A DNA stretch of 38,984 nucleotides from NCBI GenBank assembly GCA_949440065.1, contig CASRZP010000002.1:1-38984 (forward strand), read 5' to 3'. A model generated the notes under the pieces. That model was not told the origin of the DNA and ran no database searches. It saw only the letters and a program-made list of their open reading frames with translations. This document shows positions 1-38,984 of the stretch, one piece after another. Each line of letters begins with the position of its first letter. Within the stretch, counting starts at the first letter, position 1. The stretch comes from an uncultured Bacilli bacterium. GTDB lineage: Bacteria; Bacillota_I; Bacilli_A; RF39; UBA660. The position numbers were made by a program, and so were the translations under genes.

Positions 1-35
1 TTGACGTGCAGGTTCAACTCCTGTTACTCGCACCA
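1..35 (+). tRNA. 3' end of a tRNA gene cut by the window edge (T-arm, acceptor 3' strand, encoded CCA); probably a long-variable-arm tRNA, possibly tRNA-Leu
   Basis: T-arm GCAGG-TTCAACT-CCTGT at 8-24, acceptor strand TACTCGC, discriminator A, CCA at 33-35. The preceding TTGACGTG resembles the end of a class II variable arm. A hairpin terminator follows. Confidence 0.6.
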
Positions 36-49
36 TTTGAATTTTATGG

Positions 50-75
50 CTCATATTAATAGTATGAGTTTTTTC
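50..75 (+). terminator. Rho-independent terminator after the tRNA
   Basis: CTCATA-ttaatag-TATGAG hairpin followed by TTTTTT. Confidence 0.7.
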
Positions 76-131
76 TTTTGAAACTTTAGTACACATGTGT
101 TAAACTAAATTTGAAGGAAGGAAAAGAGTAT

Positions 132-389
132 ATGAAACAAAGAATAGTAAAACCATTTACGATATGGAGACATTTTAAAGGAGCAAGAGCCATAGTAATT
201 GCAGTTGCTACCCATAGTGAAACCAAAGAAAAACTAGTGGTTTAACGTTGCATAGATAATAACGGAAATACTAATCATTCTGATGGAATTTATGCTAGAC
301 CACTAGAAATGTTTTTATCCGAAGTAGATCATGAAAAATATAAAGAAGTAACCCAAAAATATCGTTTTGAAGAAATCATTGATGAATAA
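132..389 (+). pseudogene. DUF1653-family small protein interrupted by a single in-frame TAA at 243-245
   Basis: RBS GAAGGAAGGAAAAGAG upstream of ATG 132. Translation is [84 protein letters not shown]. The HFKG...HSET.E.LVVY...[17 protein letters not shown] pattern is typical of DUF1653, and the stop sits where a conserved Tyr codon is expected. Missing from the ORF track because both halves are under 60 aa. Confidence 0.7.
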
Positions 390-391
390 AA

Positions 392-418
392 GAGCTCCGT
401 TTAAAGTGGAGCTTTTCA
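392..418 (+). terminator. Rho-independent terminator
   Basis: AGCTCC-gtttaaagt-GGAGCT hairpin followed by TTTT. Confidence 0.65.
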
Positions 419-529
419 TGCTAAAAACAAAAGTAAAGTTGTGTCAAAAGTGTATTCTATAGAAAAAATATCCTTTATAATGAATATAAACGATGAACAA
501 TCTTAAGAAATGTAAAGGAGAAAATTTAA

Positions 530-1819
530 ATGAGAGTAGTATTAGACAAAGAAAATCGATTTGTTACTGAGGATGGTAAACTAGATTTAAAACGTGAGTT
601 TATCTATAGTGGAATAAAAGCAGCATGGTGTTATAAAAAAGGAACAGCAACACCAGAAGATATTCGAGCAACCTCCGAAGAAAGTCTCATTCGTATGGGA
701 ATTAATACTTTTTTAAGTGACCATGGAACACCAGATGAACATGATCAAATTTCAGTAGAGGTAACAGGTATCCCTAAACTATTATGTATGATTTTAAATG
801 ATGAACACCAATATACCACTTGCGAGAGGTCACTTCGTTATACCAAAGTGTTACCTAGTGAATATATTAGCGATTTAGAAGTAAAAAAATACAACAAATG
901 GTGTAACATTTATACCAGCATGTTTGAAACACAGTATAAAGATTGGTTTTTAAAAGTGAATCAAAATGATATCAAATTAGCCAAAAAAGATATGCAAAAA
1001 AAAGCTCAAGAGAATGCCCGCAACTTTGTTAGTATCTTAACACCAACATCAATTGCTTATTCAGCCCCATTTTACCAATGGCAAAAAATTGCAACTTTTC
1101 TTAAAGACATGATTAAAAATCCTAGAACCCCTTTAGAAAAATTAGCACTACCTTATGCTAAAGATTTTATAAAACAACTACTAGAGTTAAAAATTGTTGT
1201 CACAACGAAAGATGCCATAGAAATTTATCCTCCATTAAAAGATGACATCAAAGACAATCGTGAATGGCTTTATCGCAATAATAAAGGAATTAAACTTAGT
1301 TTATTTGCATCGAATAACCCTTTTAGTGGAATACATAGACCTAATGAATTTTCTACCGTAGTAAATTACAATAGCGAAATGTCATTTTCTGCCTTTGCTC
1401 AAGCGCAAAGACATCGTACTACTGATTTTGAATGTGAACTATTAGATGAATATCGTTTTGTTATCCCTCCCATCATTAAAGGAACAACTTATGAAAAAGA
1501 ATACATTAGCGATATGATGGAAGTAAAAAAACTATATCCACAAGGACAATTGATCCAAGTGAATTTAAATAGTAGCTTAAAAAATATCATCAACTTTATG
1601 GGACAAGAGCGTGCCTGCGAACTAGCTCAACAAGAAATTGAAAATTGGTATGTGAATCAATTACTACCTGATGTTGTAGAAGGACTATCCCAAAAAGAGG
1701 CTTACCAAGAAGAATATAAAATTCTTACTAAACAATATCTTAATCGTTGCCGTTGTGCTTATCCAAATTACCATTGCCCTAGACCTTGTGGACACCCGAG
1801 AACAACTAGACCATTCTAA
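530..1819 (+). CDS. ThyX-like (FAD-dependent thymidylate synthase family) protein, unusually long and divergent, with a Cys/Pro-rich C-terminal tail
   Basis: RBS AAAGGAG before the ATG. ThyX-like motifs are HGTPDEH, ERSLRY (the S-x-RY motif), AQENARNF, QRHRT and ELAQQEIENW (cf. AQWEIR). At 429 aa it is about twice the usual ThyX length. The tail reads RCRCAYPNYHCPRPCGHPR. Confidence 0.5.
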   Translation: MRVVLDKENRFVTEDGKLDLKREFIYSGIKAAWCYKKGTATPEDIRATSEESLIRMGINTFLSDHGTPDEHDQISVEVTGIPKLLCMILNDEHQYTTCERSLRYTKVLPSEYISDLEVKKYNKWCNIYTSMFETQYKDWFLKVNQNDIKLAKKDMQKKAQENARNFVSILTPTSIAYSAPFYQWQKIATFLKDMIKNPRTPLEKLALPYAKDFIKQLLELKIVVTTKDAIEIYPPLKDDIKDNREWLYRNNKGIKLSLFASNNPFSGIHRPNEFSTVVNYNSEMSFSAFAQAQRHRTTDFECELLDEYRFVIPPIIKGTTYEKEYISDMMEVKKLYPQGQLIQVNLNSSLKNIINFMGQERACELAQQEIENWYVNQLLPDVVEGLSQKEAYQEEYKILTKQYLNRCRCAYPNYHCPRPCGHPRTTRPF

Positions 1820-1849
1820 AATAAAAAAGCTTTTCCTAGTGAAGAGCTT

Positions 1850-2521
1850 TTACTTTACCAACGCATAATTATTGACAATAAAATACAAAAGAGGGGAGTC
1901 AATGACTTCTTTTAATCTTACTTTTAAATCTTCTATCATTTTTTGATTAGAAATTTCACTAATAAACACCTTTTTACCTTCTTTGATTAACCCCTTCACA
2001 TAATCTTCTCTTACCGCGGGGTAGTCAAAAACATAAAAATCACAGTTGATATTCATTAAATAAATATCCTTAGGACTAACACATATGCCACAATTTAGTT
2101 TATCATCTTTTTTCTCTAACGACAAAACATCATCGGCTTGATGGGAAAATAAATAAATGGGAATATCTTGATACTTTTTCGTAATATCCATAGCATCATT
2201 AAAAAGAATATTACTATTGTCCTTAGCTAAATCATCTAATAAAACCATTTTCTTTTTATGATTACATTCATCTAAAATACAACTTAACGGTTGGGTATGA
2301 CATTTTACTAATTTACTTCCTGTATTCATATACTGTAATTGTTGATAATCATAATTTTGTGTATCATTTAATGCTTGCATCACCACTTGATTATCTTTGG
2401 TTAAGCCAAGGGGAATCATGAACCCTTCGACATTTTTATTTTGTAATGTTAAAAGAATAGCATCTAAAGTATTTTTCTTAATCCACTTGGTTTCAAGTCC
2501 TCCTTGAATAATAAATTGCAT
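1850..2521 (-). CDS. Glycerophosphodiester phosphodiesterase (GDPD)-like protein with substituted catalytic residues, likely a pseudoenzyme
   Basis: N-terminus IIQGGLETKWIKKNTLDAILLTLQNKNVEGFMIPLGLTKDNQVVMQA lines up with the GDPD pattern IAHRG...PENTL.AF..A...G.D.IE.DV.LTKDG..VV.HD. The His, Arg, Glu, Asp and His positions are replaced. Confidence 0.5.
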   Translation of the reverse strand: MQFIIQGGLETKWIKKNTLDAILLTLQNKNVEGFMIPLGLTKDNQVVMQALNDTQNYDYQQLQYMNTGSKLVKCHTQPLSCILDECNHKKKMVLLDDLAKDNSNILFNDAMDITKKYQDIPIYLFSHQADDVLSLEKKDDKLNCGICVSPKDIYLMNINCDFYVFDYPAVREDYVKGLIKEGKKVFISEISNQKMIEDLKVRLKEVIDSPLLYFIVNNYALVK

Positions 2522-2597
2522 AAATATAACCTCACTTTACTATATCATATGTTTTTTTCTAGATTCTGCCAAAGTGATTGTGAATGATTTCATTTGT

Positions 2598-2608
2598 ATG
2601 CTATAATA
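2598..2608 (+). promoter_or_regulatory. Extended -10 promoter element for tkt
   Basis: TGcTATAAT about 20 nt upstream of the RBS AGGAG. Confidence 0.45.
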
Positions 2609-2627
2609 CTATTAGGAGTTGATAAAC

Positions 2628-4622
2628 ATGCTTTCATTAAAAAAAGGAGATAACAAAAGTAAGGAGGAAAAAATTGTTGATCATATTCGTTCATTAAGTA
2701 TTGATATGATTAATGAAGCTTCATCTGGCCATCCTGGTATTGCTTTAGGTGCTGCACCTATTTTATATACCTTGTATGCCCATCATTTGAATTTCTCTAT
2801 TAATCAGCCTAAATGGATAAATCGTGATCGGTTCATTTTATCCGGTGGTCATGGTTCAGCTTTACTATATGCTACGTTGTTTTTTGCAGGCTTTGATATT
2901 ACTTTAGAGGATTTAAAACAATTTAGAAAGATTGATTCTATTACACCAGGTCATCCAGAGTATGGTGTTACTCCAGGTGTGGATATGTCAACTGGACCTT
3001 TAGGACAAGGCGTAGCAACTAGTGTAGGAATGGCAATGGCTGAAGAGTTTCTAGCTAGTACGTTTAACACCAAAAAAGAAGAAATATTTAACTATTATAC
3101 TTATGTGTTATGTGGTGAAGGCGATTTAATGGAAGGTGTTAGTTATGAAGCTTTATCACTAGCAGGTACCTTAAAATTACATAAATTGATTGTATTATAT
3201 GATGCAAACAATATTACTTTAGATGGCAATTTAGACTTAACCTTTCAAGAAAATGTATCTGAGAGAATGGCATCATTTGGGTTTAATGTGTTACCCATGG
3301 TTAATGGTGATGATTTAAACGCTATCGATAAAGCTATCGCAAAAGCCAAAACCTCATTAGATAAACCTAGTTTTATTCCTATAAAAACCACTATTGGAAA
3401 GTATTCTAAGTGGCAAGGAACGAACAAGGTTCATGGTACTTTGTTAGAACAAGAAGATATTACCTCGATGAAAGAAAAGTTAGAAATTCGTGATATTCCC
3501 TTTAGTGTATCCAATGAAGCGGTAATGGATATGCGTGAATGTATTCATCAACGTGGGTTAGATGAAAAATATCAAAAATGGTTAACGATGTATGAAAATC
3601 TAGAGGAAAAAACGAAAAAATTATTAGATTCTATTCAAGACTATGATGCATCTTTTGAAGTGGATGAATTATATATGGACGGAAAAGAAGAAAATATGAC
3701 ATCCCTTCGAGAGGTATCTCATAAAATGTTGAATGCTATTGCTAAGAGTAGTCCTTTCTTCCTCGGTGGTGCAAGTGATGTTGCTAGTTCAACCAAGACG
3801 TATTTAAATGATTTAGGTGACTTTTCAAGAAGTAATTATCAAGGAAAAAATATTTGGTTTGGGGTAAGAGAACATGCCATGGGTGCTATTTTAAATGGTT
3901 TAGCCTTATCTGGGCTAGCTCCCTTTGGTTCGACGTATTTAGCTTTTTCTGATTATTTAAAACCAGCATTACGCCTAGCAGCGATGATGGAACTACCCAT
4001 TACCTATGTGTTTACGCATGATTCCATTAGTGTAGGAGCAGATGGTCCAACGCATCAAGCAGTAGAACAATTAGCATCCTTAAGGGCAATTCCTAATGTA
4101 GAAGTATTTCGTCCCGCGGATGCCAATGAAGTAATCGGTGTATATCAAGCCATTTTAGCCAAGAAAAATTCTCCAAGTGTGATTGTACTTAGTCGAAACG
4201 ATGTACCTGTACAAAAAACGACAAGTATTCCATTAGTAGCAAATGGAGCATATGTTGTACGCCCTGAAGAGCGAAACTTATCTGGTGTCATTATTGCTAC
4301 AGGAGAAGAAGTGAACTTAGCAATACAAGTTGCTAATCGTTTAGTAGAAAAAGGAATCGATTTAAGAGTAGTCAGTATGGTATCGATAGAAAGATTTTTG
4401 AATCAGTCGAAGGAATATCAAGAGGAGATTTTACCAGTTGCCACTAAGACGATAGTAATTGAAGCAGCATCATCTTATTCATGGTATCGCTTTGTTTATG
4501 ATGATAAATATTTAATCACCCAGGATCATTTTGGTTATAGTGGAACTAAGGATGAAGTACTAGCAAAATGTGGCTTTGACTTTGAAAGTGTGTTAGCAAA
4601 GGTGGAAAAGTTATTTAAATAA
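2628..4622 (+). CDS. tkt: Transketolase
   Basis: Motifs SGHPG, GGHGS, GEGDLMEG, and the THDSI/GADGPTHQ region; about 664 aa. ATG 2628 sits 8 nt after AGGAG, so the TTG at 2619 in the track is probably too early. Confidence 0.95.
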   Translation: MLSLKKGDNKSKEEKIVDHIRSLSIDMINEASSGHPGIALGAAPILYTLYAHHLNFSINQPKWINRDRFILSGGHGSALLYATLFFAGFDITLEDLKQFRKIDSITPGHPEYGVTPGVDMSTGPLGQGVATSVGMAMAEEFLASTFNTKKEEIFNYYTYVLCGEGDLMEGVSYEALSLAGTLKLHKLIVLYDANNITLDGNLDLTFQENVSERMASFGFNVLPMVNGDDLNAIDKAIAKAKTSLDKPSFIPIKTTIGKYSKWQGTNKVHGTLLEQEDITSMKEKLEIRDIPFSVSNEAVMDMRECIHQRGLDEKYQKWLTMYENLEEKTKKLLDSIQDYDASFEVDELYMDGKEENMTSLREVSHKMLNAIAKSSPFFLGGASDVASSTKTYLNDLGDFSRSNYQGKNIWFGVREHAMGAILNGLALSGLAPFGSTYLAFSDYLKPALRLAAMMELPITYVFTHDSISVGADGPTHQAVEQLASLRAIPNVEVFRPADANEVIGVYQAILAKKNSPSVIVLSRNDVPVQKTTSIPLVANGAYVVRPEERNLSGVIIATGEEVNLAIQVANRLVEKGIDLRVVSMVSIERFLNQSKEYQEEILPVATKTIVIEAASSYSWYRFVYDDKYLITQDHFGYSGTKDEVLAKCGFDFESVLAKVEKLFK

Positions 4623-4675
4623 AATGTGACAAAATTCGCTTATTACATCATATATACTATCTCTTGGGTGAATTT

Positions 4676-5116
4676 ATGCGAACATTTTATATCTTTGGTA
4701 TCCAAGAAGAATTTATGAAAACGTATAAGAAGCAAAAAAATATGTTATTTAATATATTACAGCAAGTGTATTTTATGGAAAGAGAAGATGTAACTTTTGC
4801 CTATCATATTTTAAATCAATTTATTCTTCCGTTAGATAAAATTCATTTAGATAACAAAATCTTTATTGCTTTACATCGCTATGCGTATTATAAAAAACAA
4901 GAGGATATTCATTATATCAGTCAAGTGGAAACCGATGAAGTGAGTACTTTAGTGATTAAAAAGTCGATGATGAAGGTAAAAACAAATAAAGTTTATTCCA
5001 CGTTTTTTAAGGTATTTGAGGATAGTTTAGCCAATTATTTTGTTTGTGATTTTGAACAAAAGGACTATTTCTGGTTAACGGAGTTAAAATCTATTGTAGA
5101 TTTTCAAAAACAATAG
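4676..5116 (+). CDS. sirA: SirA-like protein (sporulation inhibitor of replication, YneE family)
   Basis: Sits between tkt and yneF as in B. subtilis. N-terminal Y-x-x-x-I-x-EEF...MLF.IL.Q and C-terminal FF.VF...F.CDF..K.Y.WL resemble my recollection of B. subtilis SirA. Size is about 146 aa. Confidence 0.55.
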   Translation: MRTFYIFGIQEEFMKTYKKQKNMLFNILQQVYFMEREDVTFAYHILNQFILPLDKIHLDNKIFIALHRYAYYKKQEDIHYISQVETDEVSTLVIKKSMMKVKTNKVYSTFFKVFEDSLANYFVCDFEQKDYFWLTELKSIVDFQKQ

Positions 5117-5142
5117 TAAAATAAGAAAAAAGGAGTGATTCT

Positions 5143-5352
5143 ATGTTACTAGATATTTTACAAATTTTTATTGGCGTTTTAGTTGGCGCTGTGTTAGGAT
5201 TTTTCATTTCTAAAAAGTATATGATGAAGTATTTAAAGAAAAACCCACCGATTAATGAGGAAATGATTAAAGCATTAATGATGCAAATGGGAAGAAAACC
5301 AAGTCAAAAGCAAGTGAATCAAATGATGAAATCTATGGAAAAGTATCAATAG
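5143..5352 (+). CDS. yneF: UPF0154 / YneF-family small membrane protein
   Basis: RBS AAAGGAG. One N-terminal TM segment, then [34 protein letters not shown], the typical YneF signature. Synteny with tkt and sirA. Confidence 0.85.
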
Positions 5353-5371
5353 AACATAAGGAAGTATAGGC

Positions 5372-5416
5372 ATGAAAATTAACCAAATGAAAACTAGGGG
5401 GGGGGGTAACTTATAA
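5372..5416 (+). promoter_or_regulatory. Leader mini-ORF (MKINQMKTRGGGNL) containing a G10 homopolymer at 5397-5406, upstream of an exported-protein gene
   Basis: RBS AAGGAAG 7 nt before ATG 5372. The core AACTAGGGGGGGGGGTA is identical to the one at 11035-11051. A weak AAGAA/TTCTT hairpin plus T-run follows at 5445-5465. Confidence 0.45.
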
Positions 5417-5545
5417 AGTAGTACCCTTTCATATCAAGGATGAGAAGAAATTCCCATTCTTTTTATTGCTCTAAAAATAAAAAGTTTAAAAAGTGATGTA
5501 GATAAGAAAAACTATCGACAATAATGATAATAAGGAGTGATAAAA

Positions 5546-6784
5546 TTGAATAGGAAAAAGATAATTTTAATCATACTAATAGGAATTATGATATCAGGAA
5601 TAACACTAATGTATTCATCGTACACATTGTTTTCAGCAAATCAAATCAATAAGTCAGCAATTACTATTAAAGTAGGAACCATGAATGGAAAGATAGATGG
5701 TATAATAACAAATAAATTAACTCTAGAAAAAGGAAAGAAACAAACTTTTGTCGTGACTTTAGAAAACTTGAATGCCATTGAAGGAAAGTTTTTACCTTAT
5801 TATATAGGAATTATCCCTGATGAGGTAACTTTTGGATACTTAGAAGCAACAGGAGTAGATATACCTATTGAAACTAATCTTACTAAAAATGGTAAGAAAA
5901 CGTATTCTATTTATTTAGAGAATAATTCAAATTCAAGTATTACCATTAACTTAGGAGTACAAGGAGGATTAGTGAGTCAACCTTTATCCTTACCTACGAA
6001 TACACATATGATACCTCAATCAGTAGGAGAAAATAAAAATATATCTAACATTTGGAAGTATGATCAAAGATCAGGGTCAAGTACTTTCTGTGTAACGGGA
6101 GAAGAGTCCACATGCCTACCTATTAACCCAGATACCTTTGAACCAGGTACCATTATCAAATATAAAGTCAATGATACTACTGAGAAGTATTTTCATGTGA
6201 TGTTTGATAACGGGGATACCCTAACTTTACAACAAAGAGAAAATACGATATATCAAACGGCACGGTATAAAGAAAGTAATGATAATACACAAGGACCAAC
6301 AACTATTTTACGAGTGTTAGAAAATGCCCCAGCAAATTGGATGAATGTAAATAATCAGACATATACACTAGGCTTAACAATATTTAAAGATAACGCTTTT
6401 ACTGGATGTACATATGATGAAATAACTGATAAGTTTACATGTGTTACAAATATCTATACTATGGGAGAAAGAACAGGAAAATCACGAATGATTACTGTAC
6501 AAGAGGCTCATGCATTAGGATGTTTAGGGTTTGAAAGTGATAGATCAACAACTGGAACATGTCCTATATGGATGTATAATTATTTATATAATTCTAAATT
6601 ATACGGAGGAACAGTAAGCCAAAGAGGAGAAGAATTCGGAAGCGATTATGGTTATTGGACGATGAATGCATATATATCTGATTCAACTAGAGCTTATTGT
6701 GTATACGACACTGGGCGTATAGGAAATCAACCTACGAGTGTTAGTAGCGAAGGTGGTAGAGCTGTTATTATGATTAAAAAATAA
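5546..6784 (+). CDS. Exported protein with a TasA/SipW-type N-terminal signal-anchor and a Cys-containing C-terminal domain; function unknown
   Basis: TTG 5546 sits 8 nt after AAGGAG, whereas the track's GTG 5537 overlaps the RBS. N-terminus is MNRKKIILIILIGIMISGITLMYSSYTLFSAN. The C-terminal GYWTMNA...V.D.G.I.......GGRAVIMI pattern is seen in Firmicute surface-protein C-terminal domains. Confidence 0.6.
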   Translation: MNRKKIILIILIGIMISGITLMYSSYTLFSANQINKSAITIKVGTMNGKIDGIITNKLTLEKGKKQTFVVTLENLNAIEGKFLPYYIGIIPDEVTFGYLEATGVDIPIETNLTKNGKKTYSIYLENNSNSSITINLGVQGGLVSQPLSLPTNTHMIPQSVGENKNISNIWKYDQRSGSSTFCVTGEESTCLPINPDTFEPGTIIKYKVNDTTEKYFHVMFDNGDTLTLQQRENTIYQTARYKESNDNTQGPTTILRVLENAPANWMNVNNQTYTLGLTIFKDNAFTGCTYDEITDKFTCVTNIYTMGERTGKSRMITVQEAHALGCLGFESDRSTTGTCPIWMYNYLYNSKLYGGTVSQRGEEFGSDYGYWTMNAYISDSTRAYCVYDTGRIGNQPTSVSSEGGRAVIMIKK

Positions 6785-6805
6785 TATAGATTCGTTGATT
6801 TTCTA

Positions 6806-6834
6806 TTGAAAAAATTTTCGTTATCCTATATAAT
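6806..6834 (+). promoter_or_regulatory. Sigma-A-type promoter for the T-box leader and aaRS operon
   Basis: TTGAAA (6806-6811), 17-nt spacer, TATAAT (6829-6834). Confidence 0.7.
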
Positions 6835-6840
6835 AACCTT

Positions 6841-7058
6841 AACAACAAAGCAGAAGTTGAGGAGTATGATTATTTCTTTTACTAGAGAGTCCATGGTTGG
6901 TGGAAATGGATGAAAGAGTAATTTGAAGGTAGCAACGGAGTGGTTTATTGAAATTCTTAGTAGATAAACACGTTTTCTCGCGTTAAGAGGGTAAAGATAC
7001 AAACTAAGGTGGTACCACGAATTTTGTTTCGTCCTTATGATTTGTGTCTTTTTATTTC
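6841..7058 (+). promoter_or_regulatory. T-box riboswitch leader; candidate specifier GUA (Val) at 6929-6931
   Basis: AGTA (5' S-turn), AGAGAG bay, GGTGGAA distal loop, specifier-loop GAAGGTAG at 6925-6932, and T-box sequence AGGTGGTACCACGA at 7007-7020. Terminator helix AAAGATACAAA (6994-7004) pairs with TTTGTGTCTTT (7041-7051), followed by a T-run. Confidence 0.85.
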
Positions 7059-7080
7059 AAAAAGAAAGGATTTGGTATAT

Positions 7081-9504
7081 ATGTTAGATAAAAAATATAA
7101 TGCAATAGAAAAAGAAGCAAAGTGGTTAAATTATTGGAAGGAAAATAAAATATATCAATTTAAGCCTGATCATCGTGAGGTGTTTTCGATTGATACGCCA
7201 CCTCCAACGGTAAATGGAAAAATTCATATAGGACATATTTTTTCCTATTCCCAAACAGAGATGATAGCAAGATACAAAAGACTATCAGGATATAATATTT
7301 TCTATCCCTTTGGTTTTGATGATAATGGCTTGCCAAGTGAACGATTAGTTGAAAAAGAACAAGGAAAAAGAGCACATGAGATAGGAAGAGAAGCTTTTTC
7401 TAAGTTGTGTTATGAAACAACCGATAAGTATGAAAAAGAATTTGAAGAGCTATTTAGTAAAATGGGAGTTAGTACCGATTGGGATATTCATTATAAAACC
7501 GTTAGCCCATCTACGATTAAAATTAGTCAAACCTCCTTTTTAGAGCTAGCAGAAAAAGGACATTGCTATCATAAAGAAAGTCCTGCTCTATGGTGTAATG
7601 AGTGTTTAACATCGATTGCACAAGCCGAGTTAGAAACAAAAACGATCAAAACAACGTTTAATTATGTTCACTTTAAAACCGTTGAAGATAACGAAGAGTT
7701 TACGATTGCTACAACACGTCCAGAGTTATTACCAGCGATTGTGTGTGTGTTTGTTAACCCAGATGATGATAAGCATAACCATTTAATTGGAAAACACGCC
7801 CATATTCCAGTTGTTGATGTTATAGTTCCTATTATGGGTGATGAAAAAGTTGCCATTGATAAAGGAACAGGTGTAGTTATGTGCTGTACCTTTGGAGATC
7901 AAACCGATATTGAATGGTGGAAGAAGTATAATTTGCCATTAAAATATATTTTTACAGAGCAAGGAAGAATTATTGATTCTGTTCCTAACTACGGTGGATT
8001 AAAGATTAAAGAAGCACGAGCAAAAATTATTGAAGACTTAACCAATGGTGGATTTGTTGAAAAAATTGAAGAGTTAGAACATGAAGTACAAACCCATGAG
8101 CGATGTGGAAGAGAAGTAGAATATGCTGTGATGAAACAATGGTTTATTGATATCATGAATCATAAAGACGACTTCTTAAAAATAGGAAACGAGATTAAGT
8201 GGCATCCAGAGTATATGAAAGCTCGTTATGATGAATGGGTAAATAATATTGCGTGGGATTGGTGTATTTCAAGACAACGTTACTTTGGTGTACCTTTTCC
8301 TGTATGGTATTGTAAGTCCTGTGGTGAACCAATTTTCGCGAAAATAGAAGATTTACCTGTTAACCCTTTAGTAGATAAGCCTCCTGTTACTAAATGTTCC
8401 TGTGGTTGTAGTGAGTTCATCGGTGAAACGGATGTTATGGATACTTGGGCAACATCATCGATTACGCCATTAATTAATATGCGATATAAGGAAAAAGATA
8501 ATTTTGAACAGTACTTAAAGCCAATGAGTTTAAGAACAAACGCTAGTGAAATTATTCGTACTTGGGATTTTTATACGATTGTTAAGAGTTTTTATCACTT
8601 TAATGAACGACCTTGGGATAATGTGATGATTTCAGGATTTGTTATGGCAAGTAAGGGTGAAAAAATTAGTAAAAGTAAGGGAAACAGTAAAGTGGAACCT
8701 CTTGCGTTAATCGAACAATATTCAGCTGATGTGATTCGCTACTGGGCAGCATCTGGTAGATTAGGTACAGATATTGTTTATAGTGAAGAAACCCTTTTAC
8801 GTGGACGAAAACTAGTCAATAAAATCTTTAATGTAGCGAAGTTCATTGAAATGCACTTAGAAGACTATCAAGATAAGGAAGTTGAACACTATGAATATCT
8901 TGATCGATGGATTATGGGAAAATATCAAGAAATGGAAGAAGGATTCTTAAAATATTTAGAAGATTATGAAATTGGGCTAGCTTTAAATCATTTAGAAAAG
9001 TTCTTCTGGAATTTCTGTGATAATTATATTGAAATTGTTAAACATCGCCTGTATCGACCAGAGGAGTTTGGAAATAGTGCAAGATACTCTGGACAAAAGA
9101 CAGTCTACACCCTTTTATATAAATTGCTACAAGACTTTAGTATTTTCTTTCCCTTTATTACTGAGGAGATTTACCAAGAGATATATCACCATGAAAAGTC
9201 AATTCACTTAACCACCATTACTCCGTTAACTTTTGATTTTAAAAAGGAAGTAGTAAATGGGGATATTATTGTCGATATCATTAGCCAAGCACGTGGTGAG
9301 AAGACTAACCATAATGTGTCATTAAAAACACCAATTGAATTAATGGAGTTAAGTGTAACCAGTGATGTAGCTAAGGCAATAAATGCATCCATCAAAGACT
9401 TTAGTGCAACTTTATTTATCAAAGATTTAAAAGTTGGTGTTGTTGATGATTTAATAAAAATAGAAAATATTGTCCTAGAATTAGAAGATAAGGAAGAAAA
9501 ATAG
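7081..9504 (+). CDS. valS: Class I aminoacyl-tRNA synthetase, most likely short (archaeal-type) valine--tRNA ligase
   Basis: IDTPPPTVNGKIHIGH (HIGH motif), KISKSKGN (KMSKS motif), WCISRQRYFGVPFPVW, and Zn-knuckle CxxC motifs. ATG 7081 lies after AAGAAAGGA and downstream of the T-box terminator, while the track's start at 7009 lies inside the leader. Valine is assigned from the N-terminal pattern plus the GUA specifier reading. Confidence 0.65.
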   Translation: MLDKKYNAIEKEAKWLNYWKENKIYQFKPDHREVFSIDTPPPTVNGKIHIGHIFSYSQTEMIARYKRLSGYNIFYPFGFDDNGLPSERLVEKEQGKRAHEIGREAFSKLCYETTDKYEKEFEELFSKMGVSTDWDIHYKTVSPSTIKISQTSFLELAEKGHCYHKESPALWCNECLTSIAQAELETKTIKTTFNYVHFKTVEDNEEFTIATTRPELLPAIVCVFVNPDDDKHNHLIGKHAHIPVVDVIVPIMGDEKVAIDKGTGVVMCCTFGDQTDIEWWKKYNLPLKYIFTEQGRIIDSVPNYGGLKIKEARAKIIEDLTNGGFVEKIEELEHEVQTHERCGREVEYAVMKQWFIDIMNHKDDFLKIGNEIKWHPEYMKARYDEWVNNIAWDWCISRQRYFGVPFPVWYCKSCGEPIFAKIEDLPVNPLVDKPPVTKCSCGCSEFIGETDVMDTWATSSITPLINMRYKEKDNFEQYLKPMSLRTNASEIIRTWDFYTIVKSFYHFNERPWDNVMISGFVMASKGEKISKSKGNSKVEPLALIEQYSADVIRYWAASGRLGTDIVYSEETLLRGRKLVNKIFNVAKFIEMHLEDYQDKEVEHYEYLDRWIMGKYQEMEEGFLKYLEDYEIGLALNHLEKFFWNFCDNYIEIVKHRLYRPEEFGNSARYSGQKTVYTLLYKLLQDFSIFFPFITEEIYQEIYHHEKSIHLTTITPLTFDFKKEVVNGDIIVDIISQARGEKTNHNVSLKTPIELMELSVTSDVAKAINASIKDFSATLFIKDLKVGVVDDLIKIENIVLELEDKEEK

Positions 9505-9512
9505 GAGTTTTC

Positions 9513-10580
9513 ATGAAAAAGAAAATCATTATTTTACTTTTGGTAATCGTAATAGCAACTTTTGGTGTAGGAATCATCTTTTATGCTTTTGCTAATCCTT
9601 TTTTAAAAATTACATTGATTGGAGAAGATGTTCTTACTTTGGAAGTTGGTAGCACTTATCAAGAAGAAGGGGTTAAGGTAGAAGGAACGAAGGAAAATTA
9701 TCAAGTAGCAGGAAATATAGATAGTAATAAAGTTGGCAATTATGAATTAGAGTATTCCATTCAAAATATGATGACGAAGAAGAAGGTTAAGCGAAGTATT
9801 CAAGTAGTAGATACCACTACTCCTGTTATTGAGCTAAAAGAAAGTGATGTTACGATATATGAAAAAGAAGAATATCACGAACCTGGATATCAAGCATTAG
9901 ATAATTATGACGGAGATATTATCAATAAGGTTATGGTGAATACTACCTTAGATAATCAAAAAGAAGGAGAGTATACCATTACTTATGAAGTAGAAGACTC
10001 TAGCAAGAATAAATCATCAGTAACGAGAATTGTTATGGTAAAAAAACGTCCTGTTGTACAAAAGCCTAGTAATAATGTACAACTACCGTATGTAAAAGGC
10101 ATTCTTCTTGTGAATAAAAAGTATCATTTACCTAGTAATTATAATCCAGGTGTTGATAGGGCGGCATACCAAGCATTGGAAAAAATGCAAAATGATGCTC
10201 GTGGTTTAGGGTATAATTTAACTATGGTTTCAGGATTTCGTTCCTACTGGACGCAACAAGCGATATATAATCGAAATGTACAAATGGATGGGGAAGAGTT
10301 AGCAAACACTTATTCAGCAAAACCAGGAGAGAGTGAACATCAGTCAGGCCTAGCTTTTGATGTAGGAGCAATTGATGATAACTTTGGAGAAACTCCTCAA
10401 GGAAAATGGCTTCATGAAAATTGTCACAAGTATGGTTTTATTCTTCGTTATTTAAAAGGTAAAGAAAATATTACGGGATACAAGTATGAACCATGGCACA
10501 TTAGATATGTTGGCGTAGAGGTTGCCACCAAGATTTATGAAAAAGGAATTACCCTTGAAGAATATCTGGGAGTAAATTAG
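9513..10580 (+). CDS. Membrane-anchored VanY/M15B-family D-alanyl-D-alanine carboxypeptidase with Ig-like (DUF5011-type) repeats
   Basis: N-terminal TM segment. The DTTTPVI...YHEPGYQALDNYDGDI...GEYTITYEVEDSSKN Ig-like module is followed by SGFRSYWTQ, SEHQSGLAFDV and YEPWHIRYVG, which are VanY zinc-peptidase motifs. Confidence 0.8.
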   Translation: MKKKIIILLLVIVIATFGVGIIFYAFANPFLKITLIGEDVLTLEVGSTYQEEGVKVEGTKENYQVAGNIDSNKVGNYELEYSIQNMMTKKKVKRSIQVVDTTTPVIELKESDVTIYEKEEYHEPGYQALDNYDGDIINKVMVNTTLDNQKEGEYTITYEVEDSSKNKSSVTRIVMVKKRPVVQKPSNNVQLPYVKGILLVNKKYHLPSNYNPGVDRAAYQALEKMQNDARGLGYNLTMVSGFRSYWTQQAIYNRNVQMDGEELANTYSAKPGESEHQSGLAFDVGAIDDNFGETPQGKWLHENCHKYGFILRYLKGKENITGYKYEPWHIRYVGVEVATKIYEKGITLEEYLGVN

Positions 10581-10651
10581 ACTTGTGATAAAAAAATTGA
10601 CATTTTACTTATTTAATGATTATGTTGTTATTAAGAAAGGAGATATATTTG

Positions 10652-10843
10652 ATGAAACATATCCGTAAACTTACGATAAATAGAAATTTACTTATACCAT
10701 TATATAAACCATCGGATTTCATAACTAGAGAATACAAAGGTTTTATTGATTCTTTGGCTAAGGATTCTATAACAGAAGCTCAAAAAGCAAAGAAGAAAAG
10801 ACGAGAAGAGTTTATCAAAAAAGATGGTTCTAGTCTTATTTAA
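10652..10843 (+). CDS. Hypothetical small basic protein
   Basis: AAAGGAG lies 8 nt before ATG 10652, so the track's start at 10616 is probably too early. No recognisable motifs. Confidence 0.4.
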   Translation: MKHIRKLTINRNLLIPLYKPSDFITREYKGFIDSLAKDSITEAQKAKKKRREEFIKKDGSSLI

Positions 10844-10918
10844 AGTGTATAGATAACGTAGGTAAGACTTAAGTAACAGAGTATTCGTGCCGTTAAATTT
10901 AAAACCTTAATTAACTAC

Positions 10919-10947
10919 TTGAAAAGAAATAACAAATTTGATATGAT
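10919..10947 (+). promoter_or_regulatory. Sigma-A-type promoter driving the G10 leader and the LRR-protein gene
   Basis: TTGAAA (10919-10924), 17-nt spacer, TATGAT (10942-10947). Confidence 0.6.
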
Positions 10948-10975
10948 TATTTTATGATAAAGGTAGGTGTTAAAA

Positions 10976-11059
10976 ATGAGAAAATTAAATGATATAAATT
11001 TTTCTTCTAACACCACTTTTGTTAACCCTAGATTAACTAGGGGGGGGGGTAGACCTTAA
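10976..11059 (+). promoter_or_regulatory. Leader mini-ORF (MRKLNDINFSSNTTFVNPRLTRGGGRP) containing a G10 homopolymer at 11040-11049
   Basis: RBS AAGGTAGG before ATG 10976. The G10 tract is read as AGG GGG GGG GGT. CCCTAG-attaa-CTAGGG hairpin at 11026-11042. The core AACTAGGGGGGGGGGTA is the same as at 5392-5408. Confidence 0.5.
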
Positions 11060-11083
11060 AATAAAATTAAATCATAAGAACCA

Positions 11084-11114
11084 AAAGAACGTGAAGAAAT
11101 TTACGTTCTTTTTC
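11084..11114 (+). terminator. Intrinsic terminator / attenuator between the leader mini-ORF and the LRR-protein gene
   Basis: AGAACGT-gaagaaattt-ACGTTCT hairpin followed by TTTTT. Only about 26 nt separate it from ATG 11140, which leaves no room for an independent promoter. Confidence 0.65.
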
Positions 11115-11139
11115 GTGGTTCAAAGAAAGGAAAAAGAAA

Positions 11140-12738
11140 ATGAAATCAAGAAAAAAACTTATTTTATCTAGTGCACTTTTATTCGTGTTAGTACTAGTAA
11201 CCATAGGAGTAACTTATGCAGTGTTTACTTTTAGTAGAGAAGGTGCCATTGAAAATACTTTGGAAACAGGAACAGTCACTTTAACGTATACCGAAGGAAA
11301 AACAGGAATTACCTTAAATGAAGCATACCCAATTTCAGATGATGCTGGTAAAGTTTTAACGGGAGTTAATCATGTGTTTGACTTTACTGTTCAAGCCAAT
11401 TTATCGAAATCCATGTCTATTAATTACGAAGTTACAGCAGTTAAGATTCCTATTACTGATATGACATCTTTAGAAGATAATGAAGTAAAACTATATTTAG
11501 AACGAGCCATAGATCCAGAAGTAGAATACCAAGAAGTTTTAGCACCTAGTAATTTTATACCAAGGGAAGAACAAAGTAGTCTAGGATCACCTTCAGGTTC
11601 GATGATATTAGATCAAGGATCATTCACCAATCAAGGAACAACAATACATAACTATCGTCTACGTATGTGGATAGCAGATGATGCTGTTATTCCTAGTGGT
11701 GAATCAAGAAAATATGGAGTAAGGGTCAATGTTTATGCTAGTCAATCAGGAGTAAAGATGGATGAGAGTTGTTTTACCTTTGATGATACTACAGGAACCA
11801 TTATAGGATATTCTGATAACTGTTCAAAAGATGTAGTCATTCCTAATCAAATTAATGGAGTAGAAGTTGTAGCTATTGGTGATCGCTCTCTTAGAGAAAA
11901 AGGATTAACATCAGTAAATATTTCTAATACTGTAAAATCTATAGGCCGATCATCTTTTTCGGAAAATTTATTGAGCGAAATAGAAATTCCTGAAGGTGTA
12001 AAGGAAATTGGAGATTTTGCCTTTATGGATAATCGATTAACTAAACTTACTATTCCTAGTAGTGTAACAAAAATAGGAAAGAACCCTTTTAATAATAACC
12101 AATTATCTGATGAAGATGCCTTTATTTACAAAAGAGATGAATTTGGAAACATTGACTATACCACTATTATCAGTTACGGTGGGGCACGACGAGATAATGT
12201 TGTTATCCCTAGTGGAGTAACAACAATTGCTACAAAAGCTTTTGATGGAAATAAGCTAACAAGCGTTATCTTGCCAGAGGGTTTACTTACTATAGGAAGT
12301 GATGCCTTTCATAACAATCTACTTACTTCTATTACTATACCAAGTAGTGTAACTAGTATTGGTATAGCATCTTTTAATGATAATCAATTAAGTGATAACG
12401 AAGCTTTTATTTATCAAAGAAACGAAGATGGAAGTATTGATTATACAACGATTGTTAGTTACGGAGGAAAAAATAGAGATATTGTGACTATTCCTGATCA
12501 GGTTAAGACTATACGATATTATGCACTAGCTTATAATTCATTAAAACAGGTAATTATACCAAGTGGTGTTACCACTATCCAATCAGACGCCTTATTAAGC
12601 AATCAATTAACTAAGATTATCAATAAAACAGGAAAAAGTTTTAACTGGGGTACGATAACAGGTGGAACAACAACGTCAACATTTGTAACAGGAACTATAC
12701 CGCATAAAAATGGTGATATTATTGTAACTAGCGAATAA
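11140..12738 (+). CDS. Exported surface protein: TasA/SipW-type signal peptide, TasA/camelysin-like N-terminal beta domain, and BspA-type leucine-rich repeats
   Basis: N-terminus is MKSRKKLILSSALLFVLVLVTIGVTYAVFTFS...TGTVTLT, a SipW-cognate-like motif. NYRLRMWIADD...YGVRVNVYA follows. BspA-like LRR units (VVIP..I.G..V..IG..AF....LTS..IP.SV..IG) span about aa 207-495. Confidence 0.75.
   Translation: MKSRKKLILSSALLFVLVLVTIGVTYAVFTFSREGAIENTLETGTVTLTYTEGKTGITLNEAYPISDDAGKVLTGVNHVFDFTVQANLSKSMSINYEVTAVKIPITDMTSLEDNEVKLYLERAIDPEVEYQEVLAPSNFIPREEQSSLGSPSGSMILDQGSFTNQGTTIHNYRLRMWIADDAVIPSGESRKYGVRVNVYASQSGVKMDESCFTFDDTTGTIIGYSDNCSKDVVIPNQINGVEVVAIGDRSLREKGLTSVNISNTVKSIGRSSFSENLLSEIEIPEGVKEIGDFAFMDNRLTKLTIPSSVTKIGKNPFNNNQLSDEDAFIYKRDEFGNIDYTTIISYGGARRDNVVIPSGVTTIATKAFDGNKLTSVILPEGLLTIGSDAFHNNLLTSITIPSSVTSIGIASFNDNQLSDNEAFIYQRNEDGSIDYTTIVSYGGKNRDIVTIPDQVKTIRYYALAYNSLKQVIIPSGVTTIQSDALLSNQLTKIINKTGKSFNWGTITGGTTTSTFVTGTIPHKNGDIIVTSE
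12049..12618 (+). repeat. Internal tandem duplication (about 285 nt / 95 aa per unit) inside the LRR gene
   Basis: TIPSSVTKIGKNPFNNNQLSDEDAFIYKRDEFGNIDYTTIISYGGARRDNVVIPSGVTTI compares with TIPSSVTSIGIASFNDNQLSDNEAFIYQRNEDGSIDYTTIVSYGGKNRDIVTIPDQVKTI. Confidence 0.7.
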
Positions 12739-12758
12739 GAACATTCTTGTTCTTTTTT
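12737..12758 (+). terminator. Rho-independent terminator
   Basis: AAGAACA-ttct-TGTTCTT hairpin followed by TTTT. Confidence 0.7.
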
Positions 12759-12874
12759 CGTAAAAATGGAAAAATAAAAATAGAAATGAAATTTCTTCAT
12801 TTTTTCTTTCCAAATTCTTAAAATTGTGTTAGAATATTAGCTCATACAGCACATTATCGTTAGGAGTTGGAAGT

Positions 12875-14590
12875 ATGGCGATTATTGATTTAAAAGAAGG
12901 CAATAAACCATTTATTTGTAATAAGTGTGGTTCTTTAATTCTAAAAATAAATGATGATGAGGAAGCTTTATTAGAACGCTTTAAAAAAGAAGATATGGTC
13001 AATGAGACAATACGTTTTACTTATGCTGAGAAGGAACCTGGAGACTCTTGGGGACTAGCTACTAGAAATAGACGAATTGAATTAGAAAACAAATATCGTA
13101 ACCTTCTATTTAATGGCATTATCAATAAAGACTTTTCTGTAAACGAAGAACAATTAAACGTAAGTTATCAAAGCGGAAATTTACTTCTATATAACTATAA
13201 CATTGAAGTACCTTATGCCTTTACCTTAAACAAGGGAAAAATTGAAAGTCTATCCATCAAATTTATAAAAGAAGAGAATATTGATTGTCCGATATGTCAT
13301 GGAACACTAATTGAATCAGAGGATTACATTAATACCGTAAAATGTAAGAATTATTTTGAAAAAGATGATGCTTATATCGTAGCTAACAATTTCAATAATT
13401 TTTACGATATGTATAGTAAAGAAAAAAGTGATGAGAGTTTTTCCCATCAAGAGGTCAATGCAAAAGATTTATTATTTAATTTAATTCATGTGAATAAACA
13501 CATTCAAGTTTTAGAAGAAGAAGTAAAAGTGTTAATGAAAAAACAAAGACCTGTAGGGCGCCTTTTACAAAGAACGATTTCTTTATTTCGCAAAAACGTT
13601 GAAGAATGGGTAATTAAATTAACGGATTTAGATGATAATCAAGAAAAAGATAACTTTTTAGATGAACATCAAATTACTAAAGTTTCACTAAAAGATTGTC
13701 CTGTTGCTCCTATAGCACCTAAGGTTCCTGAGCGACCAGTGCTACCTGAAGAGTTAGTATTAGAAAAAGTGAGCTTCTTTAACAAAAAGAAAATTATAGA
13801 AAAAAATCAACAACTATTAAAAGACTATAATACCAAAAAACTACAGTACGCTGATGCTTTAACCGAGTATGAAATTAGCTTACGTGAATATGAAAGTGCT
13901 AAGAAAGTTTACGAAGAACAAATGGTACAATACAACATCCAAAAAGAAGCTTTTGATTTAAAATATAGTGAGTATGCTAGACAAGTAAGTGAGTTAATTA
14001 CTGCTAAGATTGATGGACTAATGAAGCTCTTAACCGTGGAAGCAGAACTTAATAAAGAACAGTTAGAAGAAGTCATGGAAAAATATGAAATTCCCGTGGA
14101 GTACAAAATGGATTATTACCAAGTAAAAGAACAATTTGATTTCTATCAAAATACGATTGAAGAGATGAAAGAAAAGTTAATAGAATTATATAAAACAAGA
14201 AATGATTTACTTAGCTTAGATGTTATCTATCCAAAATATAGCGATTTAATTTCTTTAACTACCATGTATGAATACTTTGTCACAGGAAGAGTAAATACCC
14301 TAACTGGAGTAGCTGGAGCATATCGTTTATATGAAAGTGAAAGTGGTGATAAAACCATTAATACTAAGTGGGATGACATTGTAAACGAGTTAGATAAAAT
14401 TAAAGAAAATCAATTCCTTTTATATAACGTCATTTGTGATATTAGAAATGCTTGGGTATCTTTCCATCTAACCGATGAAGAAATTAATCAAGAAGTAGTC
14501 GTTAAATTTAACGAAGCAAAAGAAGAATACTACAATAAATTAATGGCTGACTGCACGAGCGCTAACACTTTTCTATCTGCTTTAGCCTAA
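12875..14590 (+). CDS. Hypothetical 571-aa cytoplasmic protein with CxxC pairs and a long coiled-coil region
   Basis: RBS TAGGAG before the ATG, with an extended -10 TGtTAGAAT upstream. CNKC (aa 15-18) and CPIC (about aa 137-140). Pro-rich linker PVAPIAPKVPERPVLPEE. K/E-rich heptad-like segment at about aa 300-440. No TM segment and no recognisable enzymatic motif. Confidence 0.6.
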   Translation: MAIIDLKEGNKPFICNKCGSLILKINDDEEALLERFKKEDMVNETIRFTYAEKEPGDSWGLATRNRRIELENKYRNLLFNGIINKDFSVNEEQLNVSYQSGNLLLYNYNIEVPYAFTLNKGKIESLSIKFIKEENIDCPICHGTLIESEDYINTVKCKNYFEKDDAYIVANNFNNFYDMYSKEKSDESFSHQEVNAKDLLFNLIHVNKHIQVLEEEVKVLMKKQRPVGRLLQRTISLFRKNVEEWVIKLTDLDDNQEKDNFLDEHQITKVSLKDCPVAPIAPKVPERPVLPEELVLEKVSFFNKKKIIEKNQQLLKDYNTKKLQYADALTEYEISLREYESAKKVYEEQMVQYNIQKEAFDLKYSEYARQVSELITAKIDGLMKLLTVEAELNKEQLEEVMEKYEIPVEYKMDYYQVKEQFDFYQNTIEEMKEKLIELYKTRNDLLSLDVIYPKYSDLISLTTMYEYFVTGRVNTLTGVAGAYRLYESESGDKTINTKWDDIVNELDKIKENQFLLYNVICDIRNAWVSFHLTDEEINQEVVVKFNEAKEEYYNKLMADCTSANTFLSALA

Positions 14591-14608
14591 ATCAAATTAT
14601 CGAGTAAA

Positions 14609-14636
14609 GAGCAAAACCTAAAATTTTGTTCTTTTT
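14609..14636 (+). terminator. Rho-independent terminator
   Basis: GAGCAAAA-cctaaaa-TTTTGTTC hairpin (one G-U pair) followed by TTTTT. Confidence 0.6.
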
Positions 14637-14686
14637 GTATAAATAAAAACAAACCATCTCATATTAAAAAAAGAAAGGAGATAAAC

Positions 14687-14893
14687 ATGAATCAAGTACC
14701 TGTTATGATTTCAACAAAAGACTTAGCATACATCGAAGATATGATGCATTGGAACTTTACCGATAGCAAAAAGGCATTTCACTTTGAACAAGAAATTACT
14801 GATCTTGAAATTAAAGAGATGGCTCATCGTATTGCCATTATGCATAAAGAACACATCAAAAAATTATTAAATATGTTAAAAATAGGAGGATAA
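14687..14893 (+). CDS. Small hypothetical protein co-transcribed with the cotF-like gene
   Basis: RBS AAAGGAG. Its stop lies 1 nt before the next start. No recognised motif. Confidence 0.5.
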   Translation: MNQVPVMISTKDLAYIEDMMHWNFTDSKKAFHFEQEITDLEIKEMAHRIAIMHKEHIKKLLNMLKIGG

Positions 14894-14894
14894 C

Positions 14895-15212
14895 ATGAAT
14901 CAAAATATGATAGGAAATCCTAAAACAGAAGTTCCTAAAACCAAAGAAATGAATGATGAAAATTACTTAAATAGCTTACTCGAATGCTTAAAAAACATTA
15001 CCAATAATTATTCTATTGCACTAAATGAAATGAGTAATGAAGAGCTTTACCAACAATTGTTTTCACTATTTCAAGAAGCTCAAGATATGCAAAGAAAAAC
15101 CTTTGAACTAGCTTTTAGAAAAGGGTGGTATACTCTTGAGAAAGCAGAAGAGGCTAAAATTACTAAGGCGATAAACAAAATGGAAGGACAGTTAAATGAA
15201 GTAGTAGATTAG
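14895..15212 (+). CDS. Spore coat protein, CotF (Coat_F) family
   Basis: MNDENYLNSLLECLKNITNNYSIALNEMSNEELYQQLFSLFQEAQDMQRKTFELAFRKGWY matches the Coat_F pattern (L..EK.....Y..A..E..N..L.........Q...F..M...GWY). Confidence 0.7.
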   Translation: MNQNMIGNPKTEVPKTKEMNDENYLNSLLECLKNITNNYSIALNEMSNEELYQQLFSLFQEAQDMQRKTFELAFRKGWYTLEKAEEAKITKAINKMEGQLNEVVD

Positions 15213-15234
15213 ATAAGCTCACCTTATCTTTTTC
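15212..15234 (+). terminator. Rho-independent terminator
   Basis: GATAAG-ctcac-CTTATC hairpin followed by TTTTT. Confidence 0.6.
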
Positions 15235-15247
15235 TTAATGAAAAATA

Positions 15248-15274
15248 TTAGCACTTTGTGTTGACAAGTGCTAA
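15248..15274. promoter_or_regulatory. CIRCE operator (HrcA binding site)
   Basis: TTAGCACTT-N9-AAGTGCTAA compared with the consensus TTAGCACTC-N9-GAGTGCTAA. The one change per arm is compensatory, so the inverted repeat remains perfect. Confidence 0.85.
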
Positions 15275-15289
15275 AAGAAGTGCTAGAAT
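15261..15289 (+). promoter_or_regulatory. Sigma-A promoter overlapping the CIRCE element
   Basis: TTGACA (15261-15266), 17-nt spacer, TAGAAT (15284-15289). Confidence 0.7.
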
Positions 15290-15314
15290 GTTTAATGAAA
15301 GGAAAGTGATAGAT

Positions 15315-15713
15315 ATGGATTTAATTCCAAGAAATCTATATAATTTAGACGACATTTTTGACCATTTTATGCCAATTGAAAAAATGGATCCAATGAAGTG
15401 TGATATATACGAAAAGGATGGGAATTATCATATTGAATTAGATGTTCCTGGCTTTAAAAAAGAAGATATCAATATTGAAATAAAAGATGGACACTTAAAT
15501 ATTGTAGCAGAGAAAAATAGTGAAGTAAACGATGAAGATAAGGATAAAAAATATATTCGTCGTGAACGTAGCTATGGAAAATATCAACGTTCCTTTGCTA
15601 TAGGAGAAGTTGATCCTGGTAAAATTACTGCTGAATTTACCGATGGTACGTTAAAAATTGTAGTACCTAAACAAGAAGCAGTTGAAACAAAAAGAAGAAT
15701 TGAAATTCAGTAA
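15315..15713 (+). CDS. Hsp20 / alpha-crystallin family small heat-shock protein
   Basis: ATG 15315 follows AAAGGAAAGTG, so the track's start at 15258 overlaps the promoter. The alpha-crystallin core reads DIYEKDGNYHIELDVPGFKKEDINIEIKDGHLNIVAEK...ERSYGKYQRSFAIGEVD...A.F.DGTLKIVVPK. Confidence 0.9.
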   Translation: MDLIPRNLYNLDDIFDHFMPIEKMDPMKCDIYEKDGNYHIELDVPGFKKEDINIEIKDGHLNIVAEKNSEVNDEDKDKKYIRRERSYGKYQRSFAIGEVDPGKITAEFTDGTLKIVVPKQEAVETKRRIEIQ

Positions 15714-15718
15714 GCATT

Positions 15719-15746
15719 AAGCAAGCTTTAGTCTTGCTTTCTTATT
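15719..15746 (+). terminator. Hairpin between hsp20 and htpG, probably a partial terminator
   Basis: AAGCAAG-ctttagt-CTTGCTT followed by a T-rich stretch. No promoter is visible before htpG. Confidence 0.5.
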
Positions 15747-15772
15747 AGGAAAAAGAAAAGGATGAGTGAAAA

Positions 15773-17638
15773 GTGAAAAAACAATTTAAAGCAGAATCGA
15801 AAAAACTACTAGATTTAATGATTAATTCCATCTATAGTAATAAAGAAATTTTCTTACGTGAGATGATTTCTAATGCATCCGATGCGATTGATAAACTATA
15901 TTATCGTTCTCTAACCGATAAAAAGGTAAAATTAAAAAGGGAAGACTTCTATATTCGTATTGACATCGATAAAGAAAATCATCAGTTGATTATTTCTGAT
16001 AATGGATGTGGAATGACAGAAGAAGAACTTGAAGTCAACTTAGGAACTATTGCTAAAAGTGGAACCCAAGCTTTCCGTGAAGAAAACAAAGATAAACATC
16101 AAGAAATTGATATCATTGGTCAATTTGGTGTAGGATTTTATTCTGCATTTATGGTAAGTGATAGAATTGATGTTGTTACTAAAGCCTATGGAGAACAACA
16201 AGCATATCACTGGAGTTCTACTGGAGTTGATGGGTATACCATTGAAAAATGTGAAAAAGATGATTATGGTACAATAATTACTTTATCGATTAAAGATGAT
16301 GAGTCAACCAATGAATTCTTAGAGTCTTATCGTATTCAAGGAATCATTAAGAAGTATTCTGATTATATTCGTTATCCTATTCAAATGGAAATAGAACATC
16401 AACATAAAAAAGAGAATAGTGAGGAAGTAGAAACACATAAAGAGTTAACGACCATTAACAGTATGATTCCATTATGGAAGAAGAACAAAAAAGAAGTAAG
16501 TGATGAAGATTATGAACAATTCTATCAAGAGAAGTTCTATGATTATGAAAAACCTCTTCATGTAATTCACTCCCATGCTGAAGGACTATCTTCATATCAT
16601 GCCCTAATGTACATTCCATCACATGCTCCATATGATTATTACACCAAAGAATATGAAAAAGGTTTAGCCCTTTATGCCAATGGTGTCATGATTATGGAAA
16701 AATGTAGTGATTTACTACCTGATTACTTTAGTTTTGTTAAAGGGTTAGTAGACTCTGAAGATTTATCATTAAATATTTCTCGTGAAATGTTACAACAAGA
16801 TAAGACTCTACATACCATTGCCAAAAGTATTGAAAAGAAGATTAAATCAGAATTAGAAAGCTTACTAAAAAATGATAGAAATAAATACTTAGAATTTTTT
16901 AAAGCCTTTGGTATGCAGTTAAAGTTTGGGGTGTATAATCGTTTTGGAATGGATAAAGATGAATTAAAAGATTTAATTATGTTTTATTCCAACGAGAAAA
17001 AAGAGTTAATTACGTTAAAAGAATACGTGGAAAAGAAAAAAGAAGGACAAGATAAAATTTATTATGCCGTAGGAGAGACGATTGATAAGATTGATTTACT
17101 TCCTCAAGTAGAACTAGTAAAAGATAAAGGATTTGATTTATTGTATTTAACAGATTACGTTGATGAATTTGTTGTACAAACCTTAGGACAATATGAAAAT
17201 ATGTCATTTGTCAATATTGCTAGTGAAGCATTTGATCTTGATGGTGAAGAGGAAAAGAAAAAGTTAGAAGAAGAAAATAAATCAAATAAAGATTTGTTCG
17301 ATAAAATGAAGGACTTCATTGATGTTAATGGTATTCGCTTAACGCATCGTTTAAAAAATCATCCTGTTTGTCTTAGTAATGAAGGAAACTTATCCATTGG
17401 AATGGAGAAAGTGTTAAACAATATGCCAACAGATGAGAAAGTTAAAGCCCAAACCATATTAGAAATTAATGCGAACCACCCAATTGTTCATACATTAAAA
17501 GATTTATATCAAAAGGATGTAAAAAGATTAGAAGAATATACGAAACTATTATATAATCAAGCACGACTAATCGAAGGATTATCCATTGATAACCCTGTAG
17601 AATTTAGCAGTATGATTTGTGAATTGATGAGTAAATAG
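15773..17638 (+). CDS. htpG: Molecular chaperone HtpG (Hsp90)
   Basis: FKAESKKLLDLMINSIYSNKEIFLREMISNASDAIDKLYY, DNGCGMT and IGQFGVGFYSAFMV are GHKL ATPase / Hsp90 signatures. 621 aa with a GTG start after AAAGGATGAG. Confidence 0.95.
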   Translation: MKKQFKAESKKLLDLMINSIYSNKEIFLREMISNASDAIDKLYYRSLTDKKVKLKREDFYIRIDIDKENHQLIISDNGCGMTEEELEVNLGTIAKSGTQAFREENKDKHQEIDIIGQFGVGFYSAFMVSDRIDVVTKAYGEQQAYHWSSTGVDGYTIEKCEKDDYGTIITLSIKDDESTNEFLESYRIQGIIKKYSDYIRYPIQMEIEHQHKKENSEEVETHKELTTINSMIPLWKKNKKEVSDEDYEQFYQEKFYDYEKPLHVIHSHAEGLSSYHALMYIPSHAPYDYYTKEYEKGLALYANGVMIMEKCSDLLPDYFSFVKGLVDSEDLSLNISREMLQQDKTLHTIAKSIEKKIKSELESLLKNDRNKYLEFFKAFGMQLKFGVYNRFGMDKDELKDLIMFYSNEKKELITLKEYVEKKKEGQDKIYYAVGETIDKIDLLPQVELVKDKGFDLLYLTDYVDEFVVQTLGQYENMSFVNIASEAFDLDGEEEKKKLEEENKSNKDLFDKMKDFIDVNGIRLTHRLKNHPVCLSNEGNLSIGMEKVLNNMPTDEKVKAQTILEINANHPIVHTLKDLYQKDVKRLEEYTKLLYNQARLIEGLSIDNPVEFSSMICELMSK

Positions 17639-17661
17639 AAGAGTTGTTCTTCTTTTTTTTT
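17637..17661 (+). terminator. Rho-independent terminator
   Basis: AGAAGA-gttgt-TCTTCT hairpin followed by T9. Confidence 0.75.
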
Positions 17662-18190
17662 AGTTTAGGTAAAATTAATTCTTGATATAGAAAAAGATGA
17701 ATGAGTTACAAAAATTCATCTTCAGACTGTTAATAAAAGTTTTGAAAATATTTAATATTTTTTGCCATTAATCTGTTCTATTTCAATTGAGCTTCAATAT
17801 TAGAAAAATAATTATAAATTTAGAAAAAATAAAATGAGGGAAGATTTTTATTAATTATCAATAAAAAATGTAACTGTTCGCACCTATAAAAAAGTAACAG
17901 CAATTTTAAGGTTTATTTACGGGGATTTATGAAGCGTGAATAGTTATGAAAACCTAAATTAAATATTTTTTTATTTGACAATATTGTTTTTTTATGATAA
18001 CTTCTTTTTAAGAGGAAAATTTAATAAAAATAAAAACAAATGTATTGTCTTTTATTGTTTTGATTACTATTTTGTTAAAAGCGATGTTTATAATAGAATG
18101 CAATATGACAGATGGCACGAAGAAAAATATTTGTGTAGATTTTCAAATAAAGTAGTAGCTATGTAGTAAGATGAATGTCTAATTAAATAT

Positions 18191-18270
18191 GATAACAATA
18201 TATGATTGCAAAATGCGTACGATTTGTGATTAATATGTTTGTTATAGATAAAATTATAGGAGGAAATACT
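18191..18270 (+). promoter_or_regulatory. Copy 1 of a duplicated ~80-bp 5' regulatory region; copy 2 is at 29613-29692
   Basis: GATAACAATATATGATTGCAAAATGCGTACGATTTGTGATTAATATGTTTGTTATAGATAAAATTATAGGAGGA. By eye, about 64 of 74 aligned positions are identical to copy 2. Possible TTGCAA-17-ATTAAT promoter inside. Confidence 0.6.
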
Positions 18271-19170
18271 ATGAGAAAAAACGTATTAATATTATTTGGA
18301 TTAGTATTAGTGTATAGTATATTTAATCCATTAACAGTTCATGCATTAAAAACTGATGAAGAAAAGGGTAGTATATTTTTAGAACAAGCTCCTGAAGAAT
18401 TGAAAGTCGCATATGAGGATCAGCCATTTGTTCTATCAGATGATTTGTTTGATGAGAATGGAAATTTATTACCAATACTTAAATATCACGTAAAATATGT
18501 TGAAACTAGTACATTTAGAAGTTCTATGGGAGAAGAGTATAATTTAACAACAGAAAAACTATTAACGCCAGAAGAATATTCTTCTTGGAAACCAGTGCAA
18601 TCAAGAGCAACCTGTTCAGAACCATGGGGTGCTGTGGACTGTTGGGAAACAAATGCTAAAAAAGTTTATATGATTGTTTACGATTGGGGAGAAAATAATC
18701 ATGTAAAAGTCGTAGTAACAAATTTATGGAAGACTATGCCTTCTGTAAGATCTTATGATAGTATTGGTTTGTTGTATAACAATTTTACAATGGATACTGC
18801 ATGGGGATTTCAATATTTTAGAATAGTAGGCGATACTAATATAAGCATGATTAAATATTCATATCAAGGTCAGAATATGAAAATTAGCACCACTGGTCAA
18901 AAAGGTGTAAGTATATCCCAAAATATTGTAAATAATAATATTGATTACTTACAAAATGAATTACATGTAGAAGGTGATATGGATGCATATTTTCAAGCAG
19001 CAGGCTCTTATCAACATGCAGTTACTGATATTTCGTTAGAAACATCAAAAAATTTTACATTTGATGCTTGGGGAATGGGAAAGGTTTTTAACTGGAATAC
19101 TTCGTGGGATCAATGGGATAATATGCAAGGCGTCTGCTTAAACTGGTCTTCATATCTGTGGACATGTTAA
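18271..19170 (+). CDS. Secreted Trp-rich protein of unknown function (signal peptide, 4 Cys)
   Basis: ATG 18271 sits 8 nt after AGGAGG, whereas the track's start at 18202 lies in the regulatory repeat. Signal peptide is MRKNVLILFGLVLVYSIFNPLTVHA. CSEPWGAVDCWE and C-terminal GVCLNWSSYLWTC suggest two disulfides. Confidence 0.65.
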   Translation: MRKNVLILFGLVLVYSIFNPLTVHALKTDEEKGSIFLEQAPEELKVAYEDQPFVLSDDLFDENGNLLPILKYHVKYVETSTFRSSMGEEYNLTTEKLLTPEEYSSWKPVQSRATCSEPWGAVDCWETNAKKVYMIVYDWGENNHVKVVVTNLWKTMPSVRSYDSIGLLYNNFTMDTAWGFQYFRIVGDTNISMIKYSYQGQNMKISTTGQKGVSISQNIVNNNIDYLQNELHVEGDMDAYFQAAGSYQHAVTDISLETSKNFTFDAWGMGKVFNWNTSWDQWDNMQGVCLNWSSYLWTC

Positions 19171-19556
19171 TGGGTTTAAAAAAATATATTAAATTAACAT
19201 TAATATTAATGATGTGTATGTATATTCTAGGCTGCAGGAATAATGAATTTAAAGTTTCATTACGCAATAGTAGATGGGAAGCCGATGGGACACAGCATAG
19301 AGTTATTGTGGGACTAGAAGATGGAAAACCTATTTATGGCGATGATTCTCCAATTTATTTGCAATTTGATAATAATGACAATTATACTATTATTCGTGGT
19401 ATTATAGAAGAATCAGGAGTATATATAGAAAGTGATGATGGTCGAATGCAATTAAAAAGTAATCAAGGAGGATATATGCGGACTTGTCAATTCCAAAGCC
19501 AGAGTGAAATGTCTTGTAATTTAAATGGTGTTGATTATATATTCACTAGAAAATGA
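19164..19556 (+). CDS. Small lipoprotein, translationally coupled to the preceding gene
   Basis: Lipobox LILMMCMYILG-C. The start overlaps the upstream stop (ATGTTAATG; ATG 19164 or 19170). Confidence 0.6.
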   Translation: MLMGLKKYIKLTLILMMCMYILGCRNNEFKVSLRNSRWEADGTQHRVIVGLEDGKPIYGDDSPIYLQFDNNDNYTIIRGIIEESGVYIESDDGRMQLKSNQGGYMRTCQFQSQSEMSCNLNGVDYIFTRK

Positions 19557-19711
19557 TAAAATTACTTTTTGAATAAGTTTTGTCCAATAAATAAAAAAGG
19601 CTGAGTAGAAATAGATATTTTTCTTTTCAAATAGGCAATACTCCCACAACCTTTTATCTGCTTATCATACAATACTATAAAAGAAAATAGAAAGCAAAAA
19701 AAGGAGGAGTT

Positions 19712-19918
19712 ATGGGTAGGAGTATTTTAACCAGTAGAGAAAAAGAAGTGTTTGATTATTTAATTATGAATAAGTCCACCAAAGAAATTGCCATTTTACT
19801 TGGAATTAGTGAAAAAACAGTTAGAAATCATATTTCTAATGCCATGCAAAAACTAGGGGTTAAAGGAAGAGCGTGTGCAGTAATTGAGTTATTAAAATTA
19901 AAAGAAATTTCTCTTTAA
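19712..19918 (+). CDS. gerE: GerE, LuxR-type HTH sporulation transcription regulator
   Basis: LTSREKEVFDYLIMNKSTKEIAILLGISEKTVRNHISNAMQKLGVKGRACAVIELL closely parallels B. subtilis GerE (EKTVRNHISNAMQKLGVKGRSQAVVELL). 68 aa, RBS AAAGGAGGAG. Confidence 0.9.
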   Translation: MGRSILTSREKEVFDYLIMNKSTKEIAILLGISEKTVRNHISNAMQKLGVKGRACAVIELLKLKEISL

Positions 19919-19919
19919 G

Positions 19920-19943
19920 TCGTACTAATCTAGTACGATTTTT
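19920..19943 (+). terminator. Rho-independent terminator
   Basis: TCGTACT-aatct-AGTACGA hairpin followed by TTTTT. Confidence 0.75.
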
Positions 19944-19967
19944 CATATGGTTAAATAGGTGATTTTT

Positions 19968-20912
19968 ATGTTGTTAAGAAAAGCATTGAATAAAATTTTT
20001 ATCACTTCATTAACGGTGTTAATTTTATTGGTAGTGTATTTAATTCCTGTTGAGAAAAATGAAGATTTACCTACCAATCTTGAAATTGAGTATATGACAG
20101 GGTTAGGAAATTCTTATGTTTACTTATTAAATAAAGAAAACCAATTAGTACAAACCAAGGTTTTGCTGGATGAAAGTGATATCGTAAAACAAGTAGAGAA
20201 AATCATCGATTCCCTAAAAGATAGAGAGTCTAATTCTTTTCATACTTTACGAGGAATGATGAATCCTACTTTAACGGTTAAAAATGTGGAGTTAAAAGAT
20301 AAGGTCGTGACTGTTGATTTATCAAATGATTTTCTAGATACTAGTGATAACTTAATGTTAAAACAAATTGAAGCTCTGACTTATAGTATATTATCATTAG
20401 AAAATATTTCAGGGTTACAAATTAAAATTGAGGGAGTAGAGTTGTCTAAAGTATTACCATCATTAAGTAATTTACCAAAGGTATTAACGAAAGATATTGG
20501 TATTAACAAGGTGTATTCTTTTATGGAACCTAAGGATATTGCTAAAGTGAATTTATATTACGTGGCTAAACTTGGTTCTAGTAATTATTATGTTCCTGTT
20601 ACAAAATATGTGAATGATACAAAAGATAAAATTAAAATTATTATTGATGAGTTAGCAAGTAATTATATTTATGAACCTAATTTAATGAGTTTTTTAAATA
20701 AAAATGTGAAGTTACTAGGATATGAGGAAATTAATGATCAGATGATTTTAAATTTTAACGATGCGATATTTAATGATGAAAATCAAATCTTAGAAGAAGT
20801 GATTTATACGATTTCGTACTCGGTTTTTGATAATTATAAGGATACCAATGAAATAATTTTCAAGGTGGATAATCAAGAAATTTCAAAAAATATGCGATAT
20901 TGTCTTGAATAA
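19968..20912 (+). CDS. gerM: GerM-like (GerMN-domain) sporulation/germination protein
   Basis: ATG 19968 follows AGGTGA. N-terminal TM anchor, then two segments with a GerMN-like pattern (LYY.....L.PV.........IDEL....; L...V....V..V.L...F....). Confidence 0.55.
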   Translation: MLLRKALNKIFITSLTVLILLVVYLIPVEKNEDLPTNLEIEYMTGLGNSYVYLLNKENQLVQTKVLLDESDIVKQVEKIIDSLKDRESNSFHTLRGMMNPTLTVKNVELKDKVVTVDLSNDFLDTSDNLMLKQIEALTYSILSLENISGLQIKIEGVELSKVLPSLSNLPKVLTKDIGINKVYSFMEPKDIAKVNLYYVAKLGSSNYYVPVTKYVNDTKDKIKIIIDELASNYIYEPNLMSFLNKNVKLLGYEEINDQMILNFNDAIFNDENQILEEVIYTISYSVFDNYKDTNEIIFKVDNQEISKNMRYCLE

Positions 20913-20954
20913 AAAAAATAAATGGTGTATAATCAATTTGTTAATTGATTATCT

Positions 20955-21031
20955 GTCCCCGTAGCTCAGTTGGATAGAGCAATCCCCTTCTAAGGGATCG
21001 GTCAAGCGTTCGAATCGCTTCGGAGACACCA
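20955..21031 (+). tRNA. tRNA-Arg (anticodon UCU)
   Basis: Cloverleaf: acceptor GTCCCCG/CGGAGAC (one C-A mismatch at 4:69), D-arm GCTC-AGTTGGATA-GAGC, anticodon arm ATCCC-CTTCTAA-GGGAT, T-arm AAGCG-TTCGAAT-CGCTT, discriminator A, encoded CCA. Confidence 0.95.
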
Positions 21032-21040
21032 TATGAATTT

Positions 21041-21066
21041 AAGCCTTATATTATAAGGCTTTTTTC
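21041..21066 (+). terminator. Rho-independent terminator after tRNA-Arg
   Basis: AAGCCTTAT-attat-AAGGCTT hairpin followed by TTTTT. Confidence 0.8.
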
Positions 21067-21114
21067 GTGCTCTAATCTTTTTATGCCTCATACATTCATC
21101 ATGATATGGATAAA

Positions 21115-21208
21115 CTAATAACCAATTAATTTTTCGTTATTTGCTAATTTATTGATGACAATTTTTAAATGATTTATATTTTTATTTTGTAGTAGTTATC
21201 TCTTTACA
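21115..21208 (-). pseudogene. Eroded RelE/YafQ-type toxin remnant downstream of the relB-like antitoxin
   Basis: Minus-strand fragments read CKEITTTK* (cf. the Y.I..T..F.KD toxin N-terminus) and INHLKIVINKLANNEKLIGY* (cf. L..VI..L.....L....DH.L.G). They lie in different frames with multiple stops. Confidence 0.35.
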
Positions 21209-21209
21209 A

Positions 21210-21500
21210 TCAATCTTTATTTAAATCCTTAAATAGTTCTTCAACGTTATTATAGGTTTTTGTTTTTATTTTATCACTTATCATTTTATCAGCTTCAGCC
21301 AAGGCTTTGTTTAATTTCCTACTAGGTTTTGGTTCTGATATTTCAAAAGGAATGCTAGCAGTCTTTACACTTTTCACCAAAAACATATTGATAGCAGTGG
21401 TCATATTTAAGCCTAAATCTTTAAATAGCATATCGGCTTCTTGTTTTAAAGTGGAATCAACACGAATATTTAGATTTGTAGTATTTGATATATTATTCAT
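21210..21500 (-). CDS. RelB/DinJ-family type II antitoxin
   Basis: NLNIRVDSTLKQEADMLFKDLGLNMTTAINMFLVKSVKTASIPFEIS matches the DinJ/RelB ribbon-helix-helix pattern. RBS GGAGAG. Confidence 0.8.
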   Translation of the reverse strand: MNNISNTTNLNIRVDSTLKQEADMLFKDLGLNMTTAINMFLVKSVKTASIPFEISEPKPSRKLNKALAEADKMISDKIKTKTYNNVEELFKDLNKD

Positions 21501-21654
21501 CTAATTCTCTCCATTTCTATATCAATAGTAACATATTATCTTAATTATGCCAACAAATAGTCATTACGTTGTCATTATAAATGTTTTTTAGAAATTATAA
21601 CTTTCTATTACATTATCCTTTATTGATGAAAAGAGGACTTCTTATAGATTTATC

Positions 21655-21682
21655 TAAAAAAGCACTAGTCTAGTGCTTTTCA
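21655..21682 (-). terminator. Terminator for the minus-strand lipoprotein / PemK-like / small-gene operon
   Basis: AGCACTA-gtc-TAGTGCT hairpin flanked by A6 on the plus strand, which is a T-run on the minus strand. Confidence 0.7.
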
Positions 21683-21844
21683 TAATGTTTTTTGTTTTTT
21701 TGAACAAACAATCTTTCCTTTTTCTTTAACTTCTTCGGTCCAATTTATAGGAATTACATCTTTTAAGACCTCTTTGTTAGTAGTAGTAGGTCTTTTTTTA
21801 GTGAAAAATCCTTTTGGAAAACCAATTTTCTTTCTATTTTCCAT
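21680..21844 (-). CDS. Small basic hypothetical protein (54 aa)
   Basis: A strong RBS GTAAGGAGGT precedes the internal ATG (MENRKKIGFPKGFF...). The longer start in the track has no RBS. Confidence 0.5.
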   Translation of the reverse strand: MENRKKIGFPKGFFTKKRPTTTNKEVLKDVIPINWTEEVKEKGKIVCSKKQKTL

Positions 21845-21952
21845 ATGAGACCTCCTTACTATAATAGTATACACAAACAAAGTGATTAATATCAATCAAA
21901 ATGTTCATATATTATAATCTTTCTTTATTAAATTGTCAATCTTTTTAATTCG

Positions 21953-22360
21953 TTACAAATTTTCTGTAACTATTGTGATCTTATCTTTATCAGATAAATA
22001 AAGTATCAATTTCATTAATTCATCAAGAAGTTCATCGGATATTCTCCCAAAAACATAATAATCTAATTTATTTTTATTGAAATAGAATAGTTTATCAGCT
22101 TTAGCGTATGATGGCTTTTTTAATTTTCTAGTACCGTTTTTCTCAAATTCAGTTATTTCCATATTTTCTTTATGAGATAATTTTTGTCTTTTTTGTTCTT
22201 CACTTTTGAAACTAGAAATAACAGTAGTTACATGAGTATATTCTAAACCTTTAATACAATTTGGGTTATCATCTATGACTATAAAAGAGTGAGTACCAAT
22301 TTCTTTTCCATCGTCACCTATATATTTATTTACTACAATAATATCTCCTAATTTACACAT
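21953..22360 (-). CDS. Hypothetical protein whose N-terminus resembles PemK/MazF-type SH3-like barrels
   Basis: MCKLGDIIVVNKYIGDDGKEIGTHSFIVIDDN resembles the GDI..V......G.E..G.RP.VV. pattern, with H.F replacing RP. RBS AGGAGTAAGG. The family assignment is tentative. Confidence 0.3.
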   Translation of the reverse strand: MCKLGDIIVVNKYIGDDGKEIGTHSFIVIDDNPNCIKGLEYTHVTTVISSFKSEEQKRQKLSHKENMEITEFEKNGTRKLKKPSYAKADKLFYFNKNKLDYYVFGRISDELLDELMKLILYLSDKDKITIVTENL

Positions 22361-22380
22361 AGCCTTACTCCTTGTTCGCG

Positions 22381-22902
22381 TTATTTACAAGTATATCCAT
22401 TTGTACTGTTATACATTTCTTTAAATTCATCAAGTGTAAGGTCTTTTTTAATATTGGTAATTAGTTGAGATGATTCGTCGCCACTATCTTCACTTGCGTT
22501 TAATTTTTTTGATATCTCTTCTAAAGCATTATAATCAAGTTTTTCATAATTTACCTCAAAAACAGTCTTAATAGAATTATCACCAACTTTTTCATAAGTG
22601 ACCATCATACCACCGATATTTTCAAAACTTTTCATGATTAATGAACCAATACCATAAACAAAATCAATATATTCTGCATCCATTTTTTGAAGTTGTTCTT
22701 GTTTTATGGTAAGTAGTTTATCATTTTTGTAAGTAGCCGTAATTGTATTGTCCGTTGTGTATCCATCTTCATCTGTTTCTGTTTTACTACAAATCATTTT
22801 CCCTGTATTGTCATTTTTCCCTCTTTGGTTAGTATTATTACCACATCCTGTTATAGATAGTAGTAATAAAGTTACTAAGCATAAAAGTCCTAATTTTTTC
22901 AT
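22381..22902 (-). CDS. Lipoprotein, possibly YehR/DUF1307-like
   Basis: Start at MKKLGLLCLVTLLLLSITG-C (lipobox) with RBS GAAAGAGGTG. TITATYKNDKLLT and VNYEKLDYNAL resemble DUF1307 lipoproteins. Confidence 0.5.
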   Translation of the reverse strand: MKKLGLLCLVTLLLLSITGCGNNTNQRGKNDNTGKMICSKTETDEDGYTTDNTITATYKNDKLLTIKQEQLQKMDAEYIDFVYGIGSLIMKSFENIGGMMVTYEKVGDNSIKTVFEVNYEKLDYNALEEISKKLNASEDSGDESSQLITNIKKDLTLDEFKEMYNSTNGYTCK

Positions 22903-23127
22903 TTTTAAACACCTCTTTCTATTGAAAAAATCTATATTAAAAGTCATATTAACTTTTAACCAAAAATAATTTTTGTTTCTAATAAAATTATATCCTAACT
23001 TAGAAATTTGTGTCAAATTATTTTATAGATAAGGTTTTTGATGATAAATAAATAGATATGGAAAAAATTGGAAAAAGAAAAAAGTCTAAATCAATAGACT
23101 TTTCTATTTAGTTAACTTATAATAAGT

Positions 23128-23577
23128 TTATTGAATATGCTTCTTGGCGCTATCACAACATAGCCAGTTAATGGATAAATTGTAATGCTTTGCTAATTTG
23201 CATAATTTATCTAAAGGTATTTGGGTATAACCATATTCGTAGTAAGCGTATGCTGATTGATTGGTTCCAATTACCTTTGCCATTTCTTTTTGTGTTAGCT
23301 TCTTTTCCTTTCTAAATTCTTTTAGACGCTTTCCTAAAAATTCTAACGTCACAGTTTCATGAGCAGGCATTTTCGATTTATTGTTCGTTAGATTTAATAG
23401 GTAATCAATGTTTGTTTTGAAGTGTTGTGCGAAGAGGTCTAACTTTAAGATAGGAAAGTTAATATCTCCTAACTCCCACATTGCGTATGTTGAACGTTTT
23501 ACCTCTAAAATGGTAGCAACATCGTTTTGGGTCATGTCAAAATCTTCGCGTAAATTTCTTATCCTTTCATATTTCAT
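23128..23577 (-). CDS. Transcriptional regulator with two tandem XRE-family HTH domains
   Basis: IRNLREDFDMTQNDVATILEVKRSTYAMWELG and LKEFRKEKKLTQKEMAKVIGTNQSAYAYYEYG are two Cro/C1-type HTH motifs. Transcribed divergently from the bacteriocin exporter. Confidence 0.85.
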   Translation of the reverse strand: MKYERIRNLREDFDMTQNDVATILEVKRSTYAMWELGDINFPILKLDLFAQHFKTNIDYLLNLTNNKSKMPAHETVTLEFLGKRLKEFRKEKKLTQKEMAKVIGTNQSAYAYYEYGYTQIPLDKLCKLAKHYNLSINWLCCDSAKKHIQ

Positions 23578-23753
23578 CTTATCACCCAATTTTATTTTAG
23601 TACATGACTTATGTAAGTTTTATAATTTGTCAAGTGATACGATTAATATGTGCAAATTTTTGAATTTTATGTAAAAAATTCGTATTTTTTTTTTACTTTT
23701 TTAGTAATTTTAAATTTACTTTCCAATGATGATATTGGGAGGTGAAAAGATGT

Positions 23754-25850
23754 GTGGCACATCTAGAATTTATTTCACAACTAGATAAAAAAGATTGTGG
23801 AATCACTTGTTTGTTAATGATTTTAAAATATTACGGTGGAGAAGCAAGTAGAGAGTATTTACGTTTACTCGCTCATCAAGATCAGTATGGTGTCAATGCT
23901 TTTTATTTAATTGATGCGGCAAATCATCTCGGTTTAGAAGGAAAAGGCATAACAGGTCCCTTAGAAGAAATGCCTTGTTCCTTTCTTCCTTGTATTGCTC
24001 ATGTTCATTTGAATGGATATGAACACTTTGTTGTTATTGAAAAAATTAACCATAAGAGTCAATATGTATATATTGTTGACCCTGCTAGAGGAAAACTAAA
24101 ATATAGTTTTAAGGAGTATCAAAAAATTTCAACTAATCAATATTTATGCTTTCGTCCAAAGGTAGCAAAACTGCCTGTGTTAAAAGAAGAAAAAAGGTTC
24201 TCACGTTTTTGTTTAAACTTTTTTGCTAGACAGTGGTATTTGATATTAGTAATTTTGTTTTGCATACTCCTAGCGTTTCTTTTAGAATTAATAGTAACGT
24301 ATCATTTTCAATGGATATTAGATTATGGTATAGCGTATCAAAAGAAAGCACTTCTTAGTTTTTTTCTTACCTTTGTCATTTTATTGATTATTTTTATTCG
24401 TGTCATTTACTTAATGAAAGAATATTTTATGAATCATCTTTTACAAAAATTTCAGCTTTTTATTAGTGAAAAGGTGATACACCACATCTTACACCTTCCC
24501 TTTCAATACCAACAGTATCATACAGCAGGAGAACTCATTTCTAAGTTTTCTTTTCTAGAGGATGTTCTTTATATTTGGTATCCTATAATGAATGGGATAA
24601 GTAGTAGTATTATTTTAGTTATCTTACTTATTTTATTAGGAAGAATACATCATTACTTTTTTTCTATTTTTCTTTTATTTATGATAGTTCAATTATTTAC
24701 AACAAAACTAGAAATTCCTATAGTTAGTAAGATGTTAAAAAAAACGAAGATGGAATTAACCTTATTAAATTCTAAGTTAACCGAATGTTTCTATGGATTG
24801 GGAACCATTAAGAATATGCATATAGAAGAAGATACCTTTGAAAAGTTAGATGTTTACTTAGGAAATTATTTAACCAAGGCAAAAAAGTTAAAAATGCGAC
24901 TAAAATTAATAGAAGAAGAAAAAAGTTTTATTCGTTTATTCATGGAACATTTGCTATTAACATTTGGAGGGTTTTTGCTACTACAACAAAAAATTACTTT
25001 ATCGCATTGGTTAATGGTATCTTTTTTATCCCGTCTAGCTATTAGTCAATGTGAGGTTCTATTGGATTTTCCTTCAAGGTGGGAAAATAGTAAAACTTCT
25101 TTTCAACAGTTAAATGACCTTCTTTCTATAGAAATAGAAGATTTTACTTTTGGTCTATCTACACTTCCTCTTTGTTTAAAAGGAAAAATACAATTGAACA
25201 AGTTTTCATTTTTCATTAGGAAAGATAAAGGATTATTTTATGATGTATCGTTAACTATCGATGAAGGAGATCGTATTGCTTTATTAGGATCATCAGGAAG
25301 TGGGAAGAGTACTTTATTAAAAATATTGATGCGTTATTATGAAGTTGCTCATCAAATGATTTATTTAGATAATCGTGATATTTTATCATATCCATTAGAA
25401 ATGATTAGAGAAAATATTTGTTATGTATCACAAGATGAAATGCTTTTTTCAGATACGGTATATCAAAATATTATGTTAAATCAAAAAATAGATTATGATG
25501 AATTTTTAATGATATGTAAAATTACTGAGGTAGATAGCATTGTATCTAGTAGTTTATTAGGATATCAATATAAAATAGAAGAAAATGGAATCAATCTATC
25601 TGGGGGAGAAAGACAAAGAATTATTTTAGCAAGAGCACTAGCGAAGAAGTCATGTATATATTTATTTGATGAATCTTTTAATCAATTAGATATTCATAGA
25701 GAAAGGAGAATCATGAAAGCGATTTTTAATTATTTAGAAGGAAAAACTATATTTGTTGTGTCGCACCGAAAAAACAACTTGGACCTATTTACACGAAGAT
25801 TGGTGTTAGATGATAAAAATATTATAGATGATTACTTATATTTCCATTGA
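23754..25850 (+). CDS. Bacteriocin ABC exporter with an N-terminal C39 peptidase domain (double-glycine leader processing)
   Basis: C39 motifs QLDKKDCGITCLLMILKYYGG and YEHFVVIEKI. TM domain present. Walker A GSSGSGKST, signature LSGGERQR, Walker B IYLFDES. GTG 23754 sits 9 nt after GGGAGGTG. Confidence 0.9.
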   Translation: MAHLEFISQLDKKDCGITCLLMILKYYGGEASREYLRLLAHQDQYGVNAFYLIDAANHLGLEGKGITGPLEEMPCSFLPCIAHVHLNGYEHFVVIEKINHKSQYVYIVDPARGKLKYSFKEYQKISTNQYLCFRPKVAKLPVLKEEKRFSRFCLNFFARQWYLILVILFCILLAFLLELIVTYHFQWILDYGIAYQKKALLSFFLTFVILLIIFIRVIYLMKEYFMNHLLQKFQLFISEKVIHHILHLPFQYQQYHTAGELISKFSFLEDVLYIWYPIMNGISSSIILVILLILLGRIHHYFFSIFLLFMIVQLFTTKLEIPIVSKMLKKTKMELTLLNSKLTECFYGLGTIKNMHIEEDTFEKLDVYLGNYLTKAKKLKMRLKLIEEEKSFIRLFMEHLLLTFGGFLLLQQKITLSHWLMVSFLSRLAISQCEVLLDFPSRWENSKTSFQQLNDLLSIEIEDFTFGLSTLPLCLKGKIQLNKFSFFIRKDKGLFYDVSLTIDEGDRIALLGSSGSGKSTLLKILMRYYEVAHQMIYLDNRDILSYPLEMIRENICYVSQDEMLFSDTVYQNIMLNQKIDYDEFLMICKITEVDSIVSSSLLGYQYKIEENGINLSGGERQRIILARALAKKSCIYLFDESFNQLDIHRERRIMKAIFNYLEGKTIFVVSHRKNNLDLFTRRLVLDDKNIIDDYLYFH

Positions 25851-26247
25851 TACTTGGAAAAAAAGAATAGAAAATCGTTTTTTCCTTCATTTCATTTCTC
25901 TCATGGTGTTATTGCTCATTCTTCTTGGTTTATTATTTTACTATTTAATGACGAAAGAGGTTTTGTTAACGAAATCAATTTCTGTTACTTCACTAGAGTC
26001 AGGATATTATCAGCTTCATGTTGATAATTTGGAATTAGCAAAATTAATGAATCAAGTTACTTTGTTAGATAAAGGGCAAGAAATTTCTTATCGCATTTTA
26101 AACGTTGTATTAACAGATGATAAAGAAAAACCACAGCAAGTAACAATATCTACTGTAAAAAAAATAGGAAATCAAACGGAAATGGTATTGATAAGAAAAA
26201 AATTATTGATGGTATTGATTGATAGTATAAAAGGAGGAACAACATGA
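25828..26247 (+). CDS. Short (139 aa) single-TM protein resembling the N-terminus of ComB/LcnD-type bacteriocin secretion accessory proteins
   Basis: Overlaps the ABC gene end by 23 nt and the first bacteriocin gene start (ATGA). W..R..NRFF.HFISLMVLLLILLGLLFYYLMTKEVLL resembles the accessory-protein N-terminal anchor, but the large periplasmic domain is missing. Confidence 0.5.
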   Translation: MITYISIDTWKKRIENRFFLHFISLMVLLLILLGLLFYYLMTKEVLLTKSISVTSLESGYYQLHVDNLELAKLMNQVTLLDKGQEISYRILNVVLTDDKEKPQQVTISTVKKIGNQTEMVLIRKKLLMVLIDSIKGGTT

Positions 26248-26387
26248 AATCTCTTAATCAAGAATCACTAAAAAATATGAAAGGAGGATTTTCTATATGG
26301 GCTGGAGTTGGCATTGGTGCTTTAATCATCTTCTTATCAGGAGTAGTTGATGGCATTGTGCATCCTAAGGCTTGTACAGAAAAATAA
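26244..26387 (+). CDS. Class II bacteriocin precursor with a double-glycine leader (peptide A); absent from the ORF track
   Basis: RBS AAAGGAGGAA 6 nt upstream. Translation is MKSLNQESLKNMKGG / FSIWAGVGIGALIIFLSGVVDGIVHPKACTEK. The leader has hydrophobic residues at -4, -7 and -12 and GG at -2/-1. The mature peptide is hydrophobic with GxxxG-type motifs. Confidence 0.8.
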   Translation: MKSLNQESLKNMKGGFSIWAGVGIGALIIFLSGVVDGIVHPKACTEK

Positions 26388-26392
26388 ACAAG

Positions 26393-26563
26393 ATGAAAAA
26401 ATTAAATGAAGAAGAATTACTTACGATAACAGGAGGAGCCAGCGTAACAGGATCTATTGTTAATGCAGTGTGCTCTATCTTTAAATTTATTTATGACGTA
26501 GGAAGGGATTTAGGTTCTTGTATACGTCGAATTGAAAAATCTTCTCTTTGTCCTTTAGAATAA
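26393..26563 (+). CDS. Class II bacteriocin precursor with a double-glycine leader (peptide B)
   Basis: MKKLNEEELLTITGG / ASVTGSIVNAVCSIFKFIYDVGRDLGSCIRRIEKSSLCPLE. This is a canonical leader with L-12, E-8, L-7, I-4 and GG. The mature peptide is 41 aa with 3 Cys. The track's start at 26372 is probably too early. Confidence 0.8.
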   Translation: MKKLNEEELLTITGGASVTGSIVNAVCSIFKFIYDVGRDLGSCIRRIEKSSLCPLE

Positions 26564-26613
26564 GACACATTTTTTAAAGGTTTGCATTTACTATCAATAA
26601 GGAGGTATTATCG

Positions 26614-26919
26614 TTGGAAGAGGAGTTAATGTTAGAAATTATTGCTAGTGAGCTAGGTTTACCTGTTTATAATAAGTGGATGGAACAGTTAACAAAGGAC
26701 GCACTTTTCTATGATGATTTATATCAAAAAACATTTAAGTTACCAAAAGAAGAACAACTAAAAATGATGAAAAAGGCTATAGCTAGAGTAGAGAAAAATT
26801 CAAGAATTTATCAAAATGCGTTAGAAAAAATGGAAACTTGGATAGAGTATTCTTATTTAGCAAGTTATGAAGACCCTTTGGCAACAATTGCTAGAAAAAA
26901 AGAAAAAATGAAAAAATAA
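26614..26919 (+). CDS. Soluble helical ~100-aa protein, candidate bacteriocin immunity protein
   Basis: TTG 26614 sits 8 nt after AGGAGG. No TM segment, predicted helical and K/E-rich. Its position right after the bacteriocin genes and its size match the four-helix-bundle immunity proteins of class II loci. Confidence 0.4.
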   Translation: MEEELMLEIIASELGLPVYNKWMEQLTKDALFYDDLYQKTFKLPKEEQLKMMKKAIARVEKNSRIYQNALEKMETWIEYSYLASYEDPLATIARKKEKMKK

Positions 26920-26940
26920 GTGGGAAATAAACGATTTTTG

Positions 26941-26969
26941 TTGAAAATACTTGGTGATTATGTTATAAT
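26941..26969 (+). promoter_or_regulatory. Sigma-A promoter of rpsU
   Basis: TTGAAA (26941-26946), 17-nt spacer, TATAAT (26964-26969), with TG at -15/-14. Confidence 0.75.
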
Positions 26970-27001
26970 CTATTTTAGGAAAAGCGAAGGGAGGGATTAG
27001 A

Positions 27002-27205
27002 ATGACACAAGTAACTGTTCGTAACGGGAATTTAGATATGGCGTTAAGAAAATTGAAACAAAAAGTGAATAAGGATGGACTCCCTTCTGAGTGCAGAAAA
27101 AGAGAATGTTATGATAAACCAGGTGTACGTAGAAGAAATGCAAAAAAAGAAGGCATAAAAAATGCTCGCAAAAGAAACAAAAACAATCGTAGAAAAGAAG
27201 ATTAA
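27002..27205 (+). CDS. rpsU: 30S ribosomal protein S21
   Basis: V.V.....L..ALR.LK......G.....RKRE.Y.KPGVRRR pattern, basic tail, 67 aa, RBS GGGAGGGA. Confidence 0.9.
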   Translation: MTQVTVRNGNLDMALRKLKQKVNKDGLPSECRKRECYDKPGVRRRNAKKEGIKNARKRNKNNRRKED

Positions 27206-27294
27206 TCATTAAGAAAAAGCGCAAGTAAACCTTGTGTTTTTTCTTGCTTAGCGATTTATCGTGTGCTATACTATAGAGCAAGAAGGTGAAAGAA

Positions 27295-27738
27295 ATGAAT
27301 TTAGTAGAAAAAATATCAAGTGATATGGTTAGTGCGATGAAAAGTCAAGATAAGGAACGTCTTACTGTTCTTAGAATGATAAAAGCAGCAATGCAGATGG
27401 AACATATTGATAAAAAAAGAGAACTTAATGATGAATTGGTCATTGATGTGGTTAATAAACAAGTAAAGATGCGCCAAGATTCCATTATTGAATTTGAAAA
27501 AGGAAATCGTAGTGATTTAATTGAAAAAACTGAAGGAGAGTTAGCCATATTAAAAGATTATCTTCCTACACCATTAGAGGAAAATGAAGTATTAGCCATT
27601 ATTGATGAAGCCTTTAACCTAGTTAAACCAGTAGATAGTAAAGATATGGGAAAAATCATGAAGGAAGTTACCCCTAAATTAAAAGGTAGAACGGATATGG
27701 GAAAGGTTAGTCAAATCATTAAAGAAAAATTAAGCTAA
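27295..27738 (+). CDS. yqeY: GatB/YqeY-domain protein
   Basis: MNLVEKISSDMVSAMKSQDKERLTVLRMIKAAMQ...LSD..E...V.K.VK.R.DSI.EF....R.DL...E..E..ILK.YLP is the typical YqeY pattern. Synteny with rpsU. ATG 27295 follows GAAGGTGA. Confidence 0.9.
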   Translation: MNLVEKISSDMVSAMKSQDKERLTVLRMIKAAMQMEHIDKKRELNDELVIDVVNKQVKMRQDSIIEFEKGNRSDLIEKTEGELAILKDYLPTPLEENEVLAIIDEAFNLVKPVDSKDMGKIMKEVTPKLKGRTDMGKVSQIIKEKLS

Positions 27739-27758
27739 AGAGAAAATCTTTAGTTTTT
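27735..27758 (+). terminator. Rho-independent terminator
   Basis: CTAAAGA-gaaaa-TCTTTAG hairpin followed by TTTTT. Nearly the same hairpin recurs at 28294 and 28951. Confidence 0.75.
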
Positions 27759-27833
27759 AAATGGTCAAATAAGTTGATAAAGAAAAAGGAATATGATATA
27801 TTGTTAATAAGAAAATCGTAGTAGGAGAGAAAA

Positions 27834-28271
27834 ATGAAAAGAAAAATATTTTATGGGGTCATCTTTATTTTAGGAATAGCTTTAATGGTAGCAAGAGAAT
27901 ATGAAAGAAACAATTTTAATCATTTAAAACTTGCAGATGATACGATATCTATGGAAATAAAAGAAGGAACGTTAACGAATAAGGGTGCTACGGTGATAAT
28001 CACGGATAAGTCTAAAAAAAAGAATATTTATGATGGAGGTTTTTTGATTTATAAAAAAGGAATAGGTAGATGGCTGGCATTACCTTCTAAAGAACAATGG
28101 GTTAACGCCATAGGTTATCGTACAGACGAAAATGGTAAATTAGAATTTGATTGTAATTGGGAATGGTGGTATGGAAAATTAAAAAAAGGGACATATCGCT
28201 TAGTCAAAAGTGTTATTATAGCTGAAGAATGGACAGAAAAAAATGTTTATGTAGAATTTGAAATAAAATAA
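27834..28271 (+). CDS. Small TM-anchored/exported beta-rich protein, paralog 1 of 3
   Basis: N-terminal hydrophobic segment. The core MEIKEGTLTNKGATVIITDKS...IYKK..G.W.....K..WV...GY..DENGKLE..C.......LKKGTYRL.K........KNVYVEFEIK is shared with 28506 and 29162. Promoter TTGATA-17-TATATT upstream. Confidence 0.7.
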   Translation: MKRKIFYGVIFILGIALMVAREYERNNFNHLKLADDTISMEIKEGTLTNKGATVIITDKSKKKNIYDGGFLIYKKGIGRWLALPSKEQWVNAIGYRTDENGKLEFDCNWEWWYGKLKKGTYRLVKSVIIAEEWTEKNVYVEFEIK

Positions 28272-28293
28272 AGTATCTTATATTTTATCATTA

Positions 28294-28321
28294 CTAAAGA
28301 AAATAATCTTTAGTTTTTTTA
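28294..28321 (+). terminator. Rho-independent terminator
   Basis: CTAAAGA-aaataa-TCTTTAG hairpin followed by T7. Confidence 0.75.
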
Positions 28322-28505
28322 TGTCATTTACATCAATTTTGAATTTTACGATTTTTTTCATCAAAATCATTGATAAAAGTCAAGTATTATGATATATTAA
28401 TCTTAAGTTAACTATCTTTGAAAACAACATGAAAATAAGGCTTTACAGTAATGTGTGTGACCTACTGATAATTCCCAAGTAAAAAGGAAAGAAAGGAGAC
28501 TTAAA

Positions 28506-28928
28506 ATGAAAAAAATGATTAGAATATTGTTTTTGGTTATTTTAGTATTTGCTGTATTATATGGTGTTTTAGTAATAAAGAGTAATCAAAAATTTGATAA
28601 AGTAGATAATACTTCGATGGAAATTAAAGAAGGTACTTTGACTAGTACTAGTGCTACAATTATTATTACGGATACATCATTAGAGAAATATGAATATGAT
28701 AATGTATTCATGATTTATAAAAAAAAGTTTGGCATATGGACCGCGGTTACAGAAAAAGTAAAATGGGTGAGTTCACCAGGTTATTATGTAGATGCTAATG
28801 GTAAGTTAGAAATGGAATGTGATTTTCACAAAAAAAAGTTAGATAAGGGTTTGTATAGATTGTCAAAATGGGGTTATTTAGCAGACGGAACAGCTAAAAA
28901 TGTTTATGTAGAATTTGAAATAAAATAA
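28506..28928 (+). CDS. Small TM-anchored/exported beta-rich protein, paralog 2
   Basis: RBS AAAGGAGA. Residues about 10-105 are identical to paralog 3. The C-terminal ~35 aa diverge (DFHKKKLDKG...GYLADGTAKNV versus NFPKQKLGKG...AYLKDGTVKNI). Confidence 0.75.
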   Translation: MKKMIRILFLVILVFAVLYGVLVIKSNQKFDKVDNTSMEIKEGTLTSTSATIIITDTSLEKYEYDNVFMIYKKKFGIWTAVTEKVKWVSSPGYYVDANGKLEMECDFHKKKLDKGLYRLSKWGYLADGTAKNVYVEFEIK

Positions 28929-28950
28929 AGTATCTTATATTTTATCATTG

Positions 28951-28977
28951 CTAAAGAAAATAATCTTTAGTTTTTTT
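28951..28977 (+). terminator. Rho-independent terminator
   Basis: CTAAAGA-aaataa-TCTTTAG hairpin followed by T7. Confidence 0.75.
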
Positions 28978-29161
28978 ATGTCATTTACGTCAATTTTAAA
29001 TTTTACGATTTTTTTCGTCAAAATAATTGATGATAGTCAAATATTATGATATATTAATTTTAAGTTAACCATCTAAAAAAACAACATAAAAATAAGGCTT
29101 TACAGTAATGTGTATGACCTACTGATAATTCCCAAGTGAAAGGGAAAAAAGGAGACTTAAA

Positions 29162-29584
29162 ATGAAAAAAAATATTAAAATATTATTTTTGGTTATTTTA
29201 GTATTTGCTGTATTATATGGTGTTTTAGTAATAAAGAGTAATCAAAAATTTGATAAAGTAGATAATACTTCGATGGAAATTAAAGAAGGTACTTTGACTA
29301 GTACTAGTGCTACAATTATTATTACGGATACATCATTAGAGAAATATGAATATGATAATGTATTCATGATTTATAAAAAAAAGTTTGGCATATGGACCGC
29401 GGTTACAGAAAAAGTAAAATGGGTAAGTTCACCAGGTTATTATGTAGATGCTAATGGTAAGTTAGAAATGGAATGCAACTTTCCTAAACAAAAATTGGGT
29501 AAGGGGTTGTATAGGTTATCAAAATGGGCGTATTTAAAAGATGGAACAGTTAAAAATATTTATGTAGAATTTGAAATCAAGTAA
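29162..29584 (+). CDS. Small TM-anchored/exported beta-rich protein, paralog 3
   Basis: See paralog 2. RBS AAAGGAGA. Confidence 0.75.
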   Translation: MKKNIKILFLVILVFAVLYGVLVIKSNQKFDKVDNTSMEIKEGTLTSTSATIIITDTSLEKYEYDNVFMIYKKKFGIWTAVTEKVKWVSSPGYYVDANGKLEMECNFPKQKLGKGLYRLSKWAYLKDGTVKNIYVEFEIK

Positions 29585-29612
29585 GTTTTAATTTTTATAT
29601 AATACTAAATTT

Positions 29613-29692
29613 GGTAACAATATAGAATTGCAAAATGCGTACGAATTGCAAATTATACATTTGTTATAGATAAAAAAATTATAGGAGGATGT
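29613..29692 (+). promoter_or_regulatory. Copy 2 of the duplicated ~80-bp 5' regulatory region; copy 1 is at 18191-18270
   Basis: GGTAACAATATAGAATTGCAAAATGCGTACGAATTGCAAATTATACATTTGTTATAGATAAAAAAATTATAGGAGGA. Contains the palindromic hexamers TTGCAA, CGTACG and TTGCAA. Confidence 0.6.
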
Positions 29693-30934
29693 ATGAAAAA
29701 AGTTATTAGCTTAGTGTTACTTTTTACTATTTTTCTCACTAATTTTACTGTTTTACCGGTAAATGCTGATACTAATGAAAGTAATACTAATGAAGTAAAA
29801 GTACTAGAAGATTTAATGAAAGATGAGAAGTTTAAAGAAACTTATGAAAATCACATGATAGAGCAATATGGAGAAAACTATCAAGCAAAATTACAAAAGA
29901 ATGATCTAGCTGTGAGAAATGCTGGCATCATTGAATCGCGTTTTAACAAGGATTCATCAGGAAAAAGGGTTTATCCTAGTTACATAGGTGGTTTGTATAT
30001 TGATGATGATGATAACTTGGTTATTCAAATTGTAGATAGCAATATTCCTGAAATTAAAAGTGAAAGCTATAAAAGTTATGAAAAAGTATTTACCGTAGAT
30101 GAGAACGCCAAAATAGAGTATGTTACTTATTCTTATGACGAATTGACAAAGTTACGCGATTACCTTTTGGATAATTATTTAGGAAAAATTGATAATTTTT
30201 CGGGCTTATATATTGATGAAAAATTAAATAAAGTAGTTGTTGAATTAATGGATTTATCTGATAAAAAAATAAAGGAATTTCAAGATAATGTATTATCATC
30301 TTCAATGATTACTTTTGATAAAGGAAAAACTTTTGTTAATGCACAAAATATCAACCCAGGCAATGGTTTTAAAACGCCAAGTGGTGGTGGATGTTCCTTT
30401 GGTTATAGAGCTAAAAATAGATATGACACAATAGGAATTGTTACTGCTGGACATTGTTTTTCATCAAGTGGTCAAAATGTTTCAGGTGTTGGATATGTAA
30501 GTAATTATTCTAATGATGGAATATTGGATGCAGCATTTATAACAACTGATTCAGGTGTTACACCAACAAATTTGATAGTAAATCCGCTTTTAGGTATGAC
30601 TACTTTAGGTACTACAGTAGAATACCCATTAAAAAAAGGGCAAGAAGTTATTAAGTATGGTGCAAGGACAGGTTTTTCTTCAAGTAGTATTAAAGAAGTT
30701 GACTATTCCTATACAGTTGGAGGAACAACTTATCGTAATTTAATTTTAACGGAGTTGTATGCTCTTGATGGGGATAGTGGTGGTATTGTATATCATCCAT
30801 CTAGTAATGAGAATACAACGGTAGGAATAATCAAAGCTATATTGATAAATAAAGATACAGAGGAATTTTTAGGGGAAACGGTAGTTGCCAAAGCACTTCT
30901 AATTAATAGTACATTTGGTTTATCTAGATATTAA
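29693..30934 (+). CDS. Secreted S1-family (chymotrypsin-fold, streptogrisin/alpha-lytic-like) serine protease with an N-terminal propeptide
   Basis: Signal peptide MKKVISLVLLFTIFLTNFTVLPVNA. Catalytic triad contexts are TAGHCF (His), LDAAFI (Asp) and GDSGG (Ser). The ~200-aa pro-region precedes the catalytic domain. Confidence 0.8.
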   Translation: MKKVISLVLLFTIFLTNFTVLPVNADTNESNTNEVKVLEDLMKDEKFKETYENHMIEQYGENYQAKLQKNDLAVRNAGIIESRFNKDSSGKRVYPSYIGGLYIDDDDNLVIQIVDSNIPEIKSESYKSYEKVFTVDENAKIEYVTYSYDELTKLRDYLLDNYLGKIDNFSGLYIDEKLNKVVVELMDLSDKKIKEFQDNVLSSSMITFDKGKTFVNAQNINPGNGFKTPSGGGCSFGYRAKNRYDTIGIVTAGHCFSSSGQNVSGVGYVSNYSNDGILDAAFITTDSGVTPTNLIVNPLLGMTTLGTTVEYPLKKGQEVIKYGARTGFSSSSIKEVDYSYTVGGTTYRNLILTELYALDGDSGGIVYHPSSNENTTVGIIKAILINKDTEEFLGETVVAKALLINSTFGLSRY

Positions 30935-30943
30935 GATGAAACG

Positions 30944-30977
30944 AAGAGACAAAAATATCGTTACTGTCTCTTTTTTT
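30944..30977 (+). terminator. Rho-independent terminator
   Basis: AAGAGAC-N15-GTCTCTT hairpin followed by T6. Confidence 0.7.
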
Positions 30978-31088
30978 ATAAAATAAATGTATTTTTTAAA
31001 ATTCCTTTCTATAATATTAATGAAGAGGTAAATATACTCTTTCGCATTTATTGAACAACTTTTTCATAAACTTTATTAGGTGAATAGG

Positions 31089-31322
31089 ATGATTAAAGAT
31101 TTACGAGATTATATCGATGATAAAAAGTTTCGATTGACGTTAACCGATGATAAATTACACTTAGTAAATTATGATAAAGTAGTGACAATCGATTCTACTT
31201 ATGTCTCTCTTCTATTAGAGAAAAAAGTCATCATGATTAAAGGAGAAAAACTGACTGTCTTAAAACTACTAGAGAAAGAACTCTTACTTTCTGGGATAAT
31301 CAGTAGCATTACGTTTGCTTAA
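31089..31322 (+). CDS. yqfC: Sporulation protein YqfC
   Basis: Small protein directly (TAATG overlap) upstream of yqfD. The pattern L....V.I.....V.L....V.I.G..L.......E.L.SG.I..I.F resembles YqfC. ATG 31089 sits 5 nt after AGGTGA. Confidence 0.7.
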   Translation: MIKDLRDYIDDKKFRLTLTDDKLHLVNYDKVVTIDSTYVSLLLEKKVIMIKGEKLTVLKLLEKELLLSGIISSITFA

Positions 31323-32485
31323 TGTTTACGAATCAATATAAAGTAAGAATCATCGGTAAAAATCCTAAAACTTTCTTTAAATACCTATTAAAATTAAATA
31401 TGAATCTATATCATGTAGAAATGTTTCCTAACTATTTAGAAATTATCATCAAAAAAGAAGACTACCATAAACTAAAAAAGATGAAAACTAGTTATAAAAT
31501 GGAAGTTGTCGACCGTTTTGGACTGTTAAAATTTTTCTATATATTAGAAGAAAAAAAGTATTTTATGATATCCTTACTTTTTAGTTTTGTTCTTTTGTTT
31601 TTTTTAAGTAAGTTGATTTTTATGGTAGAAATAGAACATAGTAACAAAGAACTTAGTCACTACGTATTAGAAGAACTAGAGAAAAAGGGTCTTAAAAAAT
31701 GGCACTTTCAATTTTCTAATGAAAAACGAATGCAAATTGTTGATGAAATGTTAGTAGAAAATAAAGATAAATTAGAGTGGTTAGAATTAGAACGCATTGG
31801 GACAAAATATATTGTGCGTTTTCTAGAACGAAAAAAAATAGAAGAAAAAGAGGATGATATTCCCCAAAACATCGTCGCAAGAAAAGATGGTATCATCTAT
31901 TTTATTGAAGCATCCAAAGGAGAAGTGGTCAGTAAGAAAAACGCTTATGTAAAAAAAGGTGACATATTAATTACTGGACTAATCAAAAATCAAGATGAAG
32001 AAATGGCTAGGGTAAAAGCTTTAGGAAAAGTAATTGCTGAGACTTGGTATCAAACTACTGTAGAAATGCCATTATATTATAAAGAAGAATACCTAACAGG
32101 AGCAAAAAAGAAAGTATTTACCATCAACTTTTTAACTAACCAATATCATTTATTCGATAAAAACACGTATCGTACGTCAAAAAGCAAAATTTTATTTTCT
32201 ATTTCTCATGATTTTCTTCCTTTATCCTTCTCTTTTAATGAAGAATACGAGGTTACTCGAATAGAAGAAATTTATACCAAGGAAAGTGCATTAATTAAGG
32301 CTAAGGAACTGGCTAGTGAGAAGTTATTAAAATCATTAGGGGAAAATAGTGAAATAATTTCGCAAAAAGTTTTGAAAATTCAAGAAAAAGAGAGTAAAAT
32401 AATAGTAGATTTATTTTTTAAAGTTCATGAAGATATTACTGCAAGTGAAGAAATACCACAAAAAGAAGAAAAAATCGAAGAATAG
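31322..32485 (+). CDS. yqfD: Sporulation protein YqfD (stage IV-like)
   Basis: Y.V.I.G.NP..F......... N-terminus, central TM segment, ..A.KDGII......G......N..VKKGD.L..G and a C-terminal domain, as in YqfD. Synteny with yqfC. Confidence 0.8.
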   Translation: MFTNQYKVRIIGKNPKTFFKYLLKLNMNLYHVEMFPNYLEIIIKKEDYHKLKKMKTSYKMEVVDRFGLLKFFYILEEKKYFMISLLFSFVLLFFLSKLIFMVEIEHSNKELSHYVLEELEKKGLKKWHFQFSNEKRMQIVDEMLVENKDKLEWLELERIGTKYIVRFLERKKIEEKEDDIPQNIVARKDGIIYFIEASKGEVVSKKNAYVKKGDILITGLIKNQDEEMARVKALGKVIAETWYQTTVEMPLYYKEEYLTGAKKKVFTINFLTNQYHLFDKNTYRTSKSKILFSISHDFLPLSFSFNEEYEVTRIEEIYTKESALIKAKELASEKLLKSLGENSEIISQKVLKIQEKESKIIVDLFFKVHEDITASEEIPQKEEKIEE

Positions 32486-32495
32486 AGGTGGATAG

Positions 32496-33089
32496 ATGGA
32501 ACCACTGAGTAGAACTTTACATGATGTTATGCATCTTACTTGGCCAATGATTCTAATATCTAGTATCATAGCTATTTCCCTACGTGTAACGTACTTGTAC
32601 AAAAACAAAATGCATCTAACATTATATAAAGAATTATTAATGTTATCCTTTGTTATTTACATAGTGTGTTTGTTCCAAGTCGTTACTTTTCAAGATGTTG
32701 CTTGGAGTGGAAACAACTTTATTCCCTTTAAAGAAATGACACGTTATTCTTTTGGCAGTAGACTATTTTTCAAAAATGTCTTAGGAAATATGATTATGTT
32801 TATGCCATATGGCTTCTTTTCTGCTTATTATTTAAAACTAGATAAAAAACGAGTAGCCTTCTTCTTAATTGCCTTAGTTAGTGTATCCATTGAACTTACC
32901 CAAATGGCCATTGGTAGGGTGTTTGATGTAGATGATATCATTTTAAATATCATCGGGGGAATGTTAGGATATTTCATCTATATTGCTCTAGAGAAATTAG
33001 GAAATTATCTACCAAAGGTACTTAAGTCAGAATGGTTTTTAAATACTTTATCGATTTTGGTTTTATTAGGAATCATTTGGATGTTATAA
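32496..33089 (+). CDS. VanZ-family membrane protein
   Basis: Multi-TM protein with NFIPFK, N..MF.PYGFF, and E.TQ......FDVDDIILNIIGGMLGY, which are VanZ-like signatures. RBS GAGGTGG. Confidence 0.75.
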   Translation: MEPLSRTLHDVMHLTWPMILISSIIAISLRVTYLYKNKMHLTLYKELLMLSFVIYIVCLFQVVTFQDVAWSGNNFIPFKEMTRYSFGSRLFFKNVLGNMIMFMPYGFFSAYYLKLDKKRVAFFLIALVSVSIELTQMAIGRVFDVDDIILNIIGGMLGYFIYIALEKLGNYLPKVLKSEWFLNTLSILVLLGIIWML

Positions 33090-33305
33090 GAAAATAGAAA
33101 AAAGTTGCTGATTTTATCACGTAGGAGGGGAGTTAACAATAAATATGGAAAATGATATGATAATATATGAAGATAAAGAATTGCAAGAAGATGGAACTTT
33201 CAAAAATTTCTTGTTAGTTCAAAAAGAAGGAAATAGAAAGGTAAAAAGGGCTAATGATTGATGTAAAATATAGATAAAGTCAAACATATAAATTAGGGGA
33301 AAGTT

Positions 33306-33758
33306 ATGAATAGAATTGGTGTATTTAATGAAACAATAAAAGTTTACGATCAGGAAATAGAAAAAATAAAAGAGTTATTAAACTTTGCTTGTCAAAAGGA
33401 ACATTTAGATCATGTCGAGTTTAACGTCATCTTAGTAGAAAATGATAAAATTCATCTATTAAATAAGACATATCGAGGAATTGATAGAGTAACCGATGTG
33501 ATTACCTTTGCTTTAGAAGATGAGGATAGCGTTGTTCTTCCTAACCAAAATAGAGTTTTAGGAGATATTTATTTATCGATGGAAAAAGCTATAGAACAAG
33601 CAAAAGAATATGGACATTCCTTTGAAAGAGAATACTCCTTCTTAGTTGTTCATGGGTTTTATCACTTATTAGGGTATGATCATCAAACAAAAGAAGAAGA
33701 GAAAGTAATGTTTCAAAAACAAGAGGAGGTATTAGATAGTTATGGAATCAAAAGGTAG
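33306..33758 (+). CDS. ybeY: rRNA maturation endoribonuclease YbeY
   Basis: TDVITF motif and the zinc site HGFYHLLGYDH; 150 aa. Confidence 0.9.
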   Translation: MNRIGVFNETIKVYDQEIEKIKELLNFACQKEHLDHVEFNVILVENDKIHLLNKTYRGIDRVTDVITFALEDEDSVVLPNQNRVLGDIYLSMEKAIEQAKEYGHSFEREYSFLVVHGFYHLLGYDHQTKEEEKVMFQKQEEVLDSYGIKR

Positions 33759-34131
33759 AAGAAAAAGATTAGGTTTTCAACGCTTTTTAGATAGTTTTAA
33801 ATATTCCTATGCTGGGTTAAAATATGCTTATAAAAATGAGCAGAGTATGTTAATTCATTTATTAGCAACCATCATTGTCATCATCGGTGGATTTTTACTT
33901 CACATTTCAGTAACTGAGTGGTTGATTTGTATTGTGTTATTTGGTTTTGTTATGGGAGCAGAGTTATTAAATACAGCCATAGAAGCAACAGTAGATATGG
34001 CTATGCCTGATATTCATCCTTTAGCAAAAATAGCCAAAGATACTGCAAGTGCTGCTGTAGGAGTGTTATCCCTTGCAGCTTTAGCTGTTGGAATCATTAT
34101 CTTTTTACCAAAAATTTTAGCATTATTTTAG
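33742..34131 (+). CDS. dgkA: Diacylglycerol/undecaprenol kinase (DgkA family)
   Basis: F.YA..G......E.....H..........; the E.LNTAIE motif appears as AELLNTAIEATVD; three TM segments; synteny between ybeY and cdd. Confidence 0.85.
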   Translation: MESKGRRKRLGFQRFLDSFKYSYAGLKYAYKNEQSMLIHLLATIIVIIGGFLLHISVTEWLICIVLFGFVMGAELLNTAIEATVDMAMPDIHPLAKIAKDTASAAVGVLSLAALAVGIIIFLPKILALF

Positions 34132-34139
34132 GAGGAATT

Positions 34140-34520
34140 ATGAGAGAAAAATTACAAGAATTATTAAAAAGAAGTTATTCACCATATTACCATTTTCCCG
34201 TATCTTGTATTATCAAAATGAAAGATGGAAGCGAATTTTGTGGAGTAAACGTGGAAAATGCTAATGGGACAAGCATATGTGCAGAACGTAATGCGATTGC
34301 TAGTGCTGTTTGTGCTGGCTATAAAAAAGGCGATTTTGATCATGTGTATTTGATGTTATCGAGCGATAAAATAGGATGGCCTTGTTTTGCTTGTCGCCAA
34401 GTATTATTAGAATTTTTATCCTTAGATACACCTGTTACTTCTTACACCTCTACTACAGAAAAAACATTGACTTTAGAAGAGCTATGTCCATATGGTTTTG
34501 GAGAAGAGGACTTATTATGA
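34140..34520 (+). CDS. cdd: Cytidine deaminase
   Basis: SPYYHFPVS..I....G..F.GVNVENA, the zinc-site motif CAERNAI, and PCFACRQVLLEF (PC..CRQ). Confidence 0.9.
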   Translation: MREKLQELLKRSYSPYYHFPVSCIIKMKDGSEFCGVNVENANGTSICAERNAIASAVCAGYKKGDFDHVYLMLSSDKIGWPCFACRQVLLEFLSLDTPVTSYTSTTEKTLTLEELCPYGFGEEDLL

Positions 34521-35401
34521 AATGCGGTTTTGTTAGCATAACGGGAAGGTCAAACGTTGGAAAAAGTACATTACTAAACGCGATATTAGGTATGCACTTA
34601 TCCATTACCTCTGAAAAATCAGGAACAACTAGAAATAATATACAAGGAATTTATCAAGATGACGATAGCCAGATCATCTTTATCGATTCCCCAGGCGTAC
34701 ATAAACCAGGACATAAGCTAGAAAGCCTTTTAAACAAAAAAGCCTATACAGCTACTAACGATGTAGACTTAATCTTATTTGTAGTAGACATTGCTAAAGG
34801 CTTTGGAAAAGGTGATCGTTTTGTCTTAGAAAAAATTAAAAATCAAGATGTGCCCATTTTCCTTATTTTAAATAAAGTGGATGCTTTAAGTAAAGAAGAA
34901 CTCATGAAAAGAATTATGGAAGTATCCAAAGAATACAACTTTCAAGAAATCATTCCACTATCAGCATTAAAAAAGAAAAATATCAATGAACTATTAAAAA
35001 CCATTAAAAGCTATTTAAAAGAACATCCACCATATTATGATAAAGATACACTTACCAATATTTCGATGTCATTTATGGCTAGTGAATTAGTGCGTGAGAA
35101 AATATTACGTCTAACAAGAGATGAAATTCCTCACTCTGTGACTTGCTACGTTGAAGAATATCAGGAAGAGGAAAACAAAGTATTCATTCGCGTAATGATT
35201 GTCGTCGATAGAGAAAACATCAAAAAAATCATCATTGGCAAAAATGGACAACTCTTAAAACAAATTGGAATGGAAGCACGACATGATTTAGAAGAGCAAT
35301 TAGGAAAACAAGTCTATTTAGAAACCGTGGTGAAGACCATTGCCAATTGGAGAGATAGAGAAAAACACTTAATCGAACTGGGATTAAAAGAAGATGAATA
35401 A
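34517..35401 (+). CDS. era: GTPase Era
   Basis: ATG 34517 overlaps the cdd stop (ATGA). G1 GRSNVGKST, G3 DSPG, G4 NKVD and a C-terminal KH domain (IIGKNGQLLKQIG). The track's start at 34376 lies inside cdd. Confidence 0.95.
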   Translation: MKCGFVSITGRSNVGKSTLLNAILGMHLSITSEKSGTTRNNIQGIYQDDDSQIIFIDSPGVHKPGHKLESLLNKKAYTATNDVDLILFVVDIAKGFGKGDRFVLEKIKNQDVPIFLILNKVDALSKEELMKRIMEVSKEYNFQEIIPLSALKKKNINELLKTIKSYLKEHPPYYDKDTLTNISMSFMASELVREKILRLTRDEIPHSVTCYVEEYQEEENKVFIRVMIVVDRENIKKIIIGKNGQLLKQIGMEARHDLEEQLGKQVYLETVVKTIANWRDREKHLIELGLKEDE

Positions 35402-35443
35402 AATTTCGTTTATTTTATCACGATAATAATAGAGGTGATAAAA

Positions 35444-35530
35444 ATGGACGATGTACTTTGGAAATTATTTAAAGAAACAGGCGAAATTAACTATTACTTA
35501 TTAGCCAAAAAAATAAAAGAAAAGAAGTGA
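35444..35530 (+). CDS. yqzL: YqzL-family small protein (28 aa)
   Basis: MDDVLWKLFKETGEINYYLLAKKIKEKK shows the W.LF..TG.I..YLL.K pattern. It lies between era and recO as in B. subtilis. RBS AGAGGTGA. Too short for the ORF track. Confidence 0.6.
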   Translation: MDDVLWKLFKETGEINYYLLAKKIKEKK

Positions 35531-35536
35531 CAACTT

Positions 35537-36292
35537 GTGGAAATTGTAAAATCAATGGGAATCATTTTAAAAGAAATAAACTATAGTGAATCGAGCAAAA
35601 TTCTTACCGTTTTTACCAAAGAATATGGAAAAATTGGGATACTATCTAAAGGATGCCGCAATATAAGAAGCAAACTTAGAAGTGTTAGTACACGACTCAT
35701 TTATGGTTTTTTTCACTTTTATTATCAACCGAATGGTTTATCCACTTTAATTTGTGTAGATGTAGAAAATACCTTTTCTCATATTTTATCTAGCATCGAT
35801 GATATTGCTTATGCCAATTATCTATTAGAGTTAACGGATAAAATAGTAGAAGGTGATGCTGAAAGTGATTTATTTGATTTATTAATTTCCACATTAGAAA
35901 AAATAGAAGAAGGAATAACGCCAAAAATGTTAAGTAATATCTTCTCTTTAAAAGTGTTGCCCTTATTAGGATGTGGACTAGTACTCGATGAATGCGTAAG
36001 TTGTGGAAGTAGTGAAAATATTGTAACTATTGATATTGAGCAAGGTGGATTTATTTGCAAAAAGTGTTATGCCAATCAAATGATAGTAGATCCTAAGTTA
36101 ATTCAACTTTTGCGTTTATCGATGGAAGTAGATGTCAAAAAAATTAAAAAGCTGTCATTAGATACAACATTAGTCGATGAATTTTCTAAATTTTTAGATG
36201 ATTATTACGAAAAATACACAGGAATATCACTGAAAAGTAAAACCTTTTTAAAAAATATAATGAAGTTAGGTGTTAGTAATGAAAAAATATAA
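35537..36292 (+). CDS. recO: DNA repair protein RecO
   Basis: GIILKEINYSESSKILTVFTKEYGKIGILSKG (OB-fold N-terminus) and the zinc finger C.SCGS...C..C. Synteny after era and yqzL. Confidence 0.85.
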   Translation: MEIVKSMGIILKEINYSESSKILTVFTKEYGKIGILSKGCRNIRSKLRSVSTRLIYGFFHFYYQPNGLSTLICVDVENTFSHILSSIDDIAYANYLLELTDKIVEGDAESDLFDLLISTLEKIEEGITPKMLSNIFSLKVLPLLGCGLVLDECVSCGSSENIVTIDIEQGGFICKKCYANQMIVDPKLIQLLRLSMEVDVKKIKKLSLDTTLVDEFSKFLDDYYEKYTGISLKSKTFLKNIMKLGVSNEKI

Positions 36293-38939
36293 AGATTATT
36301 TATTGTATATAGGGATTAGTTTAGGGTTGATTTTCGTATTAATGTTAGTTAAAGGAATGTATCCTTTTGGAGAGGCTAGTGTTATTTTTAGTGATATGCA
36401 CGCCCAAGTTACGGCATTTTACTATCAATTATATGATGGAATCATTAACCATCAAGGTTTATTTTTAGATTTACATACAGGACTTGGTACCAACTTTCTA
36501 GCTACCATCATTTACTATATTGCCAGTCCCTTTAGTTTTTTAGTCTTACTTTTTGGAAGAAGTTCCATTTATCAAGTTGTCAACATCATTGTCTTTTTAA
36601 AGATGATAGTATCTGGAATTACTGCGTTAATGTTTTTTAGAAAATTTTTTCCTCAAGTAAAAACATTACCTAAAGTTTTGTTTAGTCTACTGTACGCTTT
36701 TTCGTCTTATAGCTTACTCCATTACCAAATTACTGCGTGGATTGATGGCGTGTATTTATTCCCATTACTATTAATCGGCTTAAAGAAAATCTTAGATTTA
36801 GAAGATAGCAAATGGTATATTGTCGTATTGACCTTAGCGTTGATAACTTCCTTTTATATTTCTATCATGATGGTTGTCTTCGTATTATTATCTTCAACTA
36901 TCTATTTATGGTTTTACCAAGAAAAAGGAAAAAGAAAAGAGGCTATGATGCGTCTTGGCATTTCTACTTTGTTATCCATAGGTTTATCTAGTTTTGTACT
37001 TTTACCTATATTAAGTCAAATATTAGTATCTGCTCGAGCTGGATTTAACTTAGATTCCTTAATCTATAGTGGACTAGGACCAATTACGGATAAAATGCAT
37101 TTCTTCTTAATGAGTGTTATTCCCCTTGCTATTTCCTTATCCTTAATTTCCCATGTTAAAAAAGAAAAAAAGACCATTCTATTTTTCCTGATTTTACTTA
37201 CCTTGATGTTAATTCCTGTCATTATTGAACCTGTTAATAAAATGTGGCATTTAGGATCATACGCGTTCTTTCCCTTACGGTTTGGTTTCATTCCTATTTT
37301 CTTGATTTTAGTGATGGGAATGTATGCCATTTCTCTTCAAAGTGAAAAGAAAGACGATAAAAGAAAAAATAATATTGTATTATCTTTATCGACACTAGGG
37401 GTAACCACTATAATTTTAATTTTCTCTACGGTTTATTTCTATGAAGATATTCAACGTTTATTAGATGGACTAACCATTAGTGAAAATAAAGTGCTTGCCT
37501 TAGTCCTTTATGGACAAGCACTTCTTGTGTTCCTTAGTGCCCTTTGGATATATTTTAAAAATAATCGTTATCAAAATTATACCTGGTTACTATTATTAAT
37601 ACTTGCTATAGTACATATTGAATCAAATGCCTTTTTACACATTGGTATGGACTTCGATCAAGAAAGATTAATGAGTCAATATCAAAATATGAATGCCTTA
37701 TACGAAAATGAAAAACTAGATCATACCTATGGACTAAAAACATTAGATACTGATTTGTTTGATAATTATGGTGCTGTATCATCCTTTAAAACAATAGGAC
37801 ATTTTACCTCTTTAACCAATAGAGATGCCATTCGTTTAGGAAAACGTTTAGGATATAATTCCACTTGGATGAAAATGTCTAGTTATGGTGCTAACCCGTT
37901 AGTGGATTATTTACTAGGAAATCGTTATATGTTAAGCAAGACAAGTGTAGAAAAGCCTTTTTATAAAGCGATTGATAAAATAGGTGATTACTATGTTTAT
38001 GAGTCTATCTTACCTATGAGTCATGGATATATGATAGAACAAGATTTTAACCTAACGGAAGCTAAAAATAGTTTTGATGCAACAAATATGATATATCAAG
38101 CACTAACAGGAAAAGAAGATACCATTTTCTCTATTATTGATCAAGATGCTTTTCAATTACAAAATCTAGAAAAAAAGATGAATTCTTACACTAAGATAAA
38201 TAAAGAAAATGATGGAACATTAACCACTGAGATATTTGTGGAAGGAGAAAAAAGACTATATTTAGAAGTGATGAGTTCACTAGATAATATTGAAAACTAT
38301 AAATTGTTTGAAACATTTTCTTTGTATGTCAACGGAAAACTCATGTTAGAAAACTTAATTACCCAAGAAGAAAATGGATCTATTGACCTTGGAACATTTA
38401 AAGACGAAAAAGTAGAAATTGAACTTAAAGTTCATAAAAATATTGATTTATCTATACTTTCTTTAGGTGTATTTGATTTAGAAAAAATGGAAGAGTTATC
38501 GTTAAATAGTGTCTTACCAAGTTCGATGACGATTAGAGATAATCAAGCTTTATTTAGTATCAATACAGAAAAAGGAACATTAGTTCTTCCTTATCATCAC
38601 TTAGGCGGATATCAATTGAAAGTAGATGGAATACCACAGAAGATAAGTTCCAAATTAGGAAGCTTCGTTGGAATAGAGGTAGAAAAAGGTATTCATAAAA
38701 TTGAATTAACCTATATACCAAAAGGACTACCAACGGGTATTTTAATTACGATTATCTCTATTTTATTTACTGCACTATTCTTCTTCTTTGAAGGAATTGA
38801 ACGCTTTAGTAAAGTAAAATGGATGAGTTATCCTGTTTATTATGTGGAGCAAGCTATCTTTGGTGTAGCAATAACATTTATTTACATTTTACCAATAGTA
38901 GCATTTTGTTATTCTCTTATTAAAAAGGTGATTGGATGA
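36279..38939 (+). CDS. yfhO: YfhO-family polytopic membrane protein (putative glycosyltransferase for cell-envelope polymers)
   Basis: N-terminus YPFGEASVIFSDMHAQVTAFYYQL, more than 10 TM segments, and a large extracytoplasmic C-terminal domain with a final TM, as in YfhO. ATG 36279 sits 6 nt after AGGTG. Confidence 0.8.
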   Translation: MKKYKDYLLYIGISLGLIFVLMLVKGMYPFGEASVIFSDMHAQVTAFYYQLYDGIINHQGLFLDLHTGLGTNFLATIIYYIASPFSFLVLLFGRSSIYQVVNIIVFLKMIVSGITALMFFRKFFPQVKTLPKVLFSLLYAFSSYSLLHYQITAWIDGVYLFPLLLIGLKKILDLEDSKWYIVVLTLALITSFYISIMMVVFVLLSSTIYLWFYQEKGKRKEAMMRLGISTLLSIGLSSFVLLPILSQILVSARAGFNLDSLIYSGLGPITDKMHFFLMSVIPLAISLSLISHVKKEKKTILFFLILLTLMLIPVIIEPVNKMWHLGSYAFFPLRFGFIPIFLILVMGMYAISLQSEKKDDKRKNNIVLSLSTLGVTTIILIFSTVYFYEDIQRLLDGLTISENKVLALVLYGQALLVFLSALWIYFKNNRYQNYTWLLLLILAIVHIESNAFLHIGMDFDQERLMSQYQNMNALYENEKLDHTYGLKTLDTDLFDNYGAVSSFKTIGHFTSLTNRDAIRLGKRLGYNSTWMKMSSYGANPLVDYLLGNRYMLSKTSVEKPFYKAIDKIGDYYVYESILPMSHGYMIEQDFNLTEAKNSFDATNMIYQALTGKEDTIFSIIDQDAFQLQNLEKKMNSYTKINKENDGTLTTEIFVEGEKRLYLEVMSSLDNIENYKLFETFSLYVNGKLMLENLITQEENGSIDLGTFKDEKVEIELKVHKNIDLSILSLGVFDLEKMEELSLNSVLPSSMTIRDNQALFSINTEKGTLVLPYHHLGGYQLKVDGIPQKISSKLGSFVGIEVEKGIHKIELTYIPKGLPTGILITIISILFTALFFFFEGIERFSKVKWMSYPVYYVEQAIFGVAITFIYILPIVAFCYSLIKKVIG

Positions 38940-38984
38940 GTAATTATGAATTCGTTCTTATTCCTTTAATTTCCTTAGTATCTG
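38936..38984 (+). CDS. 5' end of a further CDS (MSNYEFVLIPLISLVS...), truncated by the window edge
   Basis: ATG 38936 overlaps the yfhO stop (ATGA) and sits 5 nt after AAGGTGA. The frame stays open to the window end. Confidence 0.4.
   Translation, partial: MSNYEFVLIPLISLVS

What the first reader, a model, noticed from the sequence alone, without database searches (positions are those of the whole stretch)
5372..5474. G10 homopolymer inside a mini-ORF between yneF and an exported-protein gene
A run of ten G (5397-5406) is very unlikely by chance in ~30% GC DNA. It lies in a 14-codon ORF with a good RBS (MKINQMKTRGGGNL). The 16-nt core AACTAGGGGGGGGGGTA is identical to the one at 11035-11051, and the downstream GAAGAAATT...TTCTTTTT segment is also shared, so the two leaders are homologous. 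Tract length sets the reading frame. G10 stops at 5414 and G11 gives an immediate TAA. G9 or G12 extends translation (…VTYKVVPFHIKDEKKFPFFLLL) across the hairpin and T-run to 5472-5474. This is a candidate slipped-strand phase-variation switch. Possible targets are the downstream TasA-signal protein gene or termination of the tkt operon.
Basis: partly seen in the sequence, partly recalled or inferred. Interest (0 to 1): 0.65.

Follow-up and report, generated by a model that had tools for sequence, protein, structure and literature searches.

The report
Poly-G leader switch before surface-protein genes
The run of ten G lies inside a tiny translated leader gene followed by a transcription terminator, a unit that recurs many times in uncultured gut Firmicutes ahead of secreted-protein genes and probably switches them on and off at random as the run gains or loses a G.

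Summary
G10 lies at 5397-5406 and again at 11040-11049, and about 110 nt around each run is homologous. Each run sits in a short ORF that has a Shine-Dalgarno site, and a hairpin plus T-run terminator follows, upstream of an exported-protein gene.

Comparison with other genomes shows a family. About 35 distinct leaders were found in mouse- and human-gut low-GC Firmicute assemblies. Contig depth suggests tens of copies per genome.

Shared features:
- An SD and an in-frame ATG at variable distance.
- The peptide end [IV]NxxLTRGG(G).
- An uninterrupted G8-G13 run.
- Two frames that stop within 19 nt of the run, and one frame that reaches or crosses the terminator.

Nearly identical strains differ in run length (10, 11 or 12). 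Derivatives with a decayed run also exist, fixed in the long frame or a short frame.

My best reading is slipped-strand phase variation that acts through a leader-peptide attenuator. In the long frame the ribosome covers the terminator and the gene is transcribed.

Length heterogeneity within a sample and any effect on expression could not be tested, because no raw reads or RNA data were available. I rate it a new variant of a known kind.

The parts
5358..5364 (+). Shine-Dalgarno site (AAGGAAG) of leader ORF A, 7 nt before the ATG
   Evidence: An SD plus an in-frame ATG is present in 32 of 35 motif hits, against 18% of control ATGs.
5372..5416 (+). Leader ORF A in the G10 state (MKINQMKTRGGGNL, stop TAA at 5414-5416). 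It starts 19 nt after the yneF stop, with no promoter or terminator between.
5379..5396 (+). Conserved pre-run motif TTAAC-N6-(T/A)(T/C/A)AAC-TA. It is read in frame as [IV]N-x-x-[LKS]-T-R.
5397..5406 (+). G10 run of locus A, the proposed slipped-strand switch
   Evidence: In nearly identical strains it is G10 (L001, X1, X5), G11 (L003) or G12 (L004), and it is deleted in L002.
5407..5416 (+). Early stops in the two short frames: TAA at 5407-5409 (used when the run length is 2 mod 3) and TAA at 5414-5416 (1 mod 3). They overlap the conserved TATAAA/TAAAAT box.
5424..5430 (+). CCCUUUC, the predicted pairing partner of the G run in the RNA. Found in A-type copies only.
5436..5464 (+). Intrinsic terminator A: hairpin AAGGAUGAGAA-GAAA-UUCCCAUUCUU (-7 to -8 kcal/mol) overlapping the T-run at 5460-5464
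   Evidence: Stem changes in paralogues are compensated.
5407..5474 (+). The long frame, used by G9 or G12. It reads across the terminator to the TAA at 5472-5474.
5546..6784 (+). Downstream gene A (TTG start; 412 aa). It has an N-terminal membrane helix, a beta-sandwich domain and a Cys-rich domain. It belongs to an unnamed family of at least 289 proteins.
10919..10947 (+). Sigma-A-type promoter of leader B (TTGAAA, 17 nt, TATGAT preceded by TG)
10960..10969 (+). Shine-Dalgarno site (AAGGTAGGTG) of leader ORF B
10976..11059 (+). Leader ORF B in the G10 state (MRKLNDINFSSNTTFVNPRLTRGGGRP, stop TAA at 11057-11059)
11040..11049 (+). G10 run of locus B
   Evidence: It is G10 in L007 and X8, G11 in L006, and G12/G13 in the disordered L005 assembly.
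11084..11113 (+). Intrinsic terminator B: hairpin AAAGAACGUGAA-GAAA-UUUACGUUCUUU overlapping the T-run at 11109-11113. The 39-nt fold scores -14.1 kcal/mol, z = -4.0.
11050..11171 (+). The long frame of locus B, used by G9 or G12. It crosses the terminator and the SD and ATG of the downstream gene, and stops at 11169-11171.
11140..12738 (+). Downstream gene B: an exported BspA-type leucine-rich-repeat surface protein. Its ATG is 26 nt after the T-run.

Best explanation
Each G run is the mutable core of a phase-variable leader-peptide attenuator.

How it would work:
- A promoter, either the unit's own (locus B) or that of the upstream operon (locus A), transcribes a short leader ORF that is translated.
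- The ORF ends in ...[IV]N-x-x-L-T-R-G-G-G, so the G run is read as AGG GGG GGG G.
- Slipped-strand mispairing during replication changes the run by one G at a time and so changes the leader's frame.
- In two of the three frames the ribosome stops 0-19 nt after the run. The intrinsic terminator, which starts 28-48 nt after the run, then forms, and the surface-protein gene stays off.
- In the third frame the ribosome translates into or across the terminator hairpin. It masks the 5' arm, so RNA polymerase reads through into the gene.

With tens of such units per genome, a population would carry many different combinations of exported or surface proteins.

Shown: the anatomy; its conservation across the family; the evidence that the leader is translated; the terminators; the one-long, two-short frame pattern; and length differences between near-identical strains.

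Inferred: the high mutation rate, which frame is 'on', and any effect on expression.
For: 1. The run and the duplicated 110-nt unit are real.

2. It is a family. Related units occur upstream of homologous exported-protein genes in several MAGs and metagenomes. Contig depth over the repeated parts is 12 to 30 times that of the flanks.

3. The leader is translated. 32 of 35 motif hits have an SD and an in-frame ATG, at distances of 2 to 30 codons. Only 18% of control ATGs have an SD-like site.

4. The terminator is real. A hairpin plus T-run is present in all 21 units folded, with different compensated stems: CCCATTC, CTTGTTC, ACGTTC, CTCGTTC, CTATTCC and a long C-type stem.

5. Locus B has a good promoter before the leader and only 26 nt between the T-run and the gene's ATG. 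The gene must therefore depend on read-through.

6. All 21 units, from 8 diverged lineages, have exactly one frame whose stop plus a 15-nt ribosome footprint reaches the terminator, and two frames that stop within 19 nt. The per-lineage shuffle probability is 0.18-0.41 and the product is 8e-5, though the lineages are not independent.

7. Strains with 0-1 substitution in 3.7-6 kb differ in run length. L033 and L137 differ by G9 against G10. Paralogues in one assembly range from G9 to G11 and occupy all three frames.

8. Some alleles have lost the run but keep an intact gene. L142 (G5) and L002 (35-bp deletion) both read through the terminator. L140 and L141 (GGAGGGGGC) are fixed in a short frame.

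9. In another lineage a homologous gene has a G8 run between a perfect TTGACA and TAGAAT (L146). This suggests that control by a poly-G run recurs in this protein family.
Against: Heterogeneity within a sample was not measured, because only assembled contigs were available.

Both G11 alleles (L003, L006) come from one sample. Several variant contigs show typical post-homopolymer errors (L004, L005, L007), so part of the polymorphism may be technical.

The commonest length is uniform within a subfamily. It is G10 in window-type loci in five or more datasets, and G9 in eight C-type copies. This looks more stable than classic contingency loci.

The frame statistic is modest for any single unit, and the units share descent.

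In four lineages (L078, L042, L121, L138) the long frame ends at or just before the 5' arm rather than beyond the hairpin.

The terminator at locus A is weak (-7.7 kcal/mol; z = -1.5).

The nucleotide-level conservation of TTAAC...TTAACTAG is not explained by this model. The Asn codon is always AAC, although AAC makes up only 23% of Asn codons in the window's genes.

There are no expression data.
Confidence: 0.5

Rival explanations
1. The run is a phase-variable promoter spacer. It lies between a -35-like TTAACT and a -10-like TAAAAT/TATAAA, and its length sets the spacing, as in Bordetella fim, Neisseria porA/opc or Mycoplasma vlp. Transcripts from this internal promoter would lack the G run. 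The CCUU...AAGG hairpin could then form at their 5' end and weaken the terminator.
For: TTAACT, 18 nt, TAAAAT is found at 11033-11062. By my own count from the sequences, the spacing is 16-18 nt at the observed run lengths in the A, B, L042, L128, L130, L134 and L137 lineages. TTAAC(T) and TAAAAT are the most conserved blocks flanking the run. L146 shows a true promoter-spacer arrangement for a homologous gene. In A-type copies the CCUU:AAGG hairpin overlaps the base of the terminator stem.
Against: It does not explain the conserved SD and in-frame ATG.

It fails in the C-type units, where the spacing is 22 nt, and in the CALVHX-type and L138 units.

Any such transcript still meets the terminator about 40 nt later.

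Good promoters lie upstream of the leaders at locus B and, by my own reading, at L125, L130 and L138.

L142 and L002 keep intact genes although this putative promoter is destroyed, by a 14-nt spacer in one and by deletion in the other.
Confidence: 0.15
2. It is a physiological attenuator that needs no mutation. AGG-GGG-GGG are rare codons and resemble an SD site. The ribosome's speed or stalling on them, the supply of GTP to RNA polymerase on the run, or the conserved nascent peptide would decide between RNA structures: G run paired with CCCUUUC, CCUU paired with AAGG, or the terminator. This would work like the trp, pyrBI or pyrG leaders. On this view the run is kept for its RNA or coding properties.
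For: GGG makes up 8% of Gly codons and AGG 6% of Arg codons. The peptide end [IV]NxxLTRGG is conserved, and so are its nucleotides. In A-type copies the predicted lowest-energy fold pairs the G run with CCCUUUC next to the terminator. In B. subtilis pyrG, poly-G pairing with a pyrimidine-rich part of the attenuator is an established antitermination device (PMC7039003). The commonest run length is uniform within each subfamily.
Against: The pyrimidine partner is found only in A-type copies. The CCUU...AAGG hairpin does not overlap the terminator in C-type units. Four to six G would be enough for pairing or for three Gly codons, yet runs of 9 or more are kept. Paralogues occupy all three frames, so no single peptide end or stop position is conserved. 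The downstream genes encode surface proteins and have no link to Gly, Arg or GTP metabolism.
Confidence: 0.15
3. The slippage happens at the RNA or ribosome level rather than in the DNA. RNA polymerase or the ribosome slips on the G run, which is a perfect G GGG GGG slippery site. A fixed fraction of leaders would then be read in the long frame, giving a constant low level of read-through rather than heritable on and off states.
For: The run lies within translated sequence. The commonest alleles (G10; G9 in C-type) are always in a short frame, one step from the long frame.
Against: No stimulatory structure typical of programmed frameshifting is conserved. DNA-level length differences do exist. 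Nothing here measures slippage in RNA or protein.
Confidence: 0.08
4. The element does nothing. On this view it is a repeated relic, or an assembly or base-calling artefact, carried along when the downstream gene family duplicated.
For: Contigs often break or carry errors at the run. The homology between copies could reflect gene duplication alone.
Against: The same unit, with clean flanks on both sides, appears in independent datasets from 2017 to 2025 and in several species. Uninterrupted runs, SD sites, frames and compensated terminators are maintained across diverged lineages.
Confidence: 0.04

Closest known systems
Simple-sequence contingency loci with a homopolymer inside a coding region (Campylobacter jejuni poly-G genes, Neisseria and Haemophilus repeat-controlled surface genes). 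From my own knowledge.
   Same: A G run of 8 or more in translated sequence, so that a change of one base alters the frame. Many loci per genome. The targets are surface or exported proteins.
   Different: Here the run is not in the structural gene. It lies in a separate leader ORF of 12 to about 40 codons, and the effect would pass to the gene through a transcription terminator. The organisms are Firmicutes that carry MutS (seen next to a homologue), not species naturally poor in mismatch repair.
Clostridioides difficile cwpV switch (Emerson et al. 2009, PMC2784873)
   Same: Phase-variable expression of a surface protein in a gut Firmicute. The promoter lies upstream of the switch, and the off state is proposed to form an intrinsic terminator in the leader.
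   Different: cwpV switches by RecV-mediated inversion of a 195-bp segment. Here no inverted repeats or recombinase are involved. The variable element is a homopolymer read by the ribosome.
E. coli pyrBI leader-peptide attenuator (from my own knowledge; also mentioned in PMC7039003)
   Same: A leader ORF extends across an intrinsic terminator. A ribosome that follows the polymerase closely prevents the hairpin from forming.
   Different: In pyrBI the coupling is set by UTP-dependent pausing of the polymerase. Here it would be set genetically, by the frame the G run imposes.
Promoter-spacer homopolymer switches (Bordetella fim poly-C, Neisseria porA/opc, Mycoplasma hyorhinis vlp poly-A; Treponema pallidum tpr poly-G). 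From my own knowledge.
   Same: A homopolymer upstream of members of a surface-protein gene family. L146 (TTGACA-N12-G8-TAGAAT) looks like this type.
   Different: In the window's units the run lies downstream of a promoter and an SD site, inside an ORF, and a terminator follows. The spacer reading fails in the C-type copies.
B. subtilis pyrG poly-G antitermination (PMC7039003)
   Same: A poly-G stretch in the RNA can pair with a pyrimidine-rich stretch beside an attenuator. A-type copies are predicted to pair the G run with CCCUUUC.
   Different: In pyrG the G residues are added by reiterative transcription at the transcript's 5' end when CTP is low. Here they are encoded in the DNA. The partner is not part of the terminator stem and is not conserved outside the A-type.

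Membership tests
Simple-sequence (slipped-strand) contingency locus | An uninterrupted repeat long enough to be hypermutable (about 8 or more G/C) | tested here: met
   G10 at both window loci. G8-G13 across the family.
Simple-sequence (slipped-strand) contingency locus | Run length varies within populations or between closely related strains while the flanks stay constant | tested here: inconclusive
   Lengths of 10, 11 and 12 at locus A, 10 and 11 at locus B, and 9 against 10 for L033 and L137, with 0-1 substitution in the flanks. However, only contigs were available, both G11 alleles come from one sample, and errors cluster at the run. No raw reads.
Simple-sequence (slipped-strand) contingency locus | A change in length alters expression | not testable with these tools
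   The frame consequences were computed. No RNA or protein data.
Simple-sequence (slipped-strand) contingency locus | Association with surface or host-interaction genes, at several loci per genome | tested here: met
   The downstream genes have an N-terminal membrane helix followed by a beta-sandwich or a BspA-type LRR domain. Repeat depth is 12 to 30 times the flanks. Ten hits in assembly OOIH01, nine of them with an uninterrupted run.
Leader-peptide transcription attenuator | Promoter, then a translated short ORF, upstream of the regulated gene | tested here: met
   Promoter at 10919-10947. SD plus in-frame ATG in 32 of 35 motif hits against an 18% background. Translation itself was not observed.
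Leader-peptide transcription attenuator | An intrinsic terminator between the leader and the gene, with no promoter after it | tested here: met
   A hairpin plus T-run in all 21 units, with compensated stems. 26 nt from the T-run to the ATG at locus B. No promoter-like site on the + strand between 5465 and 5536 at locus A.
Leader-peptide transcription attenuator | The ribosome's position decides whether the terminator forms, through overlap or alternative structures | tested here: inconclusive
   One frame reaches the terminator in 21 of 21 units. Alternative pairings (G run with CCCUUUC; CCUU with AAGG) occur only in A-type copies. No functional data.
Promoter-spacer homopolymer switch | The run lies between the -35 and -10 hexamers of the gene's promoter, with near-optimal spacing | tested here: not met
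   A candidate TTAACT, 16-18 nt, TAAAAT exists in A/B-type copies. The spacing is 22 nt in C-type copies, the run lies inside a translated ORF, and a terminator follows. The feature is met only by the distant homologue L146, whose spacer is 20 nt.
Known RNA families (Rfam 15) | A match at the family's gathering score | tested here: not met
   The only hits in the window are the T-box at 6844-7039 and a tRNA. Permissive scans of both units gave only noise, with E of 0.08 or more and scores far below the cut-offs.
TasA / SipW-type signal-peptide proteins (the downstream genes) | A match to the SipW-cognate signal model TIGR04088, or a TasA/camelysin fold | tested here: not met
   No hit for the window's proteins. 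The best hit was E=0.06, below the cut-off, on a C-type relative. The predicted fold (pLDDT 78) has no significant PDB match; the best E is 1e-3, to PapD-like beta-sandwiches.

The most novel reading that the evidence does not exclude
An uncultured lineage of gut Firmicutes, and relatives in the human gut, controls tens of surface-protein genes per genome with a switch not described before. A hypermutable poly-G run sets the frame of a leader peptide, and only one frame carries the ribosome over an intrinsic terminator and so turns the gene on. This would be a ribosome-decoded, phase-variable attenuator. The invariant TTAAC-N6-TTAACTAG / [IV]NxxLTR motif would be a further functional part that is still unexplained.
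Probability: 0.4. Interest if true: 0.75.

Novelty: new variant of a known kind. Interest (0 to 1): 0.62.

Why it matters
Phase variation is well described in a few pathogens, but far less so in commensal Firmicutes of the gut. Those known there mostly use DNA inversion.

If this reading is right, a common mouse-gut lineage and its human-gut relatives carry a large repertoire of randomly switched surface proteins. That bears on immune evasion (IgA), phage resistance and strain persistence.

It would also add a mechanism that joins two textbook devices: slipped-strand mutation and leader-peptide attenuation.

There is a practical side. These runs break short-read assemblies, and they mark loci where counting alleles in metagenomes could reveal selection acting in the host.

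Tried and rejected
- **Genome scan.** Only about 11 of 109 loci were related.
- **Pattern bias.** My metagenome pattern required the first TTAAC. That overstated how invariant it is. L144, found through its protein, has TTTAC there.
- **Reads and RNA.** No raw-read runs exist for this organism. Logan contigs give only the major allele, and they break at the repeat. The only 'RNA' run is a whole-genome-amplified library held as contigs.
- **Consensus structure.** RNAalifold on a MAFFT alignment recovered only part of the terminator, because the loops differ in length. I used per-sequence folds instead.
- **A trp-like three-hairpin switch.** I considered G run:CCCUUUC, then CCUU:AAGG, then the terminator. 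I rejected it as a feature of the whole family because the partners are specific to A-type copies.
- **Promoter-spacer model.** Considered and ranked lower; see the rival explanations.
- **Databases.** Rfam, Pfam, NCBIfam and the PDB (by sequence and by fold) gave no name for the element or for downstream protein A.
- **Literature.** Searches for a homopolymer in a leader peptide or attenuator, for poly-G with SipW, and for Turicibacter phase variation found nothing relevant.

Full report
**What is in the sequence**

The window is about 30% G+C and has two runs of ten G, at 5397-5406 and 11040-11049. It has no other run of 8 or more G or C. Shuffled sequence gives 0.14 G8 matches on average, and none of 100 shuffles reaches the observed count. 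The 17-nt core AACTAG10TA is identical at the two sites, and about 110 nt around each run aligns.

Each run lies in a short ORF that has a good Shine-Dalgarno site:
- Locus A: AAGGAAG, 7 nt, then ATG at 5372. The peptide is MKINQMKTRGGGNL.
- Locus B: AAGGTAGGTG, then ATG at 10976. The peptide is MRKLNDINFSSNTTFVNPRLTRGGGRP.

G10 stops two codons after the run. G11 stops at once, on TAA or TAG. G9 and G12 read on across the hairpin and T-run, to 5472-5474 at locus A and to 11169-11171 at locus B.

**Genomic context**

The window is a chromosomal stretch from an endospore-forming Firmicute whose gene order resembles that of Bacillus (the comparison with Bacillus is from my own knowledge). It carries tkt, sirA and yneF; leuS with a T-box leader; a CoatF-domain gene, an Hsp20-family gene and an Hsp90-family gene (htpG-like); and GerM- and GerE-domain genes. 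Further on come genes for YabP-family, YqfD, YbeY, diacylglycerol-kinase, cytidine-deaminase, Era-like GTPase and RecO proteins. Identical proteins and DNA occur only in mouse-gut metagenomes.

Leader A starts 19 nt after the yneF stop, with no promoter or terminator in between. Leader B has its own sigma-A-type promoter, TTGAAA, 17 nt, TGnTATGAT, at 10919-10947.

A hairpin and T-run follow both leaders:
- Locus A: 5436-5464, -7.7 kcal/mol.
- Locus B: 11084-11113. The 39-nt fold scores -14.1 kcal/mol, z = -4.0, and 0 of 200 shuffles fold as well.

At locus B only 26 nt separate the T-run from the ATG of the downstream gene. That gene can therefore be transcribed only by read-through.

The downstream genes encode exported proteins. 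Gene B is a BspA-type LRR surface protein. Gene A is an unnamed protein with an N-terminal membrane helix, a beta-sandwich domain and a Cys-rich domain. It belongs to a family of at least 289 proteins with conserved N-terminal parts and variable C-terminal parts.

**It is a family**

A pattern scan of reference genomes was mostly noise, but it found related units in several places:
- five contigs of one 'Tenericutes' MAG,
- three contigs of one 'Bacilli' MAG,
- one other 'Bacilli' MAG,
- two human-gut 'Clostridiales/Clostridia' MAGs.

A more specific scan of metagenomes found 18 more units, ten of them in a single assembly. Starting instead from homologues of protein A, and so without selecting on the run, I found further copies.

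In four mouse-gut runs the contig depth over the A-type terminator segment is about 7 to 30 times that of the single-copy flank. In one run the B-type segment TTAACCCTAGATTAACTAGGG is about 12 times deeper than its flank. This points to tens of copies per genome.

All units share one plan:
- a promoter or an upstream gene;
- an SD and an ATG;
- a variable N-terminal part of 2-30 codons;
- a conserved in-frame end, [IV]-N-x-x-[LSK]-T-R-G-G(-G), written as [AG]TTAAC-N6-T[TC]AACTAG(n);
- an uninterrupted G8-G13 run;
- an AT-rich stretch containing TAAAAT(AA);
- a terminator that ends in TTCTTTTT;
- the gene.

**Evidence that the leader is translated**

Of 35 distinct hits to the leader motif, 34 have an in-frame ATG before any stop, and 32 of those also have an SD-like site 3-18 nt upstream. 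Two of the three hits without an SD look like chance matches to the relaxed search pattern. Only 18% of all ATGs in the same loci have such a site. The SD sequences and the ATG distances differ between copies. What is conserved is therefore the ability to be translated, not a particular sequence.

**Evidence that the terminator is real**

Every one of the 21 units folded has a hairpin directly before the T-run. The stems differ and the changes are compensated: GGAUGAGAA/UUCCCAUUC, GGAUGGGAA/UUUCCAUUC, GAGAAG.../...CUUGUUC, AGAACGU/ACGUUCU, GCGAG/CUCGU, GGAAUAG/CUAUUCC, and a 20-bp C-type stem.

**The frame pattern**

In all 21 units, from about 8 diverged lineages, two of the three frames leaving the run stop within 19 nt. 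In the A and B types these stops are the TA(A/G) straight after the run and the TAA of the conserved TAAAAT box at +7, or else a TAA at +12.

In the third frame, the stop plus a 15-nt ribosome footprint reaches the 5' arm of the terminator. In most units this frame runs right through the terminator.

Shuffling the sequence between the run and the T-run gives this pattern with probability 0.18-0.41 per lineage. The product over eight lineages is 8e-5. That figure overstates significance, because the lineages share ancestry.

**Run-length variation**

Contigs from other samples are 99.8-100% identical to the window over 3.7-6 kb, yet they differ at the run:
- Locus A: G10 (L001), G11 (L003), G12 (L004).
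- Locus B: G10 (L007), G11 (L006).

L033 and L137 are the same locus in two assemblies and carry G9 and G10. Within one assembly the paralogues carry G9, G10 and G11 and occupy all three frames.

There are real caveats. Both G11 alleles come from one sample. L004, L005 and L007 show the errors typical after a homopolymer. Contigs from independent runs give G10 at locus A (X1, X5) and at locus B (X8). Eight C-type copies all carry G9. No raw reads were available, so heterogeneity within a sample is untested.

**Alleles without a run**

- L142 is the next family gene just beyond the window's 3' end. Its run has decayed to AAGGGGGC, and its 37-codon leader reads in frame through the terminator.
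- L002 has a 35-bp deletion at locus A that removes the run (window 5397-5431). Its leader also reads through the terminator.
- L140 and L141 have an interrupted run, GGAGGGGGC, fixed in a short frame.

All three sit ahead of intact genes.

A more distant homologue, L143, has no run. Another, L146, has a G8 run between a perfect TTGACA and TAGAAT, with no leader ORF. That is a promoter-spacer arrangement.

**Mechanism**

The reading that explains the most features is a phase-variable leader-peptide attenuator. Replication slippage changes the run by one G and so changes the leader's frame. Short frames release the ribosome well before the terminator, and transcription ends. The long frame carries the ribosome onto the terminator, and the polymerase reads through.

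This works like the pyrBI attenuator, with the frame in place of UTP-dependent coupling. It gives the same result as the C. difficile cwpV switch, a conditional terminator in the leader of a surface-protein gene (PMC2784873), but by a different genetic event.

I put about 0.5 on this specific mechanism. I put about 0.7 on the broader claim that the runs are heritable on/off switches of some kind.

**Rival explanations**

*Promoter spacer.* A reading with TTAACT, 16-18 nt, TAAAAT fits the A/B-type copies and is echoed by L146. It does not explain the SD and ORF. It fails in the C-type copies. It also leaves a terminator in the path of the transcript, and L142 and L002 keep intact genes without that promoter.

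*Physiological attenuator.* Rare AGG and GGG codons (6% and 8% usage), poly-G pairing with a pyrimidine stretch as in pyrG (PMC7039003), or arrest by the nascent peptide could act without mutation. The RNA partners occur only in A-type copies, and no single frame is conserved.

*Slippage in RNA or on the ribosome.* Neither could be tested here.

**What remains unexplained**

The nucleotide-level invariance of TTAAC...TTAACTAG is unexplained. The Asn codon there is always AAC, against 23% usage in the window's genes. It points to a further function, such as a protein-binding site or an RNA or peptide signal.

**Is it known?**

No Rfam family matches. No paper in the searchable library describes a homopolymer in a leader ORF coupled to a terminator. 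I class it as a new variant of a known kind. It is interesting mainly for its scale, tens of units per genome in commensal gut Firmicutes, and for the way it joins slipped-strand mutation to attenuation.

Noticed in passing
window 5379-5396 and 11022-11039; all family loci: TTAAC-N6-TTAACTAG lies directly before the run and is conserved at the nucleotide level in the A, B and C types. The two TTAAC copies form a direct repeat with an 11-bp period, and the Asn codon is always the rarer AAC. It resembles the direct-repeat sites bound by OmpR/PhoP-type regulators (from my own knowledge). It also places TAA and TAG stops in the other two frames. Its function is unknown.
   Followed up: partly
L002:3230-3320 (equivalent to window 5397-5431): One mouse-gut sample has a 35-bp deletion that removes the G run and the stretch up to TTTCA. 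The leader then reads through the terminator. Downstream of it the gene is only 87% identical to the window's, so it is a mosaic or paralogous allele.
   Followed up: partly
window 5680-6600; L001: Downstream gene A is highly polymorphic between otherwise identical strains. There is a 6-nt indel at 5688, an A3/A4 frameshift and a 144-bp deletion (5991-6134) in L001, and many contig 'joints' between 5846 and 6600. Together these suggest recombination among paralogues.
   Followed up: partly
L139:9826 compared with L140:5823 and L141:5003: The identical 413-aa family protein, with the same downstream neighbours, has different upstream neighbours in different samples. The upstream gene is DUF2935 in one and peptidase M16 in the others. 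The junction falls at the leader, which suggests rearrangement through the repeated leader units.
   Followed up: no
L146:9930-10000: A homologous gene in another organism has a G8 run between a perfect TTGACA and TAGAAT (spacer of 20 nt). It has no leader ORF and no terminator. This looks like a promoter-spacer version of poly-G control.
   Followed up: partly
L142:9809-11254 (just beyond the window's 3' end): Another family gene follows the YfhO and DUF212 genes. Its run has decayed to G5, and its 37-codon leader is open across the terminator.
   Followed up: yes
window 6844-7039: A T-box leader (119.5 bits) lies upstream of the leucyl-tRNA synthetase gene. This is an ordinary feature.
   Followed up: yes
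window 27834-29584: Three tandem paralogous genes of 140-145 aa, each with a Big_14 bacterial Ig-like domain.
   Followed up: no
window 21953-26919: An island with lower G+C (26-28%). It holds a peptidase-C39 ABC exporter of the bacteriocin type, an Xre/RstR-like repressor on the opposite strand, a lipoprotein-like ORF and several small ORFs. It may be a bacteriocin or mobile cluster, and it lies next to tRNA-Arg(TCT) at 20955-21031.
   Followed up: no
window 10616-10843: A small ORF of 63-75 aa with no family match lies between the VanY-type carboxypeptidase gene and leader B. It was called as a gene in three other assemblies.
   Followed up: no

Follow-up and report, generated by a model that had tools for sequence, protein, structure and literature searches.

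The window analyzed here is the whole 38,984-nucleotide stretch of contig CASRZP010000002.1 (assembly GCA_949440065.1) from an uncultured Bacilli bacterium. It carries a gene for a BspA-type LRR protein, whose own terminator lies at about 12740-12760. In front of this gene stands a compact leader made of a promoter (P1), a mini-ORF with a run of ten guanines (G10) and a hairpin with a U-run (Table 1). The promoter, the RBS, the start codon, the 27 codons, the tract, the hairpin and the U-run all lie where the sequence-only reading had placed them. A second module of the same type precedes another exported-protein gene in the window, and no module was found upstream of the gene at 12875.

Table 1. 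Features of the two modules and of the genes behind them (positions in the window)
Feature	Position	Strand	Details
Second module, mini-ORF	5372..5416	+	Peptide MKINQMKTRGGGNL; G10 at 5397-5406
Second module, hairpin and U-run	5436..5466	+	AAGGAUG..CAUUCUU; weak, -7.1 kcal/mol
Gene behind the second module	5546..6784	+	412-aa exported protein, N-terminus ..LMYSSYTLFSAN..
Promoter P1	10919..10947	+	TTGAAA 10919-10924, 17-nt spacer, -10 TATGAT 10942-10947; extended -10, TG before the -10
Mini-ORF Shine-Dalgarno	10960..10969	+	AAGGTAGGTG, 6 nt upstream of ATG 10976
Mini-ORF, G10 allele	10976..11059	+	27 codons, peptide MRKLNDINFSSNTTFVNPRLTRGGGRP, stop TAA 11057-11059
Predicted local hairpin	11026..11042	+	CCCUAG-AUUAA-CUAGGG, pairs the first G's of the tract; predicted equivalent in L047 and L055
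Promoter-like TTAACT-18-TAAAAT enclosing the tract	11033..11062	+	9/12 in the scan; -35-like 11033-11038, -10-like 11057-11062
G10 homopolymer, variable element	11040..11049	+	Read AGG GGG GGG GG
Early stops of the two proposed OFF frames	11050..11059	+	TAG 11050-11052 (G11); TAA 11057-11059 (G10)
Terminator-like hairpin	11078..11121	+	Inner stem 11084-11111, U-run 11109-11113, outer arms GAACCA/UGGUUC
Mini-ORF extension, G9/G12 frame	11091..11171	+	Spans both hairpin arms, the U-run and the LRR RBS and ATG; ends at TAG 11169-11171
LRR-gene RBS and start	11127..11142	+	AAGGA and ATG 11140; about 26-30 nt from the U-run
LRR gene downstream of the module	11140..12738	+	532-aa BspA-type LRR_5 protein, E = 6e-41; N-terminal signal/anchor ..TIGVTYAVFTFS..

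P1 scored 10/12 with the TG in our promoter scan, and transcription is expected to start at about 10954. The window holds 29 promoter-like sites against 35 in shuffled sequences, so that a single match is not significant. The mini-ORF is homologous to those of two other loci, L047 (..LVNPRLTRGG) and L055 (..FVPSRLTRGG). Runs of eight or more guanines are unexpected in this window of 30% G+C (0.14 expected from shuffles), and two G10 tracts were observed. Recomputing the reading frames reproduced the three outcomes worked out by hand in the sequence-only reading: the G10 frame meets a TAA 7 nt past the tract, the G11 frame a TAG adjoining it, and the G9 and G12 frames continue through the hairpin. 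The same reading had added a possible stalling component from rare AGG and GGG codons. Both codons are indeed rare here (1.9 and 4.3 per 1000), and this rarity is the one fact in favor of ribosome stalling.

Direct folding of the hairpin region gave -20.6 kcal/mol (z = -5.7), and none of 200 shuffled sequences was as stable. The terminator scan of the window did not call this hairpin because the extension of the stem consumes part of the T-run. This outer stem, which pairs beyond the U-run, is atypical for a terminator. The remaining ~26 nt before ATG 11140 contain AAGGA and leave no room for a promoter, in agreement with the sequence-only reading, and the consensus scan found no promoter-like site fitting between the U-run and this ATG. 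An Rfam scan of the leader returned nothing at gathering score; the best permissive match was ncr1015 (22 bits against the 60 needed, E = 0.63).

In the second module, the G9/G12 frame likewise crosses the hairpin, to a TAA at 5472-5474. Hairpins of this second type are weak, at about -7 kcal/mol with z about -1. A domain search of the 412-aa protein retrieved no known domain, and alleles of its gene are strongly divergent across samples. A further match at window position 19851 (AACTAGGGGT) was rejected as a module, as it lies inside a small LuxR/GerE-type gene.

The sequence-only reading missed that the module belongs to a multi-copy family, and at the same time suggested that such tracts be sought upstream of surface-protein genes in relatives. 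Related metagenome contigs, together with MAGs labelled Bacilli, "Tenericutes" or Clostridiales, yielded at least 16 complete modules; each such MAG carries 4-7 copies. The 16 complete modules span about 8 diverged subfamilies. Within the same JGI samples, modules stand upstream of paralogous LRR genes (L003:7269, L007:2823, L007:4867 and L192), and no module was found before the LRR paralogs at L003:3001 and L196. The common anatomy consists of a Shine-Dalgarno sequence and ATG, a mini-ORF ending ...T-R-G-G-G across the tract, a hairpin with a U-run, and an exported-protein gene. A strong Shine-Dalgarno sequence (AAGGAAGGTGA or GGAGG) precedes the mini-ORF in most listed members, L007:4841 being a weak exception. 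Among 18 family members, 10 have an extended -10 promoter 5' of the mini-ORF, where shuffled sequences predict 0.11. A conserved ..N-x-x-L/S-T-R-G-G.. motif and TTAACTAG beside the tract are also seen, which the position of the ribosome alone does not explain.

The arrangement of stops was constant throughout the family. Every one of the 16 complete modules closes two frames no more than 20 nt past the tract. These short frames are predicted to end at least 15 nt upstream of the hairpin, which the third, long frame would reach. At individual sites, this pattern has a null probability of 0.22-0.5 (0.22 at the LRR site). The product over the 8 subfamilies is 8e-4, a combined value that overstates independence because the members share descent. 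Both the promoter and the frame pattern are significant only across the family and not at a single site.

A hairpin with a U-run follows the tract at a distance of 29-96 nt in all 16 modules, with stems of different sequence. In six aligned members, four stem pairs have changed on both sides, a number reached by 1 of 500 shuffles, and pairing holds in 91% of cells compared to 44-67% when the partner columns are slid. This alignment places the six sequences in register on an explicit structure, and L047 is one column out, which lowers the counts. When 8 hairpin regions were folded together with RNAalifold, shifts in loop length disturbed the alignment and no consensus resulted. In at least six modules, the LRR locus included, the gap between the U-run and the next start codon measures 18-44 nt, leaving no room for a separate promoter; the longer gaps contain no good promoter match in a consensus scan.

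None of the 16 complete modules has its mini-ORF fused in frame to the downstream ORF, in any frame. A similar tract does lie within the leader of prepilin-type genes at L045 and L034, the sole cases of the intragenic-frameshift kind. All 18 downstream ORFs inspected encode a K-rich hydrophobic N-terminus, mostly with a T[YF]AxF[TS] motif. We presume a resemblance of these N-termini to SipW/TasA-type signal peptides; assignment to this type was left unconfirmed, with no such match in NCBIfam.

The scope of these searches is as follows. The MAG search pattern required TAWAAW after the tract. A metagenome scan with TYAACTAG8 yielded, among the matches listed, the family members L103, L111, L154 and L173, none of them from the samples of the window; the matches listed were mostly poly-G-rich junk from samples Ga0179591 and Ga0179593. 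Tract lengths were compared by exact-protein look-ups of neighboring genes, in which the 75-aa upstream ORF and P0004 had no match and VanY led to no further contigs.

The switch proposed by the sequence-only reading depends on a tract whose length changes. Between samples, the length varies at three of four loci with identical flanks, all values being metagenome assembly consensus and not error-corrected reads, with errors beside the tract in L002 and L191. The LRR locus has G10, G10 and G11 across samples (G11 in L001 and G10 in L002). In L002, three base differences beside the tract resemble read errors and the flanks are otherwise identical. At the second-module locus we found G10 three times, G11, G12 and an allele with a 35-nt deletion, and at the P0011 locus G9 three times and G10. 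Long-frame and short-frame alleles occur side by side among the loci of one MAG. At L003, the G9 mini-ORF crosses the hairpin and stops 4 nt short of the next start codon, an example of the ON frame. Moreover, a mutable tract is lacking in three variants, L007:4867 (G6), L197 (G6) and L188 (tract deleted), and each of them is set in a read-through frame. The features of a contingency locus seen here are an unexpected homopolymer able to slip, length variation between the same flanks and association with surface genes.

We propose that the LRR module is a phase-variable, translation-dependent transcription attenuator, a reading to which we give a probability of roughly 0.6. It is favored because the anatomy recurs, the hairpin covaries, the tract varies and there is no room for another promoter; the comparison within the family, including the variants locked in the read-through frame, thus supports the interpretation that the sequence-only reading had put forward. 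Termination at the hairpin, coupling between ribosome and polymerase, and the effect on expression are what we infer from this arrangement. P1 would produce a leader RNA with a well-initiated mini-ORF carrying the slippage-prone tract. With G10 or G11, the ribosome would halt 0-7 nt past the tract, at least 18 nt short of the hairpin. The hairpin and U-run could then fold behind RNA polymerase, and the transcript would end 26 nt before the LRR start (OFF), a state expected in two of the three frames. With G9 or G12, the ribosome would trail the polymerase into both arms of the hairpin and block the terminator, so that the LRR gene would be transcribed (ON). Translation across the LRR RBS may contribute coupling. 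Slipped-strand mispairing during replication would alter the tract length and make the state heritable and reversible. Several modules in one genome, with a separate exported-protein gene behind each, would make surface variation combinatorial.

As a broader claim, we give even odds to the module being a dedicated frame-sensing switch, in which the G-tract sets three ribosome stop positions, one of them overriding the terminator, and which has been copied before many exported-protein genes. In some subfamilies the tract may also pair with a C/U-rich spacer at the start of the mini-ORF, and this pairing could limit initiation to the first ribosome to load during transcription. In Bacillus subtilis, RNA polymerase outruns the ribosomes and close coupling is doubtful, so that attenuation mediated by ribosomes is harder to achieve in Firmicutes. 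Leader-peptide attenuators do exist in Firmicutes, namely bmrCD, vmlR and lmo0919.

A frame-dependent switch could also operate by a route other than intrinsic termination. Translation in the long frame would then raise expression through mRNA stability, with ribosomes protecting the leader from RNases, through opening of the downstream RBS or coupling to it, or through relief of factor-dependent polarity, and the hairpin would mainly be an element of stability or processing. We consider this unlikely, though it is the strongest of the alternatives. It draws on the long frame covering the LRR RBS and ATG, on the L003 frame that ends 4 nt before the next start, and on the outer stem that makes the LRR hairpin an atypical terminator; the G-tracts of Bifidobacterium breve pilus clusters also work partly through diffuse polarity (PMC9187656). 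In most members, however, the long frame ends within the hairpin and 30-100 nt short of the gene start, so that coupling is not general, and the downstream RBS is not sequestered in the predicted folds. The U-run kept directly 3' of the stem in all members points to termination.

Somewhat less probable still is phase variation through a promoter spacer. The sequence-only reading missed that the tract lies in the spacer of TTAACT-18-TAAAAT, which makes this a real rival. The tract would set the distance between TTAACT (11033-11038) and TAAAAT (11057-11062), with the gene ON at 17 nt (G9) and weak at 18-19 nt (G10 and G11). The site scores 9/12, an CTTATAAAATAA-like motif is conserved 3' of the tract, and the genome scan also retrieved genuine TTGACA-AACTAGn-TATAAT cases from other phyla. 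In the closest subfamily (the window sites, L003, L007:2823, L013, L014, L023, L047 and L192), the spacing is 16-18 nt and 17 nt corresponds to the long frame. The optimal spacing hence falls exactly at the ON-frame tract length, and in that subfamily the two models are inseparable.

Across the subfamilies, by contrast, TTAACT and the nearest -10-like hexamer lie anywhere from 12 to 24 nt apart, with the frame architecture nonetheless constant, and the -35 of the second module is AAAACT, which matches at 2 of 6 positions. The -10-like motif of the MAG matches is partly forced by TAWAAW in the search pattern, and its conservation has another possible reason, as TTATAAAATAA also provides stops in exactly two frames. 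A transcript starting at about 11069 would still include the complete hairpin and U-run, and no ribosome would be there to block termination. In addition, the locked G6 variants would be dead 14-nt spacers before intact genes of 547 and 564 aa, and the conserved upstream promoter, Shine-Dalgarno sequence and ATG would have no role.

The mini-ORF could also be a separate phase-variable small gene with the hairpin as its own terminator, or the relic of a prepilin-type leader, in either case with no control over the LRR gene. Gene callers have annotated long-frame versions as genes of 31 and 54 aa, long-frame peptides share K-K-F-x-F-F-like ends, and the L045 and L034 tracts sit in leaders of real prepilin-type genes. 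Yet the C-termini of the long frames are not conserved and end variously inside or past the hairpin, and coding across both arms of its own terminator would be unusual for a gene. The K-K-F..F-F ends are the expected product of an A-rich 5' arm and a U-rich 3' arm, and the downstream gene would be left without its own promoter in at least six members. We therefore regard this explanation as very improbable. Least probable of all is that the tract has no regulatory function and is a hypermutable but neutral leftover within a duplicated 5' leader, its length differences being assembly or sequencing errors: poly-G is error-prone on Illumina, L002 and L191 have obvious errors beside the tract and caution over annotated G-tract lengths has been advised (PMC9187656), but G8-G13 tracts were kept in position while their flanks diverged past alignment in genomes of 26-33% G+C, a composition at which such runs would not be expected, are tied to one class of exported-protein genes and are present in independent JGI, ENA and NCBI assemblies.

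Phase variation by repeats is usually explained by intragenic frameshift or by promoter spacing. If the attenuator reading is true, a leader ORF that is not fused to its target represents a third route, which links contingency loci with attenuation and would be the first leader-peptide attenuator to be programmed by a repeat. Such a switch would further indicate that this Firmicute lineage exploits tight transcription-translation coupling, and G9, G10 and G11 alleles would offer a simple genetic handle on coupling in this branch. Surface variation is almost unstudied in uncultured gut bacteria labelled Bacilli, "Tenericutes" or Clostridiales, and in uncultured spore-forming gut Bacilli and in related Clostridiales the modules would generate a surface repertoire that is both combinatorial and heritable. 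The module signature (Shine-Dalgarno and ATG, ..TTAACTAG(n), early stops, hairpin and U-run) is easy to recognize and could serve as a marker when variable surface genes are annotated in metagenomes, and ON/OFF states could be read straight from the sequence.

A literature search for repeat tracts that sit in a leader ORF and are coupled to a terminator retrieved no such description; the sequence-only reading likewise knew of no poly-G leader-peptide switch in this type of Firmicute. A close parallel is the logic of pyrBI and pyrE of Escherichia coli, where translation of a leader ORF blocks terminator formation in response to UTP-dependent pausing, with no antiterminator hairpin. There, as proposed here, a leader ORF is translated toward an intrinsic terminator and an early end of translation gives more termination. 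The E. coli rph-1 frameshift, which ends translation early and lowers pyrE expression, amounts to the proposed OFF state in a fixed, one-off form. Whereas the input of pyrBI and pyrE is physiological, here it would be the heritable and reversible length of a homopolymer, in a multi-copy module before surface-protein genes of a low-G+C, spore-forming host of the Bacilli class. The leaders of bmrCD and vmlR (B. subtilis) and of lmo0919 (Listeria) share the promoter, the short leader ORF and the terminator, with read-through set by the position of the ribosome. They rely on alternative RNA structures and drug stalling, contain no mutable repeat and are not heritable.

The cwpV and flgB switches of Clostridioides difficile, where site-specific DNA inversion by a recombinase creates or removes a leader terminator, resemble the proposed switch in that premature termination in the 5' leader sets a heritable ON/OFF state for a cell-surface gene of a Firmicute, but involve no ORF, ribosome or repeat tract. 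Homopolymers in promoter spacers or 5' UTRs are found in Bordetella fim (poly-C), Neisseria porA and opc, Mycoplasma hyorhinis vlp (poly-A), Treponema pallidum tpr (poly-G) and Moraxella catarrhalis uspA1 (poly-G). These tracts too lie upstream of surface genes, in multi-gene families, and change by slipped-strand mispairing. They act on RNA polymerase binding or on untranslated RNA, whereas the tract described here lies inside a conserved translated mini-ORF and its spacing to promoter-like hexamers is unconserved across the family.

In the sortase-dependent pilus clusters of B. breve, the short first ORF is followed by a tract of G10-G12, and replication slippage determines whether the ribosome carries on; in out-of-frame alleles, transcription further downstream is lost through a diffuse polarity, with no defined terminator (PMC9187656). 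Both systems place a G-tract after a short ORF in a gut commensal, with surface adhesion targets. The B. breve tract joins a signal-peptide ORF and a pilin ORF into one protein (PMC9187656), whereas in the modules described here there is no fusion frame, the gene has its own RBS and signal sequence, and a discrete hairpin with a U-run stands in between.

Reading through positions 10600-11500 of the window, we found every component that the sequence-only reading had listed ahead of the LRR gene: promoter, Shine-Dalgarno site and ATG, 27-codon mini-ORF, G10 tract, hairpin with U-run, and 26-nt gap, all within 10919-11171. The gene encodes a 532-aa BspA-type LRR_5 protein (domain search, E = 6e-41) and has its own terminator at about 12740-12760. 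Folding gave the hairpin an energy of -20.6 kcal/mol (z = -5.7), matched by 0 of 200 shuffles. Its outer stem buries the U-run, and an automated terminator scan of the same region did not report it. Shuffling this window (30% G+C) yields on average 0.14 runs of eight or more G, versus the two G10 tracts present. A lone promoter match is weak evidence, because the window has 29 promoter-like sites against 35 in shuffles.

Features of the two modules in the window, and modules recovered elsewhere (contig handle:position)
Feature	Position	Strand	Basis or detail
LRR-site promoter TTGAAA-17 nt-TATGAT, TG before -10	10919-10924 / 10942-10947	+	promoter scan 10/12
LRR-site Shine-Dalgarno AAGGTAGGTG	10960-10969	+	then ATG 10976
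LRR-site mini-ORF, 27 codons, MRKLNDINFSSNTTFVNPRLTRGGGRP	10976 to TAA 11057-11059	+	sequence reading
LRR-site G10 tract	11040-11049	+	sequence reading
LRR-site hairpin	inner stem 11084-11111; U-run 11109-11113; with outer arms GAACCA/UGGUUC, 11078-11121	+	folding
26-nt stretch with AAGGA	between U-run and LRR-gene ATG 11140	+	sequence reading
Second mini-ORF MKINQMKTRGGGNL	5372-5416	+	G10 at 5397-5406
Module, metagenome contig	L007:2823		G11
Module, metagenome contig	L007:4867		AAG6
Module, metagenome contig	L003:7269		G9
Modules, P0011 locus	L192-L195		G9 or G10
Modules, MAG CALVHX01			labelled Bacilli; 7 copies, many at contig ends
Modules, MAG CAOKBR01			labelled Tenericutes; 4 copies
Modules, MAGs CAJMAC01, CAAGKK01			labelled Clostridiales/Clostridia
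Other genome-scan modules	L044, L049, L055		

Recomputing the frames reproduced the outcomes worked out earlier by hand for G9 to G12. With G10 the mini-ORF stops 7 nt past the tract, and with G11 at the adjoining TAG (short frames). With G9 or G12 the frame crosses both hairpin arms, the U-run and the ribosome-binding site and ATG of the LRR gene, ending at TAG 11169-11171 (long frame). AGG and GGG are indeed rare in this organism (1.9 and 4.3 per 1000 codons), so slow decoding on the tract is possible.

We consider that tract length sets where ribosomes stop on the mini-ORF, and hence whether the terminator hairpin forms behind RNA polymerase (probability about 0.6). This attenuator, already proposed in the sequence-only reading, remains the best-supported explanation on the sequence evidence of frames, hairpin, tract variation and locked variants (copies lacking a mutable tract). 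At short-frame stops, the leading edge of the ribosome would fail to reach the hairpin 5' arm by a few nucleotides or more; at long-frame stops, the ribosome would lie on or past that arm, and so against the polymerase transcribing the U-run. This geometry is physically sensible.

The related modules share the same anatomy. Ten of 18 mini-ORFs have an extended -10 promoter (TTGnnn-17-TGnTAnnnT) 13-61 nt 5' of their ATG, with 0.11 expected from shuffles. The mini-ORF begins at a start codon preceded by a strong Shine-Dalgarno site, its tract is always entered as ACT AGG GGG, and the peptide at this point is conserved as ..[IV]-N-x-x-[LS]-T-R-G-G. Two frames end at most 20 nt past the tract and the third reaches the hairpin in all 16 complete modules; the third-frame stop falls within the hairpin, past its end or, in L023, just 5' of it. 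Stops abound in AT-rich DNA, so the per-site null probability of this pattern is 0.22-0.5; over 8 subfamilies, using the largest value of each, it is 8e-4, an optimistic figure given their relatedness. A conserved TTAACTAG just before the tract (e.g., window 11033-11040) supplies the remaining two frames with TAA and TAG, and a conserved TTATAAAATAA-like motif after the tract, which is also -10-like, supplies stops in two frames.

A hairpin directly followed by a U-run was present 29-96 nt past the tract in 16 of 16 modules (z -0.8 to -5.1). The stems differ in sequence (GAACGU/ACGUUC, GGAUG/CAUUC, GAAUAG/CUAUUC, ACAGGAU/AUCUUGU and a long GACUAUGAAA../..UUUCAUAGUU). Among six aligned members, pairing holds in 91% of cells versus 44-67% with the partner columns slid, and two-sided changes occur at 4 stem pairs, a result reached by 1 of 500 shuffles. 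The hairpin 3' end lies 30 nt from the start codon at the LRR site and 18-44 nt in five other modules (L014, L103, L173, L049 and L055); no promoter-like site fits in the 26 nt after the U-run at the LRR site, and for longer gaps of 64-100 nt a consensus scan gave no good promoter match. Every downstream protein has an N-terminus that is hydrophobic and rich in K, in most cases with T[YF]AxF[TS] after it, and many are LRR_5 proteins. In three subfamilies (L025, L028, L044, L049, L103 and L173) the spacer between Shine-Dalgarno and ATG is C/U-rich (CUCUCUCU, CCUCCUC, CCCC) and is predicted to pair with 5-8 tract G's, closing a stem around the mini-ORF. At the window site (11026-11042), L047 and L055, the tract is instead predicted to pair with a nearby CCCUAG or CCUUCUAG.

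Exact-protein look-ups recovered the LRR gene in JGI metagenome contigs, and LRR paralogs about 50% identical, from the same samples, carry further modules upstream. The source samples of the tracts are JGI 3300006131, 3300006133, 3300006147, 3300006201 and 3300006217. The upstream regions of two paralogs, L003:3001 and L196, showed a plain promoter and no module. The search for the tract motif, suggested earlier, was run on one genome per species with the pattern AACTAG8+..TAWAAW; it returned 57 loci, about 20 of them clearly the same module. At least four additional modules (L103, L111, L154 and L173) are among the metagenome matches listed. Six near-identical CALVHX01 copies (L021, L025, L026, L027, L036 and L064; G8-G10) lie about 30-80 nt from contig ends, which indicates that the leader is a multi-copy repeat that breaks assembly.

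The window comes from an uncultured spore-forming bacterium and has SirA, CotF, YqfD and SpoVA neighbours. The window also holds an ordinary T-box leader (6844-7039, 119.5 bits) before a class I aminoacyl-tRNA synthetase gene (7009-9504), and a tRNA gene (20955-21028). Several ORFs about 140-150 aa long, exactly 140 aa in two cases, come after a bacteriocin-type peptide-cleavage/export ABC transporter (23742-26247, 28506-29584), and the whole may form a bacteriocin or secreted-peptide locus.

In assembly consensus sequences, tract length differs between samples at three loci, within otherwise identical flanks. The LRR locus has G10 in the window and L002 and G11 in L001; the second-module locus has G10 in the window, L187 and L189, G11 in L190 and G12 in L191 (a poor contig end); the P0011 locus has G9 in L192, L193 and L195 and G10 in L194. 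L003 and L006 both have G9. Poly-G is error-prone in such assemblies, and base errors cluster beside it at L002:1895-1910 and L191:1611-1663 (e.g., ACACCAC to ACCCCCC); these are typical of poly-G read problems and call for caution on the lengths, as was also advised for G-tracts elsewhere (PMC9187656). Frame states are mixed within CAOKBR01 (one long, three short) and split 3 versus 3 among the bin89 copies. All three variants without a mutable tract, L007:4867 (G6), L197 (G6) and L188 (a 35-nt deletion of the tract and 25 flanking bases), are in hairpin read-through frames, the outcome that selection would be expected to produce if the long frame is ON.

The second module (5372-5466) has a weaker hairpin with U-run than the LRR site and precedes a gene (5546-6784) for a 412-aa exported protein, in which a domain search found no known domain. 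Among its homologues, L187 and L189 are set apart by a 144-nt indel and by a frameshifting A4/A5 run difference, and the L188 allele is strongly diverged from about 470 nt on, which suggests allele replacement.

The same frames could possibly exert control without intrinsic termination, by way of translational coupling, polarity or the stability of the mRNA. Coupling cannot be a general explanation, since the stop of most long frames falls within the hairpin. Control by promoter spacing is rather improbable. The tract at the LRR site is enclosed by TTAACT-18 nt-TAAAAT (promoter scan), and in the closest subfamily the 17-nt spacer state coincides with the long frame, so that both models predict alike there. 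Yet other subfamilies have spacings of 12-24 nt, and in the locked G6 variants intact genes would stand behind dead spacers of 14 nt. Any transcript started at TTAACT/TAAAAT would run into the terminator all the same, and no ribosome would be there to block the hairpin. Nor does spacing explain why the Shine-Dalgarno site, the ATG and the promoter upstream of them are conserved, and the conserved TTATAAAATAA doubles as a source of stops in exactly two frames. Harder still to credit is that the mini-ORF forms a small gene in its own right or survives as a relic of a prepilin leader: the C-termini of the long frames show no conservation, and the downstream gene has no apparent promoter of its own. 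The persistence of G8-G13 tracts in diverged modules of low-G+C genomes makes it unlikely that the tract is a neutral remnant or an artefact of sequencing.

Tracts also occur inside prepilin-type gene leaders (e.g., MIKVTNSKLGGGGHKNQGFTLIELL), G11 in L045 (minus strand, oriented ~5997) and G12 at L034:1023. Because the stretch preceding the L045 tract is similar to the mini-ORFs, a pilin leader may be the ancestor of the module or may have captured it. Separately, AACTA-G(8-13) lies between TTGACA-like and TATAAT-like hexamers at L012, L018/L053, L024, L029, L032, L038, L050 and L057, in unrelated phyla (Treponemataceae, Anaerolineales, Parcubacteria, Oscillospiraceae, Lachnospiraceae and Bacteroidaceae); the Anaerolineales tract is G8 and G10 in two MAGs. 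These look like classical promoter-spacer homopolymers, and the recurrence of AACTA after the -35 is partly forced by the scan pattern.

The closest working analogue of the proposed attenuator is that of E. coli pyrBI/pyrE, where the rph-1 frameshift ends upstream translation early and lowers pyrE expression. The phase-variable leader terminator of C. difficile cwpV shares its logic but works by DNA inversion, and classical promoter-spacer tracts are likewise repeats but sit elsewhere. The leader matched no Rfam family, and full-text literature searches yielded no attenuator with a repeat in the leader ORF. In the nearest published case, the pilus G-tract of Bifidobacterium breve, two ORFs become fused and the effect comes via diffuse polarity (PMC9187656), whereas our module has no fusing frame and a discrete predicted terminator. 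We place the module outside existing named families without regarding it as a categorically new principle: it would unite contingency loci with ribosome-mediated attenuation, both known kinds.

Follow-up and report, generated by a model that had tools for sequence, protein, structure and literature searches.

Two-peptide bacteriocins of class IIb act jointly on the membrane of the target cell, and class II bacteriocins are typically cationic. The operons for lactococcin G, plantaricin EF/JK, ABP-118 and lactobin A/cerein 7B (including that of the B. cereus plasmid pb4) were compared with a locus in a contiguous stretch of 38,984 bp, referred to here as the window. Like these operons, the locus holds two adjacent small precursor genes (pepA and pepB) specifying 15-aa double-glycine leaders and mature peptides of 32 and 41 aa with GxxxG motifs, a dedicated peptidase-containing ABC transporter (PCAT) and a small gene immediately 3' of the peptide genes; modification enzymes are lacking. 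It differs from them in that its peptides are orphans scoring below cut-off against family HMMs, in charge (pepA is neutral and pepB about +0.8, hence not cationic), in an odd distribution of Cys (one and three, respectively) and in its regulator, a dual-HTH protein of the XRE type in place of a histidine kinase, response regulator and inducer-peptide trio. The locus (Table 1) is rather likely to be a class II bacteriocin operon, probably of the two-peptide type, which XRE represses and whose products the PCAT processes; its antimicrobial activity, the synergy of the peptides and the control of the operon by XRE are what we infer.

Table 1. Features of the locus and its immediate surroundings; positions are those of the window.
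Feature	Coordinates	Strand	Basis or remarks
Lipoprotein, 173 aa; signal peptide with lipobox ITGC	22381..22902	-	ORF; candidate immunity or accessory factor
Terminator-like hairpin	23078..23105	-	11-bp stem then U-run; downstream of XRE
XRE/Cro-cI-type dual-HTH regulator, 149 aa	23128..23577	-	Likely start ATG 23577; ORF extends to TTG 23589
Candidate operator TTCATCTTATCAC	23573-23585	+	13-mer of inverted repeat
Divergent control region, 176 bp	23578..23753		Alignment of two lineages, sliding identity, inverted repeat I2
Candidate operon promoter, perfect -10 TATAAT	23621-23626	+	Read by eye; weak assignment
Candidate operator TTAATCGTATCAC	23634-23646	-	13-mer of inverted repeat
PCAT, 698 aa	23754..25850	+	ORF from 23742; likely start GTG 23754
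p139, 139 aa; accessory or immunity candidate	25828..26247	+	ORF, overlaps, one relative
pepA precursor, 47 aa (15-aa GG leader, 32-aa mature)	26244..26387	+	ORF, leader regex, strong RBS AAAGGAGGA
pepB precursor, 56 aa (15-aa consensus GG leader, 41-aa mature)	26393..26563	+	Start ATG 26393
p101, 101 aa; last operon gene	26614..26919	+	AAGGAGG 7 nt before TTG start

The host is an uncultured spore-forming gut-type Firmicute, and Pfam scans of the window ORFs revealed the sporulation genes SirA, CotF, YqfD and GerM. The operon sits between tRNA-Arg(TCT) and rpsU, in a stretch of 6 kb that is variable, its genes packed operon-style with overlaps and strong ribosome-binding sites. The scans covered 33 window ORFs, including 35 of the 36 that reach 90 aa or more; 9 of the 33 had no match at the thresholds used, and none matched a histidine kinase, a response regulator, LanB/C/M, a radical-SAM enzyme or another modification enzyme, in agreement with an earlier note on this DNA, which had reported neither the three-component trio nor any modification enzyme. 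Checked against the ORF list, all the ORFs in that note are present at the coordinates given there, but the start codons of XRE, PCAT and pepB had to be corrected (to ATG 23577, GTG 23754 and ATG 26393). What it had described as a compact bacteriocin-type locus is an intact, complete and selectively maintained operon of a PCAT and double-glycine peptides, and the single-TM protein of 139 aa and soluble helical protein of 101 aa (p139 and p101) also have the properties it had ascribed to them.

A sister lineage, represented by a MAG with the label 'uncultured Tenericutes', shows the gene set in identical synteny, its PCAT being 80% identical; p139, pepA, pepB and p101 are ORFans, each with only one relative, in that lineage. 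Comparison of the two lineages indicates purifying selection on all genes (dN/dS 0.04-0.38); within the precursors, the mature parts have changed less than the leaders.

The PCAT (Pfam Peptidase_C39, E=5.9e-27; ABC_membrane; ABC_tran) has a C39 cysteine protease domain, a six-TM domain and a nucleotide-binding domain, and matches PCAT1 of Clostridium thermocellum (4RY2) and ComA (8HF4) end to end, collinear over residues 7-692. Its Gln/Cys/His/Asp set is intact: in an alignment with PCAT1 the Cys, the His (in HFVVI) and the Asp (in DP) pair with their catalytic counterparts, and the Gln stands six residues N-terminal to the Cys. The translation also contains GSSGSGKST (Walker A), LSGGERQR (signature), LFDES (Walker B) and SHR (H-loop). 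On the strength of this domain identity and these catalytic residues, the protein would be expected to cleave after Gly-Gly and to export peptides. Its score against TIGR01193, 313.9 bits where the trusted cut-off is 523.85, marks it as divergent, and the best PCATs in a plasmid collection are about 29-30% identical to it; dN/dS between the lineages is 0.14. The likely GTG start lies 9 nt after GGGAGGTG. Unlike PCAT1 and ComA, this PCAT is followed by a unique, translationally coupled single-TM protein.

A regular-expression search for double-glycine leaders on both strands of the window returned exactly two ORFs, pepA and pepB, both just downstream of the PCAT; 100 first-order Markov simulations gave a mean of 0.12 such ORFs, and none reached 2. 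Both leaders fit the consensus L-12/E-8(-9)/L-7/hydrophobic-4/GG, with cleavage predicted between MKSLNQESLKNMKGG and FSIW... in pepA and between MKKLNEEELLTITGG and ASVT... in pepB, whose L-12, E-8, L-7, I-4 and GG are those of the Havarstein consensus. The pepB start was placed at its ATG and not at TTG 26372 because no in-frame start precedes the ATG in the sister lineage. Mature pepA (FSIWAGVGIGALIIFLSGVVDGIVHPKACTEK; 3.30 kDa, pI 6.7, GRAVY 1.1) resembles a TM helix (mean hydrophobicity about 0.8, muH about 0.1) and carries two GxxxG motifs; in the sister lineage its charge is about -1, and Ile/Val swaps account for three of the four mature-region substitutions (dN/dS 0.22). Mature pepB (ASVTGSIVNAVCSIFKFIYDVGRDLGSCIRRIEKSSLCPLE; 4.45 kDa) forms a strongly amphipathic helix (muH 0.6-0.8) with one GxxxG motif, and differs between lineages at 2 of 41 positions, as against 4 of 15 in the leader (dN/dS 0.12). 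Judged by sequence, the mature peptides are new: of 5.8 billion clusters, just two at 90% identity represent each of them, no PDB relative or literature match was found, and every match to a bacteriocin family HMM was below cut-off, including weak matches of both to the class IIb families TIGR03949 (14.8 and 17.2 bits versus 21.5) and PF10439.

The case for a two-peptide class IIb system is drawn from the adjacency of the genes, their translational coupling, the GxxxG motifs and the complementary physico-chemistry of the products. The pepA stop codon is separated by 5 nt from pepB, which has no ribosome-binding site of its own; given also the 23-nt and 4-nt overlaps upstream, roughly equimolar amounts of the two peptides are expected. 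The neutral to acidic pepA and the barely cationic pepB count against class IIb. It is unlikely that pepA and pepB are instead two independent one-peptide (class IId) bacteriocins, or that one is antimicrobial and the other an enhancer, decoy or inducer. Many PCAT loci, such as blp and pln, do export several unrelated peptides, pepA and pepB resemble neither each other nor, above cut-off, the class IIb families, and the NCBIfam family that pepB matches best is that of the EntF-type induction factors (E=0.0015), mostly by way of its leader; but the coupled, equimolar synthesis implied by their spacing, the GxxxG motifs in a TM-like and an amphipathic partner, the retention of both genes in both lineages and the lack, among the window ORFs scanned, of an inducer receptor (sensor kinase or peptide-binding receptor) all speak for a pair. 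The earlier note was right about the textbook leaders and the lack of resemblance to any nameable bacteriocin; it had seen GxxxG motifs in pepA only, and its likely two-peptide bacteriocin stands as regards novelty, coupling and GxxxG, the pairing being probable and the near-neutral charges atypical.

CylR2 is a small XRE/Cro-cI-type repressor of the enterococcal cytolysin locus. Like CylR2 and ImmR of ICEBs1, whose HTH type provides the nearest solved relative (PDB 7T8I, E=2.3e-6), the XRE protein of the present locus has an HTH_3-type domain, a divergent arrangement and no ligand-binding domain; unlike them, it carries two such domains on one short chain (HTH_3, Pfam E=1.9e-26 over two stretches), with neither a CylR1-like membrane partner nor an ImmA-like protease nearby. 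The regulatory set-up had been called unusual, which overstates the case, since dual-HTH XRE proteins of the same size occur as phage-type regulators; that of Brevibacillus phage Abouo has the same architecture and 32% identity. Between the lineages XRE is 98% identical (dN/dS 0.04), with a dS of 0.22 against about 0.8 for its neighbours, and forms with some 85 bp of upstream DNA a sharply bounded, hyper-conserved block (96-98% versus about 80% in the flanks), the XRE-proximal control region from 23578 to about 23660 being almost invariant in the alignment. This block contains a 13-bp inverted repeat, exact copies of which occur in the window only at the two candidate operators, the sites from which the pattern itself was derived; AT-rich DNA often contains short inverted repeats (five in the 211 nt scanned). 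No plus-strand site between 23590 and 23740 passed a consensus scan for a sigma-70 promoter. The hairpin 3' of XRE (-12.5 kcal/mol, z=-2.84), its sequence kept in the second lineage, suggests that XRE is monocistronic.

From the divergent adjacency and the hyper-conserved block with its inverted repeat, XRE is presumed to repress both the operon and itself; of the earlier claim that it governs the locus, the two HTH domains, the divergent placement and the conserved control block are borne out, while regulation itself is a deduction. XRE might be a phage- or TA-like repressor in its own right that happens to lie beside the operon in the tRNA-flanked variable segment, but this is improbable. 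Its low dS and bounded block set it apart from the flanks as for a separately exchanged module, its architecture recurs in phage relatives, the two full-length proteins most closely related to it (37-40% identity) do not lie beside PCATs, and TA-like genes (RelB) lie near it. Yet XRE and the PCAT remain divergent neighbours in the two lineages, also where the TA-like genes are lost, the conserved block reaches through the shared control region to the operon -10/TSS area, second 13-mer copy included, and XRE is followed by a terminator of its own and lacks a partner gene.

The p139 reading frame shares 23 nt with the end of the PCAT gene and 4 nt (ATGA) with the beginning of pepA, and it is translationally coupled to both. 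The protein is oriented N-in, with one N-terminal TM helix followed by some 98 aa of extracellular domain; its AF2 model (pLDDT 61) is confident for the TM helix only and gave no fold match, and a single relative was found among 1.84 billion representatives (dN/dS 0.21). Comparator PCAT loci hold an HlyD protein of 437-476 aa in this slot, to which p139 has no similarity; as for PCAT1, there is no HlyD-type partner at the locus by Pfam or by comparison with those proteins. The pb4 locus has both an HlyD accessory and a multi-TM or CAAX-type immunity protein, whereas the present locus has neither, nor any other recognisable immunity protein. The orphan p101 (dN/dS 0.38) is modelled by AF2 as six helices without a TM segment (pLDDT 81.5); it matched no fold in PDB or BFVD, the four-helix fold of solved immunity proteins included. 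A possible internal promoter (TTGAAA-18-TAGAAT, 26532-26561) lies ahead of it. The position of p101 is typical for an immunity gene; an anti-repressor role is an alternative. The lipoprotein gene adjoins XRE in both lineages (dN/dS 0.18) and has its own 12/12 sigma-70-like promoter (TTGACA-18-TATAAT, 23016->22987), conserved in the second lineage; its family matches are weak (DUF1307, E=0.015) and its membership of the system is uncertain. The earlier note had named no immunity gene, and none can be assigned, because p101 matches no known immunity fold and p139 is not HlyD-like.

Pheromones, ComC and BlpC among them, are a further kind of PCAT cargo. That the peptides are exported signalling or developmental factors (pheromones or sporulation-linked), or membrane-anchored peptides acting on the producer, is very unlikely, even though ComA is a full-length match of the PCAT, the peptides are not cationic, a recognisable immunity gene is absent and the host is a spore-former. 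A cognate receptor is missing among the ORFs scanned (no kinase-regulator pair, no RRNPP-type TPR domain), XRE consists of just two HTH domains, known double-glycine pheromones are smaller and less hydrophobic than the two mature peptides with their TM-like GxxxG sequence, and the sub-threshold family matches are mainly to class IIb bacteriocins.

For a bacteriocin operon, the following mechanism is proposed. XRE would bind the 13-bp sites in the control region, one overlapping its own ribosome-binding site and start codon and the other just downstream of the operon -10, and repress both promoters. Once repression is lifted, a single transcript would encode PCAT, p139, pepA, pepB and p101. The C39 domain would recognise the amphipathic leaders and cleave after Gly15, and the ABC core would export the mature peptides, of which pepA, uniformly hydrophobic and rich in GxxxG, and pepB, amphipathic and with Cys residues, would most likely act jointly on the membranes of related bacteria. 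Protection of the producer may come from p101, p139 and the adjacent lipoprotein, singly or in combination. The operon is most likely chromosomal and self-contained, with unmodified class II peptides bearing double-glycine leaders as its products, and the cluster adds a new member to a familiar kind of system and does not define another kind.

The genes between the XRE regulator and the last small open reading frame downstream are best explained, as far as their sequences go, as an XRE-repressed operon for an unmodified class II bacteriocin, with orphan peptides processed by a peptidase-containing ABC transporter (PCAT) and with accessory proteins that are orphans too; the bacteriocin is probably of the two-peptide type. 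The ORF map contained every element listed in the earlier note, namely the XRE gene, the PCAT gene, the gene for a 139-aa protein (p139), two double-glycine-leader precursor peptide genes (pepA and pepB) and the gene for a 101-aa protein (p101). Three start codons, those of XRE, PCAT and pepB, were refined, and gene-caller records of identical contigs agree on the start codons. For pepB the ATG was preferred to TTG 26372, there being no in-frame start upstream in the sister lineage (a MAG labelled 'uncultured Tenericutes', hereafter lineage 2).

Features of the locus and its surroundings, with dN/dS between the two lineages
Feature	Coordinates	Strand	Remarks	dN/dS
T-box leader	6844-7039		119.5 bits	
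Class-I aminoacyl-tRNA synthetase ORF	7009-9504		listed GTG start overlaps T-box	
tRNA-Arg(TCT)	20955-21031			
54-aa and 135-aa ORFs	within 21032-22380	-	no family match for the 135-aa ORF; RelB remnants remain in lineage 2	
RelB/DinJ-type antitoxin	21210-21500	-	after tRNA-Arg; in lineage 2 remnants only	
Lipoprotein	22381-22902	-	173 aa	0.18
Conserved XRE block	23127-23660		sharp boundaries	
XRE	23128-23577	-	149 aa from ATG; GGTGAT before ATG	0.04
Candidate operator, copy 1	23573-23585		spans XRE RBS and start codon	
Proposed -10 TATAAT	23621-23626		facing PCAT operon; -35 only 3/6	
Candidate operator, copy 2	23634-23646		just downstream of perfect TATAAT	
PCAT	start GTG 23754	+	698 aa; most likely start, 9 nt past GGGAGGTG	0.14
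p139		+	starts 23 nt ahead of PCAT stop; ends in ATGA overlap with pepA	0.21
pepA	26244-26387	+	ATGA overlap with end of p139 ORF	0.22
pepB	26393-26563	+	ATG 26393, 5 nt past pepA stop	0.12
Promoter-like TTGAAA-18-TAGAAT	26532-26561		in pepB 3' end, just upstream of p101	
p101		+	50 nt past pepB; AAGGAGG 7 nt before TTG start	0.38
Three tandem Big_14 paralogues	27834-29584		bacterial Ig-like	
413-aa secreted protein	29693-30934		no Pfam match	

Both precursors bear 15-aa leaders of the double-glycine consensus, with L-12, E-8 (E-9 in pepA), L-7, a hydrophobic residue at -4 and a terminal GG. When the 39-kb window was searched in every frame of both strands with a leader regular expression, these two ORFs and no other matched, which bears out the earlier claim of two such peptides; in 100 Markov simulations the mean number of matches was 0.12, and two were reached in none. 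Mature pepA (32 aa, 3299 Da) is hydrophobic throughout (Eisenberg H about 0.8, muH about 0.1), with a pI of 6.7, a net charge of -0.2 (-1.2 in lineage 2), one cysteine and two GxxxG motifs, G6xxxG10 and G18xxxG22. Mature pepB (41 aa, 4448 Da) forms a helix of strong amphipathic character (muH 0.6-0.8) with a net charge of about +0.8, three cysteines and one GxxxG motif (G22xxxG26). All four cysteines and all the GxxxG motifs are identical in the two lineages. A third variant of pepA, on a 707-bp contig in ENA (P0002), has Gly22 of the mature peptide replaced by Cys, and so has two cysteines and lacks the second GxxxG motif; this could be genuine variation or an error in the sequencing.

A transmembrane-like pepA and an amphipathic pepB, both with GxxxG and translationally coupled, fit the class IIb pattern. 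The proposal that the locus encodes a class IIb two-peptide system thus finds support in the adjacent double-glycine-leader genes, the GxxxG motifs and the coupling, but not in the character of the peptides, which belong to no described family: the cationic nature expected of class IIb peptides is seen in neither pepA nor pepB, and this departure from the usual makes it less certain that they are bacteriocins. None of the bacteriocin family HMMs (including TIGR03949, PF10439 and NF038034/5) matched either peptide above its curated cut-off, the best scores being 15 bits against 27 for PF10439, and 14.8 and 17.2 bits against 21.5 for TIGR03949. In a collection of 5.8 billion clusters each peptide recovered just its own cluster and that of lineage 2. 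The mature sequences have no relative in the PDB and no match in the literature searched, where sample accessions likewise yielded nothing relevant. Within the reach of these searches, the peptides are, as had been supposed, not those of a described bacteriocin. Relatives of pepA, pepB, p139 and p101 were too few for profile building.

The PCAT contains, by Pfam, the domains Peptidase_C39 (PF03412, E = 5.9e-27), ABC_membrane (PF00664) and ABC_tran (PF00005), and can be aligned end to end with the solved structures of PCAT1 (4RY2) and ComA (8HF4). Its catalytic Cys (in SQLDKKDCG), His (EHFVVI) and Asp (VDPARG) align with the corresponding residues of PCAT1, and the oxyanion Gln is present six residues ahead of the Cys; the 7N87 chain has Ala at the position aligned to the catalytic Cys. 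The motifs of the nucleotide-binding domain are intact in the translation: Walker A (GSSGSGKST), signature (LSGGERQR), Walker B (LFDES) and H-loop (SHR). The protein falls below the curated cut-off of NCBIfam TIGR01193 (313.9 bits against 523.85), and a search with it led to one related genome, the MAG of lineage 2, at 80% amino-acid identity. Judged by these alignments, it is divergent in sequence and complete in architecture. The Pfam scan set comprised 33 ORFs of the window, covering all but one of its 36 ORFs that are 90 aa or longer, and nine of the 33 had no match; none of the 33 had a Lan, radical-SAM or YcaO domain or any other that would point to modification, in agreement with the earlier view that no modification enzyme is present, although such an enzyme might be encoded elsewhere in the genome.

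In two plasmid PCAT loci used for comparison, on pCLI of C. botulinum and pb4 of B. cereus, a HlyD adaptor of 437-476 aa is encoded by the gene that runs across the PCAT stop codon, whereas here that gene encodes p139; in pb4 a gene for a CAAX protease, of immunity type, comes after it. The p139 protein crosses the membrane once, by an N-in helix, and has about 98 aa outside the cell. That it is a shortened HlyD adaptor was ruled out on sequence, since it had no HlyD match in Pfam or NCBIfam and BLASTP against two PCAT-partner HlyDs gave E > 0.3; position and N-in single-TM topology are the only features in common. At full HMMER sensitivity one relative was found among 1.84 billion representatives, and the AF2 model (pLDDT 61), interpretable for the TM helix alone, had no significant fold relative in the PDB by Foldseek.

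The p101 protein is soluble, and its AF2 model, of fair confidence (pLDDT 81.5, pTM 0.67), is all-helical with six helices. In the 5.8-billion-cluster collection p101 is found in its own cluster and that of lineage 2 only, and Foldseek found no significant match for the model in the PDB or BFVD; the best PDB match had E = 2.5 against a threshold of E <= 0.001, in a database that includes solved bacteriocin immunity proteins. That top match, to an acyl carrier protein (TM 0.2), was discarded as noise, the DSL serine being absent. There was likewise no Pfam, NCBIfam or fold match to the four-helix-bundle immunity proteins of classes IIa and IId (EntA_Immun type). Three proteins are therefore put forward only as immunity candidates: p101 by its canonical position, p139 by its membrane location, and the neighbouring lipoprotein, which has its own 12/12 promoter and whose gene is kept in both lineages, by a tentative analogy with LanI lipoproteins. 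The promoter-like site within the 3' end of pepB is also kept in both lineages; it could make p101 expression independent of the operon, its conservation being confounded by coding constraint.

XRE has two HTH_3 stretches by Pfam (approximately residues 5-60 and 85-143) and, over its 149 aa, no TPR/RRNPP, cupin or peptidase domain; it is probably monocistronic, because a terminator-like hairpin lies at its 3' side. An NCBIfam match to RstR, whose 83.2 bits exceed the cut-off of 80, was rejected as an artefact of summing two HTH matches. XRE and the first ~85 bp of the intergenic region are 96-98% identical between the lineages, against 75-85% for the flanks, and dS of XRE is 0.22 against about 0.8 in neighbouring genes. 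Recent recombination of a regulator cassette could explain this conserved block, and so could a constraint of unusual strength. The block houses two copies of the 13-bp inverted repeat TTnATCnTATCAC, a motif defined from these two sites themselves. No consensus sigma-70 promoter for the PCAT operon passed the scan. The placing of the candidate operators is what would be expected if XRE were a repressor of both its own gene and the divergent operon; against this stand the poor -35 and the way in which the motif was derived.

Among the 33 ORFs scanned, Pfam found neither a HisKA or HATPase sensor kinase domain nor a Response_reg or LytTR domain, the sole HATPase match being HSP90/HtpG, in line with the reported lack of a histidine kinase and response regulator. 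The description of the regulatory set-up as unusual is overstated, as the dual-HTH architecture occurs elsewhere too: a Brevibacillus phage regulator shares it, aligning with XRE over 91% of the length at 32% identity. A scan of metagenome contigs with XRE gave two full-length relatives (37-40% identity), and since neither lies beside a PCAT there is no evidence for a wider family of XRE-PCAT loci. No close precedent was found in the literature on XRE-controlled class II loci.

By exact-protein look-up, the locus occurs on 23 or more metagenomic contigs from the two lineages, with the same gene order throughout: GerM, tRNA-Arg, (TA-like genes), lipoprotein, XRE, PCAT, p139, pepA, pepB, p101, rpsU, yqeY. 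All the locus genes and the lipoprotein gene are under purifying selection between the lineages. Differences in pepB affect two of 41 positions in the mature peptide and four of 15 in the leader, and three of the four substitutions in mature pepA are Ile/Val swaps. On this comparative evidence, the genes of the locus are real and maintained, not chance ORFs.

The locus is part of a segment some 6 kb long that is bounded by tRNA-Arg and rpsU, and homology between the lineages ends exactly at the 3' end of tRNA-Arg. No att-like repeat of that 3' end was found between 20940 and 27300, nor any integrase, and the GC content of the segment shows no deviation. Among the scanned ORFs of the window are housekeeping and sporulation genes, such as those for transketolase, a class-I aminoacyl-tRNA synthetase preceded by a T-box, SirA, CotF, HSP20, HtpG, GerM, rpsU, YqeY, YqfD, YbeY, Era and RecO; the true start of the synthetase is probably further downstream, because the listed start overlaps the T-box. 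From mid-p101 through rpsU and yqeY, a 1.3-kb JGI contig (L045) matches the window at 99.8% identity, while its positions 1-96, up to a junction at window position 26711, are unrelated to the other sequences compared; it represents either a strain with the locus deleted or replaced, or an assembly chimera. The last two of the three Big_14 paralogues are about 92% identical; contig L012, of the window's lineage, has just two copies, which indicates a tandem-duplication polymorphism of about 650 bp, and lineage 2 has one. Between the Big_14 genes and yabP/yqfD, in the window's lineage only, lies the gene for the 413-aa secreted protein, which bears GDSGG, a serine-protease-like motif, as well as GHC.

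The locus belongs to a well-known kind of system. What is unusual here is the non-cationic nature of the peptides, their 1+3 pattern of cysteines, the dual-HTH repressor, the mini-protein in the HlyD slot, and a soluble protein with no fold match in the immunity slot. That it is a class II system with features so far undescribed is improbable. Were it so, one possibility is an intermolecular disulfide between pepA (one Cys) and pepB (three Cys), giving a covalent heterodimeric two-peptide bacteriocin. Another would give p101 no part in immunity: encoded within the operon, it would antagonise the dual-HTH XRE and so make a self-contained bistable switch instead of quorum sensing. As a third possibility, p139 might be a protein of a new, minimal type with a PCAT accessory or immunity role.

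The understanding of class II bacteriocins is unchanged by this locus, which is of value as a clean lead from genome mining and a reasonable one for experiment, without conceptual surprise, and the cluster from regulator to last gene, at 3.8 kb, is very small and easily synthesised and assayed. If the peptides are active, an uncultured low-GC lineage of spore-formers would have yielded unmodified bacteriocins of a new sequence family, together with a PCAT working with a 139-aa partner in place of a HlyD adaptor, and with simple repressor-based control in place of peptide quorum sensing.
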